Below, piece after piece: positions 1 through 64,000 of a stretch of 64,000 nucleotides of DNA. The notes beneath the pieces are model-generated. The model made no database searches, had not been told where the DNA came from, and saw nothing but the letters and a program-made list of their open reading frames with translations. The stretch is from a phage. The position numbers and the translations under genes are program-made. The stretch lies in the sequence record PZ445530.1; one strand, 5' to 3'. Positions within the stretch are counted from its first letter, which is position 1. Every line of letters starts with the position of its first letter.

Positions 1-476
1 TTGACGAAGTTGGTAATCAACTTGGTATTCTTAGGAATGGACTTTCAGATACTGATTTTCGTGCCACACTAATTATTCAGCAGGCCGCAGCATCAAGGGG
101 CGGGACTCGCGAAGATGTCATCTCCACCTTGCGACAATTGTTCGGAAGAGACAATTTCGATACGTGGAAAGGAGACAACTTCAGGTTTGACATAAATATT
201 AGAAAAACTTGCTTTGACATATTGCAGTCTATCGATCAGATCTTAGATATGCTACCATTACCTTGTCATTTGCGTCTTACAGAATCGCAAGGGCAAGCTT
301 TTGGTTTTGAAGGGGACTCTACAGCTCTTGGCTTCGGATCAGTGTGGGAAGAAAACCAATTCGGAGTTGGTGGGCTGGCTACTTTGCTATATGTTCCTGA
401 CGTAAGACCTGATTGGGACACCACAACCATTTATTGTGAAAGTATTACAGTAAACGCAACTAGACAGGAGGGTTAA
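1..476 (+). CDS. hypothetical protein, 5' end outside window (partial)
   Basis: Reading frame open from window start to stop at 474-476; followed immediately by next gene. Confidence 0.45.
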   Translation, partial: DEVGNQLGILRNGLSDTDFRATLIIQQAAASRGGTREDVISTLRQLFGRDNFDTWKGDNFRFDINIRKTCFDILQSIDQILDMLPLPCHLRLTESQGQAFGFEGDSTALGFGSVWEENQFGVGGLATLLYVPDVRPDWDTTTIYCESITVNATRQEG

Positions 477-2548
477 TGGCAACAGCTGTTTTTAAACCTT
501 ACCGTGATTACTCTACAATGGCTGCACAGTTTCATTACCGCACAGTTCAGGATACTGCCGTTCCTGGTAGAGATTATGATCATGTTGAGGGCGATGTAAC
601 TATCCCAGTTGGGGCAACCAGTATTGAGATCCCAGTGGAAATTGTTGACAAATTACCCAACAGGTTGCCAAGAAGCTTCTTTATGGAGTTTTCATCAAAA
701 TCTCAAGGGGTGATGATTGGAACACAAAGGGCGAAATGTACAATAGTTTCAGATGAGAATCTTGACAGGATATCTTGGGATACTGTTGAGGAGAGAATGT
801 TTCACCCCAGGTATTGGGTTACAACTACTCAGCAGACTGAAAGTACCTGTATTGTTGCAGATAACAACTGTTGTATTAACCGTTTAGTGTCAAGAACATA
901 TGGGGGTATGGCTGGGTGCATTTGGGAAACAGTTGACAAGTATGACCATTTCGGTATTGGGTTTGATGATCACTATGAGATGAGAAACACCAAGCTTTGG
1001 TTCAGAATGTCAATAACCAACGCCAGCAACTTCTCCACTCCTGAAAAGATGATTATGACTGTAGACCTTGTTGATGGCACAATCATCTATGTTCCTTTAG
1101 CTCAATATGCTGTCAGCATCTCAGAGGATAAAAATGTTGCAGAAATTCATATTGATTTTGAGGACTGCGTCGGGATGGACCAGAACAACAACATGATGGG
1201 TGTTGATCCTCGGCAGGTGAGAAGGATTTTAATACCACTTATGCCTAAAGACTGGGTAAGTAATAGCACAGATCCAAGAACGGAAAATGTAGAGTGTGAG
1301 TTGCGCCTAGATCTGCTTCAGCCAGACACAGGCTGGAAAATGATGCAGCTTAATAATATCCAGGTGAGAGAGCACGACGTTGGGATCTGCACCGCATATG
1401 ACGATATGTGGAACGTGTCCCCTTTAAGGGTGTTGAACAATATCAAGCGTCTGGGCTATACCGGAACCATAAACCATTATGTTGGTATGAGTCATTATTA
1501 TGACTACACATGGTCAGGAACCCAATGGTCTATAAACAGAACAGGAGCGCTAAACGCTGCAGCTTATAAATGGCATGATGATTTTATGTACAATGCTAAA
1601 CGACATAACTTCGACGTTATGCAATCTGTAAGTTTTGAGCTTTTCAGCGATGCCTGCCCGTTGGAATGGACCCAAAGAGACTGGAACGATAACTACGCTA
1701 AAACAGGGTATACACCTTGTAGCTACCTCCTGTCTCCAACCATTGAAGAGGGTATGAATTTCCTTACTGCAGTATTTAAGAATTTTGCATCAGCCGCTAT
1801 GAGAAACAACCTGCCAGTGATTATGCAGGTTGGTGAACCGTGGTGGTGGTACAATACCGATACTCGTAGACCTTGTATTTATGATTACCCTACAAAACAG
1901 GCGTTTTATGATGAGACAGGCGAGTATGCATTAGATATTGGGACTATTGACGATCCTAAAACTGGCGGTGTTTACGATAAGTATGTAGCATTTTGTCGTG
2001 GTAAGCTTGGCGCTCGTATTGCGGCTATTTCAAAGGCAATAAAGGCACACGCTGCATCAGCTCAGATGACAGCTCTGCTGTTTTTCCCAACCATTATGGA
2101 AACCGAGCTTACGCAAAAGCTTAACCTTGCTGACCAATATAAAAAGGAAGCAGGTGCTCTTGATTTCTTCTGCACCGAGTGCTACGATTGGGTGATGCAG
2201 GGAGGTATTGAAAAGGCAAAAGAGTCTGTAAACATACCTATCGTTAAGTTAGGTTGGCAACCGTCTGAAATACAATACCTTGCAGGGTTCGTTCCTAGTA
2301 AAGAGCTTGCTCCGGTATATGGTTACGACCCAACCAGGAATTACCAAGAATTTTTATGGAGATGTATTTGCGGAAACATGGCAACTATAGAGTATAGATA
2401 TCCTGAGGTAAAACAGTATGTGTGGGCATACCCGCAAGTAATGTCTGACAGCATCACTGTTACCGCTAGAGATTCTACCGTGCTTCATATGGGGCAGGTT
2501 GCTCTGAAAGGGTATGTAGAAGATGTTGTCCCGCCAGACTTCTCATAA
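476..2548 (+). CDS. hypothetical virion/tail-associated protein (690 aa)
   Basis: Long ORF with AGGAG-type RBS before ATG; heads the tail-fibre block; no catalytic motif recognised. Confidence 0.6.
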   Translation: MATAVFKPYRDYSTMAAQFHYRTVQDTAVPGRDYDHVEGDVTIPVGATSIEIPVEIVDKLPNRLPRSFFMEFSSKSQGVMIGTQRAKCTIVSDENLDRISWDTVEERMFHPRYWVTTTQQTESTCIVADNNCCINRLVSRTYGGMAGCIWETVDKYDHFGIGFDDHYEMRNTKLWFRMSITNASNFSTPEKMIMTVDLVDGTIIYVPLAQYAVSISEDKNVAEIHIDFEDCVGMDQNNNMMGVDPRQVRRILIPLMPKDWVSNSTDPRTENVECELRLDLLQPDTGWKMMQLNNIQVREHDVGICTAYDDMWNVSPLRVLNNIKRLGYTGTINHYVGMSHYYDYTWSGTQWSINRTGALNAAAYKWHDDFMYNAKRHNFDVMQSVSFELFSDACPLEWTQRDWNDNYAKTGYTPCSYLLSPTIEEGMNFLTAVFKNFASAAMRNNLPVIMQVGEPWWWYNTDTRRPCIYDYPTKQAFYDETGEYALDIGTIDDPKTGGVYDKYVAFCRGKLGARIAAISKAIKAHAASAQMTALLFFPTIMETELTQKLNLADQYKKEAGALDFFCTECYDWVMQGGIEKAKESVNIPIVKLGWQPSEIQYLAGFVPSKELAPVYGYDPTRNYQEFLWRCICGNMATIEYRYPEVKQYVWAYPQVMSDSITVTARDSTVLHMGQVALKGYVEDVVPPDFS

Positions 2549-2560
2549 TCAGGAGATAAA

Positions 2561-3601
2561 ATGTCAAAACCTAGTTTTCCATTAGAGATTTGGGCAGAGG
2601 AGGATCAGGTTCTGCCTAACACCCACAGACAGAACAGGCTACGCCCGATTGATGATTTGTGGAGAAAAGGTTGGGATCTTGGTCAAAAGCCCTCATGTGA
2701 AGAACTTAACTATATTTTCAATATGCTCGGGACTTGGGCAAAATACATCGCTGACGAGCAGATCCCCGCTCAAGAAGGCCGTTATCTGGTACGTGATAAT
2801 AACTTGAGTGATCTTTTGAACATTCCTGTTGCCCGTAGAAACCTTGGGATTATTACTAAGGAAGAGGCAGACGCCAGGTATGTAAAAGTTACAGGTGATA
2901 CAATGACAGGCCCATTGGGTTTGCAACGTATCAACTTTAAAGCTGCCGAGTCAGATAAGGCTTGGATAGAGACAACTATTGGCCCAGATAAGACAACTCT
3001 CGACTTTGGGTTAAGTGATAATACCGGGTCGTTTGATGATGGTGGTACATCTACAGTGGATGCGTTCCGTTGGAGATTCCAGCCAACTCAGCCGGATATT
3101 AATCCAGAGTTCACTTTGATGTACCTTAACGCGATCACGGCTAACCGTGCGCTGTTGAAAGTGGTAGGCAATGTTGAAGTTGTCGATAACATGAGGTGCA
3201 ATAACCTTACTATCAGCAATACAGCGACATTCACCAACTGTAATGTGGCTAGTCAGTTGACGGCTGGGTCAGTGTATGTTAATGGTGGTGCAAGTTGTGA
3301 CAGTATGGTTGTAAGAAGCCAGCACTGTGTTGTCGGTAACAGAAATGTGGTTCGCTCTGTGAACGGAGTGACGGCTAACGGTAACGGTGATGTAACGATC
3401 ACTATCCCGCAGACAGGTGTGCAAGACATCAGAATCGGTGCAAGACTTGTGGACGGAGTTTCTGAATCTCCAATCCGCAACGGCTACGTTGTCACAGGCT
3501 GGCATTTCGGTGACAAAAAAGAGATGCGTGGTTCAACCTACTGGGCAGGACCTTTACAAAAACTTGTAAATGGTCAATGGATCACTGTTAATTATGCATA
3601 G
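2561..3601 (+). CDS. tail fibre protein, paralog A (346 aa)
   Basis: RBS caggag before ATG; shares PLEIWA..., DGFRWRFQP, LNAITANRA, RNVVRxVNG and C-terminal QKLVNGQWIT(V/I)xYA with ORF 4616-5659; followed by a Tfa-like chaperone gene. Confidence 0.65.
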   Translation: MSKPSFPLEIWAEEDQVLPNTHRQNRLRPIDDLWRKGWDLGQKPSCEELNYIFNMLGTWAKYIADEQIPAQEGRYLVRDNNLSDLLNIPVARRNLGIITKEEADARYVKVTGDTMTGPLGLQRINFKAAESDKAWIETTIGPDKTTLDFGLSDNTGSFDDGGTSTVDAFRWRFQPTQPDINPEFTLMYLNAITANRALLKVVGNVEVVDNMRCNNLTISNTATFTNCNVASQLTAGSVYVNGGASCDSMVVRSQHCVVGNRNVVRSVNGVTANGNGDVTITIPQTGVQDIRIGARLVDGVSESPIRNGYVVTGWHFGDKKEMRGSTYWAGPLQKLVNGQWITVNYA

Positions 3602-3615
3602 ATCGGAGGACTAGC

Positions 3616-4200
3616 ATGAAAATACTTCAAGAGTTTAAACTTTACCAACCGGGATCTGGCGAATACCGCACCAACAAGGAAACCAAGGAGCTGACCCCTC
3701 AAGAGGTTGAGGATTACACAGCATGCACTGGGTATTTTTTACGTAATGATGATGGCGATTGGTATGTGCAGTCACGAACATTACGACAAGAAAATCCGGG
3801 GTGTATCTTCCTACTTGTTGACGAGAAGGGAATTCTTAAGACATCTACAGAAGAACCTGATGCCTTATGGCCTGCTCCAGGTCTTCGTGTGGTTATCGCC
3901 AAAAAAGAAGAGGTACCAGAAAACATTATGCTTCACCACGACGCTTTGCGTTTAGTTGGTGATGAATTTGTCACAGACAATGAATTCTTTGTTCAACAGG
4001 CAGAGGGTGTCATAGAGACAGAACTTGCTTGGGCTACTGCTAGAATTGGTGCCTATCAAGACATGATTGACCTTGAATATGATCTTACTGATGACCAGAA
4101 ACGTAACATCAGAGATTTGAAAATGTACAGGGTAAAACTTCTTGAAATAGATACATCTAAAGCCCCTGACATTTTCTTCCCGGAGCGACCTACCCTCTAA
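3616..4200 (+). CDS. tail fibre assembly protein (lambda Tfa-like)
   Basis: C-terminus YRVKLLEIDTSKAPDIFFPERP closely matches lambda Tfa C-terminus [22 protein letters not shown] (recalled from memory); positioned directly after a fibre gene. Confidence 0.65.
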   Translation: MKILQEFKLYQPGSGEYRTNKETKELTPQEVEDYTACTGYFLRNDDGDWYVQSRTLRQENPGCIFLLVDEKGILKTSTEEPDALWPAPGLRVVIAKKEEVPENIMLHHDALRLVGDEFVTDNEFFVQQAEGVIETELAWATARIGAYQDMIDLEYDLTDDQKRNIRDLKMYRVKLLEIDTSKAPDIFFPERPTL

Positions 4201-4211
4201 GAGGAGGTGTT

Positions 4212-4526
4212 GTGGAGTTGGATTTGGCGGCATTGTACGGTATCTGCATGGGTACCGTTGTCCCGATCTGTGTATGGGCTTTCAACCAGTGGCACACCAA
4301 ATGGAAAGGCATTTCCAAGAGGTTGGATGAACTGGAGAAAGACCTCATCTTAGTGAAAAACAGTATGGTTACAAAAGATAAACTTGATTCCGTTATCGAG
4401 ACCCGGTTAAGTAAGCTAGAGGCCGATATTAACGACCTTAAGCAGGATGTCAGGACAGATGTCTCCGGTATCCGAGCTGATGTACAAAAGATTTTGCACA
4501 TGCTCGTAGAGCATAGTAAAAGGTAA
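4212..4526 (+). CDS. small protein with N-terminal hydrophobic segment and coiled-coil-like C-terminus
   Basis: GTG start 5 nt after GAGGAGG; hydrophobic N-terminus (LAALYGICMGTVVPICVWAF). Confidence 0.45.
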   Translation: MELDLAALYGICMGTVVPICVWAFNQWHTKWKGISKRLDELEKDLILVKNSMVTKDKLDSVIETRLSKLEADINDLKQDVRTDVSGIRADVQKILHMLVEHSKR

Positions 4527-4534
4527 ACAAAGGT

Positions 4535-4568
4535 CAGAACGGAAAGGACTCCGTTCTTGCATTTTGTT
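4535..4568 (+). terminator. putative intrinsic terminator
   Basis: 7-bp stem AGAACGG/CCGTTCT with 9-nt loop followed by T-rich tract. Confidence 0.4.
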
Positions 4569-4615
4569 CCCTAAAGTGTTAAAATAGTCCTAAGGAATTT
4601 TCTCAGGAGAACGTG

Positions 4616-5659
4616 ATGACTAAACCAGTTATCCCTCTTGATATTTGGGCCAATCAGGATGTTGTGCTTGAAAATACGGGAGAGTTGAATAAGTCTCAAC
4701 CAAAAAAAGAAGAGAGATTGAAAGGTTGGGATATGACACAAAGAGTGGCATGTGAAGTTGTTAACTTTGAACTTCACATGCTTTCTGCGTGGTTGAAGCA
4801 TTTAACAGAAGATGTTGTCCCAGGATGGGATAATAGATTCTTAAGGGTCACTAATAATCTAGCAGACGTTCCAGACAAAGCTGCTGCACGTCAAGTTCTC
4901 AATGTATACTCACCTGAAGAAATGGACGATCTATATGTTGACAAGTCTGGAGACATAATGACTCAGACTCAAACTTTAGGTCTTCAAAGAATCGAGTTTG
5001 CATCTGCGTCAACAGACAGTGCGGCAATATATACCACCATAACTCCAGACAAGACGACGATGGATTTCTGGATTATGGACAACATCGGTGGTGCTGACGG
5101 CACAGACCTTGATGATCCTTCTCACCAAATAGATGGGTTCCGTTGGAGATTTCAACCTTCTGGTGGGCAGCCTGTGTTTTCAGCTATGAAGCTCAATGCT
5201 ATAACTGCCAACCGTGCAAGACTGGCTATCCAAGGAAATCTTGAATGCAACGATGCAAAAAGTTCCTCTGCAAATGCCAATGCGGTCACGATACCAAGAG
5301 CCACTGTTAATGGACAACAATCCTGCGGAAGCGCTCAAATAGGTGGAAGAGTTGATTGTAACGATGAAACCGTCAGGGGCCAATATGCAACAGTTGGTGG
5401 AAGAAACGTGGTCCGCAGGGTAAATGGTAACGGCGCAGACAGTAGCGGTAACCTTACTATCCCTATGCCTAGCAGAGGGGTTGATGATGTAAGGATAGCA
5501 AACCGTTTTAAAACCACCTACAGAGAGTCAAGAGTCTACCCTGGACATGTGATGTGCTCTGGTAACTACGCTTATAAACACCCTTATCAAGGTGATTACT
5601 GGACAGGTGCTATCCAAAAACTTGTAAATGGTCAATGGATCACTATATCTTATGCTTAA
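4616..5659 (+). CDS. tail fibre protein, paralog B (347 aa)
   Basis: ATG after aggaga RBS; paralogous to 2561-3601 with the same conserved blocks and C-terminal QKLVNGQWITISYA. Confidence 0.65.
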   Translation: MTKPVIPLDIWANQDVVLENTGELNKSQPKKEERLKGWDMTQRVACEVVNFELHMLSAWLKHLTEDVVPGWDNRFLRVTNNLADVPDKAAARQVLNVYSPEEMDDLYVDKSGDIMTQTQTLGLQRIEFASASTDSAAIYTTITPDKTTMDFWIMDNIGGADGTDLDDPSHQIDGFRWRFQPSGGQPVFSAMKLNAITANRARLAIQGNLECNDAKSSSANANAVTIPRATVNGQQSCGSAQIGGRVDCNDETVRGQYATVGGRNVVRRVNGNGADSSGNLTIPMPSRGVDDVRIANRFKTTYRESRVYPGHVMCSGNYAYKHPYQGDYWTGAIQKLVNGQWITISYA

Positions 5660-5670
5660 AAAGAGGGTAA

Positions 5671-5937
5671 ATGAAACTAACTCAGTTTTTATGGGGACTG
5701 GTTGCGGCATCTGATGACCCTACGAAAGTGTCCCAAACTAAGCTATGGTCGAACATAGGCATGGCGGTGATGACTGGGGTGTTTATTCATATGGGGTATA
5801 ATGATACGCTTCCTGAATGGTATACGTGGATATACGCGACTTCAGTAGCTTGCCCCCAGCTTATTAGCAAATTCATCTCGCTCCGGTGGGGTTGCCAGCA
5901 CCCTGACCACGTTAAAAACGAAGAGCAAAAAGCTTAA
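5671..5937 (+). CDS. small membrane protein (holin-like topology, function unproven)
   Basis: RBS aaagaggg; two hydrophobic segments (FLWGLVAA..., IGMAVMTGVFIHMGY). Confidence 0.45.
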   Translation: MKLTQFLWGLVAASDDPTKVSQTKLWSNIGMAVMTGVFIHMGYNDTLPEWYTWIYATSVACPQLISKFISLRWGCQHPDHVKNEEQKA

Positions 5938-5946
5938 GGAGAAATC

Positions 5947-7692
5947 ATGGCGCAAGACATGACAAGCTTTGAGCAGGCGGTAGATCAAGTAATTGTTGAT
6001 TCTGAACGTTTGCACCTGATTGTCAACGGTAACGCTGTGGATGAAGTTGTCGTAGAGGATGGGACCACCATCCCTACGGTACGAAAAGCCATGCTTGACA
6101 CCCTTTATTTTAAAACGCCACCGATCCCTTGGGCGTATGGTGCATCCACAACAGTTTTTAACCAGCTGTACGAGTTTAAAGGGGACACAGGCCCTCAGTG
6201 GTGGTACGCTCCCGCAGCATCAAAATCTAACCCGGTTAGAATGCCAGCAGATCCTTCACAATCTCCAAACTGGAGATTATATACCGATTCTGCAGTAATG
6301 GCAAAATACTACGCAAAACTTAACAGTCCGAGGTTCGAAGGTGACCCGCGAGTACCTACGCCTCCAATGGACGACAAATCCGAGTCTATAGCAAACACAG
6401 AGTTTGTTGTTGACTATGTGGATAGCATATTTGAAGCCATGGAGGGAATGAAAGTTACTGTAGGGTCTTTGGTGGTAAAAGGTCTTACAGAACTTGCTAA
6501 CACTATAGTTGGTGGCACACTCACCTTACATGGGCCTGTTAATGGAGCAGATTCTACTGCACGCTTCAGGAACCTAATCCTCACGGCAAATACTTCTACA
6601 CTTACTTTTGCGTGGAGTGATCCTAAGCATGCAGACTGGAGAAGCACAGAGCTGCAACCTCATAAAGTGTCCACCCACAGGGTTATAGCTGACACTATAA
6701 CTTCTGGGAAACCAGTGGCTAATAATAACGATGTGCATTTTGATGGTATAGGTAATAACTTTTTTGACTACGTGTACATTCGTGGTAATGCCATGAAGGC
6801 AGCAACCGAACCGACATTGCAGGTAGATGGAACCACCAGGGTTAAGAACCTTGAGGTGACAGGCACTGTTACAGGGATAACATACTCTGTCGATGGCACC
6901 ATGATCTACCCTAGCTATATTGAAAGCACGGGTGATGCATTGATAAATGGCGATTTGGAGGTTGGCGGGTCTGTAGTTATTCGAGGTACAGCCTCTATCC
7001 AAAATATAGCTCTGAATACTCTAAGAGTCAATGAGCGTGCAACTTTTGAAGGAGAAGGGCTTACAGCCAATAAAGGTACAATTACCGAGCTGACCACCAC
7101 CACTTTAACTGCAACAACTGCAAACTCTGAAAACTGCAACATTACCAGAAACTTGCAGGTAAATGGAGATGTTAGTTTAAACGCCGCAGGGACTGGCACC
7201 ACCTACCTTCACAATCTTGAAATATCCGGCACAGTGACCGGATGGCTGCCAGACTTCTCTAATGTCAACTTTGTCTGTAATGGCATTAACTCCAGTGGTA
7301 AGATAACCACCTCTCAAGAAATTGAGGCTGGTAAAACCATCACTGCCCCTACTTTCCACGCAGGAAAGGTAGATTTTGACTTAGAGGAGGTTGACGCGTC
7401 CAGTGGGACATGGACACCTAACGGGCAGGCCAGTATGTATGTTGTCCACGCTAAAGGGGATTTTACAATAGGTCAGTGGCCTGGGACATCAGCGGAAGAT
7501 AAACCTTATCCATTCACTGCAGTTATCTATGTCATTCAGGATGCTGTAGGTCACAACGTGACTTTGCACGATAAGTATGCTATCCTGTCGGCAACACCTG
7601 TTATTAACAACAGGGCTAACAGTGTTACCTTGCTGCAATTAACGTATTGTGGTGTTGGTGATATTGTAGACGTAGTAATTGCACAACGTTAA
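5947..7692 (+). CDS. tail fibre / receptor-binding protein (581 aa)
   Basis: RBS taaggag; Thr/Gly/Asn-rich repetitive beta-rich sequence typical of fibres. Confidence 0.55.
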   Translation: MAQDMTSFEQAVDQVIVDSERLHLIVNGNAVDEVVVEDGTTIPTVRKAMLDTLYFKTPPIPWAYGASTTVFNQLYEFKGDTGPQWWYAPAASKSNPVRMPADPSQSPNWRLYTDSAVMAKYYAKLNSPRFEGDPRVPTPPMDDKSESIANTEFVVDYVDSIFEAMEGMKVTVGSLVVKGLTELANTIVGGTLTLHGPVNGADSTARFRNLILTANTSTLTFAWSDPKHADWRSTELQPHKVSTHRVIADTITSGKPVANNNDVHFDGIGNNFFDYVYIRGNAMKAATEPTLQVDGTTRVKNLEVTGTVTGITYSVDGTMIYPSYIESTGDALINGDLEVGGSVVIRGTASIQNIALNTLRVNERATFEGEGLTANKGTITELTTTTLTATTANSENCNITRNLQVNGDVSLNAAGTGTTYLHNLEISGTVTGWLPDFSNVNFVCNGINSSGKITTSQEIEAGKTITAPTFHAGKVDFDLEEVDASSGTWTPNGQASMYVVHAKGDFTIGQWPGTSAEDKPYPFTAVIYVIQDAVGHNVTLHDKYAILSATPVINNRANSVTLLQLTYCGVGDIVDVVIAQR

Positions 7693-7701
7693 TATATCTA
7701 A

Positions 7702-7726
7702 CCGCTCCTGACGGGGCGGTTTTCTT
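7702..7726 (+). terminator. intrinsic terminator
   Basis: CCGCTCC-TGAC-GGGGCGG hairpin followed by TTTTCTT. Confidence 0.6.
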
Positions 7727-7740
7727 ATCTGGAGAACACA

Positions 7741-10700
7741 ATGCTTCCAATCCCTTTGCTAAAACTTGGTCGTCATTTCCTCGATAAGAGGGGTGGAATT
7801 AAGGAACTTGCTGTTCTGTCATACCCAATAGACAACAGTGATGGTACAAGCAACACAGTATCCTATGTAAATAGCTTGGCTATACTTTTTGATGATGGTC
7901 AGCTTAATATTACGGGCTATAACAAGTTCGGGGAGTGTCGCACTGGGGATCGTAACCCTATAAACTACCCAAGCGAAACAGCCTGGAATGTTGATCATGT
8001 GTGGAGAGCAGACCGTGCGTTTGTGATCCGGACTTTTGATAACCAGTTTTTCTACATCGGCTGCACTGCAGGTCTTATCGGATCCACTGCGGCAGGCGGT
8101 AATGATGTTTGCGTAAACGAGTGGACACCTCTTCCGGAACAGATTGTTAAAGGGTTGCACCTTGACACCCACCCAGAGCGCCTTATTGAGGTGATGGGTG
8201 GTATTAACAACACTGTCTGGGTTATTGCAGAGGCAGAAGGCACTGGCATACTTAAACTATATGGATCTGGTAACAACACCTACGGATCTTTGCATGTAGA
8301 TAAAAATCAGCATGCAACCCCTGTAAAGATTGGTGAGACATCGGAAAATCCGGAAACAGGTCCTTGGAAAAACCCAAGCATCAACTGCGAGGTGCATGAC
8401 AACTCTGTTATTTTCGGTGGTCCTAGAGGCTTCTGGATTGCTGGATACGACTTTCTAAGAAATAACAGTAGAAACGACCTTGTTTGGCCTCCTGTGCAGA
8501 TTACTCGTAACGATTTGAGGGGCATTCCTGCAGATGAAGAGTGGAAAGGGTTTATGTGCGGTCCTAACGGGGCAATAATTGCCACACAGAGGATGCACAA
8601 ACCAAATGACCAGCAGCTTGTTAACGTATTCTACGGGCAAGACGTTTGGGGAGATGACACGTGGCGTTCCTTAAATATCACCTACACCCATGAGGTGATA
8701 ATGGCTCGTGGATACGGCACAAGTGGCATTTTCTTCAATAATGGCACTAAACAGTATCGTGGATTCTCTCGCAACTTGTGTAATGATATTGGTGCACAAT
8801 CTGCAAACAATAGCCCTAGGGCTAATTTTATCCACTATCAGGCTCTTGCTACAGCTAAATATGTTGAGCAACGCCTGCCAGTTAGCTGGACAGAGAGTGT
8901 TTATTTCCAAGGCATCCACAGGGAAGGTTTCTTAGGAACCTTTACTGTTGTTAATGGCAAACTTTGGTGGTCAGGCATCCCAAGGGGGAGTTTTGCAGGA
9001 TCTAACAACCTCTTTGGCGGCAGACTTAACAGCCAAGGGTTCACAGAGATTCCGGAGAATTGGTATAAAAATGTCCCGGTAGATAGCTGGGGTATCGAAG
9101 ACATCTTTGATGTCAATGGTGTGAGCAATGTTAGCAACATTTACATCGGAGATACTGTCAAGATGAAATTGAAACCTCAGCCGGAGGGTGCTACGTTCAT
9201 TATTGACAAGATTGAGTTGGTAAATGCTGCAGGCACTGTTGTTACAGATGCAAACTATCAGTTCTCCACTAACTGGAACCATGGTGGTGCTAACGAAGTT
9301 GTGGTCACCCAGTATAACCGTAACATCAACAGACGTGGTTTGTATTCTATCAAGATCACCTACCATGACAAGCATGGCACTGGAAGAACCTATACGACAA
9401 GAACTTTGAACTGGAACACTATAGTTCCTGCGTATCCGTCCAACGGCAAGTGGCATACCGTTGGTAGAAACAAGCAGTTCCATGTTAACGATACTGTATA
9501 CTTTGGGCTGAATGGGACCCAGCCTGCAGTAGAAGGGGATACATCGTATATGGTCAGACTCCACAGAATGGATGCTGGATCAGTCACTTATGATGTGACC
9601 CAAGAGATCTACGATCAAAGACGTGCCACGTATGACAATATTGTAAAAACACAAGCCTTGTGGGAGTTCAATCCTAATGGCAAGGGTGGTAAAATGTTGC
9701 AGGTTAATGAGCAGAACGGAACGTCGTTGACTGTTCACGAACACCCAGACCCTTGGCCTGATCCTGGAAAACCTCACCCGAGAGCTCGTACACTGAAAAT
9801 TGTCAGCCATGATGCAGGATATTTCGGAATACGCTGGGAAGCTACAGTAAGATATGTCGACGGGACAACAAACAACATAGGGATTACACTTGGCGGCACT
9901 AGTGAAGATAACTCGCTGAAAATTGCCTACACGCCCAGAGGTATCTCTATTGATAGTATGGATGTTGTTCGCAATGGCTACGGCGATGTGAATGTCAAAG
10001 TTACTCTTGGCGAACATCTTGGTGGGGAAAGGATCATCATGTATGCCTTTGATCATGATCCACGCACCAATGGAACTTATGCAAATCAGGCATGGAGTTA
10101 CCTGATAAATGCACCTGAGCCGAATACTAAAGAGTTCTACTATGGTATGAAGCGAGATGTGTGCAAGAAAACAGGAACACATGACTGGATTGCTATCTGC
10201 GTTAAAGATGAGCGCACAGCTTGGGATGAGCCTGTTAACAGATGGTTCATAGGTATTCCTACCAGAAGTGATAAGTATGTCGCAGAATATATTGTATGCA
10301 TGGGCGGTACCAACCTAAACATGTGTTGGAACGAAGATGTAAACAAATACTCTGATTATGACTATATGAGGGATTACTCTTGTAATTTGTGGTTTAACCA
10401 AACTACAGGTTACCCTCCAAGACAGGCGAGAGTAAACCCTGCAATCTTCACAGACACGCAGGTTTTCTTGACAAAACAGGCCAACGAGGTTCAGACCTTC
10501 AAGAATAAATACGATCCTAACAAGTGGTTCTACAACTGTTACGGCGCATTTTTCTGGGGACCTGGTGAGTTACCTGGTGGGGGATCTTGCTTGAATGAGG
10601 CAACTTACGCAAGTGACTACATCATGGGGCAGGTCAAGAAGTATAAGATAATCCCCGGTCCTGAGACTTTGGGCAATGCCGTTGACCCTTATATCATCAT

Positions 10701-13368
10701 GACTGCACTGAGATCAAACATGGATGGGACATCCATGTCCATGCAAATTCCGGTAACAAACGGATACAAACGTGTTGTGATGATCATTAAGTGCGACCTG
10801 ATAGGTAAACAAGTTCTTGCAGAAAACGGGACATCCACACATCCTTTTGAGATCGCTCTGCACTATCAGTTTGCTGACTCACCTTTTGCAGGGGATAAGA
10901 GAATATCTGATACAGACGCACAGCGTTGTAAGAAAGTATTGTTGGGTGCAGGTTGGTGGTGGTATGAGTTTGATTTAACAGACAAATTCACCGACACGTC
11001 TAAAGTTGTAACAGGACTTCGTCTAGACCTTGGCGAGAACATGCACAAAGCTGTTTGTGATGGCACCTATGGTGACCCTACAATATACCTAAAATATGTT
11101 TCTTTTGAGCATCCGGAAGATGTTGTCTACGGTCCAAAACTGAGATTGTTTGGCAGCTGGATTGCAAAAGATAGGGTAGGCATGGGTAAGAAGGTAAGAG
11201 GGCTCTTGGTTGATGCAGGAACAGAAGACATGCTGGTTAATGCAGTGTGGCCTGAATTACCTGGGACTCAGTGGGACAACTCAGCCAAATCTATAAACTG
11301 GTTTAACATTCATAGGGCCATGTGGACCACTAACTGCTACTTGTGGAGAGAGCTTAACGATCAGGCCTTTGGATTCAGCGATGGTAGAAGGATGGCGATC
11401 ATTTGCTGGACAACACTGCAAAGATGTTATGACCATGACTATGAGATTGGGGGCAGGGCATGGAAAAATATCAGGGATAGAATCATAACCAATTTTGCAG
11501 ACGACAACGGTGGTGGAGCACATAACTTTGGCACAAGCCGACTCATCCATCTGAACGGATCCTCAGCCTACAAGAAAGAAGGTTACTCTGGGTCTATGAT
11601 CGAGTGGGGTCTGGTGAAAGATGCTCGCGTATTGATGGGCCAGCAACTTGCTGCCGCAATAGGTCCCAGCGCAGTGCAGTCGGTTAAACCAGCGTGGTTC
11701 GATATTCCATTGTGGTCACCCGGAACACCGGGAACTGCTGCAATCAACCCTACCACTGGGGATCTAGAAATCTCCGGGGAGGACTTGAAGCAGGTCGGTG
11801 GTTGGGACAAAACAGGGTACCAGGTTCAGTGGTGGAGAGCTGATGGATCTTTAGCTGCTGATGAGTTTGTTAAGGACAATTTCTACACTATGTCCTCTGC
11901 AAAAGCACAGCAATTATTTGGTCAGGCAACTCCGTCAACGATCACCATGTCTATGTGCTGTAAAGACAACAGGACTGGAGCTTTGGGGCCAAGGGTTGCT
12001 AAAGTTTTCTCAGGTATTAAATGGAATCTACCTGTCCAAAGTATTTCATGGAAGCAAATAGGTGATAACAAGCTGCTGGTTACCCCTGCCTGTCAGTTCA
12101 ACGCAACTCTTAACGTTGATCCTGCTGTTGCGGCAAACTCAGCTAAAGCTTCTGACTTCTCTGTGTCTAACACTGCTATGGCAGATGTGAGGAAGATTGA
12201 CACACTGAACGCCAGAATTACCTGTAAAAACACTTATGGCACATTCCAAATCATCAACAACTTCACAGATGCTGATTCTAAGGTAGTAAGGACAGCAAGC
12301 CAGACTCTGAGTTTAGGGACTCTGGCCTATGCGGCCCTGATCACCGAACAGTCGGCAACACTCCAAGGAGGCGGTGTAGGCAAGTCCATTGCAACACCTG
12401 TGTGGAAGCCAAATGAGTGGGTTGTGTTTGATTTGACTGTGGACTTCTCCAGCGATAATAGCTGGACATGGGTAAGGAATTGTTTGTCACAATTGATGGG
12501 CGGTCCAAGCTCCGTTAGTGATAGTCACGACTCTACTGACCCGAGTGTGTTCCAGGTAGGTAAAACTCACCCAGAGACTGGAGAAACGTTGCCTGACAGG
12601 AAGTATGCGTTGGTTTGCATCTCTTACGGGAAGGCAGATGTCACATTCTCAGGGACACACACTTATAACGGAACTTACAACTTCTCAAGGAAGTATAGTC
12701 TCAAAGCAGGGAACATTATAGACGAGGTCGGTGTGCTTTATAATCCGGGCAACGGCATAGGGATTGTGGGCGGTAAACTGCAGATGCAGGAACCTTCTAT
12801 CACCCCTTCCAACGTATCCGGGATTAGAAAGACTTGGGAAAGTAGTGATACCAACATTGCAACAGTGGATGCCACCACAGGGCTGGTAACATTTAAAGCT
12901 ACTGGGAATGTCACCATAAAGTTTGTAGTTAGAGATGATGCAGGCCGCAAAACGTCTTCAACATCGTTTACTGTCAGACAGATGGCACCTCAGTGGTTTA
13001 TTTGGGAAGGAAATCCTCTTGACGGGGCTTACCCTAGACCTGCAGGAACGTCCAATATGAGGGTCTTTACCGGTCCGGTCATGAACAATCCGACCACAAC
13101 CACCAACCCTACATTTTTTGGTGCTTACATACCTGAAATTATTGGCCTACCAAGGAACCAGATACAACTGCTTTTCGGAGCAGGTGTTGATGGTCTAGCC
13201 ACTTTTGGGTACAGTGACAACATTGATGCAGCCAGAAGCTCGGGTTGGATTGGATTTAAGTTTCAGTGGAACCCTGGTGGTAGAACATTAGGTGTTGCAA
13301 GCATAGGTGTTATGCTACCTGGTAACCAGCAATACCATCTCGAAGCTTATACAAACTTCCCTAGTTAA
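7741..13368 (+). CDS. large virion protein (1875 aa), probable tail/host-interaction protein with Ig-like domain near C-terminus
   Basis: Single uninterrupted 5.6 kb ORF with RBS; C-terminal segment (TWESSDTNIATVDATTGLVTFKATGNVTIKFVVRDDAGRKTSSTSFTV) resembles bacterial Ig-like (Big_2) domains. Confidence 0.65.
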   Translation: MLPIPLLKLGRHFLDKRGGIKELAVLSYPIDNSDGTSNTVSYVNSLAILFDDGQLNITGYNKFGECRTGDRNPINYPSETAWNVDHVWRADRAFVIRTFDNQFFYIGCTAGLIGSTAAGGNDVCVNEWTPLPEQIVKGLHLDTHPERLIEVMGGINNTVWVIAEAEGTGILKLYGSGNNTYGSLHVDKNQHATPVKIGETSENPETGPWKNPSINCEVHDNSVIFGGPRGFWIAGYDFLRNNSRNDLVWPPVQITRNDLRGIPADEEWKGFMCGPNGAIIATQRMHKPNDQQLVNVFYGQDVWGDDTWRSLNITYTHEVIMARGYGTSGIFFNNGTKQYRGFSRNLCNDIGAQSANNSPRANFIHYQALATAKYVEQRLPVSWTESVYFQGIHREGFLGTFTVVNGKLWWSGIPRGSFAGSNNLFGGRLNSQGFTEIPENWYKNVPVDSWGIEDIFDVNGVSNVSNIYIGDTVKMKLKPQPEGATFIIDKIELVNAAGTVVTDANYQFSTNWNHGGANEVVVTQYNRNINRRGLYSIKITYHDKHGTGRTYTTRTLNWNTIVPAYPSNGKWHTVGRNKQFHVNDTVYFGLNGTQPAVEGDTSYMVRLHRMDAGSVTYDVTQEIYDQRRATYDNIVKTQALWEFNPNGKGGKMLQVNEQNGTSLTVHEHPDPWPDPGKPHPRARTLKIVSHDAGYFGIRWEATVRYVDGTTNNIGITLGGTSEDNSLKIAYTPRGISIDSMDVVRNGYGDVNVKVTLGEHLGGERIIMYAFDHDPRTNGTYANQAWSYLINAPEPNTKEFYYGMKRDVCKKTGTHDWIAICVKDERTAWDEPVNRWFIGIPTRSDKYVAEYIVCMGGTNLNMCWNEDVNKYSDYDYMRDYSCNLWFNQTTGYPPRQARVNPAIFTDTQVFLTKQANEVQTFKNKYDPNKWFYNCYGAFFWGPGELPGGGSCLNEATYASDYIMGQVKKYKIIPGPETLGNAVDPYIIMTALRSNMDGTSMSMQIPVTNGYKRVVMIIKCDLIGKQVLAENGTSTHPFEIALHYQFADSPFAGDKRISDTDAQRCKKVLLGAGWWWYEFDLTDKFTDTSKVVTGLRLDLGENMHKAVCDGTYGDPTIYLKYVSFEHPEDVVYGPKLRLFGSWIAKDRVGMGKKVRGLLVDAGTEDMLVNAVWPELPGTQWDNSAKSINWFNIHRAMWTTNCYLWRELNDQAFGFSDGRRMAIICWTTLQRCYDHDYEIGGRAWKNIRDRIITNFADDNGGGAHNFGTSRLIHLNGSSAYKKEGYSGSMIEWGLVKDARVLMGQQLAAAIGPSAVQSVKPAWFDIPLWSPGTPGTAAINPTTGDLEISGEDLKQVGGWDKTGYQVQWWRADGSLAADEFVKDNFYTMSSAKAQQLFGQATPSTITMSMCCKDNRTGALGPRVAKVFSGIKWNLPVQSISWKQIGDNKLLVTPACQFNATLNVDPAVAANSAKASDFSVSNTAMADVRKIDTLNARITCKNTYGTFQIINNFTDADSKVVRTASQTLSLGTLAYAALITEQSATLQGGGVGKSIATPVWKPNEWVVFDLTVDFSSDNSWTWVRNCLSQLMGGPSSVSDSHDSTDPSVFQVGKTHPETGETLPDRKYALVCISYGKADVTFSGTHTYNGTYNFSRKYSLKAGNIIDEVGVLYNPGNGIGIVGGKLQMQEPSITPSNVSGIRKTWESSDTNIATVDATTGLVTFKATGNVTIKFVVRDDAGRKTSSTSFTVRQMAPQWFIWEGNPLDGAYPRPAGTSNMRVFTGPVMNNPTTTTNPTFFGAYIPEIIGLPRNQIQLLFGAGVDGLATFGYSDNIDAARSSGWIGFKFQWNPGGRTLGVASIGVMLPGNQQYHLEAYTNFPS

Positions 13369-13380
13369 CAGGAGGCAAAT

Positions 13381-13410
13381 AAAAAGGGGCCAGACGGCCC
13401 CTTTCTTTTT
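13381..13410. terminator. bidirectional intrinsic terminator between convergent genes
   Basis: AAAAAGGGGCC-AGAC-GGCCCCTTTCTTTTT: GC hairpin flanked by A-run and T-run. Confidence 0.65.
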
Positions 13411-13414
13411 ATAA

Positions 13415-13615
13415 TTAGTAATATTCCCAACACGACCCATCTTCAGACGGCTGGACACGCTTACCTTCATGATCGACATAGGTGTAACCACAGCCTTCAC
13501 AGATAACAGGGGCCGCATAACCTTCCTTCCACTGGTCCTCTGTGATCAGTCCTTTCAGATCTCCGCAGTCACGACCAAACAACTCTTCAGAACAATCTTT
13601 GCAAAAATCAGCCAT
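13415..13615 (-). CDS. small zinc-ribbon-like protein (66 aa)
   Basis: Cys pairs CKDC...CGDL...CEGCGY; first gene of minus-strand block. Confidence 0.45.
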   Translation of the reverse strand: MADFCKDCSEELFGRDCGDLKGLITEDQWKEGYAAPVICEGCGYTYVDHEGKRVQPSEDGSCWEYY

Positions 13616-13681
13616 CTCTATCAGTCTCCATATTTAACCAATCTATATTACATATTGCCGAAGAAACAGTATTTCATTTCA

Positions 13682-13900
13682 TCACAGATCTCCAACAACT
13701 TCCCAAATACCCCAGTGAGCATCTATATCCTTGATAAAGTATCTTTCTCCACGGTTTGTCCACACACCTATCCCAACTTTACCATCTATCCCATTGTATA
13801 CATCTGCCTCATACTCTTTGCCCGGTGTAAAGTGTACACCCATCATAAGGGCTGTTATTCCGTTAGGATTTTTAAATTTAACAAATTTTACTTTGCTCAT
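13682..13900 (-). CDS. hypothetical protein (72 aa)
   Basis: ORF in six-frame track, packed against neighbours. Confidence 0.4.
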   Translation of the reverse strand: MSKVKFVKFKNPNGITALMMGVHFTPGKEYEADVYNGIDGKVGIGVWTNRGERYFIKDIDAHWGIWEVVGDL

Positions 13901-13901
13901 A

Positions 13902-14480
13902 TTACTTAATCCTTGCAGTTACAGTAGCGCTATACCCCATGTAGTTATGAGACATAAAGAATGTAAGCCCTTTAAGTTCAGGATTCTTTCTAAGAAATCG
14001 TTTCAATTTTCGAATGCAATTAACACCATGATCATAGTTTGAGAAATTAAATTTAATACCCTGCTCCATCATAGTGCACACTTCTTCATGGGTATGCCAT
14101 TGTCTATCGTGGTCACAAAACCAGTAACCAATACCTTCTTTTTCTTGGATATGCAATCCCCAAAATACTTTATGCATTGGATATTTTGGTTTTCTACCAT
14201 GATAATGTAGTTTAATATTCACATGTGCCATTTTTTTTGTTACTCCGTTCTGTATCTGTGATAATGAGAATAGCAAACTGGGGTGTGTGCTGTCAACAAC
14301 ATTTTTAAGCGTTTTGGGGAAGTTTTTTGAAAGGTGGGTGTAATCCCAAGAGAGGGTGGAGTTATTGAAGGCACAGGCCTCTTTTGAGGCCTTAAAATCG
14401 ATTATGACACTTTGACGTAGCGCTCTGACAGAGCTGGAAAGCCAAAAGCAGTACCTACACTGCCGTACGCTATCCACCAT
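13902..14480 (-). CDS. hypothetical protein (192 aa)
   Basis: ORF in track; overlaps next ORF by 79 nt (start may be internal). Confidence 0.45.
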   Translation of the reverse strand: MVDSVRQCRYCFWLSSSVRALRQSVIIDFKASKEACAFNNSTLSWDYTHLSKNFPKTLKNVVDSTHPSLLFSLSQIQNGVTKKMAHVNIKLHYHGRKPKYPMHKVFWGLHIQEKEGIGYWFCDHDRQWHTHEEVCTMMEQGIKFNFSNYDHGVNCIRKLKRFLRKNPELKGLTFFMSHNYMGYSATVTARIK

Positions 14481-14782
14481 TGAAGTTCATCGTGACACCA
14501 TTTTCCGATCAGAAAGGTGCTTGGGTAGCGGGTCAGTATTTTGGCATAAGCTTTAGGGTCTGCATCCTCTGGGATAATGATGCTTGGAACATCTTTGTTA
14601 TGACCACAGCAGCAGTTTAGAGTTTTCAATCCTGCCGCCCATAGACTCATGATAGGCTTAGCCATGCACTTATCAAGGCACACACGTTTTTTGCCGTCTC
14701 GAAGTTTTTTAGGCACATCGACGATAACATTTGGATGCTTGGCACCTTTCACTTTCCAATTATAGGATTTACACTTGCACAT
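14402..14782 (-). CDS. Cys/His-rich hypothetical protein (126 aa)
   Basis: Cys-rich (CKCKSYNW..., CLDKC..., NCCCGHN). Confidence 0.4.
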   Translation of the reverse strand: MCKCKSYNWKVKGAKHPNVIVDVPKKLRDGKKRVCLDKCMAKPIMSLWAAGLKTLNCCCGHNKDVPSIIIPEDADPKAYAKILTRYPSTFLIGKWCHDELQWWIAYGSVGTAFGFPALSERYVKVS

Positions 14783-14989
14783 TTAATCAGTCTCCGTCTA
14801 GAAAGCAATACTTTACTTAAAATCTTTGTCACCTATTACGATTGCACGAATCCACTCATTGTGATGTTCAATGGCGGTAAGGTGTAACATAATGCAGTGA
14901 TTGTCATTACTAAACACGGTGCGGTAAGCTTTGGCAGCACCATGATATAACTTCCACATCAGGTAATGATATCTTCGCCTCATGACTCT

Positions 14990-15460
14990 TTACTCCGGTT
15001 CAGGATCTGGGTAATCTTCAATAATAAAGGGCCATCCGTTCCGCTTAGCCTCAGACTTATACTCAATCTCCTTCATTGCAAACTCTAACTGATTCTTAGC
15101 CGGAATACATGCCGGAGAATCATCAATCCAGATATCTGGGTAGATATCAAACTGCGCCAGATAGGCTGCCTTCTGAACACCACCAGTATAAAACACACCA
15201 ACATCAAGCTCCTTGCGCCAATACTCAATGTCTACATTGTCTTGAGTAATGAATCGGAAAGTCACAAGGTAGACTGTCCACCCCTCCTTCTTCAGATCCC
15301 TGATCAGGCGGGAGAAGATGAAAGGGCTCGCATTAAACGTTCCATCAAAGTCAATGGCAATGATGTGCGTGCCGTGGCGAGTCTCATATGGATTGCTCGT
15401 GGTAAGATTGCTGTAATTAAAAGGGACTTCTTCCCCGCAGTAGCTGTAGTCCATATTCAC
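14990..15460 (-). CDS. HAD-superfamily hydrolase-like protein (possible nucleotidase/phosphatase)
   Basis: Motif I IAIDFDGT near N-terminus and downstream IWIDD acidic motif. Confidence 0.5.
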   Translation of the reverse strand: MNMDYSYCGEEVPFNYSNLTTSNPYETRHGTHIIAIDFDGTFNASPFIFSRLIRDLKKEGWTVYLVTFRFITQDNVDIEYWRKELDVGVFYTGGVQKAAYLAQFDIYPDIWIDDSPACIPAKNQLEFAMKEIEYKSEAKRNGWPFIIEDYPDPEPE

Positions 15461-15732
15461 ACCTTCTCGTTGATAAATTTACGGGCGGTTTGGTGAGTTG
15501 TTTCTGCTGTCTTCAGAATGATATTAATTTTATTGTCAAGATCATTCATCTCAGCAGTTAATTCAGGGATTTCTCCAGCATGCATGGTGAAATCATACAT
15601 AGACATGCCCAGAATCTCATTGATGCGACGGTTGCATTCTGCAGCACGCTGGTTCATTTTCCAAGCTAACACCAAAGCCTCCTGCGTAGCCTCTAGTGCA
15701 AAATCTAATACGTCGGCCTCTTCTTTCGTCAT
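15457..15732 (-). CDS. hypothetical protein (91 aa)
   Basis: ORF in track, start/stop overlaps neighbours. Confidence 0.45.
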   Translation of the reverse strand: MTKEEADVLDFALEATQEALVLAWKMNQRAAECNRRINEILGMSMYDFTMHAGEIPELTAEMNDLDNKINIILKTAETTHQTARKFINEKV

Positions 15733-15789
15733 CTTAGTCTCTCCTGTTGTATTGTTGGTAGGTGTATGAATACCTTATAACTCACCTTT

Positions 15790-16356
15790 TTATTCAAACT
15801 GCAATAGTAAGTCCACCACCGCGCTAGGTCTGTCAACAAATTCCCCAGGTCCACATGCCCACAGAGGGTATCCGTCCACATACCGCCAAATCCAACCTGC
15901 AGTGTGGAGTTCGAGCAGGGCAGTACCGTCCTTACTGTCAACCACTCTTTCCCACAGTGTTGGGCAGCGAAGCTTGAGAATCGGATCACCTCCCTTATAC
16001 CCGTCCATGTAGATACCCATTGCAAAGTTCAGCATCATCTTTTTGTGCACTGATCTCTTACTGAGGGTGCTCATCACTTCCTCTTTGTGAATGTTTGTAA
16101 GCTTCTCTTTGGCTACCCGCAGATCGTTGCAACCATTGTTCAGCAAATCTTCCAGACACTTGATCCGGAGGTCGTGAATGTCTTTGTCGTGTACCGTTGG
16201 CACAGGGTCGTAGCGGTATAGCACTGTTGATACAAGGTTGCTCGGGTGTGGGTCTGACAACAACCCATAGCCCCAATACTCTTCTGTATCTGAAAGGACA
16301 AGGCACCCAATGTCTCTGTCAAGCTTTCCTGTGTTGTAAGCCACATTGACCGCCAT
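15790..16356 (-). CDS. hypothetical protein (188 aa)
   Basis: ORF in track. Confidence 0.5.
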   Translation of the reverse strand: MAVNVAYNTGKLDRDIGCLVLSDTEEYWGYGLLSDPHPSNLVSTVLYRYDPVPTVHDKDIHDLRIKCLEDLLNNGCNDLRVAKEKLTNIHKEEVMSTLSKRSVHKKMMLNFAMGIYMDGYKGGDPILKLRCPTLWERVVDSKDGTALLELHTAGWIWRYVDGYPLWACGPGEFVDRPSAVVDLLLQFE

Positions 16357-16358
16357 GA

Positions 16359-16604
16359 CTATAGCTCCACTAGCAAAGTGCTTTCAAAGTGCCGTTCATG
16401 CAGACCGTTGTAAGGGACCACCTCCACAACGCCATCACGGACATATGGGGCCATCATGGTGGTATAATCTCCAAACGGGTTGGTATTGTCACTAACCACA
16501 ACCACCTTCTGCCCTTCCTTGGCAGAGTGCCAAATAGATCTGCACTTCATCAGGTGTTCGAGAGCTCCAGGTAAAATTTTGTTACGTTCTTTACGGGTCT
16601 TCAT
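16359..16604 (-). CDS. hypothetical protein (81 aa)
   Basis: ORF in track, packed. Confidence 0.45.
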   Translation of the reverse strand: MKTRKERNKILPGALEHLMKCRSIWHSAKEGQKVVVVSDNTNPFGDYTTMMAPYVRDGVVEVVPYNGLHERHFESTLLVEL

Positions 16605-17050
16605 AACAGGTATAGCTCCTTATGAAAGTGATCTTTTAATTTCTCACTGAGAAACTTCTTGATACCTTCCTCTAAAGTGTTTTCGATGTAGTCCAGCTTA
16701 ACTGCTTCGATGGACATATCATAGATCGCCAGCTCTAAGCTGTCAAGTCCCATCATAGCATGAACCATAAGATTTTCATCTTCAGATACATTCAGGGGAC
16801 TTCCTATAACATCTGGAGGCAGAATAGTTTCCCAATTATTCTGGGTGGTAGTTCTCCCTCCCTCTGCTTTACGGCGCAGTTCGAATGTGTTCTTAGTATA
16901 AAACACTTCATAAGAAACGATACGACTGTCGCTCTCATAATAAACGAAGTTCAGGTAGGAGCCTAGCCGCAGTCGGCAAACTTCCACCCCAAACCATTGT
17001 TTCTTATAAGAATTCAGGCTAATGCTGTCGCATTCACGTTTGCTCAACAC
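16601..17050 (-). CDS. hypothetical protein (149 aa)
   Basis: ORF in track, ATGA-type overlap with downstream gene. Confidence 0.5.
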   Translation of the reverse strand: MLSKRECDSISLNSYKKQWFGVEVCRLRLGSYLNFVYYESDSRIVSYEVFYTKNTFELRRKAEGGRTTTQNNWETILPPDVIGSPLNVSEDENLMVHAMMGLDSLELAIYDMSIEAVKLDYIENTLEEGIKKFLSEKLKDHFHKELYLL

Positions 17051-17066
17051 GGCTATCTCCTTTTTG

Positions 17067-17300
17067 TTAATCTTCGTAAATCAGGATTTCTGCTTTAGGT
17101 TTTCGTGCTTTCAGGTCCAGCTCTATCCAGTGCACCATAGCTGTTTCAAGAAAAACAGCTTGGATGCATCCGTCCTCAGCGTGCCCCACCAACATAACGA
17201 GATCTTCACCTTCGTCATCTGCATCACGAACATAAAGAATCTCTCCAGATTCGAAGTCTTTCACAACCTGATTGCTAGATAATTTTCGAATTTTTGCCAT
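17067..17300 (-). CDS. hypothetical protein (77 aa)
   Basis: ORF in track. Confidence 0.45.
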   Translation of the reverse strand: MAKIRKLSSNQVVKDFESGEILYVRDADDEGEDLVMLVGHAEDGCIQAVFLETAMVHWIELDLKARKPKAEILIYED

Positions 17301-17301
17301 A

Positions 17302-17565
17302 TCAGAAACCCTCTAAAAAGCTCTTGTAGAAAACAATCTCAGTATCCACACCAGTCACAATCTTGTCGTTCCTGATTTCATCGGTAAGATAGGTGTCAAA
17401 ACGCAGAACCTGTGTGGTGTTGTCACACATCCACTCAGCTGCGACCATTGCGAAAATCTTAGCATCTTCATTATCTGGTGTGAATGTTACCACCTCACCG
17501 CACTTAAACTTTTCGATAGGCTGAGTGTTAGCTTTCGGTTCTGCGATAGTGATTTTTGTGGTCAT
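17302..17565 (-). CDS. hypothetical protein (87 aa)
   Basis: ORF in track. Confidence 0.45.
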   Translation of the reverse strand: MTTKITIAEPKANTQPIEKFKCGEVVTFTPDNEDAKIFAMVAAEWMCDNTTQVLRFDTYLTDEIRNDKIVTGVDTEIVFYKSFLEGF

Positions 17566-17831
17566 TATTCTTCCTCCATAGTTTCACCAAATACTTCGAT
17601 ACGAGCATCGAGCTCGGTTGCTTTCAGCTCCCCAACAAAATATTTTAGTTCTTTCTCGTCCAGATCGTAAGCCCACACACAAGAAGAACATGCAGATTTC
17701 ACAATCAGCAGCGTAGATACACGGCCTGACTCTGTGATCATGCTCACAATGGTTCCCACAGGGAACGTGTTGATAGCTTTTTTAACTGGGCGTTCAGCTT
17801 TAATTACTACCTCTGTTGCCATAAATAACAT
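17565..17831 (-). CDS. hypothetical protein (88 aa)
   Basis: ORF in track. Confidence 0.45.
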   Translation of the reverse strand: MLFMATEVVIKAERPVKKAINTFPVGTIVSMITESGRVSTLLIVKSACSSCVWAYDLDEKELKYFVGELKATELDARIEVFGETMEEE

Positions 17832-17837
17832 CCTCTC

Positions 17838-19319
17838 TTACTTAGCGTACTCGATTAATTCCACAGTTTTACCAAAGCTAGGGATATAATTTTTATTATA
17901 CCCTTCGGTTAGAACCCATAAAGTATCGTACTTTTTCCACTTGTTGTCAACAGCCTTTTGTTCAAAGTTATGCTCAAAGTATAGGTCGGTCAGGACGATG
18001 ACATCTTTTGCATTTGGTATGTTGGCATCCAGATACTCGAACACGCAAGCAGCTGTTGTTCCCCATGTTGAGTGGACCTCATAGTTGATCATTTCGTCTA
18101 TGTTGCCGCGAGTGTATACTTTAACCTCTCCAACCTCAGTTGACCAACAGAACATTGTAACCTTAAACTCTTTATACAGATTGCACAATCCGGTGATTTC
18201 ATTGAACATTTTCTTTAAAGTTCTTTGAGAGATCGAGCCAGAAACGTCTAAAGCCACCACAATATCTATAGTGTTTTCCGGATTACGACCAGGAACAATA
18301 ACGTGCTGGTTCTTGTTTATAGCCCCAACTTTTCGCATTGTGCTGGTCAAAGACCCAGATCGGCGACCAGGTTTTCTGTAGGTCAGTTCGGCCTTTCTTT
18401 TAGACAACATACGTTGCTTAATGATGTCTATATAGTTGATTACAGGCTTACCTCTGTTCTTGACAAACTCACGCACCGCCTCAGGGCAACGGCCTCCGGA
18501 CGCTTGCATTGCTGCCTCCAGCATATCACCAGAGTCCTGCATGGCCTGATCTTTATCAGATTGGCTGATTACAGGTTGTGGCTGATCATACCCCATAGCC
18601 TTTCCAAGATTATCACTGGTGCCACCGTTCCCACTCATGTGATCATCGGTTTGTCGCTTATCACTTTGAGAGTTCTCACCTTTACCGTTCTTACTTTTAC
18701 CGTTATTCTGATCTCTTTGCTTATCAAGAACTGCATAAACGTTCTCAGCAATCCATCCATGAAACTTCATGTCGCAGTAGCAGCTGGCTAAGAAGCCAAA
18801 AGGCTTACCTTTCATGAACGTAGTGCTTTTCCCCTTCGGGAAGAAAACACAAGGAGGTTTGCTAAAGTCAACCACAAGGCCTGTGTTGATAACGTGATCA
18901 CAAGCAATATTGAACAGTTCCGGCTCAAAGCTTTTACCACGGACTAGGTGATCACAGATAATATGCCCCACCTCATGTGACAGAAGGAAGGCCACCTCTT
19001 TCACAGATTTTGGGGAATAGAAAACTTCAGCCATCTCAAACTGCTCGTCAGTTAGAGAAGCCTTAAGAATAGCCTTGCGTTCATCAGCCAATCCCATAAT
19101 GAACTCAGGACTGTAATAGATGCGTTTATGGTCGGTTGCCATGGTGGAGCACCATGTGTGGTTTTCTACGAACTGCAACCCTGACAGTAGTGTGCCATAA
19201 AACGGCAGCTTTTCAAGGAGATACATACGTGCAGCCTGCAACATTCTCAGGGCATCATCTTTCTGCGAGGCAATGATTTCTGAACTTCTGCTATCCATTA
19301 AAACTCCAGAAGGGGCCAT
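17838..19319 (-). CDS. VWA-domain protein with N-terminal HExxH metallopeptidase-like motif
   Basis: HEVGHIICDH zinc-binding signature; C-terminal MIDAS-like IVVALDVSGSIS. Confidence 0.7.
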   Translation of the reverse strand: MAPSGVLMDSRSSEIIASQKDDALRMLQAARMYLLEKLPFYGTLLSGLQFVENHTWCSTMATDHKRIYYSPEFIMGLADERKAILKASLTDEQFEMAEVFYSPKSVKEVAFLLSHEVGHIICDHLVRGKSFEPELFNIACDHVINTGLVVDFSKPPCVFFPKGKSTTFMKGKPFGFLASCYCDMKFHGWIAENVYAVLDKQRDQNNGKSKNGKGENSQSDKRQTDDHMSGNGGTSDNLGKAMGYDQPQPVISQSDKDQAMQDSGDMLEAAMQASGGRCPEAVREFVKNRGKPVINYIDIIKQRMLSKRKAELTYRKPGRRSGSLTSTMRKVGAINKNQHVIVPGRNPENTIDIVVALDVSGSISQRTLKKMFNEITGLCNLYKEFKVTMFCWSTEVGEVKVYTRGNIDEMINYEVHSTWGTTAACVFEYLDANIPNAKDVIVLTDLYFEHNFEQKAVDNKWKKYDTLWVLTEGYNKNYIPSFGKTVELIEYAK

Positions 19320-19331
19320 TGGCCCCTGTCA

Positions 19332-20126
19332 TTATTTAACGTGTTTGAAAATACCTGCCAACTCGGTCATTGTCATGCGGGTGGTCTTCATAAGATCTGT
19401 CATAGCTTTCTCCATAATTGGAGATACTACCATAAAGTTTCCTTTAGTGAAACCTTTATTCCAGTCGGTCACCAACAGGGGTTTAAGTCCAGCTCCAAGA
19501 CGTTCACCAGTTAAAGCACAGCATTTGCGAATATACGAACTCTTAAATTGGCTGAACGACAGATCAACTTTCATACCTACATCGTAGAACGTTTGACAAT
19601 AGAAAGTGTAAGCTTTGGCAATCTCAACATCATCAGGTAGTGCAGGAACCTCTTCTGTAAGCTCCTCTTCGACCTCCTGAGTCTCTTTTTCCTCTTCATG
19701 CACCTGTTGCGTCATTTCTTCAATCTCTTCTGTGATAGGCTCGTTTACAATGTCGGAAATGTGCTTCTTGGGTGCACGATAAGTAACTTTAGACATCGGT
19801 AGCATATCTTCCTCCTCTTCTTCGTCAAAGAGTGCTAGTTTATCCTCTTCCGTTCCATATTGCAAGATGAAATCTTCAAAAGTATAATCACCTTTCAATT
19901 TCTCCATACGCTCTTCGCTCAGGTGGAGCATCATCTGCTGGACAATTTTTCGATCAGTTTCGTCTTTAATCAAGACTGCAGTCTTTTTATCTACCAGACA
20001 GTCCTTTAGAGAGTTGCATCTCAATCCCACCACACAACAGTTATCAACCGCATAAGGACCTTCATCATCTATCCGCTCCAGAGATGGGTAGAAAGGATTC
20101 CCCAGCCCGTTTTCATCTGTGTGCAT
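19332..20126 (-). CDS. acidic hypothetical protein (264 aa; possible internal start at 19796)
   Basis: Glu-rich central region; contains internal MSKVTYRA encoded by a 27-nt sequence identical to the start of gene 21639-21995. Confidence 0.5.
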   Translation of the reverse strand: MHTDENGLGNPFYPSLERIDDEGPYAVDNCCVVGLRCNSLKDCLVDKKTAVLIKDETDRKIVQQMMLHLSEERMEKLKGDYTFEDFILQYGTEEDKLALFDEEEEEDMLPMSKVTYRAPKKHISDIVNEPITEEIEEMTQQVHEEEKETQEVEEELTEEVPALPDDVEIAKAYTFYCQTFYDVGMKVDLSFSQFKSSYIRKCCALTGERLGAGLKPLLVTDWNKGFTKGNFMVVSPIMEKAMTDLMKTTRMTMTELAGIFKHVK

Positions 20127-20381
20127 GTCAAAAGGTATAAGGGTATAGTCGCATACTCCATCTCCTAAAAGTTTTTTACCAAATAGGAGATATTCTTCCC
20201 ATGACAGGTCGAACTCTATATCTCGTTTCCGTGCGTTATTCTGTTTGCGTCTATATTTTTGAGCAAGCGCTCTAACTCTTCTGGTGTATAATATTTTTCA
20301 AGATTCATGAGTCGTCTCTCGTGCTCTGTAAGTGAAGAAATCGTATCAATTGTCTCAACAGATGTCAACATCAAAAACGTG

Positions 20382-20410
20382 TTGACTTTACTCTAACTCC
20401 ACAATATAGT
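20382..20410 (+). promoter_or_regulatory. sigma70-like promoter for gene at 20451
   Basis: TTGACT - 17 bp - TATAGT in divergent intergenic region. Confidence 0.5.
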
Positions 20411-20450
20411 GCACCCATTCGAAAGAAAACTAACATAGGAGCACTTACTT

Positions 20451-21350
20451 ATGGCAAATCTTAACAGTTTTAGTACGCGGTGGAAACAGGACATAACAAC
20501 CAATCTTTCAGCTGGGGACATCCTTTCTGCAATTTACGAGGCTTTAGATGATAAAGCTACTTCAAAAGCGGTTTGTACCAACCCATTAATTCCTATAGTG
20601 ATGAAGGTTATTGAGCGTAGATTGGTATCTGGGTCTAATAAGTGGACATATTTAGATAATGAAGGACACACCTATTCCAATGGGTATGTCGATATAAAAG
20701 TAGAATACGCGGTATCATACCGCCGGAGCGGTTCTGTAACTTTCAACTTCTCTGGAGGTTTTCGATCTCTGGCTACCTCACCTTTTGTTTCCTCAGAGGA
20801 GAAGTATGAGCTGCCATTTCTTTGGATGATGGCTAACGCGACAGGAAAAACCCCCGTTAGCATCCGAGTAAAATACAACTACAACGGATCTAGTAAGATC
20901 TATGCCGAAAGTGTCTCAGCAAGTTTTTATTTTGTGATGGGGGATGGAATCCTCAAACATATAAAGATGTGCGATATGCATGATGTTATAAATGAAGTGA
21001 CTGATAAGAATGTTCTAGTGAAAGACCTCAACAATTTTTATACACCCGGAGACTATTACGTCAGCCGTCCACTGTGCATCTTTAATGCCGCACACCCTCT
21101 AGGTGAGTATTTGATCGCCAATAGCGATATTGCCAATAACCGCTTCGAGGTAGCAAGAGTTCAGAATGAGGTATTGACATCTTGCAAGAGCGGTGATAAG
21201 TTTACCGAAGAAGAGATGGGTGTTTTAGAAATGATGGGATATAAGTGTAGCCTTTGGGTAGATGAGGTGTTCAATGATTGCATCTATGGACAGGATATTT
21301 ACCCATTAAAGAAGTATACTGATTCCAGTTTAATTTACGCGGAGATTTGA
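20451..21350 (+). CDS. hypothetical protein (299 aa)
   Basis: RBS taggagc before ATG. Confidence 0.55.
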   Translation: MANLNSFSTRWKQDITTNLSAGDILSAIYEALDDKATSKAVCTNPLIPIVMKVIERRLVSGSNKWTYLDNEGHTYSNGYVDIKVEYAVSYRRSGSVTFNFSGGFRSLATSPFVSSEEKYELPFLWMMANATGKTPVSIRVKYNYNGSSKIYAESVSASFYFVMGDGILKHIKMCDMHDVINEVTDKNVLVKDLNNFYTPGDYYVSRPLCIFNAAHPLGEYLIANSDIANNRFEVARVQNEVLTSCKSGDKFTEEEMGVLEMMGYKCSLWVDEVFNDCIYGQDIYPLKKYTDSSLIYAEI

Positions 21351-21352
21351 CT

Positions 21353-21625
21353 ATGATGAAGTCATGTGGTAGTGTATATTATGTTGGTGAGAATGTTCAG
21401 GCAGATAGTGTGTGGAAATCCATTAAGTCCACCACCGATGATGCCTTTCTGAGCGGGTTATGTTTTCCCAGCCCAGGGGACACTCTCCCTTACCCTGGAG
21501 ATTTTGTTGTCAACAAGATGGACGGTTATACCGTGTGCCTGATGGTTGAAAAAATCTTTTTAGACACTAGACACAATCACCGTCTTGTGTTAAAATTTCA
21601 AGAATGTAAAATGACAATTGCCTAA
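21353..21625 (+). CDS. hypothetical protein (about 90 aa)
   Basis: First in-frame ATG of track ORF 21347-21625. Confidence 0.45.
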   Translation: MMKSCGSVYYVGENVQADSVWKSIKSTTDDAFLSGLCFPSPGDTLPYPGDFVVNKMDGYTVCLMVEKIFLDTRHNHRLVLKFQECKMTIA

Positions 21626-21638
21626 GGAGACCTTGCCG

Positions 21639-21995
21639 ATGTCTAAAGTTACTTATCGTGCAGCTATTTACTGCAATGAACACCCAATCAATAATGATGG
21701 TCACTGCCTTTTTAAAGAAAATCAATTGGGCTGTATTGTCCTCCCTGATGAAGGGGAAGGTTATCTGATTGCGTTGACAGGGTTTGAACCTGAAGCTCTG
21801 GAAGCCAATCTTGACTACCTGGTAGAGGAGGGTGCTGCAGACCTGGTTGCCAATGGCCTCTCCATAAGCCTTGACGAAGTGGAGCGCTTCATGGGCAATT
21901 ACCGTGTAGTGCGTGAGTTTACTGTCGAGATGGAAACTCCCGAGTGGGGTAGCCATGAAACTAATGCCGAAGAAAAAGAAGAGGAGGTAGAATAA
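21639..21995 (+). CDS. hypothetical protein, N-terminus MSKVTYRA
   Basis: AAGGAG RBS 7 nt before ATG at 21639 (track start 21618 is an upstream alternative). Confidence 0.5.
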   Translation: MSKVTYRAAIYCNEHPINNDGHCLFKENQLGCIVLPDEGEGYLIALTGFEPEALEANLDYLVEEGAADLVANGLSISLDEVERFMGNYRVVREFTVEMETPEWGSHETNAEEKEEEVE

Positions 21996-22252
21996 TGAAA
22001 GTGCAGATCTTGACTAATGCCGAGAAGATGTTTATTGAAGATACACCTTTTGAAGCTGGTGAGCTACAGTTCGTTTATTTTGTTGACTTAGATAAGGTGT
22101 TTCCTGCACTGAATCTAGGTTTGGATGAAGTTCCTCATAAGGTTTTGTGCCAAGTTGTTCGTGCCTTAGCGGCAGAGGGGGAGTTCCACACCCTTCAAGA
22201 TATCCAGACCTACGGGTATCTTGAACTACAACGAGAAGAAGAGGTGGACTGA
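21995..22252 (+). CDS. hypothetical protein (85 aa)
   Basis: GAGGAGG RBS; ATGA overlap with upstream stop. Confidence 0.45.
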   Translation: MKVQILTNAEKMFIEDTPFEAGELQFVYFVDLDKVFPALNLGLDEVPHKVLCQVVRALAAEGEFHTLQDIQTYGYLELQREEEVD

Positions 22253-22254
22253 TA

Positions 22255-22635
22255 ATGGCTCAGTGGAAGACAACAGTTGACCTTCATGATCAGTGGTTAG
22301 GACGCATCACTGAAGACGGGAAGCTAGTGGAGTGGGACAATAAGCATGTTAGCGAGTTGGCAAGTATTGTGGCTGGCAAGTTACGCTCCAAGTTCCCTGA
22401 ACAACTGGATCCTGATAGTTCAAAGTTCGATCCTGAGTTAGAGGATGTTGTATACTACTTCGACACCGTTGATGACTACGACGCGTGGTTTGCAGCACGG
22501 GAGCTTTACCCACAAGGCTCTGCTATGCGCCAGATGGAAGAAGATTATCCTCCGTGTGAGCAATTCAATAGTGCAATGACTTGCCTCTATGATTGGGCAG
22601 ATAAGAACCTTGTCTGGATTCGGACTGCATTTTAG
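22255..22635 (+). CDS. hypothetical protein (126 aa)
   Basis: ORF in track with upstream GAGG. Confidence 0.5.
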   Translation: MAQWKTTVDLHDQWLGRITEDGKLVEWDNKHVSELASIVAGKLRSKFPEQLDPDSSKFDPELEDVVYYFDTVDDYDAWFAARELYPQGSAMRQMEEDYPPCEQFNSAMTCLYDWADKNLVWIRTAF

Positions 22636-22679
22636 TGGGCAGGAATGGCGGCAAGGATGCTGCTTAAGGAGTGGTAGAG

Positions 22680-22949
22680 ATGTTATACCAGCAATATGAA
22701 CTTCGTGCAGAAAAAGAGTTAAATTTTGACAAAGATATTCACAGATATTATTATGGGAAAGTTAGAGGGCAAGCAAGAAAGTGTACTCCAACACTCTTTT
22801 ATGCCAGCAGACGACTAGCGCCAGAAGAGGCAACAGCAGAAAGGGTTGCGTACAACTGGAGAGTCACGTATGATATTGACAGATTCGATATGATATCTGT
22901 TTTGGAAAACTTTGAAAACACTTACACACAAGTAGAGGACTTTTACTAA
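22680..22949 (+). CDS. hypothetical protein (about 89 aa)
   Basis: ATG after aaggagtgg within track ORF 22671-22949. Confidence 0.45.
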   Translation: MLYQQYELRAEKELNFDKDIHRYYYGKVRGQARKCTPTLFYASRRLAPEEATAERVAYNWRVTYDIDRFDMISVLENFENTYTQVEDFY

Positions 22950-24133
22950 TGTCAAGAAACGTATTCGAAAGTGGTCAAATCACTGTCCGTGAGTTGCCAG
23001 CTATTATTCAGTTTGCCCAACGTCATAGCCGATCTGTCCTAATTTTGGGACCAATGGGTGTGGGTAAAAGCCAGGTGATGAAGCAGATCGCTGATAATAT
23101 GTTCGGTGAGCGAGATGACAACCTTGTTGACGTGCGACTGTCAGATAAAGATCCTGCCGACTTATCTGGGCTACCTATCCCTGTAGAAGCGGATGGAACT
23201 ACACGTACAGTGTTTGCAATTCCAGAATTTTGGCCTGCGGATCCTGACTGGAGCGGAATTATCTTTCTGGATGAGCTCACTCATGCAGATAACTACCTGC
23301 AAAAGGTTGCAATGCAAATTATGCTTGACCACAAGTGCGGCACCTATGCATTCCCTAAGGGTTCTGTTTTTGTGGCTGCGGGTAACCGTTCTACAGATGG
23401 TGCGGTTCTTTCGGCGCTCGAAGCCCCTCTGGCTAACCGTTTTATCATTGTAGAGGTTACAAGCAATGCAGAGGTGTTTATTGAGGACTACGCATTCCTC
23501 AACGGGGTTCACTCCTCTGTAATTGGGTATCTGAAAAGAGTTCCATCAGCTATTGATAATTATGAGGCTATGGCTGAGATTAATTGTCCATCTTTTGCCA
23601 CACCACGATCTTGGGTTGCTGCATCTGACATCTTGCACGATTTTGACAGCGGTATTATTTCTGACGCTATGGCCCGTGTTCTTCTACAAGGTGCTATTGG
23701 TCACACTGCAGCGGTAGAGATCTGGACTTACCACACCAAGAAACGTAATTTACCGGAAATCGGTCGGATTATGGCAGGTGGCTGCAAAGAATACGTAGGT
23801 CCTAAGCAGCCAGACATTTTGTGGATTCTTGGATCTGAAGGTTGTATCGCTATTCGCAATATGATGGAAAATGCAAGTATCTCCGACGAAGATCTTGTTA
23901 GCTGTGTGGCAAACTTCCTCGATTTCCTTTGGGAAAATTTCAAGGACGAGAACCGAGATTTTGTATTCTCAGTCTTTATGGCGATGATGAAACCTAACGC
24001 CTTAGGAAATGCCTTGCTTATCGGTAAAGGGCGTGACAAGATTGTTGCTCAGTTGATCAAAGCATATCCAAACCTGATGAAGATTGTAAAAGAGTTTGGT
24101 GAAGAGTTTAGCGCCATTTTGGCTAAAGCTTAA
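22949..24133 (+). CDS. AAA+ ATPase (MoxR/CbbQ-like)
   Basis: Walker A GPMGVGKS, Walker B IIFLDELTHA, sensor-1 AAGN, Arg finger LANRF. Confidence 0.7.
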   Translation: MSRNVFESGQITVRELPAIIQFAQRHSRSVLILGPMGVGKSQVMKQIADNMFGERDDNLVDVRLSDKDPADLSGLPIPVEADGTTRTVFAIPEFWPADPDWSGIIFLDELTHADNYLQKVAMQIMLDHKCGTYAFPKGSVFVAAGNRSTDGAVLSALEAPLANRFIIVEVTSNAEVFIEDYAFLNGVHSSVIGYLKRVPSAIDNYEAMAEINCPSFATPRSWVAASDILHDFDSGIISDAMARVLLQGAIGHTAAVEIWTYHTKKRNLPEIGRIMAGGCKEYVGPKQPDILWILGSEGCIAIRNMMENASISDEDLVSCVANFLDFLWENFKDENRDFVFSVFMAMMKPNALGNALLIGKGRDKIVAQLIKAYPNLMKIVKEFGEEFSAILAKA

Positions 24134-24142
24134 GGGGGTTGT

Positions 24143-24523
24143 ATGGCTAAAGTAGGTAAGCGGGGAAACTACCTGGTGGTATTGACCGAGGAGCCGGAGA
24201 AGGAGTACGAATGCAGCTCCACTTGCGTGATCGATATCCGAGAAAAGGATGTGGATGAAATCTGGTTTGAAATATTAGACGCTTGCGACAGCAGTGATTA
24301 TTTCTTCATCTATGTCAACGATAAGGCTGGATTCTTCCATGACGACGGAGAGTTGCCGTATGAAATCTATGAACTTGTAGAGGCTTGCCATCGTGGAGAT
24401 GCGGAGTTGTTTGGCCTACGGCTGAAAAGCGGTAAATTCTTCTATCAAGATGAGTGCATGAATCTTCATAACTTTGTAGAGGGAACTTGCAACGATGGAG
24501 AGATTTTGGCACACTACGATTAA
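24143..24523 (+). CDS. hypothetical protein (126 aa)
   Basis: RBS aaggggg before ATG. Confidence 0.5.
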   Translation: MAKVGKRGNYLVVLTEEPEKEYECSSTCVIDIREKDVDEIWFEILDACDSSDYFFIYVNDKAGFFHDDGELPYEIYELVEACHRGDAELFGLRLKSGKFFYQDECMNLHNFVEGTCNDGEILAHYD

Positions 24524-24535
24524 TTTCTAAGACCT

Positions 24536-24560
24536 CCCCCGCTTCGGCGGGGATTTTCTA
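24536..24560 (+). terminator. intrinsic terminator
   Basis: CCCCGC-TTCG-GCGGGG hairpin followed by ATTTTCTATTT. Confidence 0.55.
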
Positions 24561-24572
24561 TTTGGAGTCATT

Positions 24573-25073
24573 GTGAAAATTAAGATCTTTGCTATTATTT
24601 TGAGCGCACTTTTATCGCTGCCTGTTGTTGCAGCACCAAAACAAAAAGTATATCATACTTGCAAGCCATCAGATACTAAGGAAAACATTCTGGCATGCAA
24701 TATCTACAGGGAAGCTAGAGGAGATGGCACGATGGGTATGCTGGCATCTGGGTTTGCCACACTAAACAGGAAATCCCACCCTAAATACCCAGACACTATA
24801 AGAAAGATTGTCTACCAACCTAACCAGTTTTCGTGGACAAACCACGGCAAAACTTTTAAGGTGACAGAAAAAGATTCATGGGATCACGCTAAAAGTCTTG
24901 CAAAGATGCTTCTAAAGGTCTATAATAACAACCATGTTGCATACATGGCTATGGACATAACAGGTGGAGCAACACACTACCATACAACCAAAGTACGACC
25001 GAAATGGGCAAAAAAGATGCAGAGGACAGCTCAATTCGGGAGCCATATCTACTACAAGGAGCGCAATAAATGA
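24573..25073 (+). CDS. secreted cell-wall hydrolase, SleB/CwlJ-like (candidate endolysin)
   Basis: GTG start after GGAG; N-terminal signal peptide MKIKIFAIILSALLSLPVVAAP; CNIYREARGDG resembles SleB-family motif. Confidence 0.5.
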   Translation: MKIKIFAIILSALLSLPVVAAPKQKVYHTCKPSDTKENILACNIYREARGDGTMGMLASGFATLNRKSHPKYPDTIRKIVYQPNQFSWTNHGKTFKVTEKDSWDHAKSLAKMLLKVYNNNHVAYMAMDITGGATHYHTTKVRPKWAKKMQRTAQFGSHIYYKERNK

Positions 25074-27052
25074 TCGTAAACAGTAATGAAACTAAAGCGG
25101 TACTAACCGGGAATATGGAGGTCACCAGGGGCTCAATTTCTCTGAACAAAGAGACTTTTGGGCTAATCATTAAAGGGATTTACGAAGATAAGGTGCTGGC
25201 AAGCTGCCGTGAACCAATCTTCAATGCCGTGGACTCCCATGTTGAGTCTGGACGGGGTGATGTACCGATCATTATTCACTCTCCTACAGACCTTGAACCA
25301 TACTTCTTTGTGCAGGACGTTGGATTGGGCATGTCAGAAGAGATGGTCCGCAACACTTTCATGAACCTCGGGGAGTCAACCAAGCGCAACAGCAACGCTC
25401 TGGTAGGTAATAAAGGTGTTGGTTCAAAGGCTCCGTTCAGCATGGTGGACACTTTCGATGTTATCAGTGTGCACAATGGTGTTGAAAGCACATATCTATT
25501 GTTCTTGGATCAGGGTATCCCAAACGTTACCAAGATCCGTGAGCGGAAGACTGAAGAGCACAACGGGGTAAAAGTTCAGTTCCATGTTAAGAAAGAGCAT
25601 GTCCTGAAATATCGCACTGCTATTGCATCGTGCTTACGCTATGCGAAGTTTCCGTTCATCGTCACCGATCCTATGACCAGTAAGATGTTAGAAGGTGACA
25701 AGGTTGAGGCACAGTATCATTACGAGAAGGATGGCTGGAAAATGACCATCCTGAAAGGTTATACCAGTTCTGATGAGAGCCGTGTTGTGATGGGTCACCA
25801 ACCTTACCGCTCCAAGTTCCTGGAGACATTGACCGATTACCCTGCAATCTGCGTGGAAATTCCTATTGGGGATTGCAATATTAACCCTGGGCGTGAATGG
25901 ACCATAGAGGGCCATGACGACGGTGGATTCCAGGATCGCCTGGAGGCCTTTGTCAAAGAAGGTATACGTCTTCGCGGGGCAGAAGTTGTTGCAGAACTGG
26001 AGACGGCAAAAACCTCCGCAGAAGCACGTGAAATGATGAAGAATAGTGGAGTGTTCGGACACATCTTCGGCAAAAACTTTATGTGGAACCGTTGGGAAGA
26101 AACAGGGCTTGGCGACTTAGGCGATTGTGAAATTTTCGCTGGCGGCTTAAATAAAGGCCGCATAGGCTATGCTCGTTACGGAAAGTCGGAGTTCTTACGA
26201 GGTGTATACCTTGTATTTAACGACGGAGACGGCAAATATAACCGGAATAAGTGTAACTACTTAAGCGAGATCACCGGACGCAACGTTTTCTATTGCCGGA
26301 ACACGGATCTGGTGAAAGAGTTTAAAGAGGCGGCACACCATCCGTTCTTTGCAGATACGGTCAAATTGTTATCGGAGCTTCCACGCCGACCTGCGAAGAA
26401 AGGTGAAACCAAAACTCGTTACGAGCCAGGCTACTGGGTTAAGAAGCTTAGAGAGGATGGCTACTTCCATCGTGAGCGCCTCACGAAGGCAGAGTTCAAG
26501 AAGATTAAGCATTGCATCCCTTATGAGGGGGATATCCAACGGGGAAGCTGCTGGCTGGGCCAGATGAGTAACATCTACCAGCAAAATTATGACCGTGTGC
26601 GTGCTGCACTCCAGATTCCTGAAGGTGAAGATCTGTACCTGGTATCAGAATCTCGTCTGCTTTGGACTGATCCTGATTGCCAGTATGTTACAGAGAAGAA
26701 TGTGGAACATTTGTTGAAAGAGGATGCTTGGAAATTCTTACTGACTCGCGCAGCAAATGAAACTTCATATGACAGCCTGTATAGACAATTAGGGAAAATT
26801 ATCCCCATGCAGGATTTTGGAAATTATCGGCCACATTTCCACAAGTGGGAAGGTAACACCGCGTGGAAGCACAGTGAGCTAAATCATCGTGCCAAAATCT
26901 TAATCGCCAACCGAGTTAAATGCGGGAAGGCCTATATTGCAAGATTGGAAAAGAAATACCCACTTTTGAAGCATGTAGGCTTGAAATATTGGGACACCCC
27001 TGCTATGATTGAATACCGTGAGCTGATTGATACAAAGAATAACACCAAATAA
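25070..27052 (+). CDS. rIIA: rIIA-like protein with GHKL (histidine-kinase-like) ATPase domain
   Basis: N-box NAVDS, G1-box QDVGLGM, G2-like GNKGVGSKAPF; size 660 aa and position before a second large ORF as in rIIA/rIIB pairs. Confidence 0.55.
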   Translation: MIVNSNETKAVLTGNMEVTRGSISLNKETFGLIIKGIYEDKVLASCREPIFNAVDSHVESGRGDVPIIIHSPTDLEPYFFVQDVGLGMSEEMVRNTFMNLGESTKRNSNALVGNKGVGSKAPFSMVDTFDVISVHNGVESTYLLFLDQGIPNVTKIRERKTEEHNGVKVQFHVKKEHVLKYRTAIASCLRYAKFPFIVTDPMTSKMLEGDKVEAQYHYEKDGWKMTILKGYTSSDESRVVMGHQPYRSKFLETLTDYPAICVEIPIGDCNINPGREWTIEGHDDGGFQDRLEAFVKEGIRLRGAEVVAELETAKTSAEAREMMKNSGVFGHIFGKNFMWNRWEETGLGDLGDCEIFAGGLNKGRIGYARYGKSEFLRGVYLVFNDGDGKYNRNKCNYLSEITGRNVFYCRNTDLVKEFKEAAHHPFFADTVKLLSELPRRPAKKGETKTRYEPGYWVKKLREDGYFHRERLTKAEFKKIKHCIPYEGDIQRGSCWLGQMSNIYQQNYDRVRAALQIPEGEDLYLVSESRLLWTDPDCQYVTEKNVEHLLKEDAWKFLLTRAANETSYDSLYRQLGKIIPMQDFGNYRPHFHKWEGNTAWKHSELNHRAKILIANRVKCGKAYIARLEKKYPLLKHVGLKYWDTPAMIEYRELIDTKNNTK

Positions 27053-27061
27053 GGAGACAGT

Positions 27062-28268
27062 TATGATTTTCATCTACGAACACTTCAAAACTCGTAAAGA
27101 AGCACGCGACCGCCGTGCAGAACTTGAGAAGAAGGGTTTCACATGTGCCATTGAGAAAGGCGACACAACCTGGACACTGGCAGTTGGTGCCCCAGAGTTG
27201 TTCGATCCTGACCGTGACAGCGTCTGCTACACCCGTGAGGATTTTGAAACCCGTGAAGAGGCCCGTCTATTTCGATATGGGCTGGAAGATAATGGTAAGT
27301 ACGCCATGATCTTAGACTTAGGCGAAGGTTCCGTTAAACGTTGGGGCGTGGTATACCCACTGTGTGTTGTTCACGGTGTGGGGTTCACTGGGGTGGCAAT
27401 CAAGTCAGAAGAACCTTTAGTAGAAGTCAAAGACCCGGTGCTGGAGGTGGTGAGCAGTGTGTCTCAGCAACAGACTCGAAGCATCGAGCCTTTAGTAGTT
27501 ATTTGTGGGGAACTCCTCCAGATCACCTGCAACGAAGGCATTTTTGAAATTCGCCGCAGCGAAAGTGAGGAAGTTTACCAGAAAGTCTTCGACCATATCT
27601 CTGTTCAGGAATATGATGAGGCAATTGGTGAAATCCTTGTCTGGCTGGAACGCAAGAATGAGTTCACCACACTTGCAGACAACCTGATCATGAAAGATGG
27701 TAAGCTCTACTACTACGGTGTAGAGATGCGATCCACCATTGCAAAGAAAATTGAGAAAGACTATGCAGACGGAACACTGGATGACCGCTATGTGAAATTC
27801 CTCGTTCGCCTGCTACGCAATCCTTCTGCAAAATCTGTAAACATGCTCTACGATTTTATGCAGGCCAACGATATCCAGATTGCAGAAGATGGTCGAATCA
27901 TTTGCTACAAAGGGGTTCAGTTTAACGGCAGCAAGTGGGTGGATTGGCACAGTGGTAAAGTTCCACAATACCAGGGTGCTTTTGTATCCATGCCTCGTAA
28001 CTTTGTAGAGGATGATCCTGAAGCTGCGTGCTCCTATGGCTTACACTGCGCCAGCAAGGAGTATGCAAAGAGCTACGGCACTGTAATGACTGTCATGGTT
28101 GACCCTGCAGATGTGGTTAGTGTGCCATACCAACACAATAGCGCTAAGTGCCGTGCATGCCGCTATGAGATTGTGGTAGCTCCGGAAGCACGCAAGGACG
28201 GAGACCCGATTGAATACGTGGTTGACCGAGACGGTAACACTATCGACATTCTTTACGAGGAGGCGTAA
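27062..28268 (+). CDS. hypothetical protein, positional candidate for rIIB-like partner
   Basis: ATG after aaggagac; follows rIIA-like gene; no diagnostic motif recognised. Confidence 0.45.
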
Positions 28269-29638
28269 TGGAAAAAGGGCAGTATGATGTAGGCACAGAT
28301 GCTGCCCTTGTTGCAATCATGAGTGGGGAGAATGTCTTCGTTTCAGGACCCGCAGGTTGTGGGAAGACGTACCTCATCAACATGATCCAGTCAATGTATG
28401 GAGACTCTTGCATAACGGTTGCCCCGACAGGGGTAGCCGCTTTAAACGTTAATGGAGCAACAGCACACCGAACCTTCGATCTTGCAGCAGGTGTGAGCAT
28501 GGAGTCTGACTGGACTGCAATAAGGGCAAAAACAGCAAAGCCTTTGAAAAGCAAGGCATTTACCATCCTAATTATCGATGAAATCTCTATGATCCGTGCT
28601 GATAAGTTTATAGAGATGGATAGGAAACTCCGCTTCCTTCGAAAAAATGACAAACCTTTCGGAGGCATACAGGTCATATTGTTTGGCGATTTTTACCAGG
28701 CACCTCCTGTTGTCTCTTCTATGGAGAAGGAGGCCTACTTCAACTTCTACCACACAGACCTATGTTGCTATACCGAATCTTGGAAAGAGCTGGACCTTCA
28801 CAACATAGCCCTAATAGACCAGTTCCGACAGGAGTCTATTCGATTTGCCACAATGCTCAACTGTGTTCGTGAGGGTCGTCGCATAAAAGAGGTTGTAGCA
28901 GAACTTAATGCTCGCTGTTACAAAGGCGGTGTACCAACAGACGCTCTCACAATTTGCGCCACCAACAAACAAGCAGAGGAAGTGAACAGAAGGTTCTATG
29001 ATGCCATCAACGCCCCAGAGAAGGTATACACTGGTGAAATGAAGGGTAAGTTTCCCTCCACCCTGCCAGTTGAGCAGGAGATGAAGTTGAAAATTGGCAT
29101 GAAAGTTATGATAACCGCCAACGATGTTGACCCGACGCACAAAGTACCTTATTATGTTAACGGAACACGTGCCACAATTGTTAAATTTAAGAACAAGGCG
29201 GTGGTGGTAGAGCTTGAAGATGGAACACAGGTTGACATAGAGCAGAGGTTGTGGGAAAATAACGAGTATAAGCCATCTCAGAGATACAACATTGCAGAAA
29301 GGAAGATGGAGAAGTTTATAGAGAGGGTAGTGATTGGGTCATACAGGCAACTTCCTCTGAAATCTGGGTATGCCGTAACATCTCATAAAAGTCAAGGACT
29401 TACGCTAGATTGTTACAACCTGGACCTTGGAAAGAACGGAGCTTTCTCTCCTGGGATGACGTATGTTGCTTTGAGTCGGGTTAAGACAATACAAGGAATA
29501 AACTTGTTGCGTCCACTAAGAGAAGTTGACATTATTGTTGACCCGCGAGTCGTAGAGTTTTACAATACAACATTCCCTGACTTAGACAAAATTGTCAGGA
29601 AAGATTTTGAAACCAGAGCCGAAGAGGGGGACGTATGA
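28268..29638 (+). CDS. SF1B DNA helicase (Dda/RecD/Pif1-like)
   Basis: Walker A GPAGCGKTY, Walker B LIIDEISM, C-terminal VTSHKSQGLTLD motif. Confidence 0.7.
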   Translation: MEKGQYDVGTDAALVAIMSGENVFVSGPAGCGKTYLINMIQSMYGDSCITVAPTGVAALNVNGATAHRTFDLAAGVSMESDWTAIRAKTAKPLKSKAFTILIIDEISMIRADKFIEMDRKLRFLRKNDKPFGGIQVILFGDFYQAPPVVSSMEKEAYFNFYHTDLCCYTESWKELDLHNIALIDQFRQESIRFATMLNCVREGRRIKEVVAELNARCYKGGVPTDALTICATNKQAEEVNRRFYDAINAPEKVYTGEMKGKFPSTLPVEQEMKLKIGMKVMITANDVDPTHKVPYYVNGTRATIVKFKNKAVVVELEDGTQVDIEQRLWENNEYKPSQRYNIAERKMEKFIERVVIGSYRQLPLKSGYAVTSHKSQGLTLDCYNLDLGKNGAFSPGMTYVALSRVKTIQGINLLRPLREVDIIVDPRVVEFYNTTFPDLDKIVRKDFETRAEEGDV

Positions 29639-29976
29639 GTTTGTGGAGAAATATAGTTAACTACGTGTGTGGCAATCCAACTCCTGAAGAGAAGGATGTT
29701 GTGATTCACGATTTTACTAAAAGATCCCGTGAAAAAGATCTACTGTTAACAAAGGTGACTGATAAAGACCCTGCAGTAGGGGACTGGGCAGGTTTTGCGT
29801 TTACATCGGACAAATACACCTTTAACAAAGGTGACTACCTTGTTGTGGATTTTAACGAAGACATTGAGGGTGCTGAACCTTACTATCAGACCCTTATTGT
29901 TGCAGGGTGTGTTGATCTCTCTGCAGGTATGCACAGTTTGATTCTTTTTGAGCTTGACTCTGAAGACCTCCAGTAG
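29635..29976 (+). CDS. hypothetical protein (113 aa)
   Basis: ATGA overlap with helicase stop. Confidence 0.45.
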   Translation: MSLWRNIVNYVCGNPTPEEKDVVIHDFTKRSREKDLLLTKVTDKDPAVGDWAGFAFTSDKYTFNKGDYLVVDFNEDIEGAEPYYQTLIVAGCVDLSAGMHSLILFELDSEDLQ

Positions 29977-30037
29977 TAAGATGTAAGTATAAAGGGGAGG
30001 CACTCCTCCCCACAAAAACTAAGGAGAGCACCAAACG

Positions 30038-31362
30038 ATGAGTAAAACCAAATTAGAACTTACCTGGATAGGTAAAAACGAGCGCAAAAAGTTAGAGCCG
30101 CACATTTTGTTAGAAGATTCTAGCAAGTCTTACCACAGCCAGAAAGTGACCGAAAACGATATTTTTGATAATAAACTGATTTTTGGAGATAACTTATTAG
30201 CATTGAAGGCGCTAGAGCAAGAGTACGCAGGCAAAGTGAAGTGTGTTTACATAGACCCACCATTCAACACCGGGAGGGCTTTTGAGCACTACGATGATAG
30301 CCTGGAGCATTCCATTTGGCTGGGCTTAATGAGGGATAGGTTAGAAATAATTCGTAATCTTCTAAGTGATGATGGGGTAATATTCGTTCACTTAGATGAT
30401 TGCGAAATGGCGTATTTAAAAGTTTTGATGGACGAGATTTTTGGTCGTGCAAATCAGTTAAATACCATATCGATGACCACAAATTCCCCTTCGGGATTTA
30501 AGGCAACGGGAGCCACAGTTTTCTCCACAGCAAACTTTTTGCTTGTATATGCAAAAGATCGCACCCAGAAACCGCTTAACAAAATCTATATACCTAAAGG
30601 GTATGATACCGGATATAACAAATACCTATTAAACCCGGATGATCATTATAAAAATTGGACGTGGTGCGGTATTGCCGATGCGTTTGCAAAGGCCAATGGC
30701 TATAAAGATGCAAAAGAAGCCAAGAAAAAACTGCCTGACACATTCGATAATGAATTAGCACAATTTGCAATTGATAATGCAGAACGTGTATTTCAATCTG
30801 TTGCAATTGGTGGTGGTGCTAAAATAAAGAGAAAAGAAACTATAGAGAAGTCAAAGAAAGATAGGGATAAGGTTTATGTACATCCAAATGAGGATGTTGA
30901 AGGATTTTATATCGCAAATGGTAGGCAAATGGTCTTTTACTCCAACAGGCTTTTGGAAATTGACGGTGATATGCAACCTGCGGAACTAATAACTGATGTT
31001 TGGACAGACATTAGTTGGAATGGAATAGCAAATGAAGGCGGCGTTAGTTTCAAAAATGGGAAAAACCAGAAGCGCTTTTGAAGCGGATTTTCGAAATGTG
31101 TACGCGAGAAGGTGATTTGGTATTGGATTCATTCGGTGGTTCGGGAACTACTGCCGCTGTAGCTCACAAGATGAAAAGACGTTGGATCTCCATCGAGATT
31201 GGTGATCATTGCCATACCCATATTATTCCGCGCTTGGAAAAAGTGATCGATGGGGAAGATCAAGGTGGTATTTCTAAGTCTGTAAACTGGCAAGGTGGTG
31301 GTGGCTTCCGTTATTACAAACTTGCCCCGACCTTAATTGCGAAAGATAAGTCTGATCAATAA
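30038..31362 (+). CDS. beta-class DNA amino-methyltransferase (N6A/N4C type), reading frame interrupted by a frameshift near 31048-31062
   Basis: Motif IV VYIDPPFN in frame A; conserved KPEALLKRI...GDLVLDSFGGSGTT (motif I) continues only in frame B; frames swap within an A-rich tract. Confidence 0.6.
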
Positions 31363-31375
31363 AGAGTACAATCAA

Positions 31376-31681
31376 ATGATGAAACGTTATAAACCATACA
31401 CTTTTGAAATCGATTTCGAACTTGACGATATGTTCACTGTAGAAGCTCAGGCAGTTGTCCAGTTGCCAGACCCGGAGTGCCGTGATTCTGATGTTGACTA
31501 TTACGGATTTAGACAGATCACTGATGTGCATGTTTACCACAACGGTGAAGAGGTGGACTTCCACCAACTGCCAAACGATATTCGCCACTCAATTTACAAA
31601 CGTGCAGCCCGTGAACTAGAGTCCTATCTGGATGCAGCGACGACAGCAGCTGCATTTGCCGAAGAAGTGGGAGGTTTCTGA
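31376..31681 (+). CDS. hypothetical protein (101 aa)
   Basis: ATG at 31376 in track ORF frame. Confidence 0.45.
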   Translation: MMKRYKPYTFEIDFELDDMFTVEAQAVVQLPDPECRDSDVDYYGFRQITDVHVYHNGEEVDFHQLPNDIRHSIYKRAARELESYLDAATTAAAFAEEVGGF

Positions 31682-32076
31682 TGATTACAGGTGTGAAGAT
31701 TCTCCAATACCACTTAACCAAATTGGAAGATGCTGAAAAAGAGCTTGCAGAAGTTCTGAATAGTGGATATACTTTGCTATCATGCGCCTGCTCAGACACC
31801 TACGTTGTGTGGACACTTATCCGGAAGGAAGAGCCTGCAGGGATCTTGGTGCCAAACCCTAAGATTATTAGTGAGGTGGATGACTATTCCCAGGACGGCC
31901 TGCCAGAAGGCTGGGAAGTATGGGAAGGTGGTGAAAACCCTGCACCAGGTAAGTGGGTAAAATACAAACTACGTAGTGGTGCACAGTACGCTGACTACTC
32001 TGATGACCTAGACTGGAGTCATTCTTCACCAGGATCATCTGCAAGTTCATATGATATCGTTGCTTTTCAGGAATAA
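31681..32076 (+). CDS. hypothetical protein (131 aa)
   Basis: RBS gggagg; ATGA overlap. Confidence 0.5.
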   Translation: MITGVKILQYHLTKLEDAEKELAEVLNSGYTLLSCACSDTYVVWTLIRKEEPAGILVPNPKIISEVDDYSQDGLPEGWEVWEGGENPAPGKWVKYKLRSGAQYADYSDDLDWSHSSPGSSASSYDIVAFQE

Positions 32077-32088
32077 GGAGAGGGTGTT

Positions 32089-32571
32089 ATGTCAGATTTT
32101 ATGTGGAAAGTAGGCTATGCCACTCCTGAAATGTGCGAGGCTTGCTTTGTGAAAATAGGCCGCGAGGATATCGACAAAGTGATCCTTAAGTTTCGTGATG
32201 TGACTGTGATCGGCAACCGAGTGCTTAAGCACTTAAAGAATCTGAAGCTCACCAAAAAGAAGTTCTTCGGGCTTTTCGAAGAGAAAGTTGATGCTTGGAC
32301 CCATTGCATTCAGGAAGCTAAATCTCACTACAGTGCTATCGTTACTCCAGAACGGGCAGCTAAGATGGAAGGATTCATTAACAGCACAGAATTTGAGTGT
32401 CTGAAAGCTGCACTCGATAGTTATCCGAAATGCCTTAAGCACTTGGACAAGTATGCAGAAAAGGATGGGGAAATGTATCTAACCCTGGACGCATATTATG
32501 AGATGCAAGAAATTTTAAATTTAGATTTGACATTGGTATCCACCGAGTATACAATAGGTATCCGGGTTTAA
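32089..32571 (+). CDS. hypothetical protein (160 aa)
   Basis: RBS aggagagg before ATG. Confidence 0.5.
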   Translation: MSDFMWKVGYATPEMCEACFVKIGREDIDKVILKFRDVTVIGNRVLKHLKNLKLTKKKFFGLFEEKVDAWTHCIQEAKSHYSAIVTPERAAKMEGFINSTEFECLKAALDSYPKCLKHLDKYAEKDGEMYLTLDAYYEMQEILNLDLTLVSTEYTIGIRV

Positions 32572-32577
32572 CACTAG

Positions 32578-32604
32578 GCCCTGCCCGAAAGGGTGGGGCT
32601 TTTT
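32578..32604 (+). terminator. intrinsic terminator (copy 1 of a repeated terminator)
   Basis: GCCCTGCCC-GAAA-GGGTGGGGC hairpin followed by TTTTT; identical element at 43565-43592. Confidence 0.6.
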
Positions 32605-32622
32605 GCATTAGGAGACAGCAAA

Positions 32623-33387
32623 TTGAAATTTATCTACAAAGAACACTACCACAAAGGTGTTGTGTGGAGTCTATTTGACGGGTCTGGTGGTGCAGTCATT
32701 GACTGGGCAAAAGCTGGGTACCTGTGCCTGTGCTTTAATGCAGAAGGCGCTGATCACGGCAGTTATGCAGAGGTGATCACCGATCATCCCAACATTCACT
32801 ATGTGGACTATTGGATCGACCCGTGGTTCCCTCAGGAAACTTTTTGCATGTATCCGGCTCCAGATTTTATTCTTGCATTTCCTCCGTGCACGCATTTAGC
32901 GGTATCAGGTGCTGCACATTTTAAGAAAAAGCTGGCTAAGGACCCCATGATCCAAATTAATGCTGTAAAGGATGCTCGGGTTGCGGAAGAGCTGGGAGAG
33001 ATTTACGATTGCCCGTGGCATGTAGAGAATCCTGTGGGTGTTATGTCCACACTGTGGCGCAAACCTGATTACCGTTTTCACCCTTCGGATTATGGCGGGT
33101 ATTTACCGGAAGATGATGTAAACCCATGGTTTCCTGAATTTATAGCTCCACGTGATGCCTATCCAAAAATAACTTGCGGCTGGATAGGTAATGGATTTAT
33201 AATCCCAGCCACAAAACCTGTCCCGCAAATAGTTGACGCGGTTAGCGGGTATTCCATGCAACACGCCAAGCTGGGTGGAAAGAGTGCAAGAACGAAGATG
33301 ATTCGAAGCCTCACACCACGTGGCTGGGCAAAAGCCGTATTCCTAGCAAACGAGCCTGTAGTAAGGAGCAGAATTAATGGGAAGTAA
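32623..33387 (+). CDS. C5-cytosine DNA methyltransferase-like protein (compact, non-canonical)
   Basis: TTG start 7 nt after AGGAGA; motif I-like SLFDGSGG, motif IV-like FPPCTHLAVSGA (Gln replaced by Thr), motif VI-like HVENPVG in canonical order. Confidence 0.45.
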   Translation: MKFIYKEHYHKGVVWSLFDGSGGAVIDWAKAGYLCLCFNAEGADHGSYAEVITDHPNIHYVDYWIDPWFPQETFCMYPAPDFILAFPPCTHLAVSGAAHFKKKLAKDPMIQINAVKDARVAEELGEIYDCPWHVENPVGVMSTLWRKPDYRFHPSDYGGYLPEDDVNPWFPEFIAPRDAYPKITCGWIGNGFIIPATKPVPQIVDAVSGYSMQHAKLGGKSARTKMIRSLTPRGWAKAVFLANEPVVRSRINGK

Positions 33388-35455
33388 ATTTATGGCATCT
33401 GCATACAACCGTTTCGGTGAGCCAAACCCGAAAGCAACTAAGTATAAAAGTGGGGGAAGTGTGAAACGAGACTATCGTGATGAAAAAGAAGTTGAAACTG
33501 TAGAGACTGTTTTAGAAAATACTAAAATTGTCCCTGTCCCACAACAAAATATCGGTCTGATGGCTGCACAATATTTTGGTGTGCGATCAGCATTGTCACA
33601 AGAAGACGGTGTGACAGTCACTGCAACATATTTCCCATATTACGACCGCTACGGAAATCTGTCCGGTTTCAAAAAGCGTGACTGGACTATTCCTAAAGAA
33701 CAAAGGGGCCACTTCTCCGTTGTTGGCATCGTAAAGGCCAACTCCCAGATGTTTGGTCAAAAGCTGTGTGCATCTTCCAACAACCGTAAGCAGATTAACG
33801 TTTGTGAGGGGGAAGGTGATGTTATTGCAGCATGGCAGGCTGCATATCAGATACAAGTAAAAGGGATTCTCACCAACGCTAAAGCCCCGGCAAAGGTGAA
33901 GCAGTGGGCTAAAGAAGTCCAGGACGGGATCGATGCAGTTATCAACGGTGGTGATCTGGCAGGAAAACCATGCCTGCCTTTTGTTGGAATTAACTGTGGA
34001 TGTGCAAACGCAGTAGATACTTTTGCAAACAATGAGAAGTTTATCCGTAGCTATGGAACAGTTGTGCTGGCAATGGATAACGATGCAGCTAACGAGGTAG
34101 AGAAGCAAAAACACGTCATTAAAGGTGTTGAGGCCACGCACAATATCGCAGCATTTTTGATGGCTGATAACGTTTACCACGTAGAATACCCTGGTGAAGT
34201 AAACGACCCTGACGGTGTAAAAGATATCCGAGACATGCTGAAGGCTAAAAAGCTGGAAGATATTGTCAACATGTTCCGGCATCCTGTTAAATATGTGCCT
34301 GATGCGGTGTCGGATTTAGAAGACTTCTCTATCGAGTCTTTGCGGAAAAAGACTTCCAACGGGGTAGATATCAGCGCAGAGTTCCCAAAACTGCAAAAAA
34401 TGCTAAAAGGCTTGCACAAAGGGACACTCGTAATGCTTACAGGTCCATCAGGTGGCGGTAAAACAACCGTAGCTAAAAAACTGGAACACTGTATTGCAAG
34501 ATACCTAATGGACCCGACATGCCCGAAGGCTGATGACTATGAAGAGGATGATCGTCTATGTATGATCCATCTTGAGGAGGACCCAGAGGAAGCAATTAAC
34601 TCCTTGTATGCAAACCAGTTAGGGTTTGATGTTAAAGAGTTTGTTGAAGATCCTAGCCAGTTTTTAACTGATCAAGAACACGCAGAGATTCACCAATCAT
34701 GGGCAAAAGCTGGAAAAATCAAAGTGTTCAAACATTTCGGGTCTATTCCGGTGGATGAGTTGATTACCAAGCTTAAGCAAATGGTTTGCCTGTACCATTG
34801 CCGTTATATTGTGCTGGATCACCTGTCCATGGTAATTTCAGGGCTTAATGTTAAGGATGAGCGAAAAGAACTGGACATGGCTATGACTCAGCTGGCTGCG
34901 TTTTGTAAGCAGTTTAACGTGTTTATCTTGGTGATCGCTCACCTCAAACGTACAGAGATTGTGCCTCCTAAGGACAAGGATGGTAACCCGTTACCTTTCT
35001 GGTATCCTGTGCGAAAAGAGAATTTGCGAGGATCGGCGGGGCTTGAACAGTTGAGTTGGGTAGTCATAGGTGTCGAGGCCGAAGAAATGGTGGATCGTTC
35101 TCGTGGACGTGTCCGTCTGGTAGGTCTTAAAAACCGTCCAGCAAAAACTCTAGGTATTGCTGACACTTTGGTTATGGACCCGCACACAGGTAAGTTCCAT
35201 GATGCCAGTAATTGGTACTGGGACAAAGAAATGCAAATGTTTACAGACGGAGAAGGTGGGGAGGTTGTTTGGAGACCTCAGGCTATGTTTGAGGATCAGG
35301 AGCATGCAGTTGTAGAAACACCTATGGGCAAGGTTGTGGCTGATAAGGTTGTAACTCCTACTGTTAAGCCTGTTGACACGCAGGAAGACCTCCAGTACGA
35401 TGATCCGTCCTCTGACCATGTTCCTGGTTTTGAGGATGATGAAACACCTTTTTAA
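33377..35455 (+). CDS. DNA primase-helicase (TOPRIM primase + DnaB-like helicase, T7 gp4-type)
   Basis: TOPRIM motifs VCEGEGD and VLAMDNDAANE; helicase Walker A GPSGGGKTT and Walker B IVLDHLS. Confidence 0.75.
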   Translation: MGSKFMASAYNRFGEPNPKATKYKSGGSVKRDYRDEKEVETVETVLENTKIVPVPQQNIGLMAAQYFGVRSALSQEDGVTVTATYFPYYDRYGNLSGFKKRDWTIPKEQRGHFSVVGIVKANSQMFGQKLCASSNNRKQINVCEGEGDVIAAWQAAYQIQVKGILTNAKAPAKVKQWAKEVQDGIDAVINGGDLAGKPCLPFVGINCGCANAVDTFANNEKFIRSYGTVVLAMDNDAANEVEKQKHVIKGVEATHNIAAFLMADNVYHVEYPGEVNDPDGVKDIRDMLKAKKLEDIVNMFRHPVKYVPDAVSDLEDFSIESLRKKTSNGVDISAEFPKLQKMLKGLHKGTLVMLTGPSGGGKTTVAKKLEHCIARYLMDPTCPKADDYEEDDRLCMIHLEEDPEEAINSLYANQLGFDVKEFVEDPSQFLTDQEHAEIHQSWAKAGKIKVFKHFGSIPVDELITKLKQMVCLYHCRYIVLDHLSMVISGLNVKDERKELDMAMTQLAAFCKQFNVFILVIAHLKRTEIVPPKDKDGNPLPFWYPVRKENLRGSAGLEQLSWVVIGVEAEEMVDRSRGRVRLVGLKNRPAKTLGIADTLVMDPHTGKFHDASNWYWDKEMQMFTDGEGGEVVWRPQAMFEDQEHAVVETPMGKVVADKVVTPTVKPVDTQEDLQYDDPSSDHVPGFEDDETPF

Positions 35456-35513
35456 TGTTTAACAAAGAGTGGGAGGGGTAGTACAACCGCCTCCCCTTTA
35501 AGGAGAACTGTAT

Positions 35514-38500
35514 ATGAGCATGTGGTCGTTCGATTTTGAGTCATCCGGTTTGCTGGAAGACCCAGATCTTTATTATCACTGCGGCCTGTTTAAAGAGCTG
35601 AATAAGAACCGTTTTATGCTGTTCCTTCCTCTGAATGACCGCACACACTACTCCGAGGAGGATATAGAGAAGGCCAAGAACTTTATTCTGGCAAAGAAAA
35701 CTCTTTATAAGGATTTTGAAGTTCGCATAGCAGATTTTTCGGAGTTGGAAGGTTGGCTTACAGGAAATTCCGACTGGTCACCAACAGCTTTGAACTGCCA
35801 TAACTGCTACAGTTATGACTTTATGCTGATGGAGAGATTATCCGGTATTCATTTTGATATGTTCCGTGATCCTAAATGTATGGGGACTATCAACGACCAC
35901 CAGGTTAACCTGTTTGATACGTTGGCGATGAGCCGAATCTTGTGGCCTGATCGCCCTTTACCAAAAGGTTGTCCGGACTCCGTATTCAACCCGGTTACTA
36001 AGAAAATGCAGCCTGTTGGTCCTCACGGCCTTATGGCATGGGGCTACGCCCTTGGTAACCAGAAAGTTCAAATTGATGATTGGCGCGATCTTCCGTTGTG
36101 GAAGTATGTGGATCGTGTATTCGAGGACGTTATCATCCAGGAGCTACTCTGGAAAGAGCTGGTAGCGGAATCAAAAGGTGTATTCTACGGCAAATCTGAC
36201 ATGCAGAACTTTATGTACGATCCTGCCAAAGAGAAGCCGAAAGGGTTCAAGAAGATCACCTGGAAGAACGCATTGCGCCGGGGTATGCTGCAACACTTCC
36301 TGATGGAGCTGCAGGCCCGTCAGGGTGTGTATTTTGACATAGATGGAGCTATTGCTTTACGTGACCGTTGCGATGCGTGGATGAAAGAAATCGCTGATCG
36401 TGTTGAACCACAACTGCCTTTAAAAGAGCTGTCAATGTCTCAGCGGCCCAAGTTCCCTGAAAAGCCGTTTAACCAAGATGGGACAATCTCTAATAATGGT
36501 TGGAAATGGTTAAAAGATAAGCTTGGCTATCCTGTGGACATGAGTGCTTTAGAGTTCAAAGCCCCACCTAAGCGAGCATTTACCTCTACAGGAGATGTCA
36601 GTAAGATGGGGATAAAATGGTGTGAAGAGATGGGCTGCAAAGACCACGATAAGATGGCTGATTTCTTGAGAGGCTATATTAAGGGCACCTCCACACCACA
36701 ACCTTTACCTAAAGAGCTGATGGATCAGGCAATAAGCGATCTGCAGCAGAAGCGAATGCCTGACTGCAAGATACCTATGAAAATCAGCAATCAGGACGAT
36801 ATTAAGCGATACCTGATCAGTGCTGGTTGGCTTCCGACAATGTGGAGAACTAAGGATGTAACTAAAGACAGCAAGAAGAAAGCTTTACCTGATGCAGATG
36901 TTGATGCACGAGTATATGCATATATGGACGAGCTTTTGGAGTCAGAGTATTGTGACCTAATTATCAACTTCTGGAACAAAACTGATGCTAAGTTCCAGAC
37001 AACCGTGCACAAGTTCCGAAGCTTTCCTAACTCCGAAAGGATTAAAAAGGAAGTATTCGGGAAAATACGTAGAAAAGCTAGGGCACTTATTACTTCTCCG
37101 CAACTGAAAGATACGTTTGGACACCTGTGTCCGAATCTTGAAAAATTGAACGGAGAGATGGCTAAAGATATCGTCTTATGGTTATCATTGCGAAACCGCA
37201 GATCGGTACTTGATCCAATCAAGGAGGATAAGGTTGACACTGGTCTTCTTAATCACCCACGTTTGAAGATTGACCATAAGCTTCCTGCTAAAAGCTCTGG
37301 ATTAACAAACACTTCCAGACAGAAACACAGTATTTGTGCAAACATGCCTAAACCCTCTCCTAAAGTGGTTATGGGTAAAGAGATGCGTAGCTTGTGGGGT
37401 GTTCCTCCAGGATACTTTGAGATCGGTATCGACGGGTCCAACTTAGAGCAGCTTATCGGGGCTTGGGGTGCCTTTGAGTTCGACAACGGCCTGTATTACG
37501 ATGTTGTAAGTAACGGAGACGCACACCAAAACAATGCTGAGGCATATACAAAAGTAGCAGGCAGAGAGGTGTCCCGTAACGACGGTAAACCTATCACGTA
37601 TGGGGTTATGTACGGGGCACAAAAAGATAAAGTTGCAGATATGCTGGACATCTCTCCAGAGTTGGGACAAAGGGTAATCGATGCGCTTTGGGATGCCAAC
37701 CCTGGTCTTAAGGGCCGTAAAGAGGATCTGGAGAAATTCTGGGAAGCAACGGGTAAGAAGTTTATCTACTCTTTTGATGGTCATGCCATCTGGACCCGAT
37801 CTAAACACTCTTTACTTAATGCATACCAACAGAATGGTGGTGCATCGCTGTGTGACTTGGTTGGGATACTTATGCACCACCAAATGGTGAAGCGTGGGTG
37901 GTACGATGAAGGTGTTCGTCGTATTATCTATTACCATAAATAACATTGTGGCTTCGTGCAGTGATGCACGTCGAAAACCTCTTTAATTGACGGGAAGGCT
38001 AAGTTGACTTTTACACCTAAACATGGTAAAAGCTCAATATGCTAATCCGCAGCGAAGACTAAAGGGGTGTAGTTAAAATGGCTAGATCAGTTGAGTATCA
38101 CGGATATACCGTGTTTGATGATGGAACAATACCTTTATCGAAACGTGATCATACAACAATGTTTTGTTTTGATAATGGTCGAGGTTACCTTTGCGTAACC
38201 ATGTTCATCGAGGGGAAGCAGTGCACAAAAGGTGTCCACCACTTGGTTGCTGAATGCTTTGTATCAAACCCTGATCCTGAAAGGCTCACATGGGTGAACC
38301 ATAAGGACGGAAACAAATACAACAATGCATACTGGAACCTTGAATGGACCACCCCTGGTGGAAATATCAAACACGCTTATGATAATGACCTCAGAGTAAG
38401 GCCAGTCGGTGAGTATAATGCCAACGCTGTACTGACCGAGGATGAGGTAACGGAGATTTGCGAACTGTTACAAAGTGGTTTACGACAATGCGAGATTAGG

Positions 38501-39133
38501 GATCTTGGGTATCCTTATGAGACGGTCAGAGCCATAAAGCAAAGAAGACAGTGGAAACATATCTCTAAAAACTACACCTGGTAGTAACGTTCAGAGACTA
38601 TCGAAAGCATAGCGCCAACATAAATTGGTGCGAAGAAGCGAGTAGAGTAGACCAGCAAGTGCGGTCGAAATGGGAGGTGCCTTGGTAACAAGGTAGTGAG
38701 ATAGTCCGATCCATACAGGAAACTGTATGGCTGTGCACGTAATGGTGCGGGGTAGCTTAACGACCTACCTGAACTATTGGATGAGTACCAACTTCAAGTC
38801 CCTGACACACCGAAGTATAAGACTGTGTACACCTTCGACACAATTGAAGAATTGGAAGCATTTAAGGCAGAGCAGGAGGCCAAACTTCATGTGTTCGACG
38901 GTCATAAGTACAAAAAGGCACGCAAGGATGAAAACGGAAACGAAGTGGTTGACAGAGACGGAAACACGGTGTACGATCCTATCTTGAACGATGACGGAAA
39001 GCTTGAACTTATCTGGAGTCCTGTGGGCGAAATGGTGGTACATTGCTTCTGGCAAGCTTCTAAAATGATGGGAGTCCCGTTCCAGATCACAGGTGAATAC
39101 TTGTGTGGTCGTAATTGGGGTGATTGTCACTAA
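35514..39133 (+). CDS. family A DNA polymerase with 3'-5' exonuclease, interrupted by a group I intron (exon 1 35514-37937, exon 2 38780-39133)
   Basis: Exo I FDFES; motif A GIDGSNLEQL; motif B KPITYGVMYGAQ; splicing joins ...RIIYYH to DEYQLQV giving motif C HDE; C-terminus NWGDCH resembles T7 polymerase end. Confidence 0.8.
37938..38779 (+). mobile_element. group I self-splicing intron carrying an HNH endonuclease ORF
   Basis: Exon ends in U; internal guide GUGG pairs with exon CCAU; P2 hairpin CGTGCA-GTGA-TGCACG; P-like AATTGACGGGAAGG (37985-37998); Q AATCCGCAGC (38044-38053); R GTTCAGAGACTA (38589-38600); S-like GAGATAGTCC (38698-38707); terminal G at 38779. Confidence 0.75.
38078..38584 (+). 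CDS. HNH homing endonuclease (intron-encoded)
   Basis: HHLVAECF...NHKDGNKYNNAYWNLEW HNH/AP2-type motif; lies between intron Q and R elements. Confidence 0.8.
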   Translation: MARSVEYHGYTVFDDGTIPLSKRDHTTMFCFDNGRGYLCVTMFIEGKQCTKGVHHLVAECFVSNPDPERLTWVNHKDGNKYNNAYWNLEWTTPGGNIKHAYDNDLRVRPVGEYNANAVLTEDEVTEICELLQSGLRQCEIRDLGYPYETVRAIKQRRQWKHISKNYTW

Positions 39134-39182
39134 TGTAAACTATCAACACATGGAAGTGTTGTTGAGCAAAGAGGAGACTTTT

Positions 39183-39467
39183 ATGGTAGTAGAACCAACA
39201 AAAACATTTACATCTATGACTATCCCTGTTATTATGCAGGTGGAGTGTGTTCAGGTATCTCAAGTGTGGCCTGGTACCAAAATCCCAACAGGGCCTGATT
39301 TCTTTCAGGTTGGGAAAGTGTACAATGTCTGGAAGGCACCAGATTGTTACCCTTTCATCAAAGATGACCGTGGAATGTTGTGGTATCTTGGAAATGATTT
39401 GACACTGCACCTTGGGAATGTTATTATTGCAGTATTCAGACTTAACAAGAAGGAGACCGATCAATGA
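39183..39467 (+). CDS. small hypothetical protein (member of small paralog family)
   Basis: ATG 6 nt after GAGGAG, just downstream of polymerase stop. Confidence 0.4.
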   Translation: MVVEPTKTFTSMTIPVIMQVECVQVSQVWPGTKIPTGPDFFQVGKVYNVWKAPDCYPFIKDDRGMLWYLGNDLTLHLGNVIIAVFRLNKKETDQ

Positions 39468-39691
39468 CAACTTTGGTTAAAGCTACTTTTGTAGAAGAAA
39501 AGATGACAGACCTGTCATTCTTTAAAGAAGGAAAGACCTACGAGGTTTATTACGATAAAAATCGTGCAAACAAGATGATTAAAGACGAGGAAGGGATTGC
39601 CTGGTTTATCTCCCATCTGGCAAACGGTGAGTATCATATCTACGGAACCACCCTGCTTGCCAAGTTTGTAGCTGTAGAAGAGGACCTATGA
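39464..39691 (+). CDS. small hypothetical protein (75 aa)
   Basis: RBS ggagacc; ATGA overlap. Confidence 0.45.
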   Translation: MTTLVKATFVEEKMTDLSFFKEGKTYEVYYDKNRANKMIKDEEGIAWFISHLANGEYHIYGTTLLAKFVAVEEDL

Positions 39692-39882
39692 AAGTAAAGT
39701 ATCTTGCTGAAGGTATGAGTAGGTATTTTACCCTTGGCGAAGAATATTGGCCCTTTACAAGCAACGGCGATGTCTACGTGAAAGATAATTTCGGAACGCC
39801 GTGGTTTCTGCACTCTAATGGGCTGGGATACTCCATTTACTGCGGTGCAGTGAACAACACAACTCTTGCAGAGTTCGTTTAG
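39688..39882 (+). CDS. small hypothetical protein (64 aa)
   Basis: ATGA overlap; similar hydrophobic/aromatic pattern to neighbours. Confidence 0.4.
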   Translation: MKVKYLAEGMSRYFTLGEEYWPFTSNGDVYVKDNFGTPWFLHSNGLGYSIYCGAVNNTTLAEFV

Positions 39883-39892
39883 AGGAGGTAGG

Positions 39893-40264
39893 ATGTTAGT
39901 AAAAGGTACCCACACAGTCAAACAACGTATTGAAGTTGAGATTGATGATTGTGAGCTGAAGCATATTCTACGGTCATGTTCTAACGTTTTGCTCCTTAGC
40001 ATTCTCCAAGAGCGAGCGGAGAACGAGTTCTTAAATGCATTGGCAGGCCGTCCGGGTGACTTTTGTGTGCGTAAGCGTGGTGACAACAAGTCATGGCTGT
40101 GGGAAATCGATGCCGACTGGGATTACCACAAAAATGAGGGTATAGATGAGCCTATTCGTGAACTGACGGACAAAGAGATTCAGATGTACAATGAAGTTTG
40201 TCATTGGGCAACACGCCAACAAATTTACCTCGACCCTGTGTGGCTGATTGAAAATAGCCATTGA
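39893..40264 (+). CDS. hypothetical protein (123 aa)
   Basis: ATG after GAGGAGG. Confidence 0.45.
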   Translation: MLVKGTHTVKQRIEVEIDDCELKHILRSCSNVLLLSILQERAENEFLNALAGRPGDFCVRKRGDNKSWLWEIDADWDYHKNEGIDEPIRELTDKEIQMYNEVCHWATRQQIYLDPVWLIENSH

Positions 40265-40340
40265 CAAGAAGTAAGATTAGATATAAGATGCTTCACACAA
40301 ACAGATCGGTGATTTTTAAATAACTAAGGAGACTGCCAAG

Positions 40341-40595
40341 ATGAAAATTACTTTGAAGCCAGATTGCGTTGCAAATGACCGAGCTTTTAAAGATTGCCCA
40401 GTCGGTGCAATTTATGAAGCAGAGTTTTGTGAGAACCCTCTGGTAAAAGCCCTTCTGGAAGAAGGGGCCCCTTTATCACAAGAAGAGATCGATGAGCTGG
40501 AAAACTCAGCACAGTGCCTTACCTTTAAAGATGATGAAGGAGACTCTGTCTGGTGCACTGTTAATGAAGTCGTTTTTGTAAAACCTGAACATTAA
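40341..40595 (+). CDS. small hypothetical protein (84 aa)
   Basis: RBS taaggag; paralogous to 40659-40931 (KPD...AF(K/R)DC...DD(E/Q)GD.V.CT). Confidence 0.45.
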   Translation: MKITLKPDCVANDRAFKDCPVGAIYEAEFCENPLVKALLEEGAPLSQEEIDELENSAQCLTFKDDEGDSVWCTVNEVVFVKPEH

Positions 40596-40598
40596 TAC

Positions 40599-40627
40599 TT
40601 GACAACAGCGATAGGACCTAGTACAAT
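40599..40627 (+). promoter_or_regulatory. sigma70-like promoter with -10 inside an inverted repeat
   Basis: TTGACA - 17 bp - TACAAT; AGGACC...GGTCCT inverted repeat brackets the -10. Confidence 0.4.
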
Positions 40628-40658
40628 GGTCCTATCAAAACGAAAGGGGACCACAACA

Positions 40659-40931
40659 ATGACCAAACAATACCAACGAATTAAAGCCAAGGTTAAGCCA
40701 GACTATCTGGAGAAGGACTCTGCTTTTCGGGACTGCACAGCTGACAAAGTTTATACAGGGGCCGTCCTGTTGAACGATGAACTTGAAGTAGATATTCTGG
40801 GTAAAGAGGCAACTATTAAGGACGACCAAGGCGATTATGTTTGCTGCACCACACGTGAGCTAGAAATCTTAGAATACTTCGGTGAAATCTTCACCTCTCT
40901 TGATGATTACTTAGATGATGAGGAAGCGTGA
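40659..40931 (+). CDS. small hypothetical protein (90 aa)
   Basis: ATG after aaagggga; paralog of 40341-40595. Confidence 0.45.
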   Translation: MTKQYQRIKAKVKPDYLEKDSAFRDCTADKVYTGAVLLNDELEVDILGKEATIKDDQGDYVCCTTRELEILEYFGEIFTSLDDYLDDEEA

Positions 40932-41320
40932 TGAAAAATATTTGGGATATCGATATCTTTGAAGCCTCTAAGCTTGATGGTGCTGATGGAGTGATTATGG
41001 TGTCTGATGGCAAGGCAACACTAACTTCCGGAGATATCATCTATGCCTTGGACGAGCTGGCGCTTCTGAAATCTACCGGTAACACTTTGGAGGAGCGTCT
41101 TCAAGGATTCGCTTTCAAAGAAGGTACAAATACAGCCATGATGTGCACCACACGGACAGTTCAGGTTGGTAACGGTGTCTATATGATTATTGCTGTGTGT
41201 CCTAAATTCAGCAACGTCAACAAAGATGATGCTGACGCGGTCAACGATGTGGTTGTTCTCTTCGTGGGTGACGCTATGGCAGATCTGATGAATGCAGGAG
41301 AAGCAGCAAATGAAGACTGA
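40931..41320 (+). CDS. hypothetical protein (about 129 aa)
   Basis: ATG after gaggaag. Confidence 0.45.
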   Translation: MKNIWDIDIFEASKLDGADGVIMVSDGKATLTSGDIIYALDELALLKSTGNTLEERLQGFAFKEGTNTAMMCTTRTVQVGNGVYMIIAVCPKFSNVNKDDADAVNDVVVLFVGDAMADLMNAGEAANED

Positions 41321-41612
41321 AAACATCACCCCAGCAGGGTTCTTAAAAGTATACCGTGAACTGCTATATACTACAGAGGACAGTGTTCTAGAGTATCCAG
41401 AATATCTTTTGCTGTATAAGTATCTGCAGGAGGCTGGTGAAAATCTGCCAGTTAGTGCAGAAGGTGGTCCAAACTGGATATACAGTGCATGGAGAAAGGT
41501 TGACATTCTCCCAGACCCAGGTAAAGATATGGTAGTTTGGCAGCTTATCAACAACATCGGGATTCCAATCTTTGATGAAGCTGTTAAAATCTATTTTGAA
41601 CTTGACGATTAA
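41310..41612 (+). CDS. hypothetical protein (100 aa)
   Basis: ATG after caggagaag; overlaps upstream gene end. Confidence 0.4.
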   Translation: MKTENITPAGFLKVYRELLYTTEDSVLEYPEYLLLYKYLQEAGENLPVSAEGGPNWIYSAWRKVDILPDPGKDMVVWQLINNIGIPIFDEAVKIYFELDD

Positions 41613-41629
41613 TATCAGGAGACCTTAAG

Positions 41630-41875
41630 ATGACTGAAGCAGTTGCTCGCGCAGGACAGAAAGTACGTTGTGTTGAAGTAGGTTTTGGTGGCAAAGGGTG
41701 TCAAAACTTGACTCAAGGTAAGGAATACGCTGTTATCTCTGGGGGCGGAGACGAAAGTATTGTGTTCGAGGGCCACATCCTGGATGCTGAAAACTTTGAA
41801 ATCTTTGACGACGATGGGGACCCGATCACCTGCCTGCTGGACGGGAATTGGGGAACTTTCGAAGTGATTGGCTAA
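41630..41875 (+). CDS. small hypothetical protein (81 aa)
   Basis: RBS caggagacc. Confidence 0.45.
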   Translation: MTEAVARAGQKVRCVEVGFGGKGCQNLTQGKEYAVISGGGDESIVFEGHILDAENFEIFDDDGDPITCLLDGNWGTFEVIG

Positions 41876-41958
41876 CAAATACCTATTGTAATTTACAGAA
41901 GGGGATGCTAAAATAGTGTCTCCTTCTATGTTGTTCAAATAAAATCGGAGATTCCATA

Positions 41959-42327
41959 ATGGAACAAATGAACGATCAAGCGTCGGTTGCGATGAACGAG
42001 CAAGAACAACCTCAAGAATTTTTCTTAGGGTTAAGTAAAGATCAAGTGTCTCTTCTGCTAGTGCTTTCTTCTTTCATGGGAAGACTTCAGGAGCTCACAC
42101 AACAGCCAGAGGCTGAACAATTATTTCAGGCTCTGCGTGAAGAAGAAAAATATCGTCGTTTGGACTATGCCTTGGGTTGGGTAGCTCAACAACGAGATAT
42201 GCTGATGGCCCTCTCTGGGACCACAAGTTTTGCAATGGGCCTGTTGGCTCAAGTTCAGGACAAATTAATTCAAGCAGGGTTTGCACACACGGCAAACACT
42301 AACGAAGAACAAGGAGACAAAGAATGA
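41959..42327 (+). CDS. hypothetical protein (122 aa)
   Basis: RBS cggagatt. Confidence 0.45.
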   Translation: MEQMNDQASVAMNEQEQPQEFFLGLSKDQVSLLLVLSSFMGRLQELTQQPEAEQLFQALREEEKYRRLDYALGWVAQQRDMLMALSGTTSFAMGLLAQVQDKLIQAGFAHTANTNEEQGDKE

Positions 42328-43550
42328 GCGTTATTCAACAATTCGCTAACCCGATGAATCCGCGTGAAACTGTTTTACTGGCTCACGGCATGATTAAACG
42401 CGTCAGCATCAAGCCTATCAAAGGTGCTGATCCTACAACAGGTATTAAAACCACTGTGTGGCAAGGTAAGAAAATTGAGTCCAGCCACACCATCTCTTTA
42501 CTGATTTCTGAACTGGATTCCTCTGATAACCTACTTCAAGGTGGTGAAGAAGTTTGGATCAGTATGGGCGATAAGCTGCTTAAACCGGGTCATCAAGACT
42601 CTGTCTCTGTTAAAATTGATGACAAGTGGGAAACCGTAACGCCAGGATGGATCGTAAATATCCCTTTGAAGGCAAACGAGCATAACGGTAAGACCTACTA
42701 CAAAGGCTCACTGGCTAAGATGGTTAAGCTGGGTGCAGGAGAGGCTCCAGCAGCGACTCAGCAGCAAAAACAGCAACAAGGTGCACAATCACAAGGCCAG
42801 AAGCAGAAACCTCAGCAGAATGCCAATCAGGACGTTTTACGCATCTATGGTGATGTGACTCAGATTGTTGGCAACGTGGTTACTGTTAATGACCACAAGA
42901 TTGGCGAAGGTGCTATGGTTGTAACTGATGAGCAGCTTAAAGACCTGGTGGTAGGTGGTCGTGTTGCAGCCATTGTTGACAAAGACACCGGAAACATTAT
43001 CAGTGGTTTCAAAGCCTATCCTCCTAAGGCAGAGAACGGTACTCAAGGCTCTGGTGGCAAGCGTAAATCCTCTTACGACCCTATCGGTGTGGAAACGGGG
43101 CATAGCATCAATGCGTTGCAAATCATCCTGGATCGCGGGTTTAAGGTAGACGACCCACTAGGAGTGGCTAAAACACTACACGTAGTCACTATTGAGCTTA
43201 AGAAAGAGTATGCTCAAGCCACCAACCGAACTGAAGATGAAGTAGGTGCCAGTGTCGGTAATGCGGTGTTGAACGCTTGTCGCCGTATTGACAAGAAAAC
43301 GAAAGTTGATGATTTTGCAGCGGCAATTACTGCAGAAGCAAAAGATGTCTTGACTAATCTGGCTGAGCCGTTGTACGATTGGATCAAGAACGGTGCTGGG
43401 TCAACTGACCATCAAGAACCTCAGGCTGCCAAACAGGAAGCAGCTCCACAGCAAAACACTGTAGACGCTCCTCCTGTAAATGATGGGGAAGATGACCCGA
43501 TGGATCAGAATCCAGCACAGTACGCCTTTGATGATGACATCCCATTCTAA
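42324..43550 (+). CDS. protein with SSB-type C-terminal tail (ssDNA-binding protein or SSB-tail mimic)
   Basis: RBS caaggagac; Gln-rich low-complexity linker; C-terminus ...YAFDDDIPF identical to the bacterial SSB tip DDDIPF. Confidence 0.55.
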   Translation: MSVIQQFANPMNPRETVLLAHGMIKRVSIKPIKGADPTTGIKTTVWQGKKIESSHTISLLISELDSSDNLLQGGEEVWISMGDKLLKPGHQDSVSVKIDDKWETVTPGWIVNIPLKANEHNGKTYYKGSLAKMVKLGAGEAPAATQQQKQQQGAQSQGQKQKPQQNANQDVLRIYGDVTQIVGNVVTVNDHKIGEGAMVVTDEQLKDLVVGGRVAAIVDKDTGNIISGFKAYPPKAENGTQGSGGKRKSSYDPIGVETGHSINALQIILDRGFKVDDPLGVAKTLHVVTIELKKEYAQATNRTEDEVGASVGNAVLNACRRIDKKTKVDDFAAAITAEAKDVLTNLAEPLYDWIKNGAGSTDHQEPQAAKQEAAPQQNTVDAPPVNDGEDDPMDQNPAQYAFDDDIPF

Positions 43551-43564
43551 CATCTAGTTAACAT

Positions 43565-43592
43565 AGCCCTGCCCGAAAGGGTGGGGCATTTT
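43565..43592 (+). terminator. intrinsic terminator (copy 2 of repeated terminator)
   Basis: Same GCCCTGCCC-GAAA-GGGTGGGGC hairpin as 32578, followed by ATTTTT. Confidence 0.6.
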
Positions 43593-43612
43593 TGTATAAG
43601 GAGATCTGAAAA

Positions 43613-44029
43613 ATGACATTAGAAGATATCATTGTTAAACCTGAGAACTATGACCAATACAACCTGTCAACTCAATCTGTAGACCTTGGATGCGCCACAG
43701 TTAGTGCGTGGCTGGTTAACGGAAAAGAGCTGGACAAGTGCTTAGAAGCTCACATGTCTGTTAACAAGTTTCTGGATGAAAATACTCACTGGCTGGAAGG
43801 TGCAGGCGTATATGCTTCATGGTTGGAGAGCATGGGCTTTGACTATCAATCTGATGAAGGGTGGTGGAGCTATCTAGCTATCTGTCCAGAAACACGGCAA
43901 TGCTTCATGAAATACTCTGAAGATCTTGAGTACCGAGCGGTGGTTGATAGTGCTATTGCCCGTTATAGCCGTAAACCTTTTTCCCACGACATTAAAACTG
44001 TGGAAGAATTTGTTGAAGTTTTCTGTTGA
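43613..44029 (+). CDS. hypothetical protein (138 aa)
   Basis: RBS taaggagat. Confidence 0.5.
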   Translation: MTLEDIIVKPENYDQYNLSTQSVDLGCATVSAWLVNGKELDKCLEAHMSVNKFLDENTHWLEGAGVYASWLESMGFDYQSDEGWWSYLAICPETRQCFMKYSEDLEYRAVVDSAIARYSRKPFSHDIKTVEEFVEVFC

Positions 44030-44125
44030 CACAGGTTGAAAGGTGTGCAATTATAACTTCATATAACGGGAGGACGCGATGAACGAAGAAAACTGGGATG
44101 TATAACTAACAGGAGGCCACTGCCC

Positions 44126-44323
44126 ATGATTTATCGAATCCGTGTAAGAGAAGATGCACCAGGCTGTTACTTTGACTGGCGTGGGTGGTGGTTTCTCCAC
44201 CCAATGGATGGACTCACAGATAGAATGCTGGATGCTGCCCTTTATACAGATACCGACATAGAATATAATCTCTATCTGAAGGACGGTATAGATAACGGTC
44301 TATTTGAAGCAATTCCTGTGTAA
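44126..44323 (+). CDS. hypothetical protein (65 aa)
   Basis: RBS caggagg. Confidence 0.4.
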   Translation: MIYRIRVREDAPGCYFDWRGWWFLHPMDGLTDRMLDAALYTDTDIEYNLYLKDGIDNGLFEAIPV

Positions 44324-44388
44324 GAGACTGTGATAGCCATGTTTTATGATCTTCCTGTAGCACCACCTGTTGAACCTAGAGAACTAAG

Positions 44389-44814
44389 ATGATCTATGAA
44401 ATGCCAAAACTGATTCGTGACGATGCCCAAAACGCTAACACCATTATTATGGGCAAACGCATGGATATTATTTGTCATAAAGATTTCTGGGAAGGGAGTT
44501 ACTTCACAGAGTATTTTGGTAAACTGGACAATGGTCTGCTGATCCAGTTCTACACCGATGCGGAAAACAATATCTGCTGGGAGTTCGAAACTGAAGATAT
44601 CCATAAACTTTTCACCTTCCTAGGTATTAAGGTTGAGGCCAAGTTCGAAGAAGGTGAGTGCGACGATTGTGGATTCTACGAGGTAACAGATTTCTATCTC
44701 CCAAGTGGTGAGAACCTTTACTATGAAAGCCACTTCGGTAACTCCAATATGCCACAGTGCTGGACTGAGTTTTTTGAAATTGCGGAAGAGGAGCTGGCAT
44801 ACCGTGATTATTGA
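44389..44814 (+). CDS. hypothetical protein (141 aa)
   Basis: ORF in track. Confidence 0.45.
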   Translation: MIYEMPKLIRDDAQNANTIIMGKRMDIICHKDFWEGSYFTEYFGKLDNGLLIQFYTDAENNICWEFETEDIHKLFTFLGIKVEAKFEEGECDDCGFYEVTDFYLPSGENLYYESHFGNSNMPQCWTEFFEIAEEELAYRDY

Positions 44815-45262
44815 TACTGTAGAGGGAGATTTAATCTCCCTTTTTAAGAGCGGTGCTGGTCACCTGATCCACGGTTGTAACTGCTTCCACACAATGGGCA
44901 AGGGGATAGCAAAACAGATTTCCCGTGAGTTCCCTCAAGCATTGGCAGCTGACAAAGAGACTAGATATGGTTGCCTAAGTAAACTGGGTGCGTTCTCCCG
45001 ATGGGAGCACTTATCTCCGAGAGGTATTGTCTACGGAATCAATCTGTATACTCAGTTCTACCCAGGACCTAATGCTGAATATTTCTCAATTCTGAAAGGC
45101 TTTGAGCTAGTCAATGAGGTATTCAGTAGATCGACTTTACCATTCTACATCCCTAAGATCGGGTGCGGCATAGGCGGTTTGAAGTGGGAGCACGTAGAGG
45201 ACGTTATTAACCTTGCCACTTTTGATATGGATATTATCGTGGTAGACTACAAAAAGTGTTGA
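44804..45262 (+). CDS. macrodomain protein (TARG1/OARD1/DarG-like ADP-ribosyl hydrolase)
   Basis: GTG start after GAGGAG overlapping upstream stop; GDLISLF, HGCNCFHTMGKGIA and PKIGCGIGGLKWEHV parallel TARG1 blocks GDLF, HCISEDCRMGAGIA, PRIGCGLDRLQWENV (recalled from memory). Confidence 0.7.
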   Translation: MIIDTVEGDLISLFKSGAGHLIHGCNCFHTMGKGIAKQISREFPQALAADKETRYGCLSKLGAFSRWEHLSPRGIVYGINLYTQFYPGPNAEYFSILKGFELVNEVFSRSTLPFYIPKIGCGIGGLKWEHVEDVINLATFDMDIIVVDYKKC

Positions 45263-45315
45263 CAGCTGGTTTTTGGGATGGTGTAGTCACCACAACGATT
45301 GAGATAGGGAGCACT

Positions 45316-45486
45316 ATGGAGACTAAAATCTTAATTCTAGCTGTGATAGATACAACCGAAGGGGCTGTGTTCGAATCTGCAGGAGGGTATTTCTACCTAC
45401 CCTACGGAAAAAGAACTGCTGAACCAGGTAAAGATTCAATCATCAAAGTGTTCCCGTGTGCTTTCTGGCTGGAGATTTTGGTATAA
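45316..45486 (+). CDS. small hypothetical protein (56 aa)
   Basis: ATG after gatagggag; below track size cutoff. Confidence 0.3.
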   Translation: METKILILAVIDTTEGAVFESAGGYFYLPYGKRTAEPGKDSIIKVFPCAFWLEILV

Positions 45487-45512
45487 GATTGCAGAGGATT
45501 TGGGAGAGAATT

Positions 45513-45707
45513 ATGAGAAACAAGAGAGAGCTTTACTCTGGCGAGTGGATAAACGATCAACAGGTTGGAGAGGTAACCTGCTTCCGGTGTTTTACTCGGT
45601 ACAATCTTAAAACTGCACCAAAAAGTATTCCAAAGACTGATGGTTATTACATAAAAGAACCTCATTGCCCGAAATGTAAATGCCGATTATACTGGAGCAA
45701 CCTGTAA
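45513..45707 (+). CDS. small zinc-ribbon protein (64 aa)
   Basis: ATG after tgggagag; CFRC...CPKCKC Cys pairs. Confidence 0.4.
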   Translation: MRNKRELYSGEWINDQQVGEVTCFRCFTRYNLKTAPKSIPKTDGYYIKEPHCPKCKCRLYWSNL

Positions 45708-45711
45708 AAGA

Positions 45712-45739
45712 TTGACATCTGAAAACTACAGTGTATAAT
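45712..45739 (+). promoter_or_regulatory. sigma70-like promoter
   Basis: TTGACA - 16 bp - TATAAT upstream of gene 45771. Confidence 0.5.
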
Positions 45740-45770
45740 ATACGCACAGACTAACAGAGAGCGATGTATT

Positions 45771-45962
45771 ATGGTAATTTTTAACCGGGATGGTATCATA
45801 GTTAGACAGCACCCCTTCCTTGAATACTATCAAATTGAGCAATGGTGCTACGGGGATTGCAGTCACTCCTATGGGCAAAGTTGGGGATATCGCACAGTTT
45901 TTGAATCAACAGACCTTGACAAAGTAAGACAGAAAGTTTTAGAACTTATTAACAACAAGTGA
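45771..45962 (+). CDS. small hypothetical protein (63 aa)
   Basis: ORF in track downstream of promoter. Confidence 0.4.
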   Translation: MVIFNRDGIIVRQHPFLEYYQIEQWCYGDCSHSYGQSWGYRTVFESTDLDKVRQKVLELINNK

Positions 45963-45971
45963 GTATGATAC

Positions 45972-46304
45972 ATGGTAACATTAGAAAGACGTAAAGCTAT
46001 CGCCGCCACACTGGCAGACATCTTTTGGGATTGCAACTTAAAAGATACCCGAAATTGTGGCGCATCTGTAGATGTATTATTCCCACGGCCCACCATTGTT
46101 GCAATGGGAAACCTGTTAAACGTAGTGTACGGAGCATGGGACAAAGAAGGTGGATTCTATATCTGGCAACCTGACTACGGAGCCTGGAAAGAGGTAAGGG
46201 GTGCGGATGACTTTGGGCCTACAGTTGCTAAGATGGATGGCTGGGAAATTTATGTTGGAAACGACATGAAGCTGAAAGGCGAGATTGTTTACTGGTTACC
46301 TTAA
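45972..46304 (+). CDS. hypothetical protein (110 aa)
   Basis: ORF in track. Confidence 0.45.
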   Translation: MVTLERRKAIAATLADIFWDCNLKDTRNCGASVDVLFPRPTIVAMGNLLNVVYGAWDKEGGFYIWQPDYGAWKEVRGADDFGPTVAKMDGWEIYVGNDMKLKGEIVYWLP

Positions 46305-46324
46305 GAAAGTGCAGGAGATAAAGT

Positions 46325-46570
46325 ATGAACAAAGGGTGGACATTTGTAGACGGCGTTAAAAACATGCCTCTAGGAAAGTATATCGTAGCCATGGCTGATG
46401 AGGATGGCAATGTAGATTTCGGAGCTTGCGAGGTTGTTCTTGCAGGATCTGGTAACTATGTGAGTAAAACCGGGATAATTAACGGTCAGTTCTACTTTGA
46501 TCACAACCCTGTTGTAGCGTATATGACTATGCCAGAGTTCAAGTTCCCAAAGGAGGGTGCAGATGTTTAA
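46325..46570 (+). CDS. hypothetical protein (81 aa)
   Basis: RBS caggagat. Confidence 0.45.
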   Translation: MNKGWTFVDGVKNMPLGKYIVAMADEDGNVDFGACEVVLAGSGNYVSKTGIINGQFYFDHNPVVAYMTMPEFKFPKEGADV

Positions 46571-46760
46571 GCTTAAATCTGCATGGAACATCGCTGTGGG
46601 GGACGAGATCCGTATCCCAGGTGGAAAGACCATTATGAAGATATCTCGTATTGAGTACGAAGGTGACCGTGTATTCCACATCCTCGCAGAAGATGGTCGA
46701 GAAATTTATATACAGGCAGGTTCTCACATTTATATCCGTAAGAAAGGGGACGACAAATGA
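46563..46760 (+). CDS. small hypothetical protein (65 aa)
   Basis: ATG after aaggaggg. Confidence 0.4.
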   Translation: MFKLKSAWNIAVGDEIRIPGGKTIMKISRIEYEGDRVFHILAEDGREIYIQAGSHIYIRKKGDDK

Positions 46761-47086
46761 CAGAGATCATCATTTCAACTGCAGGGTATGTGTTCCTGAC
46801 AATCATTGCACTGACTATTTTGGTGACAGTGTATGGGTTTGTTATCCTTCCTATCCTTGAGACATTTAGTTTGTGTCGGTGTTGGAGAAAAGCTTACGGT
46901 CCACAACCATGGAAGGACTGGCCCCACCTGGTGCGCTTAGCGTTCTCTTATGCTTACGATCACTCCAGTAGTGCATGCATAACCGGATACCACGCCCACA
47001 ACTGGAGCTGGGAAGGATTGAGGAAATGGAATGTTACAAAGACCATACCTCTACGCATGTACAAACCTAAAAACAAAGACAGCTGA
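46757..47086 (+). CDS. membrane protein (109 aa)
   Basis: RBS aaagggga; N-terminal hydrophobic stretch AGYVFLTIIALTILVTVYGFVILPIL. Confidence 0.45.
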   Translation: MTEIIISTAGYVFLTIIALTILVTVYGFVILPILETFSLCRCWRKAYGPQPWKDWPHLVRLAFSYAYDHSSSACITGYHAHNWSWEGLRKWNVTKTIPLRMYKPKNKDS

Positions 47087-47397
47087 TACTTGAAAATTCC
47101 TGGCATATCAAGTGTAAGGGGGATTTCTAAAATGGATTTCCTCCTTTTGATATTTCACCGGGCTGGATATTTTAAAATTCTTAGAAAATCAGAAAATGGA
47201 TCGAAAACTAAAATGGATTTTTCAGAGTAGGCGCGACAAGCTGAATAACTCATCCTATCGTTTGCACCATATTCCAGGCCACCATTATAGATTTTCCACA
47301 CATGCTAACCTCCCTCTACTAGAACTTCCTCCACTTGCCCTTAACCTTCTATGGTAACAATCTAACCACTATCTTGAAGTTGCGGTGCAGCTTTCCA

Positions 47398-47481
47398 AGT
47401 ACTCGATCTGTTTTTCATTTCATGGCTTGGATTTTCTGAAAATTTTTCTCGATAAATTTCTCAGTACTCGATCTGTTTTTC
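47398..47481. repeat. tandem direct repeat (19-nt perfect core AGTACTCGATCTGTTTTTC, 2 copies) within ORF-free region
   Basis: Core at 47398-47416 and 47463-47481, each followed by GGATTTTCTG(A/G)AAAT-like sequence; AAATGGATTT motif recurs 47129-47575. Confidence 0.6.
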
Positions 47482-47690
47482 GTTTTCTGAATCGGATTTT
47501 CTGGAAATCGTTCCGGATCTCGACCTGAAATTTTTGGGGACGAAATCGATTTTTCGTTTTCAGAAATGGATTTTTAAAATTTCTATATGGGAATATTTTA
47601 TGGGATACTGTTTTATAGGAAATTGTTACGGAGGGTAATTAGCATGCTAATTAAATTTATTAAATGCGAGGAGTTCTCATTTAGAATTTT

Positions 47691-47900
47691 GAATGATAAT
47701 CATTCTCGTTTGCAGAATAACGGGCAGGCCCGGTGATTGTCTCCCGGCCCCTGTTGCCCCGGCTTGTTATTATAGTATCACACAGGACAAAGAAAGCAAG
47801 GATTTTTTGCATAAATTTTTAAATGATAATGATAACCGTTCTCATTTTATGCAGCGCCCATCCCCGGTGGTTGTCTTCCCCGTCACCGGTGCCTGCCGTC
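47691..47900. repeat. pair of imperfect ~65-bp direct repeats (AATGATAAT...TGCAG...CCCGGTG(A/G)TTGTCT)
   Basis: Shared ordered blocks at 47691-47760 and 47820-47890. Confidence 0.4.
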
Positions 47901-48114
47901 CTTTCGATAGGTATATTGTGCCACCTGGCGGGGCCGCTGTCAACACTTTTCAAAAAATTTTTCTAACCTGATGCGCTAACCGCTGCAACCTGGCGGGGCC
48001 AGCCTGGCAGGACCTAACTGACCAGGTAGGAGAGAATGAAGGCTTGTAAACCTGGTGGGCCTATGCTATAGGACAGGTAACAATTGAAGAGGAGGTACAA
48101 AAATAAAAGGTAAT

Positions 48115-48273
48115 ATGATCCCCCTGGAAAATGTAGCTATTAATGACGCTGAGGCTATCGCCCTGGTTGAAAAGGCCATGGCGGGAGCGTTGGAACATAA
48201 AGAAGAGTACGAAAAAATGATGGTTAACCTGGCAGGGCGGCGGCAGGTGGATTCTATCATAAAAATAATTTAA
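48115..48273 (+). CDS. small hypothetical protein (52 aa)
   Basis: ATG-initiated ORF below track cutoff, ends just before promoter at 48282; weak RBS. Confidence 0.3.
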   Translation: MIPLENVAINDAEAIALVEKAMAGALEHKEEYEKMMVNLAGRRQVDSIIKII

Positions 48274-48281
48274 AATAATTG

Positions 48282-48309
48282 TTGACAACCGGGGGAGTCC
48301 TGCTATTCT
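48282..48309 (+). promoter_or_regulatory. early-type sigma70-like promoter (cassette 1)
   Basis: TTGACA - 16 bp - TATTCT; CA-rich leader and purine-rich SD before ATG 48362. Confidence 0.5.
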
Positions 48310-48361
48310 TACCCTACAAGGTGAACAACACCGCACTAACTAGTAAAGAGGATAAAAAATC

Positions 48362-48559
48362 ATGAACGCATACGGAATCAAAGTACGTCGCAACACTCGC
48401 CAGGTGGTCACCGATCAAGTGGTTTGCCTGGTGGATGTAACCATCAACAACGGGCAAGGCCTTTATAAATTTCGTCGCGGTCATAGCTATACCCTGCAAC
48501 AGCTTAATCGTTGCGCCCTGACAAAAGGTCAGATCAATCACTGGTTTAATAAAAAATAA
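48362..48559 (+). CDS. small hypothetical protein (65 aa)
   Basis: ATG downstream of cassette promoter and SD gaggataaaa. Confidence 0.5.
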   Translation: MNAYGIKVRRNTRQVVTDQVVCLVDVTINNGQGLYKFRRGHSYTLQQLNRCALTKGQINHWFNKK

Positions 48560-48562
48560 GTA

Positions 48563-48591
48563 TTGACATACGCCCCGACACAAAATATACT
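48563..48591 (+). promoter_or_regulatory. early-type sigma70-like promoter (cassette 2)
   Basis: TTGACA - 17 bp - TATACT; CACAAAAGA leader; SD agaggataaaa. Confidence 0.55.
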
Positions 48592-48623
48592 GAAATCACA
48601 AAAGACACTAAGAGGATAAAATC

Positions 48624-49022
48624 ATGAAAACCACAACCTTTAATTTTGACAATGCCGACTTCTCTTTTTCTGATGTCAAGAACTGCCGCCGTGATCGTGG
48701 ATTTTACAAGGCTTATAATCTGGTTGGCCTGGACGATGATAATAATTTGCACGAAGTAGCGGAGATCCGGTACTATGCCGCCGCCAGCGGTAACACTAAC
48801 TACTGCGTTTTTTGGATACACGACAACAAGAACAATAAGTACGGTTATACTGGCGGCAAGGCGAGCGGTCACGGTTATGATAAAGCTAACGCAGCACTTG
48901 AGAGCGCATTAAATGCTATGGGGATCACTGCCAACGGCTGGATCTACGAAGAAGAGTTTTTGTCGGCACTTGCTGACCACCTAGGCTATAAAAAGCACAT
49001 TGTAACATGTGCCCACGAATAA
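48624..49022 (+). CDS. hypothetical protein (132 aa)
   Basis: ATG downstream of cassette. Confidence 0.5.
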   Translation: MKTTTFNFDNADFSFSDVKNCRRDRGFYKAYNLVGLDDDNNLHEVAEIRYYAAASGNTNYCVFWIHDNKNNKYGYTGGKASGHGYDKANAALESALNAMGITANGWIYEEEFLSALADHLGYKKHIVTCAHE

Positions 49023-49029
49023 AAAATTA

Positions 49030-49057
49030 TTGACACGCTGCAAAATTCAAGTAAACT
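49030..49057 (+). promoter_or_regulatory. early-type sigma70-like promoter (cassette 3) followed by 5' hairpin
   Basis: TTGACA - 16 bp - TAAACT; hairpin GGCGGG-GATGTTT-CCCGCC at 49068-49086; CACAAAGGAAAAAG leader. Confidence 0.55.
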
Positions 49058-49105
49058 AGACACAAAAGGCGGGGATGTTTCCCGCCAGCACAAAGGAAAA
49101 AGATC

Positions 49106-49510
49106 ATGAATAAGAACGTACGCCGCATCATGAACGAACTGGCAAACGATGAAAAAATTATTGACATGCATTTATTCAACATTTGCCGCCGTTGTGTAAC
49201 ATATAACAACCGCGCCGCAAAAGCGCGTGAGATGAACGCAAAAGGCACCTTAAAGCCATTCCAGGTGGTGGTAAAGGCCATTAAAGATGTAACTAATACG
49301 GCAAACCAGGTACAGGGGAACACCAACGAGAGTACCAATATTGATCCGGCTTACATCATGAAACGGATCCGGACCTGCAAGAACAAAGAGCAAGTGTATA
49401 ATATCATAGACTGGTTGGATTCTATGGGCGATGTGGTTTACAATAGGTTTTCTGCAGCTATCGAGATCCAGCTTGACAGGTTGGACGGTAAAGTACTGAA
49501 AACTTACTAA
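49106..49510 (+). CDS. hypothetical protein (134 aa)
   Basis: ATG downstream of cassette. Confidence 0.5.
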   Translation: MNKNVRRIMNELANDEKIIDMHLFNICRRCVTYNNRAAKAREMNAKGTLKPFQVVVKAIKDVTNTANQVQGNTNESTNIDPAYIMKRIRTCKNKEQVYNIIDWLDSMGDVVYNRFSAAIEIQLDRLDGKVLKTY

Positions 49511-49512
49511 GT

Positions 49513-49558
49513 TTATTTTTAGATGGCCTTGACTTCAGGGCCATCAATAAAGTAAACT
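49513..49558 (+). promoter_or_regulatory. palindrome-embedded promoter element, copy 1
   Basis: TTATTTTTA-GATGGCC-TTGACT-TCAG-GGCCATC-...-TAAACT: -35 inside loop of 7-bp inverted repeat, 18-bp spacer to -10. Confidence 0.5.
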
Positions 49559-49591
49559 AATCTCAACTAAGCGAAAAAAGGGGGCTTTAAG

Positions 49592-49711
49592 ATGAGCACT
49601 ACACGCCAATACACAAAGGTAACTATTATCGTTTGCGTTGTCGGTTACATCCTGGCGCAAATGTTAATGAGTAGCGCTAACAGTTTTGCAAAATTTTTCT
49701 TAAATTTTTAA
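49592..49711 (+). CDS. small hydrophobic protein (39 aa)
   Basis: ATG after aaagggggc; hydrophobic core VTIIVCVVGYILAQML; below track cutoff. Confidence 0.35.
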   Translation: MSTTRQYTKVTIIVCVVGYILAQMLMSSANSFAKFFLNF

Positions 49712-49712
49712 T

Positions 49713-49739
49713 TGACAAACTAACTTAGATCGATATACT
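49713..49739 (+). promoter_or_regulatory. early-type sigma70-like promoter (cassette 4) followed by 5' hairpin
   Basis: TTGACA - 15/16 bp - TATACT; hairpin GGGAA-AAC-TTCCC; CACACAAAAGGAGAAAA leader. Confidence 0.5.
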
Positions 49740-49790
49740 TAAACACGTAAACGGGAAAACTTCCCAGAGCACACAAAAGGAGAAAACACC

Positions 49791-50132
49791 ATGACTACTA
49801 TGACCGCCGCAGAAAAAGCTATGCAGATCGCCGCGCTGAAAAAACAGATCGCAGACCTTGAGAACAAGATCGACAACTTTGAAATCGACGAGGACAAGTA
49901 CGACGAAAACTATGATGAATGGTTAGACGAGATCTACGGCGAAATTATGATCGGAAACATTTCTTTTCTTCCGTCGCGTATCCTCAAGGAGCTAGATCCT
50001 ATCGCTTACCGCTGCGGATTTAGCGACTACATCGACAGCCTGGATATTGAGGAAGATGAAGAATACCAGGAACTACAGACAGAGTTAGAAGAAGCAAAAG
50101 AAGAGCTTGCGGAGCTGGAAGAAAACGAGTAA
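49791..50132 (+). CDS. acidic coiled-coil-like protein (113 aa)
   Basis: ATG downstream of cassette; Glu/Asp-rich. Confidence 0.5.
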   Translation: MTTMTAAEKAMQIAALKKQIADLENKIDNFEIDEDKYDENYDEWLDEIYGEIMIGNISFLPSRILKELDPIAYRCGFSDYIDSLDIEEDEEYQELQTELEEAKEELAELEENE

Positions 50133-50133
50133 G

Positions 50134-50179
50134 ATTATTTTTAGATGGCCTTGACTCCAGGGCCATCAATAAAGTAAAC
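50134..50179 (+). promoter_or_regulatory. palindrome-embedded promoter element, copy 2
   Basis: Same 46-bp element as 49513 with one loop substitution. Confidence 0.5.
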
Positions 50180-50221
50180 TTTATACTGTTAACACTGAAC
50201 TAATTCAGAGGAGTTAAAACC

Positions 50222-50467
50222 ATGGCAGCACTAATCACCAAATATTATGCCCCTACCAACACCAAAAGCGCCCGTATCATGGTAAAAGGCTTCGGACGTA
50301 AAAAGGTTTACACCTGGGATTATGCCTTAGACATGGAAGACAACTACACCAACGCGATGACCGATTTTATTAATGATCTGAACACGCGGATCTTGACAAA
50401 TTATAAAATTACCGATATTGCCTATATAGGGGAAGGCGGGATCTGTTTTGTCGGTATCGTCAAATAA
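50222..50467 (+). CDS. hypothetical protein (81 aa)
   Basis: RBS gaggagtt before ATG. Confidence 0.5.
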   Translation: MAALITKYYAPTNTKSARIMVKGFGRKKVYTWDYALDMEDNYTNAMTDFINDLNTRILTNYKITDIAYIGEGGICFVGIVK

Positions 50468-50542
50468 GCTGTTTTTTCGGTGGTCCTGGTAGCAGGGCCA
50501 TCTATAAAGATAGTTTATCAACACAATGAAAGGAGAAAGTAC

Positions 50543-50890
50543 ATGATCAGCGGGGCAAGTTTTATTATTGGCGCTATTGCTACGGCTTTAATTGTAAACA
50601 AGATCCAATCTAAAAACGAAAAAGAGAGCAACGCGCTCACAGAATACCCATTTTGGGTATTCAACGACAATGAAGACTACATTATCAAGTACAAGAATGA
50701 GAAGGGCGACCAGGTAACACCGCGACCGATCCCGGCCTACAAGATGCAAGAAACACTATACCGCCTAAAGGCTGGAGGCGCAAAAATCGTAGACTTTTGG
50801 GGATATGATTGCAAGGATCAGGAGGTTATAAAACGGCGTATCCGGGCTATTCAGGCCAATATTGAAGTTAGCAAGGGGGGGAATATATGA
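50543..50890 (+). CDS. membrane-anchored hypothetical protein (115 aa)
   Basis: ATG after aaaggagaaag; N-terminal hydrophobic segment; preceded by degenerate copy of palindromic element (about 50477-50510). Confidence 0.45.
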   Translation: MISGASFIIGAIATALIVNKIQSKNEKESNALTEYPFWVFNDNEDYIIKYKNEKGDQVTPRPIPAYKMQETLYRLKAGGAKIVDFWGYDCKDQEVIKRRIRAIQANIEVSKGGNI

Positions 50891-51084
50891 AGATTAATTT
50901 TGAGAAGATTGTAAAGCGATCTCATGATTCCGAAGAGCTGCCGGAACGACGCCAACGTAACAATAAACTGAATAAGCCAAAAAGATTTGGAAAGATCTGG
51001 CGAAATCATTATGATCGTAAATTGCCTGGCCTACTTTTGGAACGTGAACGACAGGCAGAACGATACCGCCATAAAGACAAATAA
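50887..51084 (+). CDS. small basic protein (65 aa)
   Basis: ATGA overlap; Arg/Lys-rich. Confidence 0.45.
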   Translation: MKINFEKIVKRSHDSEELPERRQRNNKLNKPKRFGKIWRNHYDRKLPGLLLERERQAERYRHKDK

Positions 51085-51094
51085 CAACCAACGC

Positions 51095-51120
51095 CCCCGC
51101 CATTGTGCGGGGCTTTTTAT
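51095..51120 (+). terminator. intrinsic terminator
   Basis: CCCCGC-CATTGT-GCGGGG hairpin followed by CTTTTTAT. Confidence 0.55.
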
Positions 51121-51242
51121 TTCTATCCTACGAATAGCGCCCCTGGTTGGCCCTGTAAGCGCCAAAAAGGCCCCACCTATGCAATCGCCCCCTTTAACCT
51201 GAAAACATCGCCCAGGGCCGTTTCATGGCGTTAAAAATATCA

Positions 51243-51270
51243 TTGACATCGTCAACAGGTTAGCTATACT
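51243..51270 (+). promoter_or_regulatory. early-type sigma70-like promoter (cassette 5)
   Basis: TTGACA - 16 bp - TATACT; SD gaaaggag. Confidence 0.55.
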
Positions 51271-51302
51271 AACCACATCAAAGAGAGAAAGGAGTAAACG
51301 CC

Positions 51303-51563
51303 ATGCGTAAATTAAAAAATTTTGATAAAGTTGATGTTGTCCTGAATAATTTTTACTACTGCAACAACAAGGCCATTTGGTGGCGTGATAGTTCCACCGA
51401 TAAAGTCAAGGCGCGCTTTCTCCAGGGGCACTGGCAAGGCCGCCCAGTGATTAAAATCATGGGGCAATTGGTAGCGTTTAAAAATTGCCGCCGTGTTGAT
51501 GACGTTGAGGAGATTTTAAACATTTTGCGCCACAATAATTTAAAAAATAGTGTTGACAAGTAA
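51303..51563 (+). CDS. hypothetical protein (86 aa)
   Basis: ATG downstream of cassette. Confidence 0.5.
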   Translation: MRKLKNFDKVDVVLNNFYYCNNKAIWWRDSSTDKVKARFLQGHWQGRPVIKIMGQLVAFKNCRRVDDVEEILNILRHNNLKNSVDK

Positions 51564-51580
51564 ATCTCAATAAGTATAAT
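51553..51580 (+). promoter_or_regulatory. early-type sigma70-like promoter (cassette 6) followed by 5' hairpin
   Basis: TTGACA - 16 bp - TATAAT; hairpin GGCGG-GAAAACTTA-CCGCC at 51591-51609; SD caggagaaaa before ATG 51638. Confidence 0.55.
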
Positions 51581-51637
51581 TAAACACACAGGCGGGAAAA
51601 CTTACCGCCACTAACAAAGAAAACAGGAGAAAATATC

Positions 51638-52262
51638 ATGACCACCGTTAACATTACCACAGGTTACAATTTATCTTTCGACGTGCTGACCGATGAACAA
51701 AAAAGAAAAAGCTATTGAAATGGTCCGCGAAAGAGAAGAACACAGCGGGGATAACTTTTTTGCAGAAAGTGTAATTGAAGACTACAAAGAACATATCTTT
51801 CCAGAGTATGGCCTTGAAGATACCAAGGTACATTGGTCCGGCTTTTGGTGCCAGGGCGACGGCGCGTCAATCAGTGCGGAAAACGTGGATTTAGAAAAAT
51901 TCTTGCGTAAAGTCAAGTCTCTGACTAAATTCCGCTCAATTCGTCACTTGTTCGGCACAATGCACGATGGCGAGCTATCCGCAAGTGTTGAGCGTGATCC
52001 ATATAGCCGCTATAGTCACGAAAACACTGTAAGCGGGTACATCGATACTACATGGCTAGACCTGACAGCCAAGCAAGAAAGTAAGGTTGAAGAGCTGGAA
52101 GAGTTGATCACCGAGAACGTACGGGAACTATCCCGCAAGGTTTACGTAGACCTGGAGCAAGCTTATCTTGAACAATTTACTACCGAAAACCTGATCGGCC
52201 TTATCGAGGCCAATGATTGGCGGTTTGATGTGGATGAATATGGAGAGATGAGTTTTTCATAA
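51638..52262 (+). CDS. hypothetical protein; frame interrupted after 26 codons at an A-rich tract (about 51699-51712), continuing in another frame as track ORF 51693-52262
   Basis: Cassette-positioned ATG at 51638 hits a stop after 26 codons; the long ORF resumes in a different frame within GAACAAAAAAGAAAAAGC and its own ATG lacks an SD. Confidence 0.4.
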
Positions 52263-52270
52263 ATAAAGTG

Positions 52271-52299
52271 TTGCAATAATCTAAAAACCTGCTATATTA
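52271..52299 (+). promoter_or_regulatory. early-type sigma70-like promoter (cassette 7) followed by 5' hairpin
   Basis: TTGCAA - 17 bp - TATATT; hairpin GGGGCAA-GACGT-TTGCCCC at 52307-52325; CACACAAAACAAAGAGGAAAA leader. Confidence 0.55.
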
Positions 52300-52352
52300 A
52301 AACTCAAGGGGCAAGACGTTTGCCCCCCACACAAAACAAAGAGGAAAACATC

Positions 52353-52733
52353 ATGAAAAACACTACTAAAGCTATTGACACCGTCATGTTTAACCTGGTT
52401 ACCTTTCGCGAGGATATGAAAGATCTTCCACGTGAAACAGTGTGCGATCACATTGAAAACTATCGCAAACTAATCAAAGAGTTGCCTTTAAAACGTGATC
52501 AGTATGCGGCTAACGCCATGCTTAATGCCATGATCAAAAAGATGATCCAGTGTGATTTAACTCTGGCCTATGACTATGCGGGTGGTCGTTTTGCAGTATA
52601 CAATCAGCCCGTGCCCGGTATGGGCACCACCGAAGAATTGCACGCGTTAAATCTGAAGCAAGATGTATGGGATAACATGCCCCGCGTGGTGGTGTGGGCA
52701 GAAAGCGGAAAGATTTACGGCGATAATTTTTAA
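52353..52733 (+). CDS. hypothetical protein (126 aa)
   Basis: ATG at cassette position. Confidence 0.5.
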   Translation: MKNTTKAIDTVMFNLVTFREDMKDLPRETVCDHIENYRKLIKELPLKRDQYAANAMLNAMIKKMIQCDLTLAYDYAGGRFAVYNQPVPGMGTTEELHALNLKQDVWDNMPRVVVWAESGKIYGDNF

Positions 52734-52736
52734 TCA

Positions 52737-52768
52737 GGTAACAGGCGGCATATTTGCCGCCTTATTGT
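52737..52768 (+). terminator. putative intrinsic terminator
   Basis: AGGCGGCA-TATTT-GCCGCCT hairpin followed by TATTGTT. Confidence 0.4.
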
Positions 52769-52797
52769 TAAACAGAGCTGCAAAAGAGGTACATAGA

Positions 52798-53169
52798 ATG
52801 GAATTTATTATTTTGGCTGTAGTAGTTGCCTTGTTCAACGCCTGGATAGCTGGCAAAATAGGTAGATCCGCTTTTCTATGGTTTGTTATATCTATTTTCC
52901 TGGGAGTGGTTGCAACCATTGTACTAGTTATCCTTGCAATTGTTGACAAGGATAATAATAAGAAGGGTAAAGTATTTTCCGACCTGTATGACGCCCAAAC
53001 TTTTGTTAACGCCTATTATAGTGATCTTCCGGTCTCCTTGCGCTGCAGCCTGGCGCAACAAGTTTTTGATGAGGCTAAAACCAGAGATCAAGCCCATGAG
53101 ATATGTTTAACTGAGGCGGATCGCCTATTTGAGAGGAATAGAAAATATGTGGGCCAGCCGTTTAAATAA
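52798..53169 (+). CDS. membrane protein (123 aa)
   Basis: ATG after aaagaggt; two hydrophobic segments near N-terminus. Confidence 0.45.
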   Translation: MEFIILAVVVALFNAWIAGKIGRSAFLWFVISIFLGVVATIVLVILAIVDKDNNKKGKVFSDLYDAQTFVNAYYSDLPVSLRCSLAQQVFDEAKTRDQAHEICLTEADRLFERNRKYVGQPFK

Positions 53170-53392
53170 TACCACGTTAATTAATCCCTTTAGTGAAGAT
53201 TTGAAGCCAGCCGCCTGGCGTGATGGATTCAATAACGAACGCTTTATTTTCAAGCCTGATCTTGAGGAATTTTATAACAATGGATCGAACAACAGCGGAG
53301 ATAATTTTTCTTGGGATGTGCGTGGTGATGGTACTCCTGGGGGCCATTGTAAACCACGTCACTACTACCAGGAGGAAAGGGGGAGACGATGA
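53147..53392 (+). CDS. hypothetical protein (81 aa)
   Basis: ATG after gagaggaatag. Confidence 0.4.
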   Translation: MWASRLNNTTLINPFSEDLKPAAWRDGFNNERFIFKPDLEEFYNNGSNNSGDNFSWDVRGDGTPGGHCKPRHYYQEERGRR

Positions 53393-53508
53393 CAACCAAG
53401 GATAAGCCCCGTACCGATAAGGCGCGCCGGGTTATGGTATGGCTTGAGATCATCGCCCTTGAAATATTGCTAGGCGTAGGGATGTACTTTATCGCTGTAA
53501 GTAACTAA
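53389..53508 (+). CDS. small membrane protein (39 aa)
   Basis: Strong RBS caggaggaaaggggg; hydrophobic C-terminal half; ATGA overlap. Confidence 0.45.
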   Translation: MTTKDKPRTDKARRVMVWLEIIALEILLGVGMYFIAVSN

Positions 53509-53512
53509 GAAC

Positions 53513-53540
53513 GGCCCCCGATCATGGGGGCCTATCTTTT
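53513..53540 (+). terminator. intrinsic terminator
   Basis: GGCCCCC-GATCAT-GGGGGCC hairpin followed by TATCTTTTT. Confidence 0.6.
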
Positions 53541-53563
53541 TAAAAAATTTCCCTTTCAGGGTG

Positions 53564-53591
53564 TTGCAATCCGGTCCGCAATATGGATAAT
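53564..53591 (+). promoter_or_regulatory. early-type sigma70-like promoter (cassette 8) followed by 5' hairpin
   Basis: TTGCAA - 16 bp - GATAAT; hairpin CGGGGA-AACA-TCCCCG at 53601-53616; CACACAAACAAAAG leader. Confidence 0.5.
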
Positions 53592-53650
53592 AACAATCAA
53601 CGGGGAAACATCCCCGCCACACAAACAAAAGCCCGAAGAGGAGAAAGAAG

Positions 53651-53850
53651 ATGAGCAACAATATCCGCGTTATTAACTTCAAAAAGAAGAAAAAATTGCC
53701 GTGCTGATTGACGGTCAAGAAATCTTCAAGGGCGACTATGAAGATCATCAAACGGCGATTAGTATCACTCGCGTGATTGGTTATCATAATTTCTACCCCC
53801 AAGGCGCTGAGGCAGCAGTTAAACGAATCAAAGAGATTGTAGGCCTGTAA
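53651..53850 (+). CDS. small hypothetical protein; frame interrupted at an A-rich tract (about 53683-53696)
   Basis: Cassette ATG at 53651 hits a stop after 17 codons; a 51-codon ORF continues in another frame through stop at 53848-53850; one extra A in the run would fuse them. Confidence 0.35.
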
Positions 53851-53852
53851 AA

Positions 53853-53899
53853 TTTATTTTTAGATGGCCTTGACTTCAGGGCCATCGATAAAGTAAATT
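53853..53899 (+). promoter_or_regulatory. palindrome-embedded promoter element, copy 3
   Basis: TTATTTTTA-GATGGCC-TTGACT-TCAG-GGCCATC-...-TAAATT. Confidence 0.5.
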
Positions 53900-53943
53900 T
53901 AAACCCTGTTAAAATACCACGCAGTTAACAAGGAGTGATAGAC

Positions 53944-54243
53944 ATGTTTATCCAGGCTAATAATCTTTATTTCTTTGATGGTCAGATCGTAGATGGTGTG
54001 GAAGTGGAGATCACCGGGTGCCCTGGTGGTCAGGCTATGACTTTCCGGAATAATGCCTTTGATGATTCTCATATCGTTATGAGAATGGAAGTTACGAAGC
54101 TGGACGACAAGAAAACACTTATTGACTATTCTGTGAAAGATCATCCAGACTACCACATGATCTATGGTGATTTGTGCATTGTTGACCGTGACAAGGTGGG
54201 CGGCATTGTGATCGCTATTGTGAACGATGTTTTCTCAAACTAA
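53944..54243 (+). CDS. hypothetical protein (99 aa)
   Basis: ATG after caaggagtga. Confidence 0.5.
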   Translation: MFIQANNLYFFDGQIVDGVEVEITGCPGGQAMTFRNNAFDDSHIVMRMEVTKLDDKKTLIDYSVKDHPDYHMIYGDLCIVDRDKVGGIVIAIVNDVFSN

Positions 54244-54260
54244 TTTCAGCAGGTGATTTT

Positions 54261-54611
54261 ATGAAAGTAAAACTATATTACCTTAATGAGCTTAACCCCC
54301 TTGCCCAGGTCCGCGCCCTGGCTAATACCTTGATTTGTGAGAAATCTGTATATTGTGTTGAGCTTAACGCCATGCGTGAACGTCTCAAAGGTGGTTACTT
54401 TGACATCCATGCTGCAATCAACGGCCTGAATATGGAATTTATCCGCTTACGTAACAACAGCCGGAATCTGGCAAGAATGGAACAAGATCCGGCCCACCTT
54501 CGTAAGCTGGTTATTGAAAATCATCTGATGTTCAATGCCGAGGGTGATTATTACCATTTTCACCGCAAACGTTGGTACCGTGGCGGCAATACAAGCAAGA
54601 ATGCAAAATAA
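54261..54611 (+). CDS. hypothetical protein (116 aa)
   Basis: ORF in track. Confidence 0.5.
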   Translation: MKVKLYYLNELNPLAQVRALANTLICEKSVYCVELNAMRERLKGGYFDIHAAINGLNMEFIRLRNNSRNLARMEQDPAHLRKLVIENHLMFNAEGDYYHFHRKRWYRGGNTSKNAK

Positions 54612-54645
54612 GGCCCCTAGCAGGGCCTGCAGCGATATAATCACA

Positions 54646-54680
54646 TAAAGGCTATGCGGTTGCATGGCCTTTATTATTTT
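54646..54680 (+). terminator. putative intrinsic terminator
   Basis: AAAGGCTATGC-GGTT-GCATGGCCTTT imperfect hairpin followed by ATTATTTT. Confidence 0.45.
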
Positions 54681-54729
54681 AGCGTTACAGCGACCCCTAA
54701 GGCGCTTAAAAAATTTTTTAAAGAAGTAC

Positions 54730-54757
54730 TTGCATCAAGCCCTACAGTATGGATAAT
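54730..54757 (+). promoter_or_regulatory. early-type sigma70-like promoter (cassette 9) followed by 5' hairpin
   Basis: TTGCAT - 16 bp - GATAAT; G/C hairpin at 54766-54780; SD taggag. Confidence 0.5.
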
Positions 54758-54813
54758 AGGACGTGTCGGGGGGCGGCCCCCAATCATTAACCGGATAGAT
54801 AGGAGTTAAAACC

Positions 54814-55098
54814 ATGGCTATTGTTACCGCTGGCGATGTAGTAGAAATGGAAGCAAAATACTTAAAAGCGGGTATGCATATCCTACGCAACGATCTTGAA
54901 CTGGTCCTGACAATGGTTGACTATAACCCAGGGCAAGATTATCCAAGTGTTGACTACTTTTTTGAGTATGTTGATGAAGAATTAAAAGAGGATGAGGCTT
55001 ATCAGGGCGAATTCTGTAATTTCTTTTGCTCTGATGAGGTTGTAAAAGTTATCTATCAACCTGGCGTACCTTTCCCGCTGCACGCTATCAATAAATAA
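54814..55098 (+). CDS. hypothetical protein (94 aa)
   Basis: ATG downstream of cassette. Confidence 0.5.
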   Translation: MAIVTAGDVVEMEAKYLKAGMHILRNDLELVLTMVDYNPGQDYPSVDYFFEYVDEELKEDEAYQGEFCNFFCSDEVVKVIYQPGVPFPLHAINK

Positions 55099-55154
55099 AC
55101 CTGGCGGGGCCGAAAAGGCCCCCCAATTATGAAAATAAAGAGAGGCAAATCATC

Positions 55155-55388
55155 ATGATGGAACAAATTAAACGCGCCGAGGCTATTAATGGCAACGTGA
55201 TCTATTTTGTCAGCAAAAACGAAAAAGGCGTACCCTATGCGGCTGTAATAGTACAGCCTGACGGCGATTATTGGTGCACTGTGTACGGCGCTTATTCTTT
55301 TGGGCGTCCAGTGCATGATAAAATTTTGAAAGTAGCGAACCCTACCGGGAAAAATATTACAGCAGAAAAATTTTTTGAAAAGTGTTGA
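55155..55388 (+). CDS. hypothetical protein (77 aa)
   Basis: RBS aaagagagg. Confidence 0.5.
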   Translation: MMEQIKRAEAINGNVIYFVSKNEKGVPYAAVIVQPDGDYWCTVYGAYSFGRPVHDKILKVANPTGKNITAEKFFEKC

Positions 55389-55412
55389 CATGACCTTATA
55401 AGACTGTAGAAT
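55385..55412 (+). promoter_or_regulatory. early-type sigma70-like promoter (cassette 10) followed by 5' hairpin
   Basis: TTGACA - 16 bp - TAGAAT; hairpin GGGGGGC-AACAA-GCCCCCC at 55423-55441; CACCAACCACAAAGAGGATAAAAA leader. Confidence 0.55.
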
Positions 55413-55466
55413 ATAAATCAAAGGGGGGCAACAAGCCCCCCACCAACCACAAAGAGGATAAAAATC

Positions 55467-55646
55467 ATGGCTATTATTGCAAAGACTGAGATCGTAGGCT
55501 TAGATTCTATTCTCCTCGCATATGAGGAAGCTATAGAAATGTATGTGGTTTCCTATGGTGAGTATATTCGTGAATATAAATCTATTGATCTGGCTTTTGA
55601 ATGTTATATTCGCCAGGTAAATAAAGCATATGATGATTATCGTTAA
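55467..55646 (+). CDS. small hypothetical protein (59 aa)
   Basis: ATG at cassette position; one codon below track cutoff. Confidence 0.45.
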   Translation: MAIIAKTEIVGLDSILLAYEEAIEMYVVSYGEYIREYKSIDLAFECYIRQVNKAYDDYR

Positions 55647-55652
55647 AATAGT

Positions 55653-55680
55653 TTGACAACAATTACAAATCGGGTAGAAT
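55653..55680 (+). promoter_or_regulatory. early-type sigma70-like promoter (cassette 11) followed by 5' hairpin
   Basis: TTGACA - 16 bp - TAGAAT; GTATTTCGTAG then hairpin GCGGCA-ATGA-TGCCGC. Confidence 0.55.
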
Positions 55681-55731
55681 GTATTTCGTAGGGCGGCAAT
55701 GATGCCGCTCACAACTAAAAGAGAGATCATC

Positions 55732-55926
55732 ATGGCGCTTAAAAAACTAACAAGCAATACTCGTTGGGATGAAATCGACGGGGAAGTTTACATTTTTGCC
55801 CGTAAACCAGGGGATCAAAAATGGTCAAAGGCTTTTACTTGCCATCCTGCAACAATAGATCTGATAAAAAGTCAAGGACTACGTGAAGCAGTAGCAAGAA
55901 GTTTACTGATCCCTTGTAAAAATTAG
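55732..55926 (+). CDS. small hypothetical protein (64 aa)
   Basis: ATG after aaaagagag; track start 55699 lies inside the leader hairpin. Confidence 0.45.
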   Translation: MALKKLTSNTRWDEIDGEVYIFARKPGDQKWSKAFTCHPATIDLIKSQGLREAVARSLLIPCKN

Positions 55927-55927
55927 T

Positions 55928-55955
55928 TTGACAACAGTCAACAATCTGGTAAAGT
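55928..55955 (+). promoter_or_regulatory. early-type sigma70-like promoter (cassette 12) followed by 5' hairpin
   Basis: TTGACA - 16 bp - TAAAGT; hairpin GCGGGA-ATACT-TCCCGC; leader CCATTAATGAGGGTA shared with cassette 13. Confidence 0.55.
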
Positions 55956-56003
55956 GTACTACATAGCGCGGGAATACTTCCCGCCATTAATGAGGGTAAT
56001 TTA

Positions 56004-56141
56004 ATGAAAACTTTCAACGCAACAGCCTCGACAATTGGTTATATTATTACAGTACAAGCCGTGGATCTGGTAGCAGCAGCAAACAAGATTAAAAAGATGA
56101 TTCCGCCAGGTAGTGAATTTTCCGTTTGGGAAGTAAAATAA
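56004..56141 (+). CDS. small hypothetical protein (45 aa)
   Basis: ATG after tgagggtaattta; below track cutoff. Confidence 0.4.
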   Translation: MKTFNATASTIGYIITVQAVDLVAAANKIKKMIPPGSEFSVWEVK

Positions 56142-56144
56142 ATC

Positions 56145-56172
56145 TTGACAATAATTTATTACTTGATAGACT
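56145..56172 (+). promoter_or_regulatory. early-type sigma70-like promoter (cassette 13)
   Basis: TTGACA - 16 bp - TAGACT; GTATTTCGTAG...CCATTAATGAGGGTA leader duplicated from cassettes 11/12. Confidence 0.55.
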
Positions 56173-56224
56173 GTATTTCGTAGTGCGGGGAAATAAGGCA
56201 ACGCCCATTAATGAGGGTAGAATC

Positions 56225-56329
56225 ATGTTAGAGAAAATTTTCACGGTTGTAGTAGTTGGCCTGGCATTATCGGTTGGATGGGTTGCAACTATGGCTAACA
56301 TGATCCTATCTTCCCACGGTATCGGTTAA
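56225..56329 (+). CDS. small hydrophobic peptide (34 aa)
   Basis: ATG at cassette position; hydrophobic FTVVVVGLALSVGWVATMANMIL. Confidence 0.4.
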   Translation: MLEKIFTVVVVGLALSVGWVATMANMILSSHGIG

Positions 56330-56330
56330 G

Positions 56331-56555
56331 GTGAATCAAATGATCACGAATAAAACAGGTAAAACGGAATTCTTGCGCGGCTTGCAGGTCGGCAAGCCTG
56401 AGATCTGGCATTGCACTAAAACACCACGTGACGAAATGAAAGACTTCACCGCCACGCTGCAACGGGTAAAGATATCCATTACGCAGAAAAAAGCCTTGAT
56501 AGTGGTGGAAGGTGAGATCCCTCAAGCCGTTGTTATAGTTGAGCGTACAGCATAG
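56331..56555 (+). CDS. hypothetical protein (74 aa)
   Basis: RBS aaggtga. Confidence 0.45.
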   Translation: MNQMITNKTGKTEFLRGLQVGKPEIWHCTKTPRDEMKDFTATLQRVKISITQKKALIVVEGEIPQAVVIVERTA

Positions 56556-56646
56556 TTTAATTTATACCGATACCCGAAAATTAACCAACAAAGCATAAAC
56601 AGGCGGTTGCCGCCGCCTTAAACGTAGCAGAAAGAGGATAGATACA

Positions 56647-56880
56647 ATGAAAAAGATGATCGCAGTAGTTGCCCTGGTTCTGGAAGAAGAAATTAAAGCC
56701 ATGCACCATAGCAACAGATTTATTGGTGACGCGCAGGATAATATGAAAGTATGCCGCCATAAAGTTAATGAAGTGCTTAAAGAGTACGGCTATAAAGATC
56801 TTATGATCAAACGTGAGGAAAAATTCCGCTACCGTAACGACCTGGCAAATCGGATTTTTGAAATATACGAATCATTATAA
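56647..56880 (+). CDS. hypothetical protein (77 aa)
   Basis: RBS agaaagaggat. Confidence 0.5.
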   Translation: MKKMIAVVALVLEEEIKAMHHSNRFIGDAQDNMKVCRHKVNEVLKEYGYKDLMIKREEKFRYRNDLANRIFEIYESL

Positions 56881-56898
56881 TTTTTTAACTGAATTATC

Positions 56899-56925
56899 AA
56901 GGGGCTTAGGCCCCTTTCTTTTTGT
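56899..56925 (+). terminator. intrinsic terminator ending the plus-strand small-gene block
   Basis: AAGGGGC-TTAG-GCCCCTT hairpin followed by TCTTTTTG. Confidence 0.6.
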
Positions 56926-57529
56926 CTGCTCTTCTCCTACCATAAACGGCCCTACCTGGCAAGTGGAATAATTGACTAGCCATCAATCCCACATACTGTA
57001 CAAATATACATGGAAAATAACTATTGCATAATTTTTCATTGTGTGGTAGCAAGTCCATTTTTACCCGTTTTCTCTCCCAAAAGTGCACGTAATGCCGCTA
57101 TTGCACAAATTTTAACCTGATGCACATCTCCAATATCTTGTCAACAACTAAAAATCTTTATAAGTCATACACTTACACAGCATCGAAAGCGTGTTCTACG
57201 CGAAAAATCGAGTATAACTATAGCCGCCAGATCTCAGAATTCACGTACGCACGCCATTCTATAGCCTGCAAAGTATTTATTCCAACCACAGAATAACGGA
57301 ATAGTCAATACCTGCATAAAATAATTATTCGTGCAAACTGCATAACATAAATCAGCTCAGGTGTCAACATTTTTCGTAAACAGTCCGAAATTATAACGAT
57401 GAGTTATCATAAACAGAGAAATCTTTAGTCGTCTAATGTTTACTGTACATTACTATACTGACTGGAATCATTAGATGACTAAGAGAAAGATAAGAAATAA
57501 TTAATAATGTAATTATTTTACCTGTAACA

Positions 57530-57791
57530 ATAAGGCAACTATGCAAACGAATGGCATGGCGCGACGGAGTCGCGACATAATATAAAAGCAGTAACCATCA
57601 CCCCCGTGATAGTTTGTCTGCAAACTATTAATCAGATCATAGTTGCCTTGTATTTAGTTAATCATGACATAACAAGCAAGGCAACTATAGATCTGCTAAT
57701 AGTTGCCCTGCTTTTATATTATGTCATGCTAATTATAATCAGTGCGATTATTGTCATGTATAATTATTGTCATGCAAACGAATGGCATGGC
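57530..57791. repeat. repeat cluster: 20-nt perfect direct repeat ATGCAAACGAATGGCATGGC (57541-57560, 57772-57791) and four alternating AGTTGCC/GGCAACT copies
   Basis: Direct repeat 231 bp apart; AGTTGCC-family at about 57534, 57641, 57680, 57701; palindrome CGCGAC-GGA-GTCGCG at 57562-57576. Confidence 0.6.
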
Positions 57792-57800
57792 TGATTATCG

Positions 57801-57890
57801 GTGTGTAAACAGTCAATCATGTAAATGGTTAGCATGTGAACAATCAGGAATGTAAACAATCCAGTGTGTAAACTAATAGGTGTGTAAAAG
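57801..57890. repeat. iteron-like array: six copies of TGTAAAC-like heptamer at 15-16 bp spacing
   Basis: TGTAAAC 57804, TGTAAAT 57820, TGTGAAC 57836, TGTAAAC 57851, TGTAAAC 57867, TGTAAAA 57883. Confidence 0.6.
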
Positions 57891-58439
57891 TGTCATGTTG
57901 TGTCAGTTAGGTCACATTATGTCAGACAAGTTTTTCTCCTCTTTGTCAAGTGCTGCATGAAAAATTTACAAACTGGTATGGTAGCATTTTTGCGGCCCTG
58001 TTTACATTCAGTAATGTATGTATAATCCTTGTTGTGTGGGCGTTTAGACGTCTAGACGGTTGGAAGTCCACAGGTCAATATCTAATCTATCGGCTGCTAA
58101 CTATATCCCACACAAATAGCAAGAAATATGATTGTTATATGCGTAAACTGTAACTCATGTTATCAATCCCTGTATGGATCGCCAGTGGTGCGCATAATGG
58201 GTATTATGTTAAATTGCCCGTAATGATAACTATTCTCACAATGATAGGTATTCTCATTCATCCACATAAAATAGGTTGCAAATGTTGTGCCACTGTGTGA
58301 ACGGCCTGGCCTATTAATTTGCCTCACTGCCTTGATATTTGAGAATTGTTATAAGAATGAGAAGTATTCCCATTTCGTCCGCCTGGCAGCACTCCTGTAG
58401 GTCAGGTCAAAATCGTGGTAGAATTGGGCCTGTTCAGAT

Positions 58440-58700
58440 ATTTCTGGCTGACTCTTCAGGTCTGTGTGGGAAAAGCCAACCTCTCCGGCGGGGCAGGGGG
58501 TCATGACGGGAAAATTGCAGGTCAATTAAAAATTTACGTGGTGTATGAAGCGCTCTTCAGGTAAGGCATGTATTATGGGATGAAACCCGCTTCAGGCAAT
58601 GATATTTGTGGGTGTGATATTTGCTGGAAAGCCAGATATGACGGGACTCCCGGCGGGGATGGGGTAGTACAGACAGGGAAAATATGAGAATGTAGTTGGG
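58440..58700. repeat. degenerate ~70-bp direct repeats (CTTCAGG...GTGGG...GAAA(A)GCCA...CTCC(C)GGCGGGG...ATGACGGGA) in ORF-free region
   Basis: Ordered shared blocks about 58446-58515 and 58570-58680; no ORF of 60 codons or more on either strand 58154-58776. Confidence 0.45.
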
Positions 58701-59360
58701 GAAATTGATCAGACAGGTAGAGTATGGAATATGTTACAAGTATGTTAAATATGGAGGTTGAATATCTGTAGGATTTGTGTGTAAAATCAAAGACTTAAGG
58801 GGTGTTGTGGTATTTTCTATAAATAATTCAAGTTTAATAGGCAATATTTGTCTCTATCCGTTTTGTGTGGTAAACAGATTCAGATTAGATTGGTTTACAA
58901 GTGTATACATAATATACAAATTAAAGATACAAGAAACCCCCCTCCCCCCTTCGGCTACCATTCACCTTTTCCTCTGACTGGTACTTAAACACTTATTCAG
59001 ACTCTTCAGGTTATCACCCATATATCATATGGCAGTGACTGGTGTCCTCCGGCCCCTCTTTCGTCACCCGTCCGCTTCGCCATGCTAATGCCATAGCCAA
59101 TGGTTCGGTTGTTCACCCTGTTCACTCAGGTGTATCTCCATACCCCTTCAAACCGAAGAGAACAGAAAACCCGAATTACTCGGTAAAAGAAAAGAGAAGA
59201 ACTTAATTTTATCAGGATAGGCAAGAATGTCAAGGCATGACTGCTCACTAAACAAGCAAACAGTCATGTGTGGAAGGTAAGTGATTGTGGTGGTGGGAAA
59301 TTTAGTTGAAAGATGTGTTATAGGTGCTTCCAGCACTTTAGCCGGGCAGCTAATTGTGTG

Positions 59361-59576
59361 TCAGTCCAGCGGTTCATCCTCTACTTCACTGAAATCAATG
59401 TTCATGGTCTCTTCCCAACCATCGATCTCAGCACAAGAGTGGAGTTCTTTAGGGTTTACTCCCAAAGCCTCAGCAACAGAGTCTATATTTAACACCTCTG
59501 GCAGGTATGATTCATCGAATTCAAGGTAAATCAGGCCACGAGTGTTGTCAGCTCCACCAAATATTTCTATCTTCAT
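59361..59576 (-). CDS. small acidic protein (71 aa)
   Basis: GAGGAG RBS upstream of ATG on minus strand. Confidence 0.5.
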   Translation of the reverse strand: MKIEIFGGADNTRGLIYLEFDESYLPEVLNIDSVAEALGVNPKELHSCAEIDGWEETMNIDFSEVEDEPLD

Positions 59577-59697
59577 GAAATCTCCTCTGGAAATGAGAGT
59601 GTGAACAGGGTTTTATACGTTCCGATGCACAGGAATTATGCACGTTTGCCTCTTCAGGCCATGCTTTAGCATGAGGAACCTGTGTGGGCTCGGTGCT

Positions 59698-59910
59698 TCA
59701 TAGTCTACCACCCCTGAACTCTTCGTGCTCAGGCATAATAGAGAACCAGATATCTACGATGTCTTCCCACGTTAGGTCATCAGCCTCAGGATCTACCTGG
59801 AGCGAAGATGGAGAATCTTCAGAATCTAAGTTTTCCTCTTTCACTGGCTCAGCCAAGGGACATATAGTCACTCCTTTGGATGTCTCTTCAGATGCATGTG
59901 TGTTTATCAT
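59698..59910 (-). CDS. small acidic protein (70 aa)
   Basis: ORF in track with upstream GGGTGG. Confidence 0.45.
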   Translation of the reverse strand: MINTHASEETSKGVTICPLAEPVKEENLDSEDSPSSLQVDPEADDLTWEDIVDIWFSIMPEHEEFRGGRL

Positions 59911-60270
59911 GTTCCACCCGTGAGTATTCCGGCAACAGCCGCTATGGACGTAATGATCATCAGGATCACCACTAAAACTTCGGACAATGTTCTCATTGTG
60001 TACTCCATATTCTACAAACTATGTGTGGATACTATCACTGGATCGGTAATGTGTCAACAGAAACGCCGCGAGGGTTTGGTTAAAATCCGAGCGTATGGTG
60101 ATTTGGGTCAAAACGGACGTGCGTTCTCGCTACGCTCGAAATACGGAGTTGTTTGTAGGGAGCTCTTAAACGCTCTGTAATGAGATTAACTGCCCAAGGT
60201 ATGCAATCGTGCACCAGATAAAGAAAAGGACGCCACAGAGCGTCCTAGGTGTCTTAAATTTGATATTTTG

Positions 60271-60582
60271 CTATACCCACGAGGGCTTATCAAGGTTGGA
60301 GTAGCTGAAAGGTGTCAAAAGGTGACTGTCAAAATCTCTCAAACTATCCAAATCTTTTTCCTCGTCCTGACACCATCTGTGCCTACATTTGTTGTTGTAG
60401 TGCATGGAATGCATAGCGTTCTGCAACTTAACAGGCACAAGTGATTCAGGAGTAGATAGTATTGTTGGGTATGCCAGAACCACCTCAAACAGTGGAAACA
60501 CATCGAAACTAAAGTCTACCTCTGCAGAGGTTGATGGCATGTAGGAGTATTTAGCCGCCTTTGTAGACATAATCCACCTCAC
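60271..60582 (-). CDS. hypothetical protein (103 aa)
   Basis: RBS gaggtgg. Confidence 0.5.
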   Translation of the reverse strand: MRWIMSTKAAKYSYMPSTSAEVDFSFDVFPLFEVVLAYPTILSTPESLVPVKLQNAMHSMHYNNKCRHRWCQDEEKDLDSLRDFDSHLLTPFSYSNLDKPSWV

Positions 60583-60911
60583 ACAGGTTTGATAATACCT
60601 TCACCGAATAGCTCTTCGTATCTAATCTTGTCCGGATCCCACTCCTGGATAATTTCGAAGACAATATCCAACCCAGGAACAATCACTTCTCCAGTGTCAA
60701 GCTTAGCAAGAACAAAACCGGAAGGTTGAATGGTTTCCCAGTTACGGCGATCAGAATAAAATACTTCGAAAATATCACCAACCTCAATCCGTTTCTGTTG
60801 CTCAAGATGCTCAAGGTTCTCTTTCATACGGATGCAGCGTATTTTTCGTGCAGGCCATAGACCACCTGCATCACGTTCATTCAATTCTTTTACAGTGATC
60901 GGTATACCCAT
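60579..60911 (-). CDS. hypothetical protein (110 aa)
   Basis: RBS aaggag; overlap with downstream gene. Confidence 0.5.
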   Translation of the reverse strand: MGIPITVKELNERDAGGLWPARKIRCIRMKENLEHLEQQKRIEVGDIFEVFYSDRRNWETIQPSGFVLAKLDTGEVIVPGLDIVFEIIQEWDPDKIRYEELFGEGIIKPV

Positions 60912-60938
60912 CTCAAATCTCCTTCATAGATAGTAAAA

Positions 60939-60965
60939 AGAGGGGCCCAAGCCCCTCTTTTTGTC
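60939..60965 (-). terminator. intrinsic terminator (hairpin flanked by A- and T-runs, potentially bidirectional)
   Basis: AGAGGGGC-CCAA-GCCCCTCT with AAAA upstream and TTTTT downstream. Confidence 0.55.
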
Positions 60966-60966
60966 A

Positions 60967-61272
60967 TTATTCTACAGAGCGTTTGAACAGAATGTCTGCC
61001 TCGGACATGTGCTCAACCTCTTCTTCGATTTTAGCTCGACGTTTTTCAGCCTCATAGCGAATATCGAACTCGGTAGCCACCAGAGATTTGATGAATTTAG
61101 GAGAATACAGGTGATCCTGCTTCTCAACGAGAATGATATCCTTAATGGCATCTTTCAGATCTTTAATCTGAAGTTGGAGTTCCACCAGTTCTTCGATTGT
61201 CTTGCGAAGGCGATCACGCTCTGCAGTGTCAGAAGGAAGAGAGGTGAACAGTTCAACTTTAGATTTAGCCAT
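60967..61272 (-). CDS. hypothetical coiled-coil-like protein (101 aa)
   Basis: RBS aaggagac. Confidence 0.5.
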   Translation of the reverse strand: MAKSKVELFTSLPSDTAERDRLRKTIEELVELQLQIKDLKDAIKDIILVEKQDHLYSPKFIKSLVATEFDIRYEAEKRRAKIEEEVEHMSEADILFKRSVE

Positions 61273-61300
61273 AGTAAGAGTCTCCTTATGTTGTTTTAAA

Positions 61301-61553
61301 TTAACGTTCTACAAAAATACCGTTCAGTTCAATAACCAGGAATTTCTGGTCTTCACTGTCGTCTCGTGCCAGCACCTCACAGACGTATCGGTCATCTCCA
61401 TCATCATCGCAGTCAAATACAAGACTGAGGACTTTATCATGATAAACCTTCGCCACTACCGCCTCGTAAGTATTGCCGATTGTGAATCCAAGATAATCTC
61501 CGATGCATTTGACAACAACATGGTCGCCAGCATTCAAGTCAATCTTCGTCATT
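61301..61553 (-). CDS. hypothetical protein (84 aa)
   Basis: ATG at 61553 preceded by aggagcg; internal start of track ORF 61301-61618. Confidence 0.45.
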
Positions 61554-61707
61554 ACTGCGCTCCTTGGGTAATAATACTGTATGTAAAACTTTAACCAGAG
61601 ATGTGAATAACGCCCCAAAACACACCGATAGCGCTAAAACAGACAAGGCCATCATTAAAGCTTCAGTAAAATCAGTCACTCCTCACCTCTTGTTAGTCAC
61701 TATACTG

Positions 61708-61971
61708 TCATTTATCCTTGCCGTCAAGAACTTTTTTAAATCTTTCAGGGATATCGCCTGTTCTTAGATAGCTCATGACCTCACAAGGTTCCCACTTGAA
61801 TTTCTTACAAAGCAGGGCGGCTGAGATTGTTTCATTGCGAAAAGAAAGGATATTAATATCCCATTCTGAGAACCCCAACTTCCGAAGGGTAGCTACAGAA
61901 ATCCTCACCGCAACCCAGCAGCAAAAACATGCAACAAACGCCACTGCTATAACCCACATCAGGATGTTCAT
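61708..61971 (-). CDS. small membrane protein (87 aa)
   Basis: RBS gaggtg; N-terminal hydrophobic MNILMWVIAVAFVACFCCWVAV. Confidence 0.5.
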   Translation of the reverse strand: MNILMWVIAVAFVACFCCWVAVRISVATLRKLGFSEWDINILSFRNETISAALLCKKFKWEPCEVMSYLRTGDIPERFKKVLDGKDK

Positions 61972-62060
61972 ACAAGCACCTCACTGAAATACAAGACACA
62001 GTGTTAAGGTTACAGACCAGCAAATAATTAACAGTGCCGTTGCAACCTTGGCAAGATTTA

Positions 62061-62348
62061 TCATAGTGCCTCTAAGATTTCATATCCTTCGGGTCGGAAT
62101 ACAAGCCACTCCGTGGCTCCGTTTGGTCGATACGTTTTATACAGAACAACCTGATCTCGGCACATGCACATAGCTACATAGTTTTCATCCACACCTGCAG
62201 CCTGCATTGCAGCTTCTTCTCCGGCAACTGCTTTGCTTACAACCTCCTTAGTAGGCAGGTGTGCGATCAGCTCGTCACCATCATTAATTCCAAAATGGCT
62301 GAGTTCTCCATTGGTATCTTTAATCTTAATCTTAACCAGATCTTTCAT
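62061..62348 (-). CDS. hypothetical protein (95 aa)
   Basis: RBS ggaggaag. Confidence 0.5.
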   Translation of the reverse strand: MKDLVKIKIKDTNGELSHFGINDGDELIAHLPTKEVVSKAVAGEEAAMQAAGVDENYVAMCMCRDQVVLYKTYRPNGATEWLVFRPEGYEILEAL

Positions 62349-62400
62349 TAGTCTTCCTCCAGGTTCAAAGGCCCTAAGATTTCATATGCCAGATTAGAAG

Positions 62401-62679
62401 TTACCAGAGGGTCTTCTGCATCTTTAGTATTATACCACCCGTGAATAACCAGAGTCCCACACTCTGTTTCATATCTAACTGGAACTGTTCTGCAGTTTCC
62501 TCATCCATCTCTAAGATCTCCATAAGGTACTTGATGTTAGGAAGGTATGCAGCTGTTACAGTTCCCTCTACCAGACCTTCGGGCCAACCTACATCCGGAT
62601 GACAAGTAGGAACCAGATTAGTCAGCTTAATAGTGTACGCTTTTTCTGCACGAGCCTTCAGTAACGGGTCAATCTTCAT
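62401..62679 (-). CDS. hypothetical protein (92 aa)
   Basis: RBS gaggagg; overlap with upstream gene. Confidence 0.5.
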   Translation of the reverse strand: MKIDPLLKARAEKAYTIKLTNLVPTCHPDVGWPEGLVEGTVTAAYLPNIKYLMEILEMDEETAEQFQLDMKQSVGLWLFTGGIILKMQKTLW

Positions 62680-63029
62680 TATTCGTCCTCCTCTTCGGTG
62701 CCTGCTTCCAGTAATAAGTTAAGAATATCTTCTGCACAAGGCTCATAGAACTCTTGGCCTTCATTATCAATGATTTTGTAGTCATCTCCACGAATAATCA
62801 GGGGATCACTCTCAAAATTATCGAGACCTTTAACAACGACAACACGATCGATTGCCATCATTGTAAGAACTTTATCGACATCTTCCTCTGCTACACCATA
62901 CTGCAGCAGAATGTCTTTGGTAGGAGGAACAGCATCCACCACAACGCCGTTACCAAAACCTTCCGGAAGTTTAGCTAAAATATCTTCCGGAACCACATTC
63001 ACATCAAAACCGGTAATTTCTACTTTCAT
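62679..63029 (-). CDS. hypothetical acidic protein (116 aa), paralog of 63030-63290
   Basis: Shares VN(V/I)..E(D/L)I..(K)..GFGN pattern with neighbour. Confidence 0.5.
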   Translation of the reverse strand: MKVEITGFDVNVVPEDILAKLPEGFGNGVVVDAVPPTKDILLQYGVAEEDVDKVLTMMAIDRVVVVKGLDNFESDPLIIRGDDYKIIDNEGQEFYEPCAEDILNLLLEAGTEEEDE

Positions 63030-63290
63030 TTACAGCACCTCTTCGTCAACTACTTCATAAAAATGGCCTGGGATTGCAATAGCGTTCTCACCTTCACCTA
63101 CAAACACAGTTCCGTCAAGAATCAACATCATAAGAATTTCTGTAATATCCTCTTCCGGAACGTTGCCAAAACCTTTAATCAGCTCGTAGGTTGGAATATT
63201 TACCTCTAAGATGTCACCATCTTTAGAACGGAAATCAACACCGTCCTGAATCTCTGCCGTTTCAAGGTTTTTCAATTTAATCTTCATCAA
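63030..63290 (-). CDS. hypothetical protein (86 aa), paralog of 62679-63029
   Basis: RBS aggagac. Confidence 0.5.
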   Translation of the reverse strand: MMKIKLKNLETAEIQDGVDFRSKDGDILEVNIPTYELIKGFGNVPEEDITEILMMLILDGTVFVGEGENAIAIPGHFYEVVDEEVL

Positions 63291-63366
63291 TCGGTCTCCT
63301 GTCTTGTTAAGATGAAGGTATTATTTCACACAGGGTTGGCGTTGTCAACACCTGTGTGCAAGAAAA

Positions 63367-63762
63367 TTACTGAAACAGTGCGGATAAATTACCTTCTGGT
63401 GGGAACTTATCTGCCAAAAACGGTGTTAGCACAGTAGCCTTCTGAAGATCTGGGGTCCACTCGTTGTTCAGAACATCCCAGTAGTACGCAATGTTGCTGT
63501 GTGGGTGCCGCATTACGAACTTTTTCCCTTCGTAGTCATCTGAAACCTCTACAGAAGAAATAACAACAGAATCTTCAAGGGTTTCTTCATAGAAAGATCC
63601 ACCTTCAAATTTCCAACGAGATGCAAGAGCCCCTGCCTTGAACGCTGCAGATAACGGACTGTCGGCAAGAACATACATTTCTTGCACTCTGTCGCTGCGA
63701 TCTTTGCTTCTTACGTTGTATACAGTATCTGAGCTATACTCAACACGGTATAGGCTTACCAT
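63367..63762 (-). CDS. hypothetical protein (131 aa)
   Basis: RBS gaggaggtg. Confidence 0.5.
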   Translation of the reverse strand: MVSLYRVEYSSDTVYNVRSKDRSDRVQEMYVLADSPLSAAFKAGALASRWKFEGGSFYEETLEDSVVISSVEVSDDYEGKKFVMRHPHSNIAYYWDVLNNEWTPDLQKATVLTPFLADKFPPEGNLSALFQ

Positions 63763-64000
63763 TACCGCACCTCCTCAATAACTTCCACATCTGAACCTAC
63801 CGCAAATGCAAAAGGACAGGTTTCATGAAAGATATCCGGATCGCCGCCAAGCTTGCTAACAATTTCTCCACCACTAATAAACACAAGCTCACCGATATTC
63901 ATCAGATTGCTGAAATAGTACCCATAATGATTAAAGAATGCAGCAGGGTCAGGTAGACTAGTAGCCTCAAGCACTACATCGGTTGAGGTTACTTTCTTAT
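63762..64000 (-). CDS. hypothetical protein, 5' end probably beyond window (partial)
   Basis: Frame stays open to window edge; track start at 63974 is a GTG. Confidence 0.4.
   Translation of the reverse strand, partial: KKVTSTDVVLEATSLPDPAAFFNHYGYYFSNLMNIGELVFISGGEIVSKLGGDPDIFHETCPFAFAVGSDVEVIEEVR

What the first reader, a model, noticed from the sequence alone, without database searches (positions are those of the whole stretch)
42324..43550. 408-aa protein ending in the bacterial SSB C-terminal tail DDDIPF
The final residues ...YAFDDDIPF reproduce the SSB tip motif that host replication/repair proteins dock onto, preceded by a Gln-rich flexible linker. Either a divergent phage SSB or a decoy that competes for SSB-interacting host proteins.
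Basis: partly seen in the sequence, partly recalled or inferred. Interest (0 to 1): 0.55.

Follow-up and report, generated by a model that had tools for sequence, protein, structure and literature searches.

The report
Phage SSB-like protein with host SSB tail
This gene of an rV5-like E. coli phage most likely encodes the phage's own single-stranded-DNA-binding protein, carrying a copy of the host SSB docking tail; a 99%-identical protein was described in a 2026 preprint as the trigger of the DRT10 anti-phage defence, so the finding is real but not new.

Summary
Window 42324-43550 (+) encodes a 408-aa protein ending FDDDIPF, identical to the last 7 residues of E. coli SSB (chance expectation 1.4e-5 per window). 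The window is a Vequintavirus (rV5-like phage). The protein is 405/408 identical to Bas52_0087, which a bioRxiv preprint (10.64898/2026.04.29.721553) reports as an "SSB-like" trigger of the DRT10 defence. That preprint contains no biochemistry on the protein.

The family has 249 clusters at 50% identity and no Pfam model. Its core is OB + bundle + tail, and 103 of 133 full-length representatives end in [ILVM]PF. In four independent lineages the gene closes a T7-style replication block (DnaB-type primase-helicase, Pol A). No other SSB is detectable in the phage genome.

Best reading: the phage's replicative SSB, not a pure decoy. About 10% of family members carry a short extension after IPF; the 13-16-residue form is a conserved cap that remains unexplained.

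The parts
42324..43550 (+). Complete gene for the 408-aa SSB-like protein, stop codon included. It is the orthologue of Bas52_0087 / QXV84166.1 (405/408 identical) and of bas56_0085, and belongs to PHROG 4477.
42313..42316 (+). GGAG Shine-Dalgarno, 7 nt before the ATG. The ATG overlaps the stop of the upstream ORF (ATGA at 42324-42327), which suggests translational coupling.
42324..42737 (+). N-terminal beta-barrel (aa 1-138), OB-like and the putative ssDNA-binding domain. Conserved across the family: T54-H55, K97, an aromatic at 102, G108, G122-K123, Y126.
42738..42833 (+). Disordered Gln-rich linker 1 (aa 139-170).
   Evidence: pLDDT 25-36; sequence
42834..43019 (+). Small second beta-barrel (aa 171-232), with b1-b2-b3-short helix-b4-b5 topology (OB-like). 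It is a lineage-specific insertion, absent from the short-form majority of the family, and is not a detectable duplicate of the N-domain.
43077..43394 (+). Four-helix bundle (aa 252-357), the most conserved part of the family. Conserved positions: D252, G255, G259, H260, N263, H286, T289, K293, G308, G312, A314, L316, A318. It contains both published DRT10 escape positions: D252 (codon 43077-43079) and Y351 (codon 43374-43376). It is a putative oligomerisation or partner interface.
   Evidence: AF2 pLDDT 92-97 in the domain-only model; conservation; no specific solved relative; escape mutations
43395..43520 (+). Disordered acidic, Pro/Gln-rich linker (aa 358-399), analogous to the intrinsically disordered linker of bacterial SSB.
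   Evidence: pLDDT below 50; tail segment aa 358-408 has net charge -11
43521..43547 (+). C-terminal tip YAFDDDIPF (aa 400-408). The last 7 residues are identical to the E. coli SSB-Ct.
43566..43597 (+). Intrinsic-terminator-like hairpin (9 bp stem, 7 GC pairs) plus a T-run, 16 nt after the stop. It closes the transcription unit.
41959..42327 (+). Upstream 122-aa ORF (PHROG 7310, function unknown), overlapping and probably co-translated with the SSB-like gene. It is preceded by a promoter-like site (41886-41914) and a hairpin (41897-41927). It is part of the same small operon, but I found no evidence that it binds DNA.

Best explanation
The gene encodes the replicative single-stranded-DNA-binding protein of an rV5-like (Vequintavirus) phage. 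It belongs to a phage-specific SSB family that has no Pfam model.

Proposed mechanism:
- The N-terminal OB-like barrel binds ssDNA, helped in this clade by a second small barrel (inferred from fold).
- The conserved four-helix bundle mediates self-association and/or contact with the phage replisome. This is inferred from its conservation and from the published escape mutations D252V and Y351C, which lie in it.
- The disordered acidic linker presents a C-terminal FDDDIPF tip identical to the host SSB-Ct. The tip would recruit proteins that dock on SSB tails: host factors such as exonuclease I/SbcB, RecQ, PriA and the Pol III chi subunit, and possibly the phage's own T7-style Pol A and primase-helicase, as T7 gp2.5 does with its acidic ...DF tail (inferred).

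For: 1. Identity: the window is 97-98% identical in nucleotides to Vequintavirus genomes. The protein is 405/408 identical to Bas52_0087.

3. Conserved aromatic and basic positions in the N-domain: H55, K97, aromatic 102, K123, Y126.

4. Tail: invariant P-F terminus; 103 of 133 full-length representatives end in [ILVM]PF and 29 in exactly DDDIPF. Several end in NEPPMDFDDDIPF, the last 13 residues of E. coli SSB. The only sequence similarity of the family profile to any PDB chain is to the SSB C-terminus.

5. Context: the window has a PIF1-like helicase, a DnaB-type primase-helicase and a family-A polymerase upstream. In three distant short-form lineages the gene directly follows DnaB/Toprim plus DNA_pol_A.

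6. No alternative SSB: none is annotated in the whole Bas56 genome. No ORF resembles E. coli SSB, T7 gp2.5 or T4 gp32.

7. Independent literature: Phold and AF2 'SSB-like', the C-tip motif noted, and missense-only escape mutants D252V/Y351C.

8. Three GenBank records annotate this gene or a homologue as an SSB or ssDNA-binding protein: JLBYU08, KpS11 and KP2025.
Against: - No biochemical evidence for ssDNA binding, oligomerisation or tail-partner binding exists for any family member. The preprint relies on prediction only.
- There is no sequence match to Pfam SSB families.
- The net charge of the N-domain is only about +1 to +3.
- About 10% of family members carry an extension after IPF that would bury the Phe carboxylate. 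A free tip is therefore not universally required.
Confidence: 0.75

Rival explanations
1. SSB-tail decoy. The protein's main job is to present a host-identical SSB-Ct that titrates host SSB clients (for example exonuclease I/SbcB, RecQ, RecJ/RecO, PriA, UDG) away from host SSB or from phage DNA ends. ssDNA binding would be secondary or absent.
For: The tip is identical to the host's over 7 residues here, and over up to 13 residues in relatives. [quoted passage not shown] In one distant locus a T7 gp5.9-like gene (the RecBCD-inhibitor family) lies directly upstream, which suggests a nuclease-countering neighbourhood.
Against: A decoy would not need about 350 residues of conserved OB-like and helical domains, and the helical domain is more conserved than the tail-proximal linker. 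The gene is syntenic with polymerase and helicase genes in four lineages. It is the only SSB candidate in a phage that carries its own replisome. Expression alone did not affect E. coli viability, which would be unexpected for an efficient titrator of essential SSB clients. Natural capped-tail variants occur in isolated phages such as Bas49. The DRT10 escape mutations map to the bundle, not the tail.
Confidence: 0.1
2. Recombination mediator or annealing protein (RecO-like logic: an OB fold plus a helical domain). It would load or assist a recombinase, or anneal ssDNA, using the SSB-like tail to reach SSB-client sites. It would not be the general replicative SSB.
Confidence: 0.07
3. The SSB-like appearance is coincidental: a structural or regulatory protein with generic beta-barrels that happens to end in an acidic-aromatic peptide.
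Against: The chance expectation for the tip is 1.4e-5. The tip is conserved in over 100 divergent clusters. The replication synteny is conserved. There is a genetic link to an ssDNA/cDNA-based defence modulated by an SSB client, SbcB.
Confidence: 0.03

Closest known systems
Bas52_0087 (QXV84166.1) of Escherichia phage RudolfGeigy/Bas52, the 'SSB-like' trigger of the DRT10 (UG17) reverse-transcriptase defence (bioRxiv 10.64898/2026.04.29.721553)
   Same: It is the orthologous gene in the same genomic position. The protein is 405/408 identical, with the same FDDDIPF tip and the same D252 and Y351. The preprint already notes the SSB-like predicted fold and the C-tip motif.
   Different: There are three substitutions in the C-terminal disordered region (A369T, G388E, A401S). 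[quoted passage not shown] My models add a confident four-helix bundle at 253-355, which holds both escape positions, and show that the second barrel is a clade-specific insertion.
Bacterial-type SSB (E. coli SSB; Pfam PF00436), including the SSBs encoded by some phages. One precedent from the literature search is the phage HK620 SSB that stimulates its cognate Sak4 (PMC5928155, title and abstract only).
   Same: An OB-fold body, then an intrinsically disordered Gly/Gln/Pro-type linker, then an acidic tip ending in IPF. The tip is identical over 7 residues.
   Different: There is no detectable sequence homology in the OB domain, and PF00436 is not matched. An extra four-helix bundle sits between the OB domain and the tail, and this clade has an extra small barrel. 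The oligomeric state is unknown.
T7 gp2.5 (the SSB of a T7-type replisome)
   Same: A phage-specific SSB serving a DnaB/Toprim primase-helicase and a family-A polymerase. Both have an acidic C-terminal tail with an essential terminal Phe that contacts polymerase and helicase (established knowledge for T7). The gene context is of the same type. Some family members end in ...DF like gp2.5.
Deinococcus-Thermus SSB (two OB folds per chain)
   Different: The second barrel here is a 62-residue insertion, is not a detectable duplicate of the first (hhalign probability 0.1%), and is absent from most of the family.

Membership tests
Bas52_0087-type DRT10 trigger (Vequintavirus SSB-like protein; PHROG 4477) | Near-identical sequence, and the same locus between the Pol A block and the macro-domain gene | tested here: met
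   405/408 identity to L007:1501-2724. The same neighbours are present. PHROG 4477 matches at E 2.9e-173.
Bas52_0087-type DRT10 trigger (Vequintavirus SSB-like protein; PHROG 4477) | The residues whose substitution abolishes triggering (D252, Y351) are present | tested here: met
   D252 and Y351 are both present. D252 is conserved in 86% of 78 family members.
Bas52_0087-type DRT10 trigger (Vequintavirus SSB-like protein; PHROG 4477) | Actually triggers DRT10 during infection | not testable with these tools
   Genetic evidence exists only for Bas52.
Bacterial-type SSB (PF00436) | Sequence match to the SSB OB-domain profile | tested here: not met
   No Pfam hit for the window protein even at E up to 10, nor for 78 family members at E up to 0.01. 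phmmer with E. coli SSB gives E above 1.
Bacterial-type SSB (PF00436) | OB-fold DNA-binding domain | tested here: inconclusive
Bacterial-type SSB (PF00436) | Disordered linker followed by an acidic C-terminal tip ending [ILV]PF-COOH | tested here: met
Bacterial-type SSB (PF00436) | High-affinity, sequence-independent ssDNA binding as a homo-oligomer | not testable with these tools
   No biochemistry is available, and the preprint did none.
T7 gp2.5-like SSB (DUF2815 / phage ssDNA-binding domain) | Sequence or fold match to gp2.5 | tested here: not met
T7 gp2.5-like SSB (DUF2815 / phage ssDNA-binding domain) | Acidic tail with a terminal aromatic residue, encoded alongside a gp4-like primase-helicase and a family-A polymerase | tested here: met
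SSB-Ct decoy (a tail peptide without a DNA-binding body) | The tip is present on a protein that lacks a nucleic-acid-binding fold | tested here: not met
   The tip sits on conserved OB-like and helical domains.

The most novel reading that the evidence does not exclude
The family may be a distinct, biochemically uncharacterised class of phage SSB: an OB fold, an obligatory four-helix bundle, and a host-type tip. In this reading the tip is a regulated or evolvable interface. The conserved 13-16-residue cap after IPF (AP[IV]GLQY-x4-[IV][YH]xL) is found in distant lineages, and in Bas49 it is linked to a mobile endonuclease cassette. It would mask the Phe carboxylate and so switch the protein's partner set, or hide it from defences that sense phage SSBs or their interference with SbcB (DRT10, retron Eco8, DRT9).
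Probability: 0.15. Interest if true: 0.6.

Novelty: already known. Interest (0 to 1): 0.35.

Why it matters
Phage SSBs are emerging as signals that reverse-transcriptase-based defences read. The DRT10 preprint states that DRT9 cDNA likely sequesters a phage SSB. Retron Eco8 is reported to detect phage SSB (reference list seen). This protein's orthologue is the DRT10 trigger.

This protein shows that a large phage group encodes an SSB-like protein with no Pfam model. The group comprises rV5-like, phi92-like and related phages of Escherichia, Klebsiella, Salmonella, Cronobacter, Pectobacterium and Erwinia (252 GenBank phage records; 249 clusters at 50% identity). Nearly all of these records label the gene 'hypothetical protein', so annotation could be corrected widely.

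The host-identical tip offers a concrete way to test how a phage SSB interferes with host ssDNA nucleases. The naturally capped variants offer ready-made controls for that test.

Tried and rejected
1. Sequence-level family assignment. Pfam on the protein and on 78 relatives, and a PDB sequence search with the single sequence and with a profile, gave nothing except the tail matching E. coli SSB.

3. A conserved partner gene upstream. The small upstream ORFs belong to PHROG 7310 in the long-form clade and PHROG 16560 in the short-form clade, and they are not detectably related (BLASTP E 0.068). In L009 the upstream gene is a gp5.9-like ORF instead. I rejected this idea.

4. The middle barrel as a duplication of the N-domain. 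hhalign gives probability 0.1%, so I rejected it.

5. The post-IPF extension as a mere by-product of homing-endonuclease insertion. This fits the Bas49 arrangement. It is rejected as a general explanation, because distant homologues have the cap with no endonuclease gene following on the same strand. The annotated 'homing endonuclease' has no Pfam match.

6. A second SSB in the genome. None is annotated, and there are no phmmer hits.

7. Further literature on this protein or on the cap motif. I found nothing beyond the DRT10 preprint.

8. The per-phage DRT10 sensitivity of capped versus uncapped BASEL phages could not be read, because the heat map is a figure.

Full report
OBSERVATION

The ORF at window 42324..43550 (+) is real. 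It encodes 408 residues ending ...NPAQYAFDDDIPF followed by TAA. A GGAG lies 7 nt upstream of the ATG, and the ATG overlaps the stop codon of a 122-aa upstream ORF (ATGA). Sixteen nucleotides after the stop there is a GC-rich hairpin with a T-run, which looks like an intrinsic terminator.

Using the window's own amino-acid frequencies, the expected number of ORFs ending in DDDIPF is 1.4e-5. No other ORF in the window, or in the complete genome of the closely related phage Bas56, has such an end.

One descriptive detail in the finding needs correcting. The strongly Gln-rich stretch (aa 146-170) is an internal linker. The linker adjacent to the tail (aa 358-400) is disordered and mixed Pro/Gln/acidic.

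WHERE IT COMES FROM

The region is 97-98% identical in nucleotides to Vequintavirus genomes, the rV5-like E. coli myoviruses, including several BASEL phages. The gene is 100% identical to that of phage A6-1. It is annotated 'hypothetical protein' in all but one of the 50 annotated Vequintavirus records listed; JLBYU08 calls it 'putative single-stranded DNA-binding protein'. Homologues in two Klebsiella phage records, KpS11 and KP2025, are annotated as an ssDNA-binding-domain protein and an SSB. It belongs to PHROG 4477 ('unknown function', E 2.9e-173) and matches nothing in Pfam.

ALREADY DESCRIBED

A bioRxiv preprint of 30 April 2026 (10.64898/2026.04.29.721553) identifies Bas52_0087 (QXV84166.1, phage RudolfGeigy) as the phage factor needed to activate the DRT10/UG17 reverse-transcriptase defence. 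The preprint reports the following:
- Two escape mutants carry D252V or Y351C.
- The authors point out the FDDDIPF tip and suggest interference with exonuclease I/SbcB.
- Expression of the protein alone was neither toxic nor sufficient to trigger the defence.
- No ssDNA-binding or tail experiments were done.

I confirmed that bas52_0087 is the gene that matches this window. The two proteins are 405/408 identical, and D252 and Y351 are both present.

ANATOMY

AlphaFold2 with a 25-sequence alignment gives three confident folded units:
- a beta-barrel at aa 1-138;
- a small barrel at aa 171-232, with b1-b2-b3-helix-b4-b5 topology;
- a four-helix bundle at aa 253-355.

These are separated by disordered linkers and followed by a disordered tail. 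A domain-only model of aa 240-408 raises the bundle to pLDDT 92-97.

Both published escape positions lie in the bundle: D252 at the N-cap of helix 1 and Y351 in helix 4. The preprint's summary does not list this domain, although it calls the region a putative oligomerisation interface.

THE FAMILY

An exhaustive profile search finds 249 clusters at 50% identity. Of the 150 listed representatives, 101 are 230-339 aa (N-barrel plus bundle plus tail), 32 are 340 aa or longer (with the extra middle barrel), and 17 are fragments. The family core is therefore OB-like barrel + four-helix bundle + disordered acidic linker + tip. The second barrel is a clade-specific insertion and is not a detectable duplicate of the first (hhalign probability 0.1%).

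The bundle is the most conserved part: D252, G255, G259, H260, N263, H286, T289, K293, G308, G312, A314, L316 and A318. The N-barrel keeps a set of aromatic and basic positions: H55, K97, aromatic 102, K123 and Y126.

Of 133 full-length representatives, 103 end in [ILVM]PF-COOH (29 in exactly DDDIPF), and 17 end in related acidic-aromatic forms such as PF, PW or DF. Some members end in NEPPMDFDDDIPF, the last 13 residues of E. coli SSB.

GENOMIC CONTEXT

In the window the gene lies about 3 kb downstream of a PIF1-like helicase, a DnaB-type primase-helicase and a family-A DNA polymerase. In three distant short-form lineages (L009, L010/KP2025, L011) the gene comes after the Toprim/DnaB helicase and Pol A genes, separated from them only by a few small ORFs, and closes the replication block. 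This is the gene set of a T7-type replisome, in which the SSB (gp2.5) uses an acidic tail with a terminal Phe to contact polymerase and helicase (established knowledge).

The whole Bas56 genome has no annotated SSB. No ORF resembles E. coli SSB, T7 gp2.5 or T4 gp32.

MECHANISM

The best-supported reading (confidence 0.75) is that this is the phage's replicative SSB.
- Inferred: the OB-like N-domain binds ssDNA. The bundle mediates oligomerisation and/or replisome contacts. The disordered acidic linker presents a host-identical tip that recruits SSB-Ct clients and possibly the phage's own polymerase or helicase.
- Shown: only the genetics in the preprint, namely that missense changes in the bundle let Bas52 escape DRT10, and that supplying the wild-type protein in trans enhances restriction.

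That only missense escapers were recovered is consistent with an essential gene, but with n = 2 this is weak evidence.

The pure-decoy rival (0.10) is disfavoured for several reasons: the large conserved body, the replication synteny, the lack of any other SSB, the non-toxicity on expression, and the natural capped-tail variants. A secondary 'competition with host SSB for SbcB' role is compatible with the main reading. A RecO-like mediator role (0.07) has only weak fold support. Coincidence (0.03) is excluded for practical purposes by the conservation.

UNEXPECTED SIDE OBSERVATION

About 10% of family members carry extra residues after IPF. In 12 of these the extension is a conserved 13-16-residue peptide, AP[IV]GLQY-x4-[IV][YH]xL. 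SSB-Ct recognition by its clients uses the free carboxylate of the terminal Phe (established knowledge), so this cap should mask the tip.

In Bas49/EmilHeitz the cap arrives together with a ~640-bp block that carries an annotated putative homing endonuclease. The block is inserted exactly at the last codons of the gene, and the flanks, including the terminator, are otherwise identical.

In distant phages, however, the cap is present with no endonuclease gene following on the same strand. In L015 a convergent tail-fibre gene follows 37 bp later. The cap is therefore a native alternative C-terminus, not just an insertion scar. Its function is unknown, and the motif occurs in no searchable paper. 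The capped phages are natural controls for tail function.

VERDICT

The finding is not new: a 99%-identical orthologue has been published as an SSB-like protein with a C-tip motif.

This analysis adds five things: the family-wide picture, the obligatory four-helix bundle that holds the escape mutations, the conserved position at the end of T7-type replication modules, the absence of any other SSB, and the capped-tail variants. Interest is moderate (0.35).

Noticed in passing
window 43545-43550 (insertion point); L012 2725-3367 (Bas49 EmilHeitz); L015 4001-5230; L013 4001-5218: Part of the family carries a conserved 13-16-aa cap after the IPF tip (AP[IV]GLQY-x4-[IV][YH]xL), which would bury the terminal Phe carboxylate. 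In Bas49 the cap comes with a ~640-bp cassette holding an annotated putative homing endonuclease, inserted exactly at the gene's last codons. In distant phages the cap exists without such a gene. Its function is unknown.
   Followed up: partly
window 41959-42327 (+): A 122-aa helical, acidic ORF (PHROG 7310, no Pfam match) overlaps the SSB-like gene's start (ATGA) and shares its small transcription unit. One GenBank record (JLBYU08) labels it 'putative single-stranded DNA-binding protein', but I found no evidence for that. The short-form clade has an unrelated small ORF (PHROG 16560) in the same position.
   Followed up: partly
window 35514-37943, 38078-38584, 38777-39133 (+): The family-A DNA polymerase gene appears to be interrupted. 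In Bas56 the polymerase CDS is annotated as joined from two pieces, with a putative homing endonuclease nested between them. The window shows the same arrangement of ORFs (809 aa, 168 aa, 118 aa).
   Followed up: no
phage records MG065635, MG065644, MG065690 and others: Sixteen unannotated GenBank records named 'Campylobacter phage' (host given as C. jejuni) are 96-98% identical to E. coli rV5-like phages across this region. This suggests mislabelled or contaminating phages.
   Followed up: no
alignment A1, proteins P0040-P0042 versus P0011: There is domain-boundary mosaicism. These homologues have an N-domain only about 50% identical to the window protein, but a Gln-rich linker and middle barrel nearly identical to those of P0011. 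This indicates recombination at the disordered linkers.
   Followed up: no
L009 9837-10001 (+): In one distant short-form lineage the ORF directly upstream of the SSB-like gene matches PF25708 (the T7 gp5.9 family, a RecBCD inhibitor). The ORF's end abuts the SSB-like gene's start.
   Followed up: no
window 41292-41612 (+); L013 3114-3389; L015 2791-3069: A DUF7238 (PF23885) gene is conserved a few genes upstream of the SSB-like gene, both in the window and in distant long-form loci. A weak macro-domain protein lies downstream in the window (44705-45262).
   Followed up: no

Follow-up and report, generated by a model that had tools for sequence, protein, structure and literature searches.

A Tk.4/AdfM-family macrodomain protein with an asparagine/glutamine site in an rV5-like phage and its probable role against DarTG2

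Introduction

The 64,000-nt stretch of phage DNA analyzed here (record PZ445530.1; referred to as the window) carries a 459-nt gene which an earlier note, written from the sequence alone, had read as a macrodomain of the TARG1/DarG class and as a plausible counter-measure to ADP-ribosylating toxins of the host. The locus raises the question of which kind of macrodomain this is, what ADP-ribose linkage it would act upon, and whether it could serve the phage against a defence system such as DarTG2.

The gene, its start codon and its lineage

A single coding sequence fills positions 44804..45262 of the forward strand exactly; it opens with GTG, comprises 152 codons and closes with TGA, whereas the mechanical open reading frame is longer at the 5' end and begins at a GTG at 44705. 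The start at 44804 was retained because the N-terminus that it yields (MIIDTVEGD) aligns from residue 1 with those of T4 Tk.4 (MIVKYIKGD) and of the Krischvirus GEC-3S protein (MIIDTVKGD). It is also favoured because it is preceded by a Shine-Dalgarno-like sequence, because the same GTG is present in all Vequintavirus orthologues examined and because the identical 459-nt CDS is annotated in relatives. The start region overlaps the end of an upstream ORF, an arrangement that suggests translational coupling to the macrodomain gene; an overlapping pair of 426 and 459 nt is also found in phage Bas54 (bas54_0091/0092). The features of the gene and its start are as follows.

44804..45262, forward strand: macrodomain CDS, 152 aa, stand-alone, assigned to the Tk.4/AdfM family (PHROG 335) by homology and by annotation in relatives.
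44788..44793, forward strand: Shine-Dalgarno-like GAGGAG, 10 nt upstream of the GTG start; read from the sequence, with a putative function.
44804..44814, forward strand: 11-nt overlap with the end of the upstream ORF (44389..44814, stop codon included), read from the sequence.

Phages of the rV5-like group (genus Vequintavirus), among them E. coli O157 typing phage 4, JES2013 and BP9, share 95-98% identity with the region, and the same CDS occurs in Vequintavirus genomes at ~97% identity to the window; the host of the gene is a virulent myovirus. In the relatives, the product is labelled "macro domain protein", "O-acetyl-ADP-ribose deacetylase", "phosphatase" or "Poa1p-like family", and the basic macrodomain annotation of the gene is already public. 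The "phosphatase" label was not taken at face value, since it derives from a note of an A1pp motif on T4 Tk.4 and not from an assay.

Fold and family of the protein

The window protein is matched by the Pfam Macro model (PF01661) at 27.5 bits, above the gathering cut-off of 22, and T4 Tk.4 is matched by the same model at 27.7 bits. Both proteins share three PHROG matches in identical order, the best being PHROG 335 (2.7e-59 for the window protein and 1.3e-65 for Tk.4). When a family profile built from 75 homologues was run against the PDB sequences, the best matches were SCO6735 of Streptomyces coelicolor (PDB 5E3B, 3.5e-17) and BT1257 of Bacteroides (2FG1/2AFC, ~1e-16), followed by DarG of M. 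tuberculosis (4.4e-16) and T. aquaticus (3e-14), human TARG1 (4e-14) and yeast Poa1p (3.4e-13). In a search with the single sequence, a DarG macrodomain came on top (2.2e-7), and the PADLOC DarG model matched at 5e-14, over its macro part only.

The earlier note had named structure prediction as a check on the macro fold. An AlphaFold2 model, for which the alignment of the 75 homologues was the input, reached a pLDDT of 96.3 and a pTM of 0.91, and its first Foldseek match in the PDB was TARG1 (E 7.9e-11, TM 0.78/0.85, probability 1.00), with Poa1p (3.8e-10), DarG, BT1257 and SCO6735 behind it at a probability of 1.00 each. Macrodomains make up the top 20 matches and most of the 50 listed, likewise at 1.00. 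Pfam, profile search, model and Foldseek agree, and the match to macrodomains is far beyond chance. The modelled structure confirms a macrodomain with the three-layer alpha/beta/alpha fold, and the class to which the note had referred it is upheld as well: on sequence and model, it is a stand-alone member of the ALC1-like/TARG1-like group that includes TARG1, DarG, Poa1p and SCO6735. The glycine-rich loops MGKGIA and IGCGIGG are conserved, and ADP-ribose binding and hydrolysis are predicted.

The structurally closest protein, TARG1/OARD1 (PDB 4J5R/4J5S), has the same size and architecture. Poa1p, a yeast ADP-ribose-1''-phosphate phosphatase (PDB 6LFQ-6LFU), is close in fold and sequence and ~25 residues longer, and it is the origin of the "phosphatase" and "Poa1p-like" labels of the family. 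Among the genes annotated in the related genome, there is no Tpt1/KptA. The residues H23 and S30 of Poa1p, for which H23A and S30A mutants have been deposited, align with H23 and T30 of the window protein.

Active-site residues

Three motif blocks of the TARG1 family had been pointed out in the earlier note, and all three are found in the given order, at G8-D9-L10, H23 to A36 and P117 to E129. The histidine-cysteine adjacency described for the second of them holds only approximately, as the window protein reads H-G-C. The alignment with the comparators places the residues of interest as follows.

44870..44911, forward strand: Block 1, H23-G-C-N26-C-F-H-T-M-G-K-G-I-A36, ADP-ribose-binding loop 1, from the alignment.
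44879-44881, forward strand: codon of the invariant N26 in Block 1, equivalent to SCO6735 N27, DarG N22 and PhiKZ AdfM N23.
45041..45073, forward strand: Block 2, N80-L-Y-T-Q84-F-Y-P-G-P-N90, from the alignment.
45053-45055, forward strand: codon of the invariant Q84 in Block 2, in the column of TARG1 K84, DarG K80, PhiKZ AdfM K78 and the essential Gln85 of SCO6735.
45152..45190, forward strand: Block 3, P117-K-I-G-C-G-I-G-G-L-K-W-E129, glycine-rich diphosphate-binding loop 2, with G124 at the column of TARG1 Asp125.

Across the alignment of 75 family sequences, G24, N26, G34, A36, N80, Q84, P117 and G120 are invariant. The catalytic dyad Lys84/Asp125 of TARG1 is absent from the alignment columns concerned, which hold Q84 and G124, and Ser26 of TARG1 is likewise replaced by N26. 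The numbering of the TARG1 sequence used in this alignment reproduces the published K84 and D125. Glutamine at the catalytic-lysine column is also found in T4 Tk.4, GEC-3S, SCO6735 and BT1257, and the HMMER alignments agree. Thus, the conserved Lys/Asp which the earlier note had proposed to mutate are not there: an invariant glutamine stands for the lysine and a glycine for TARG1 D125. The site of the Tk.4 family is of the SCO6735 type and not of the DarG/TARG1 type, and such a mutation does not apply.

SCO6735 is the comparator for which this site has been studied. Its N27/Q85 pair matches N26/Q84 of the window protein, replacing the lysine of TARG1 and DarG. It hydrolyses thymidine-ADP-ribose in DNA and rescues cells from DarT; the hydrolysis is abolished by Q85A and almost completely abolished by N27S, and a lysine-independent mechanism with a backbone-positioned water has been proposed (PMC9411070). 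By analogy with these mutants and with N23A of PhiKZ AdfM, Q84 and N26 would be the informative residues. The likeness has limits, since the DNA activity of SCO6735 has been tied to Val/Ile25, to an extended lysine-rich mobile loop and to an electropositive DNA groove (PMC9411070). The window protein has G24 in place of Val25, the counterpart of the mobile loop, which follows Q84, lacks 6-7 residues and contains no lysine, and its pI is near neutral (6.5) versus 9.7 for SCO6735 with its basic surface. Moreover, SCO6735 is a cellular, DNA-damage-inducible protein, whereas the window protein is encoded by a phage.

Membership in the phage Tk.4/AdfM family

By BLASTP, the window protein is 40% identical to T4 Tk.4 over 154 aligned columns, that is, over the full length (E 3e-42); the match is tk.4 of NC_000866 (60922..61389), annotated as "phosphatase; contains A1pp motif". 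The two are alike in being stand-alone proteins of ~150 aa with PHROG 335 as their best match, and they share the blocks HGCNCFHTMG-G, NLYTQF-PGPN and IP+IG-GIG, including N26 and Q84. In Krischvirus GEC-3S, the position of tk.4, between vs and tk, is occupied by a gene whose product shares 66% identity with the window protein and bridges the T4-like and Vequintavirus lineages. Homologues were detected by tblastn in 2,822 of 50,697 phage records, and their holders include T4-like phages, Vequintavirus, Felixounavirus, Pseudomonas phages of the Pakpunavirus type and Salmonella phages of the Ackermannviridae type. From these sequence comparisons, we assign the window protein to the Tk.4/AdfM family, a widespread and already annotated family of phage proteins. 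The genomic context differs: in T4 the order is vs-tk.4-tk.3, whereas the window gene is surrounded by small lineage-specific ORFs in the stretch that follows the DNA polymerase region.

The T4 member has been linked to defence in a preprint by Humolli et al. from the Harms and Veening groups, where tk.4 was named adfM, for anti-DarT factor, macrodomain (bioRxiv 10.1101/2025.11.20.689424). After passage of a T4 transposon library on bacteria with DarTG2, tk.4 was the only significant hit, its insertions being depleted, and a clean tk.4 knockout rendered T4 sensitive to DarTG2; this evidence is genetic (10.1101/2025.11.20.689424). The DarTG2 phenotype is that of the T4 member, and for the Vequintavirus gene it is predicted by homology.

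Distinction from DarG antitoxins

The likeness to DarG noted earlier stands as far as the macrodomain class is concerned, and it ends there. The NCBIfam DarG equivalog model (NF048014) matched at 47.8 bits against a cut-off of 250, and only over profile positions 3-138 of 338. At 152 aa, the protein consists of the macrodomain alone, and the C-terminal DarT-binding domain of DarG is absent. No darT neighbour was found, nine neighbouring ORFs being without a Pfam match and seven without a PADLOC match. The window protein is not a DarG antitoxin. Set beside the DarG2 macrodomains (T. aquaticus 5M31/5M3E and M. tuberculosis 5M3I), it has the fold and class in common and keeps the asparagine of loop 1, and the target chemistry of DarG2, thymidine-ADP-ribose (T-ADPr) on single-stranded DNA, is the one proposed for it. 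It differs in having glutamine for the catalytic Lys80, besides the missing domain and the missing adjacent darT.

A split DarG or a hidden toxin-antitoxin pair formed with ORF 44389..44814 or other neighbours was also considered and rejected, as no Pfam, PADLOC or PDB matches were obtained. The Krischvirus homologues of this ORF adjoin dam and endonuclease VII, away from the macrodomain gene; being at an unrelated locus, they show that the ORF is not a conserved partner. An ADP-ribosyltransferase or NADAR partner of the phage itself was set aside too: none is annotated in the related complete genome PQ014731, an absence by annotation that speaks only weakly, and a scan of ten mid-size ORFs of the window yielded none. 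A split DNA polymerase in the window was likewise dismissed, since the polymerase is intact and it is that of a relative which carries a 324-aa insertion.

A second phage system was compared as well. The AdfM of chimalliviruses (PhiKZ gp104), a DarG-like macrodomain, removes the T-ADPr made by DarT2 in vitro, and it confers protection from DarTG2 (PMC13309987). Like it, the window protein is a phage-encoded, stand-alone macrodomain for which an anti-DarTG2 role is proposed; PhiKZ AdfM, however, is of the DarG type, with an FPTK motif, K78 and N23, whereas the window protein is of the glutamine type. PhiKZ AdfM is also imported into the phage nucleus. ICP1 AdfB was not used as a comparator, because it is a 77-aa DarT binder and has no macrodomain.

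Selection, dispensability and transcriptional context

Comparison of the macrodomain gene with that of rV5_ev147 gave a dN/dS of 0.13 at a dS of ~1.0, and other Vequintavirus pairs gave 0.11-0.12; purifying selection thus acts on the gene. Phage Bas54 (Vequintavirinae) has its genes here in the same order and with the same lengths as the window (417/198/426/459/171 nt), and the 11-nt overlap is identical too. In the positional orthologue bas54_0092, of 459 nt, all 31 of the 31 TA sites took transposon insertions, and the gene was classed as non-essential on E. coli K-12; in T4 tk.4, 45 of 46 sites took them (10.1101/2025.11.20.689424). Dispensability on K-12 is hence a further trait shared with T4 tk.4, on the side of the Vequintavirus gene through the Bas54 orthologue. 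The surroundings hold the following signals.

43566-43587: strong terminator, after which the small-gene block begins.
44026-44054: further candidate promoter site, by consensus match.
44241..44269, forward strand: candidate sigma-70-type promoter, TTTATA-17-TATAAT, matching 10 of 12 consensus positions, upstream of the pair formed by ORF 44389..44814 and the macrodomain gene.
45712-45739: sigma-70 consensus promoter, 12 of 12, after the macrodomain gene.

A gene that is conserved yet dispensable, and that lies in a small-gene block with sigma-70 promoters, fits an accessory anti-defence gene with a presumed early expression.

Proposed function and alternatives

On balance, and by analogy with the T4 and SCO6735 proteins, we consider the gene product probably to be an early, dispensable macrodomain hydrolase of the Tk.4/AdfM family and of the glutamine type, which would strip the ADP-ribose attached by DarT2 from thymidines in single-stranded phage DNA. 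The protein would be produced early from the host-type promoter region. In a host with DarTG2, DarT2 would ADP-ribosylate thymidines in the single-stranded phage DNA and so block replication; the cleft of the macrodomain would then take up the ADP-ribose and the N-glycosidic link to thymine would be cut, restoring replicable DNA. The chemistry would probably be lysine-independent and of the SCO6735 type, in which Gln84, held by Asn26, would position the distal ribose and the reaction would be started by a water bound to the backbone, unlike the lysine-dependent chemistry of DarG and TARG1. The anti-defence role suggested earlier thus seems likely, by analogy with the T4 homologue, which is genetically needed against DarTG2 (10.1101/2025.11.20.689424).

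Several points count against this anti-DarT2 role. At 40% identity to T4 Tk.4, the substrate specificity could differ. The lysine which is essential in DarG (K80A is inactive) and kept in the tested PhiKZ AdfM (K78) is missing in the window protein, and so are two of the features associated with DNA activity in SCO6735 (Val25 and the lysine-rich mobile loop); its pI is also lower. In addition, Iyer et al. have argued, on the basis of gene neighbourhoods, that soluble derivatives of ADP-ribose are the substrates of most phage macrodomains (PMC9503650), which counts against a DNA role.

This last view leads to a different substrate, one that we regard as unlikely here: the protein could be a phosphatase of the Poa1p kind that acts on ADP-ribose-1''-phosphate and disposes of by-products from the predicted sirtuin-RNA ligase-PNK module for RNA repair of the phage, or a degrader of toxic metabolites or immune signals derived from ADP-ribose. 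Besides the "phosphatase" and "Poa1p-like" labels on relatives and PHROG 335, the rank of Poa1p among the best matches (3.4e-13 by profile, 3.8e-10 by Foldseek) and the alignment of its mutated H23 and S30 with H23 and T30 are consistent with it. So is the related complete genome, in which a Sir2-like gene adjoins an RNA ligase and a MazG-type pyrophosphohydrolase; the V5 sirtuin is predicted to be KptA-like and to make ADPr>P, and phage macrodomains are held to act mostly on such soluble derivatives (Iyer et al., PMC9503650). Nevertheless, ~50 kb separate the macrodomain gene from the Sir2/RNA-ligase cluster, and the same authors state explicitly that the V5 sirtuin is not coupled to any macrodomain gene (PMC9503650). 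The "phosphatase" label is inherited from the A1pp motif, and in T4-like phages members of the family occupy the tk.4 position, for which sensitivity to DarTG2 is the only phenotype found.

A target on protein or RNA also seems improbable, whether the enzyme would reverse another host defence or toxin (by acting on uracil-linked RNA or on Glu/Asp-linked protein) or would modulate ADP-ribosylation that the phage itself carries out. Macrodomains of the TARG1-like class are promiscuous: ADP-ribose linked to Glu in proteins is also a substrate of SCO6735 and TARG1 (PMC9411070), TARG1, DarG and SCO6735 strip ADP-ribose from uracil in RNA (PMC13036486), and TARG1 is the closest fold. Against this, CmdTAC, an mRNA ADP-ribosyltransferase system, still strongly restricts T4 despite Tk.4, and its adenine modification is described as irreversible (PMC13036486); our literature search found no bacterial defence directed at these phages that works by ADP-ribosylation of RNA at uracil or of protein at Glu. 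As for phage-made ADP-ribosylation, of which the earlier note had alternatively seen a regulator, it finds no support, as no ADP-ribosyltransferase is annotated in the related complete genome or was seen among the window ORFs scanned. A non-catalytic binder of ADP-ribose or a direct inhibitor of DarT, protecting by sequestration or occlusion, is very improbable. The canonical catalytic lysine is indeed missing, and the catalytically inactive Q85A mutant of SCO6735 remains an inhibitor of DarT through interaction, a stronger one than DarG K80A or TARG1 K84A (PMC9411070); other anti-DarT factors, AdfA and AdfB, bind directly. Yet the Q84 and N26 that are invariant across the family are the catalytic needs of SCO6735, which points to a conserved enzymatic function, and a DarT-binding C-terminal domain like that of DarG is lacking.

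The preferred reading, a hydrolase acting on DarT2-modified DNA, might also be widened. The glutamine-type Tk.4 clade could be a mechanistically distinct, lysine-independent hydrolase of base-linked ADP-ribose with a wider remit than the DarG-type AdfM, covering thymine in DNA as well as uracil in RNA or soluble products of the sirtuin RNA-repair module. We hold this extension to be rather doubtful; if it were true, a single small protein made early would deal with several host attacks that rely on ADP-ribose.

Implications

A phage macrodomain as an eraser against DarT2 is by now a known kind of system. What is mildly new, and the sole such point, is that the Tk.4-type family, as judged from the aligned residues, would use an Asn/Gln site of the SCO6735 type instead of the lysine of DarG. 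If the prediction for the window gene holds, rV5-like phages (Vequintavirus) would bring a ready-made counter to DarTG2. Since phages of this genus are used for O157 typing and are considered for therapy, this would bear on the prediction of host range in E. coli carrying DarTG. The asparagine/glutamine site in one family and the lysine site in the other would then mean that phages have recruited two macrodomain chemistries against the same defence.

Possible gene exchange with Krischvirus

The Vequintavirus macrodomain protein (window 44804-45262) shares 66% identity with the protein at the tk.4 position of Krischvirus GEC-3S (3001-3456 of L009, the GEC-3S stretch), versus only 40% with T4 Tk.4 itself, and the 141-aa ORF upstream has 36-37% homologues in Krischvirus, where they lie at a different locus. 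These sequence comparisons suggest that Vequintavirus and Krischvirus, both of them lineages of E. coli phages, have exchanged genes. Within the phage collection, the E. coli Vequintavirus region is ~95-98% identical to 16 unannotated MG0656xx records labelled as Campylobacter jejuni phages (e.g., "Campylobacter phage C7, C9, A112b, A142 ..."), which may reflect a wrong host label or a contaminant assembly.

Transcriptional context of the macrodomain gene

The surroundings of the macrodomain gene look like an early region made up of several short units, predicted to be transcribed by the host RNA polymerase. The following signals were found in the window:

43566-43587, strong terminator (hairpin and T-run) 3' of the 408-aa ORF
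44026-44054 and 44241-44269, further good matches to the sigma-70 promoter consensus near the macrodomain gene
45712-45739 (+), perfect 12/12 match to the sigma-70 consensus promoter (TTGACA-16-TATAAT), shortly 3' of the macrodomain gene

Other genes of the window and its relatives

The DNA polymerase of the window is contiguous (35514-37943, +; 809 aa) and lacks a 324-aa insertion found at residues 672-995 of the polymerase of PQ014731, a related complete genome (827-4225 of L006, its polymerase stretch); the extra segment could be an intein or some other kind of mobile insertion. Two further window genes are

17838-19319 (-), DUF2201 metallopeptidase/VWA protein, in the vicinity of the next ORF
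22949-24133 (+), MoxR-type AAA ATPase ORF, labelled "MoxR ATPase" in PQ014731 and with a weak match to Pfam AAA_14

Overcoming the predicted defence system DS-28 has been reported to require the MoxR ATPase of Bas54 (bas54_0063), of which the window ORF is a candidate orthologue by its MoxR label.

In related genomes, a Sir2-like gene stands beside genes for a MazG-type pyrophosphohydrolase and an RNA ligase (outside the window, at 113338-115372 of PQ014731), and a polynucleotide kinase is annotated as well; the set is predicted to form a sirtuin-based RNA-repair module (Iyer et al., PMC9503650). The polynucleotide kinase seems to map to window 14990-15460 (-), by an approximate coordinate offset only; the ORF at this position had no Pfam match.

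Anti-DarT erasers in Vequintavirinae

Bas60-62, three other Vequintavirinae phages, are described in the literature as carrying a NADAR protein (AdfN-Bas60), which acts against DarTG1. Since no NADAR protein is annotated in PQ014731, the anti-DarT erasers may differ from member to member within the subfamily.

Follow-up and report, generated by a model that had tools for sequence, protein, structure and literature searches.

The origins of lambda, T7 and T4 are the usual points of reference for how a phage begins to copy its DNA, and at the T7 primary origin and T4 oriF it is transcription that opens or primes the template. A common sign of an origin, in phages and satellites alike, is the presence of repeats in non-coding DNA (PMC7145576). 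The closest described relative of the locus considered here is an ORF-free box marked 'non-coding' on the map of phage rV5, which was given without analysis or function, and inside which neither promoter nor terminator was predicted (Kropinski et al. 2013, PMC3606486). The same study took the rV5 genome as circularly permuted and found that it encodes a family-A polymerase and a gp4-type helicase-primase. A literature search for rV5-like phages found no transcriptome, no origin mapping and no report of Fur boxes.

The locus comes from a Vequintavirus, an rV5-like myovirus, and was analysed within a stretch of 64,000 nucleotides (sequence record PZ445530.1; hereafter the window). An ORF-free box is found here as in rV5, the two are very probably the same locus, and rV5 promoter P195A (116444..116472, minus strand) has its counterpart in the window promoter at 48282, directly to the right of the region. 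They differ in that two leftward sigma-70 promoters are predicted here, where none was predicted inside the rV5 box. The region occupies the inner edge of a block of small early genes, about 10 kb long, that adjoins the left terminal repeat, some 10.3-11.3 kb from the left end of a 137-kb genome; the gene blocks on its two flanks are both plus-strand and unlike in composition. Its initial annotation had noted some 600 nt free of ORFs, and 47087-47692 is indeed empty of ORFs of at least 60 aa on either strand. The first ORF is 47693..47971 (plus strand, 92 aa), followed by two minus-strand ORFs from 48061. A PHROGs scan of ten neighbouring ORFs returned families of unknown function throughout, save for one phosphatase family (a weak Macro-domain match), and the small ORFs at 47196, 47385 and 47587 (plus) and 48066 (minus) matched no PHROG family; the last of these (48066..48260) is unrelated to the real minus-strand genes found at the same place in other genera. 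At 48104, five of seven aligned relatives carry an ATG where this window has ATA.

Anatomy and conservation of the region

The region is a modular DNA element whose parts are held in conserved positions. A terminator hairpin is followed by a GATATTT cluster, a variable spacer, three iteron units, an AT-rich stretch and two tandem cassettes, as set out below.

47116..47148, plus strand: terminator-like hairpin, AAGGGGGA ... TCCTCCTT and then a T-run, closing the upstream plus-strand operon (from its fold)
47149..47225, plus strand: conserved block with the R1 motif GATATTT (47149, 47166) and the R2 motif AAATGGATTT (47211; variant at 47195); 84-100% identity within the genus
47226..47394, no strand assigned: variable spacer; 64-69% identity in divergent Vequintavirus genomes against 87-100% for neighbouring segments
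47396..47600, plus strand: iteron array R3, three units in tandem (periods 65 and 74 nt); repeat-finder families D1 and D2
47575..47660, no strand assigned: AT-rich stretch between iterons and cassettes; 83-100% identity within the genus
47664..47722, no strand assigned: Fur-box-like array 1, TTGAATGATAATCATTCTCGTTTGCAGAAT with a degenerate upstream palindrome; consensus matches 15/19 at 47689 and 14/19 at 47695
47723..47766, minus strand: GC-rich leader 1 with invariant GGTGATTGTCTCCC at 47732-47745; core constant across genera, flanking bases variable
47772..47799, minus strand: predicted promoter P_L1, TTGCTT-16 nt-TACTAT with an extended -10 TG and a predicted start at about 47765 (read from the sequence)
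47820..47846, no strand assigned: Fur-box-like array 2, GATAATGATAACCGTTCTC; 16/19 consensus match
47850..47908, minus strand: GC-rich leader 2 with GGTGGTTGTCTTCC at 47866-47879; 96-98% identity within the genus
47915..47943, minus strand: predicted promoter P_L2, TTGACA-17 nt-CACAAT with TG and a predicted start at about 47908 (promoter scan 10/12)
47923..48061, plus strand: ACCTGGCGGGGCC repeats, GC-rich (47923, 47988; variant at 48050), of which the one at 47923 forms the P_L2 spacer
48115..48273, plus strand: a 52-aa gene just beyond the region, the first of the small genes in the early block (phrog_21957 match, E = 1.4e-29)

Poor conservation in relatives had been named in advance among the grounds for giving up a functional reading, and the opposite was found. 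At least part of the region is matched by 249 phage records, and its core is 70-88% identical across seven named genera of the Vequintavirinae and Stephanstirmvirinae and one unclassified Vequintavirinae phage, always within an unannotated gap. For the proteins that other genera encode upstream of that gap this window has no homologue, and similarity among those proteins extends to some of them only. Within the genus every module is 83-100% identical, a level equal to or above that of the flanking ORFs, and the spacer alone falls, to about 65%. Scanning viral contigs with an over-strict pattern recovered PVP-SE1 only; looser patterns recovered 12 viral and 10 metagenome loci. In 13 of 13 representatives a GATATT cluster lies 505-690 bp (about 540) upstream of the core, across intervening DNA that is not homologous, and that this distance holds in both subfamilies suggests a nucleoprotein complex of a defined size.

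Folding of 47085-47165 gives -25 kcal/mol (z = -2.8), and in FV3 the hairpin stem reads AGGAGGA/TCCTCCT, with an A-U pair in place of G.U. The recurrent AAATGGATTT motif was correctly reported: its exact copies at 47130, 47211 and 47564 are all the occurrences in the 64-kb window (0.03 expected per 700 nt), and likewise all three window copies of AAATGGWTTT fall within the region. In the iteron array, which the repeat finder places at 47389-47574 with 74-79% identity among three units, a core (A)GTACTCGATCTGTTTTTC is followed in each unit by a GGATTTT element and this by an A/T tract. What had been described as a 19-nt perfect tandem repeat, AGTACTCGATCTGTTTTTC, does occur at 47398 and 47463; the copies are 65 nt apart and form cores of the three-unit array, with its periods of 65 and 74 nt, rather than head-to-tail 19-mers. 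An iteron-type origin calls for at least three direct repeats in tandem at regular spacing, and three such units are present. Relative to the conserved core of the region, CTCGAYC stands at -296, -231 and -179 in this phage, and triplets of it lie at about -300 to -120 in most Vequintavirinae representatives. Three copies at comparable positions, spaced by 63-78 bp, are found in Seunavirus, Mydovirus, the unclassified Serratia phage Kashira and two of three Certrevirus genomes; POP15 has five copies at irregular spacing. Downstream, GC content drops to 0.31-0.33 in 200-nt windows (47400-47700) against about 0.43 for the whole window, a modest dip that is smaller in some genera.

At the other edge, three exact copies of ACCTGGCGGGGCC had been claimed for the region, of which two (47923, 47988) lie within it and the third, at 55099, lies outside. 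Allowing up to two mismatches there are five matches against 0.64 expected, including the 48050 variant ACCTGGTGGGCC and a copy at 48227 with 2 mismatches. A stretch of 48 nt between two of the repeat copies is missing in FV3 and SYGMH1, where identity over 47923..48061 is down to 63%, and slur16 diverges beyond about 48010; this part of the element therefore tolerates loss.

Predicted leftward promoters and Fur-box-like palindromes

The two imperfect direct repeats noticed earlier at 47691 and 47820 were found again and extend to cassettes of about 140 nt (47672-47812 and 47806-47950), which can be aligned only with gaps and so escaped the ungapped repeat finder. In each, a predicted leftward sigma-70 promoter is combined with a GC-rich leader, in which GGTGnTTGTCT is invariant, and with a Fur-box-like palindrome array. 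The pattern GGTGNTTGTCTYCC occurs in the window only at 47732 and 47866, and the nearest relative of leader 2 is module 1 of Serratia phage Kashira. The scan found a minus-strand equivalent of P_L2 in each of the 15 representatives, at +217 to +243 relative to the core, and a counterpart of P_L1, its -10 ending at +71 to +76, in 11 of the 15 (five named genera plus two unclassified phages); the P_L1 segment is 93-100% identical within the genus, and the leftward promoters alternate in architecture between a good -35 and an extended -10.

Among the same 15 elements no consistent plus-strand promoter was found. The one rightward candidate, TTGAAT-18-CAGAAT, scores 8/12, is absent from cassette 2, and is degenerate in Mydovirus (-10 = CTGAAT) and in Phapecoctavirus (-35 lost). 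Were it real, it would face P_L1 across about 55 bp and their transcripts would be fully complementary, an arrangement reminiscent of the face-to-face promoter pair pR/pL of coliphage 186 and of antisense control by RNAI/RNAII in ColE1. Unlike in those systems, the rightward promoter here is weak and is missing from the second cassette.

Scored against the 19-bp Fur consensus (a 7-1-7 inverted repeat), the phage sites match at 14-17 positions, compared with 13-16 for footprinted E. coli sites and 14 for fhuA, such that they equal or better the sites at fhuA, fepB-entC, fepD-entS and fepA-fes. Array 1 is nearly invariant in 12 aligned genomes of seven named genera, and 16 nt of it, ATAATCATTCTCGTTT, are identical to the site in the E. 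coli fhuA promoter by direct comparison. Array 2 is the only site in the window with at most three mismatches to the consensus (0.00 expected), and its copy in FV3 reaches 17/19; SD2 has up to five Fur-like boxes. The sites at 47689 and 47695 are offset by 6 bp, as are pairs in most genera examined, and clusters of E. coli Fur sites overlap at the same 6-bp (or at 3-bp) offsets (PMC2189734). The TTCTCATTT variant of the phage sites is present at E. coli fepB too. A blastn search with the core against E. coli genomes, for which the query was too short, returned nothing significant. In the study of E. coli sites the fhuA site was gel-shifted and two predicted Fur sites failed to bind (PMC2189734), so a match to the consensus is not in itself proof of Fur binding.

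The setting of these sites is nonetheless unlike that of the Fur-repressed promoters of E. coli, in which Fur sites lie over the -35/-10: the phage arrays lie about 45-100 nt downstream of the leftward promoters, control no iron gene, belong to a strictly lytic phage and recur in its terminal repeat. The strong leftward promoters lie upstream of the arrays, and an array overlaps only the weak candidate rightward promoter (8/12). Fur boxes downstream of promoters are an unusual arrangement. In the terminal repeat the palindromes take the form of pairs 18 bp apart, one array set falling within the first 160 bp of Gotham virion DNA, inside its terminal repeat, with two arrays internal. Such look-alikes of Fur binding sites are unusual for a strictly lytic phage. 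That the strictly lytic rV5-like phages of Enterobacterales have recruited host Fur to act on their own DNA, with arrays bracketing the terminal early-gene block, is a suggestion we make with considerable reserve, judging it clearly less probable than its converse.

Alternative readings of the region

Four possibilities had been offered for this architecture: a replication origin, a packaging site, a genome terminus or a structured non-coding RNA. The origin best fits the anatomy, whilst the other three fare badly and the proposal had seen neither the Fur arrays nor the leftward promoters. A genome terminus, terminal repeat or terminase recognition (pac) site would account for non-coding, repeat-rich DNA, and GATATTT clusters do lie near the true terminus as well. 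The physical ends, however, are elsewhere: the congeneric Gotham packages from one defined start, its annotated 459-bp repeat (1-459) maps to window positions 58383-57925, about 10 kb to the right of the region, and in KPP-1 about 8.3 kb separate the 514-bp terminal repeat from the homologous element. Going by these mapped repeats the region is not a genome end, and a role in termini or packaging is improbable in the extreme. Scarcely better placed is the notion that the 92-codon ORF at 47693..47971 is a real protein gene and the repeats incidental. It is open in eight of eight aligned Vequintavirus genomes, annotated in several records and matched by phrog_14993 (E = 5e-64), but that family was probably built from the same annotations. 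Its variable columns are distributed 6/8/9 across the codon positions with 17 non-synonymous against 6 synonymous changes, a pattern unlike that of a translated gene, its start codon lies inside a palindrome and lacks a ribosome-binding site (Shine-Dalgarno), its C-terminus shifts frame at a homopolymer run, and the homologous DNA of other genera is conserved with indels that are not multiples of three and with no equivalent ORF. More can be said for the two cassettes as genes for short leftward non-coding RNAs made from P_L1 and P_L2, with the invariant GAGACAAnCACC as a seed or protein-binding loop. The promoters are conserved, the invariant core of 11-12 nt sits between variable GC-rich arms that by eye are able to pair (CCGG:CCGG, CCUGG:CCGGG, GCG:CGC, GGGG:CCCC), and Hena1 offers one apparent compensatory change (GCGGG:CCCGC to GCAGG:CCUGC), compensatory pairs in the folds being isolated possible cases only. 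Yet Rfam yielded no match at E <=1 for window positions 45000-50000 and five related loci, and consensus folds on both strands reached only -2.8 and -1.5 kcal/mol with no covariation bonus, so that the proposed check by RNA covariation across relatives lent no support to a structured RNA. Minimum free energies, compared with shuffles for 16 module-1 and 15 module-2 variants and for single leader folds, resembled those of the shuffles (z from +0.9 to -2.8, mostly +0.9 to -2.1; mean z near 0 for module 2 of other genera) and showed no strand preference (sums of -221 and -220 kcal/mol). No canonical terminator was found after the cassettes and no complementary target in this window, and a scan for tRNA and tmRNA found none. 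We consider such RNAs improbable. A link to the pseudo-ToxI of phiTE, a Certrevirus, through the motif GGTGATT was tried and rejected: that locus sits between tRNA genes and structural genes, and its sequence bears no relation to the present one.

Two further explanations retain DNA as the working material. The region might be a transcription-control or insulator element with no part in replication, which ends the upstream operon and, with strong opposing promoters and bound proteins, blocks read-through into the early block. Control of the first early transcripts would then fall to host Fur together with a phage regulator active at the terminal repeat too. The terminator hairpin at 47116-47148, leftward promoters that oppose incoming plus-strand transcription, and plus-strand gene blocks of differing composition on both flanks are all consistent with such a boundary, as are the palindromes and GATATTT clusters at the other border of the early block, in or beside the terminal repeat (in this window, Gotham and KPP-1). 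A boundary, however, has no need of three phased 65-78-bp iteron units that carry A/T tracts, nor of a spacing held at about 540 bp; no convincing rightward promoter runs over the Fur arrays, and each early gene already has its own strong promoter; we regard the insulator as rather unlikely, if a serious contender. The other model is T5, in which Repeat Region 3 is the injection stop signal, lying in a terminal repeat of about 10 kb and bearing paired DnaA boxes (Davison, bioRxiv 10.1101/866236). The present region could by analogy be a pause or boundary in DNA entry, the left 8% of the genome, with the early genes, entering first and host-protein binding halting the remainder. Its position, 7.5-8.2% from the left end, compares with 7.9% for the first-step-transfer boundary of T5. 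Both regions are non-coding DNA of at least 1 kb, dense with repeats and palindromes and conserved above their neighbouring ORFs; both border a block of small early genes on its inner side, and both have host-factor boxes that recur in a second repeat region, here one nearer the end. Against this, the boxes here are Fur-like and paired DnaA boxes are absent, the terminal repeat is 459 bp rather than about 10 kb and the region lies outside it, and the resemblance is positional and architectural only. To our knowledge two-step entry has never been reported for rV5-like phages, and we hold an entry pause to be very unlikely.

Proposed origin function and its implications

A transcription-activated replication origin with host Fur as an accessory factor is the interpretation we tentatively prefer, as a possibility that falls somewhat short of an even chance. 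An origin is the best fit because of the iterons, the AT-rich stretch, the adjacent promoters and a level of conservation above that of the flanking genes. From these parts we infer protein binding, transcription and origin function. The region would be an essential cis-acting DNA element, neither gene nor genome end, in which protein-binding modules are kept at fixed mutual distances. A phage protein would bind the iterons and bend the DNA; host RNA polymerase would fire leftward from P_L2 and P_L1, through the Fur arrays and into the AT-rich and iteron DNA; and this transcription would open or prime the DNA for a T7-type primase-helicase and a family-A DNA polymerase. Fur-Fe2+ on the arrays might modulate that transcription or act as an architectural factor, and it cannot be an absolute gate, since these phages grow in iron-replete media.

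What this region has in common with known iteron-type or transcription-activated origins is a tandem series of regularly spaced repeats, A/T tracts, a stretch that is modestly AT-rich and strong predicted promoters directed into it; the iterons of different subfamilies are not alike in sequence, which would be expected of co-evolution with an initiator. There are also differences: the units here are long (65-78 bp) and composite rather than 18-22-bp repeats, the promoters are of the sigma-70 host type, no initiator was found among the genes scanned, and there is no skew signal. More specifically, no recognisable initiator gene was present among neighbouring ORFs (PHROGs) or the upstream genes of other genera. 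A local inversion of GC skew, with values of -0.27 to -0.32, counts in favour of an origin; against it, GC and AT skew show no sign switch or inflection at the region, and the change across it is opposite to that expected of a bidirectional origin. In rV5, skew follows transcription only (PMC3606486). Nor were the landmarks of bacterial origins enriched: relaxed DnaA boxes number 5 in the window where 8.6 are expected, the single one inside the region lacking conservation, 13-mers of the oriC type 41 against 35, and GATC sites (as in a Dam/SeqA cluster) 4 against 3.4. The other large non-coding repeat region, at 57.4-59.3 kb, is likewise a candidate origin.

What was an unexplained 'non-coding' box can now be replaced by a map of parts: three iteron units, two predicted leftward starts and putative Fur-type operators that are found in the terminal repeat as well. 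Should the region prove to be an origin, it would offer a handle for engineering rV5-like phages, which are broad-host-range candidates for therapy and biocontrol, or for building replicons. If the phages have indeed recruited Fur, Fur-Fe2+ might couple origin firing or early transcription to iron status, or might organise or pause entering DNA, as has been proposed for the DnaA boxes of T5, and accumulating phage DNA might titrate Fur away from host promoters. If Fur does bind, these would be among the few lytic phages to have made a host metal sensor part of how they handle their DNA, and this would bear on how such phages perform at iron-poor sites such as the gut and infected tissue.

Conservation of the region

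Vequintaviruses are rV5-like myoviruses with a genome of about 137 kb, and comparison of sequences indicates that the region at 47087-48110 is conserved far beyond its neighbouring genes. Among phage records, 122 match the surrounding segment (46700-48400), with identities of 80-99%, and almost all of these are Vequintavirus; phage ECML-10 is 99.2% identical across 47087-48110. Poor conservation in relatives, which the initial annotation had named as evidence against a function, was not seen: a sensitive search with the region returned 249 matching records and, within Vequintavirus, every module but one is 83-100% identical, at least as high as the flanking ORFs, the exception being the spacer at 47226-47394 (~65% identity). 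Outside the genus, BLAST aligns only a core of ~75-160 nt (window ~47651-47808) at 70-88% identity. This core is present in Seunavirus, Mydovirus, Certrevirus, Henunavirus and one unclassified Serratia phage, and also in two genera of a second subfamily, Phapecoctavirus and Justusliebigvirus, always inside a large gap that carries no annotation and keeps its position in the gene order. Proteins encoded upstream of the gap in other genera have no homologue in the window, and only some resemble one another.

Annotation of the region is inconsistent, with four small ORFs between the flanking genes in MaxTheCat, one in ECML-10 and none in others; the rV5 genome paper draws a box labelled 'non-coding' without comment (PMC3606486). 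Promoter P195A of rV5 is the counterpart of the window promoter at 48282, directly right of the region. A stretch of 48 nt bounded precisely by two ACCTGG repeats (window 47999-48050) is missing from FV3 and SYGMH1, as if lost by recombination between the repeats, and slur16 diverges completely right of ~48010. At 48104, five of seven aligned relatives have an ATG after GAGGAGG; in the window the triplet is ATA, which leaves 48115 as the only possible start of its first early ORF. Some 16-17 GenBank records titled 'Campylobacter phage' (host C. jejuni) share 93-97% identity with this coliphage region, and their genomes are of the size usual for rV5-like or phAPEC8-like phages; their names probably reflect mislabelling or contaminating coliphages.

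Repeats, cassettes and predicted leftward promoters

From left to right, the region is built as follows, the two predicted promoters of the cassettes being given last.

47116-47148, hairpin with T-run (z = -2.8)
47149 and 47166, GATATTT
Right of the GATATTT pair, AAATGGATTT motifs
47226-47394, variable spacer, right of the AAATGGATTT motifs
Right of the spacer, three composite iteron units, each opening with GTACTCGATCnGTTTTTC
Right of the iteron units, AT-rich stretch (GC 0.31-0.33)
47664-47812 and 47813-47950, two cassettes at the right end of the region
Minus strand, P_L2, predicted sigma-70 promoter of cassette 2, TTGACA-17-CACAAT with TG, from the promoter scan
Minus strand, P_L1, predicted sigma-70 promoter of cassette 1, TTGCTT-16-TACTAT with TG, read from the sequence by eye

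The repeats reported in the initial annotation are real and functional-looking, and 47087-47692 is indeed without any ORF of at least 60 aa. Both copies of the 19-mer AGTACTCGATCTGTTTTTC (47398 and 47463) are cores within an array of three tandem units (periods 65 and 74 nt); the recurrent AAATGGATTT has three copies, all in the region and none elsewhere in the 64 kb; and the two imperfect direct repeats extend, by gapped alignment, to two cassettes of ~140 nt. Of three exact ACCTGGCGGGGCC copies, two are in the region and the third lies outside, at 55099. This third copy, between two early genes, forms a hairpin at 55099-55125 (GGCGGGGCC-GAAAA-GGCCCCCC) that may be a terminator or processing site.

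The leftmost hairpin (47116-47148), in which FV3 has an A-U in place of a G.U pair, probably terminates the upstream operon. A cluster of two to six GATATT copies stands 505-690 bp upstream of the core in 13 of 13 representatives, and the DNA between cluster and core is unrelated between the two subfamilies. In Seunavirus, Mydovirus, Kashira and two Certrevirus genomes, three CTCGAYC cores spaced by 63-78 bp stand at positions that match, and in the first three of these an A(n)T(n) tract comes ~45 nt after each core; POP15 has five cores at irregular spacing, and Phapecoctavirus and Justusliebigvirus carry other repeats at the iteron position, such as AAAATTATTTAAAGTTTTT. One metagenome contig (OCMD01000840.1) ends within the element, and its positions 1-60 hold an odd junction of core (...AACGGGCAGG) joined directly to reverse-complemented iteron (AAACGAAAAACAGATC), which either chimeric assembly or an inversion could explain.

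Each cassette comprises a palindrome array, a GC-rich segment of ~45-55 nt and a predicted minus-strand promoter; GGTGnTTGTCT is invariant in the GC-rich segments, and the cassettes hold the window's only two copies. When 15 elements were scanned by rules identical to those used for the window, all 15 gave a predicted minus-strand promoter corresponding to P_L2, with a -10 that ends +217 to +243 from the core, and 11 gave one corresponding to P_L1, at +71 to +76. Some have a good -35 (TTGCAA-17-TATATT) and others an extended -10, an alternation expected of a maintained promoter. No consistent plus-strand promoter was found among the scanned elements, the candidate TTGAAT-18-CAGAAT scoring 8/12 and being degenerate in Mydovirus and Phapecoctavirus. 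GC skew inverts locally at the region, consistent with this DNA being used leftward.

Cassette 2 of Vequintavirus is a paralogue of cassette 1, with the Kashira version closest; in other genera the second promoter is followed by a different, highly conserved GC-rich module that is absent from the window. This module (CTACCGGCGATCCACCTTCC ... GCCCCGCCTTTTCGCCGTGGGGTGGCG; ~+120 to +215 from the core in L004, L008, L009 and other related loci) is preceded by a tandem TCTTTACAA TCTTTACAA and has no fold signal and no ORF, though in Hena1 a possible loop-to-downstream pairing changes from CCCC:GGGG to CCA:UGG. Other genera also carry, just upstream of the second leftward promoter, a real-looking small minus-strand gene from one of two unrelated families (61 aa, and 88 aa with LGWQGGTVHQV), which has no counterpart in Vequintavirus.

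Minus strand, small genes at L004 3294-3476, L008 3326-3511 and L005 3280-3546
Minus strand, small genes at the further loci L003 3314-3580 and L014 3281-3547

A 92-codon ORF was rejected as a gene: its three codon positions hold 6, 8 and 9 variable sites, its non-synonymous changes outnumber the synonymous ones by 17 to 6, and a ribosome-binding site is missing. It matches a PHROG, which was probably built from these same annotations.

Genome end and possible functions

Gotham, a congeneric phage, has a single defined packaging start and terminal repeats of 459 bp (PMC7471380). Its record places the annotated repeat at 1-459, and Gotham 1-1491 aligns to window 58383-56893; the Gotham repeat therefore maps to window 57925-58383. 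The region corresponds to Gotham 10934-11924, so its distance from the left end is ~10.3-11.3 kb (~8% of the genome), while in Klebsiella phage KPP-1 a 514-bp repeat lies ~8.3 kb past the homologous element, in the same direction. Both of these repeats, and the Gotham packaging start, thus map away from the region, and the terminus and packaging site proposed for it in the initial annotation are contradicted. The early block, a run of small genes, each with its own sigma-70 promoter, is transcribed toward the left end and has the region at its upstream border. Alignment to Gotham makes it probable that the physical genome end lies within 57400-59330. That interval is a second large non-coding region of low GC (0.38), on which transcription from both sides converges; it contains CAAACGAATGGCATGGC twice, ATAGTTGCC three times and several GTGTGTAAAC-like copies, with GATATTTG pairs at 58601 and 58616, just outside the terminal repeat.

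A replication origin, also suggested initially, is plausible and unproven. In this reading, firing from P_L1 and P_L2 would open the AT-rich and iteron DNA, or prime it, for a phage-encoded T7-type replisome, as at the origins of T7 and T4. We hold it tentatively, as somewhat short of probable; no initiator gene was recognised next to the region, no skew signal was found, and a second non-coding repeat region lies at the terminus. There is no enrichment of DnaA boxes, oriC 13-mers or GATC. A purely transcriptional boundary and control element is an unlikely but serious candidate. That the region yields small leftward RNAs is more doubtful still, and the structured non-coding RNA envisaged in the initial annotation found no support: no Rfam family or tRNA was found in the region, the GC-rich leaders have no consensus structure (consensus-fold energies -2.8 and -1.5 kcal/mol), and their folding energies are shuffle-like without strand preference. 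The pseudo-ToxI RNA of the related phage phiTE belongs to a locus elsewhere, unrelated to the region. The injection stop signal of T5 is like the region in position and architecture, but this is a resemblance only, and an equivalent role here seems very improbable.

Fur-box-like palindromes around the early block

The palindromes of the region resemble Fur boxes. In 64 kb, only GATAATGATAACCGTTCTC at 47825 departs from the Fur consensus by at most three mismatches (expected 0.00), a site at 47689 scores 15/19 with another overlapping it 6 bp off (14/19), and FV3 has one of 17/19. By the same scoring, footprinted E. coli K-12 fepA-fes, fepD-entS and fepB-entC reach 13-16/19, again with 6-bp overlaps, and fhuA 14/19. 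One phage palindrome and the fhuA promoter share 16 consecutive identical nucleotides. Fur shifts the fhuA promoter in vitro, and consensus matches to the Fur box can fail to bind (PMC2189734). Relatives carry one to five Fur-like boxes directly upstream of the core. Between phages of Escherichia, Salmonella, Klebsiella, Serratia, Pectobacterium, Cronobacter and Erwinia the iterons vary, whereas the putative operator stays the same; from this constancy we infer that its ligand is more probably a host protein, itself conserved, than a repressor encoded by the phage.

The relaxed pattern TGAKAA-N3-TTMTCA has eight matches in the window (~1 in shuffles), two of them in the region and four in the terminal repeat (58224, 58242, 58340, 58358). 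In Gotham virion DNA these four lie at 12, 30, 128 and 146, as two pairs with members 18 bp apart, and KPP-1 likewise has such sites clustered at its repeat and immediately within it. The outermost Gotham palindrome starts 12 nt in from the terminus of the virion DNA. GATATTT pairs, too, are found on both sides of the early block, and the same two kinds of site therefore bracket it. For a lytic phage, such conserved, putative operators of Fur type, predicted both in the region and in the terminal repeat, are unexpected.
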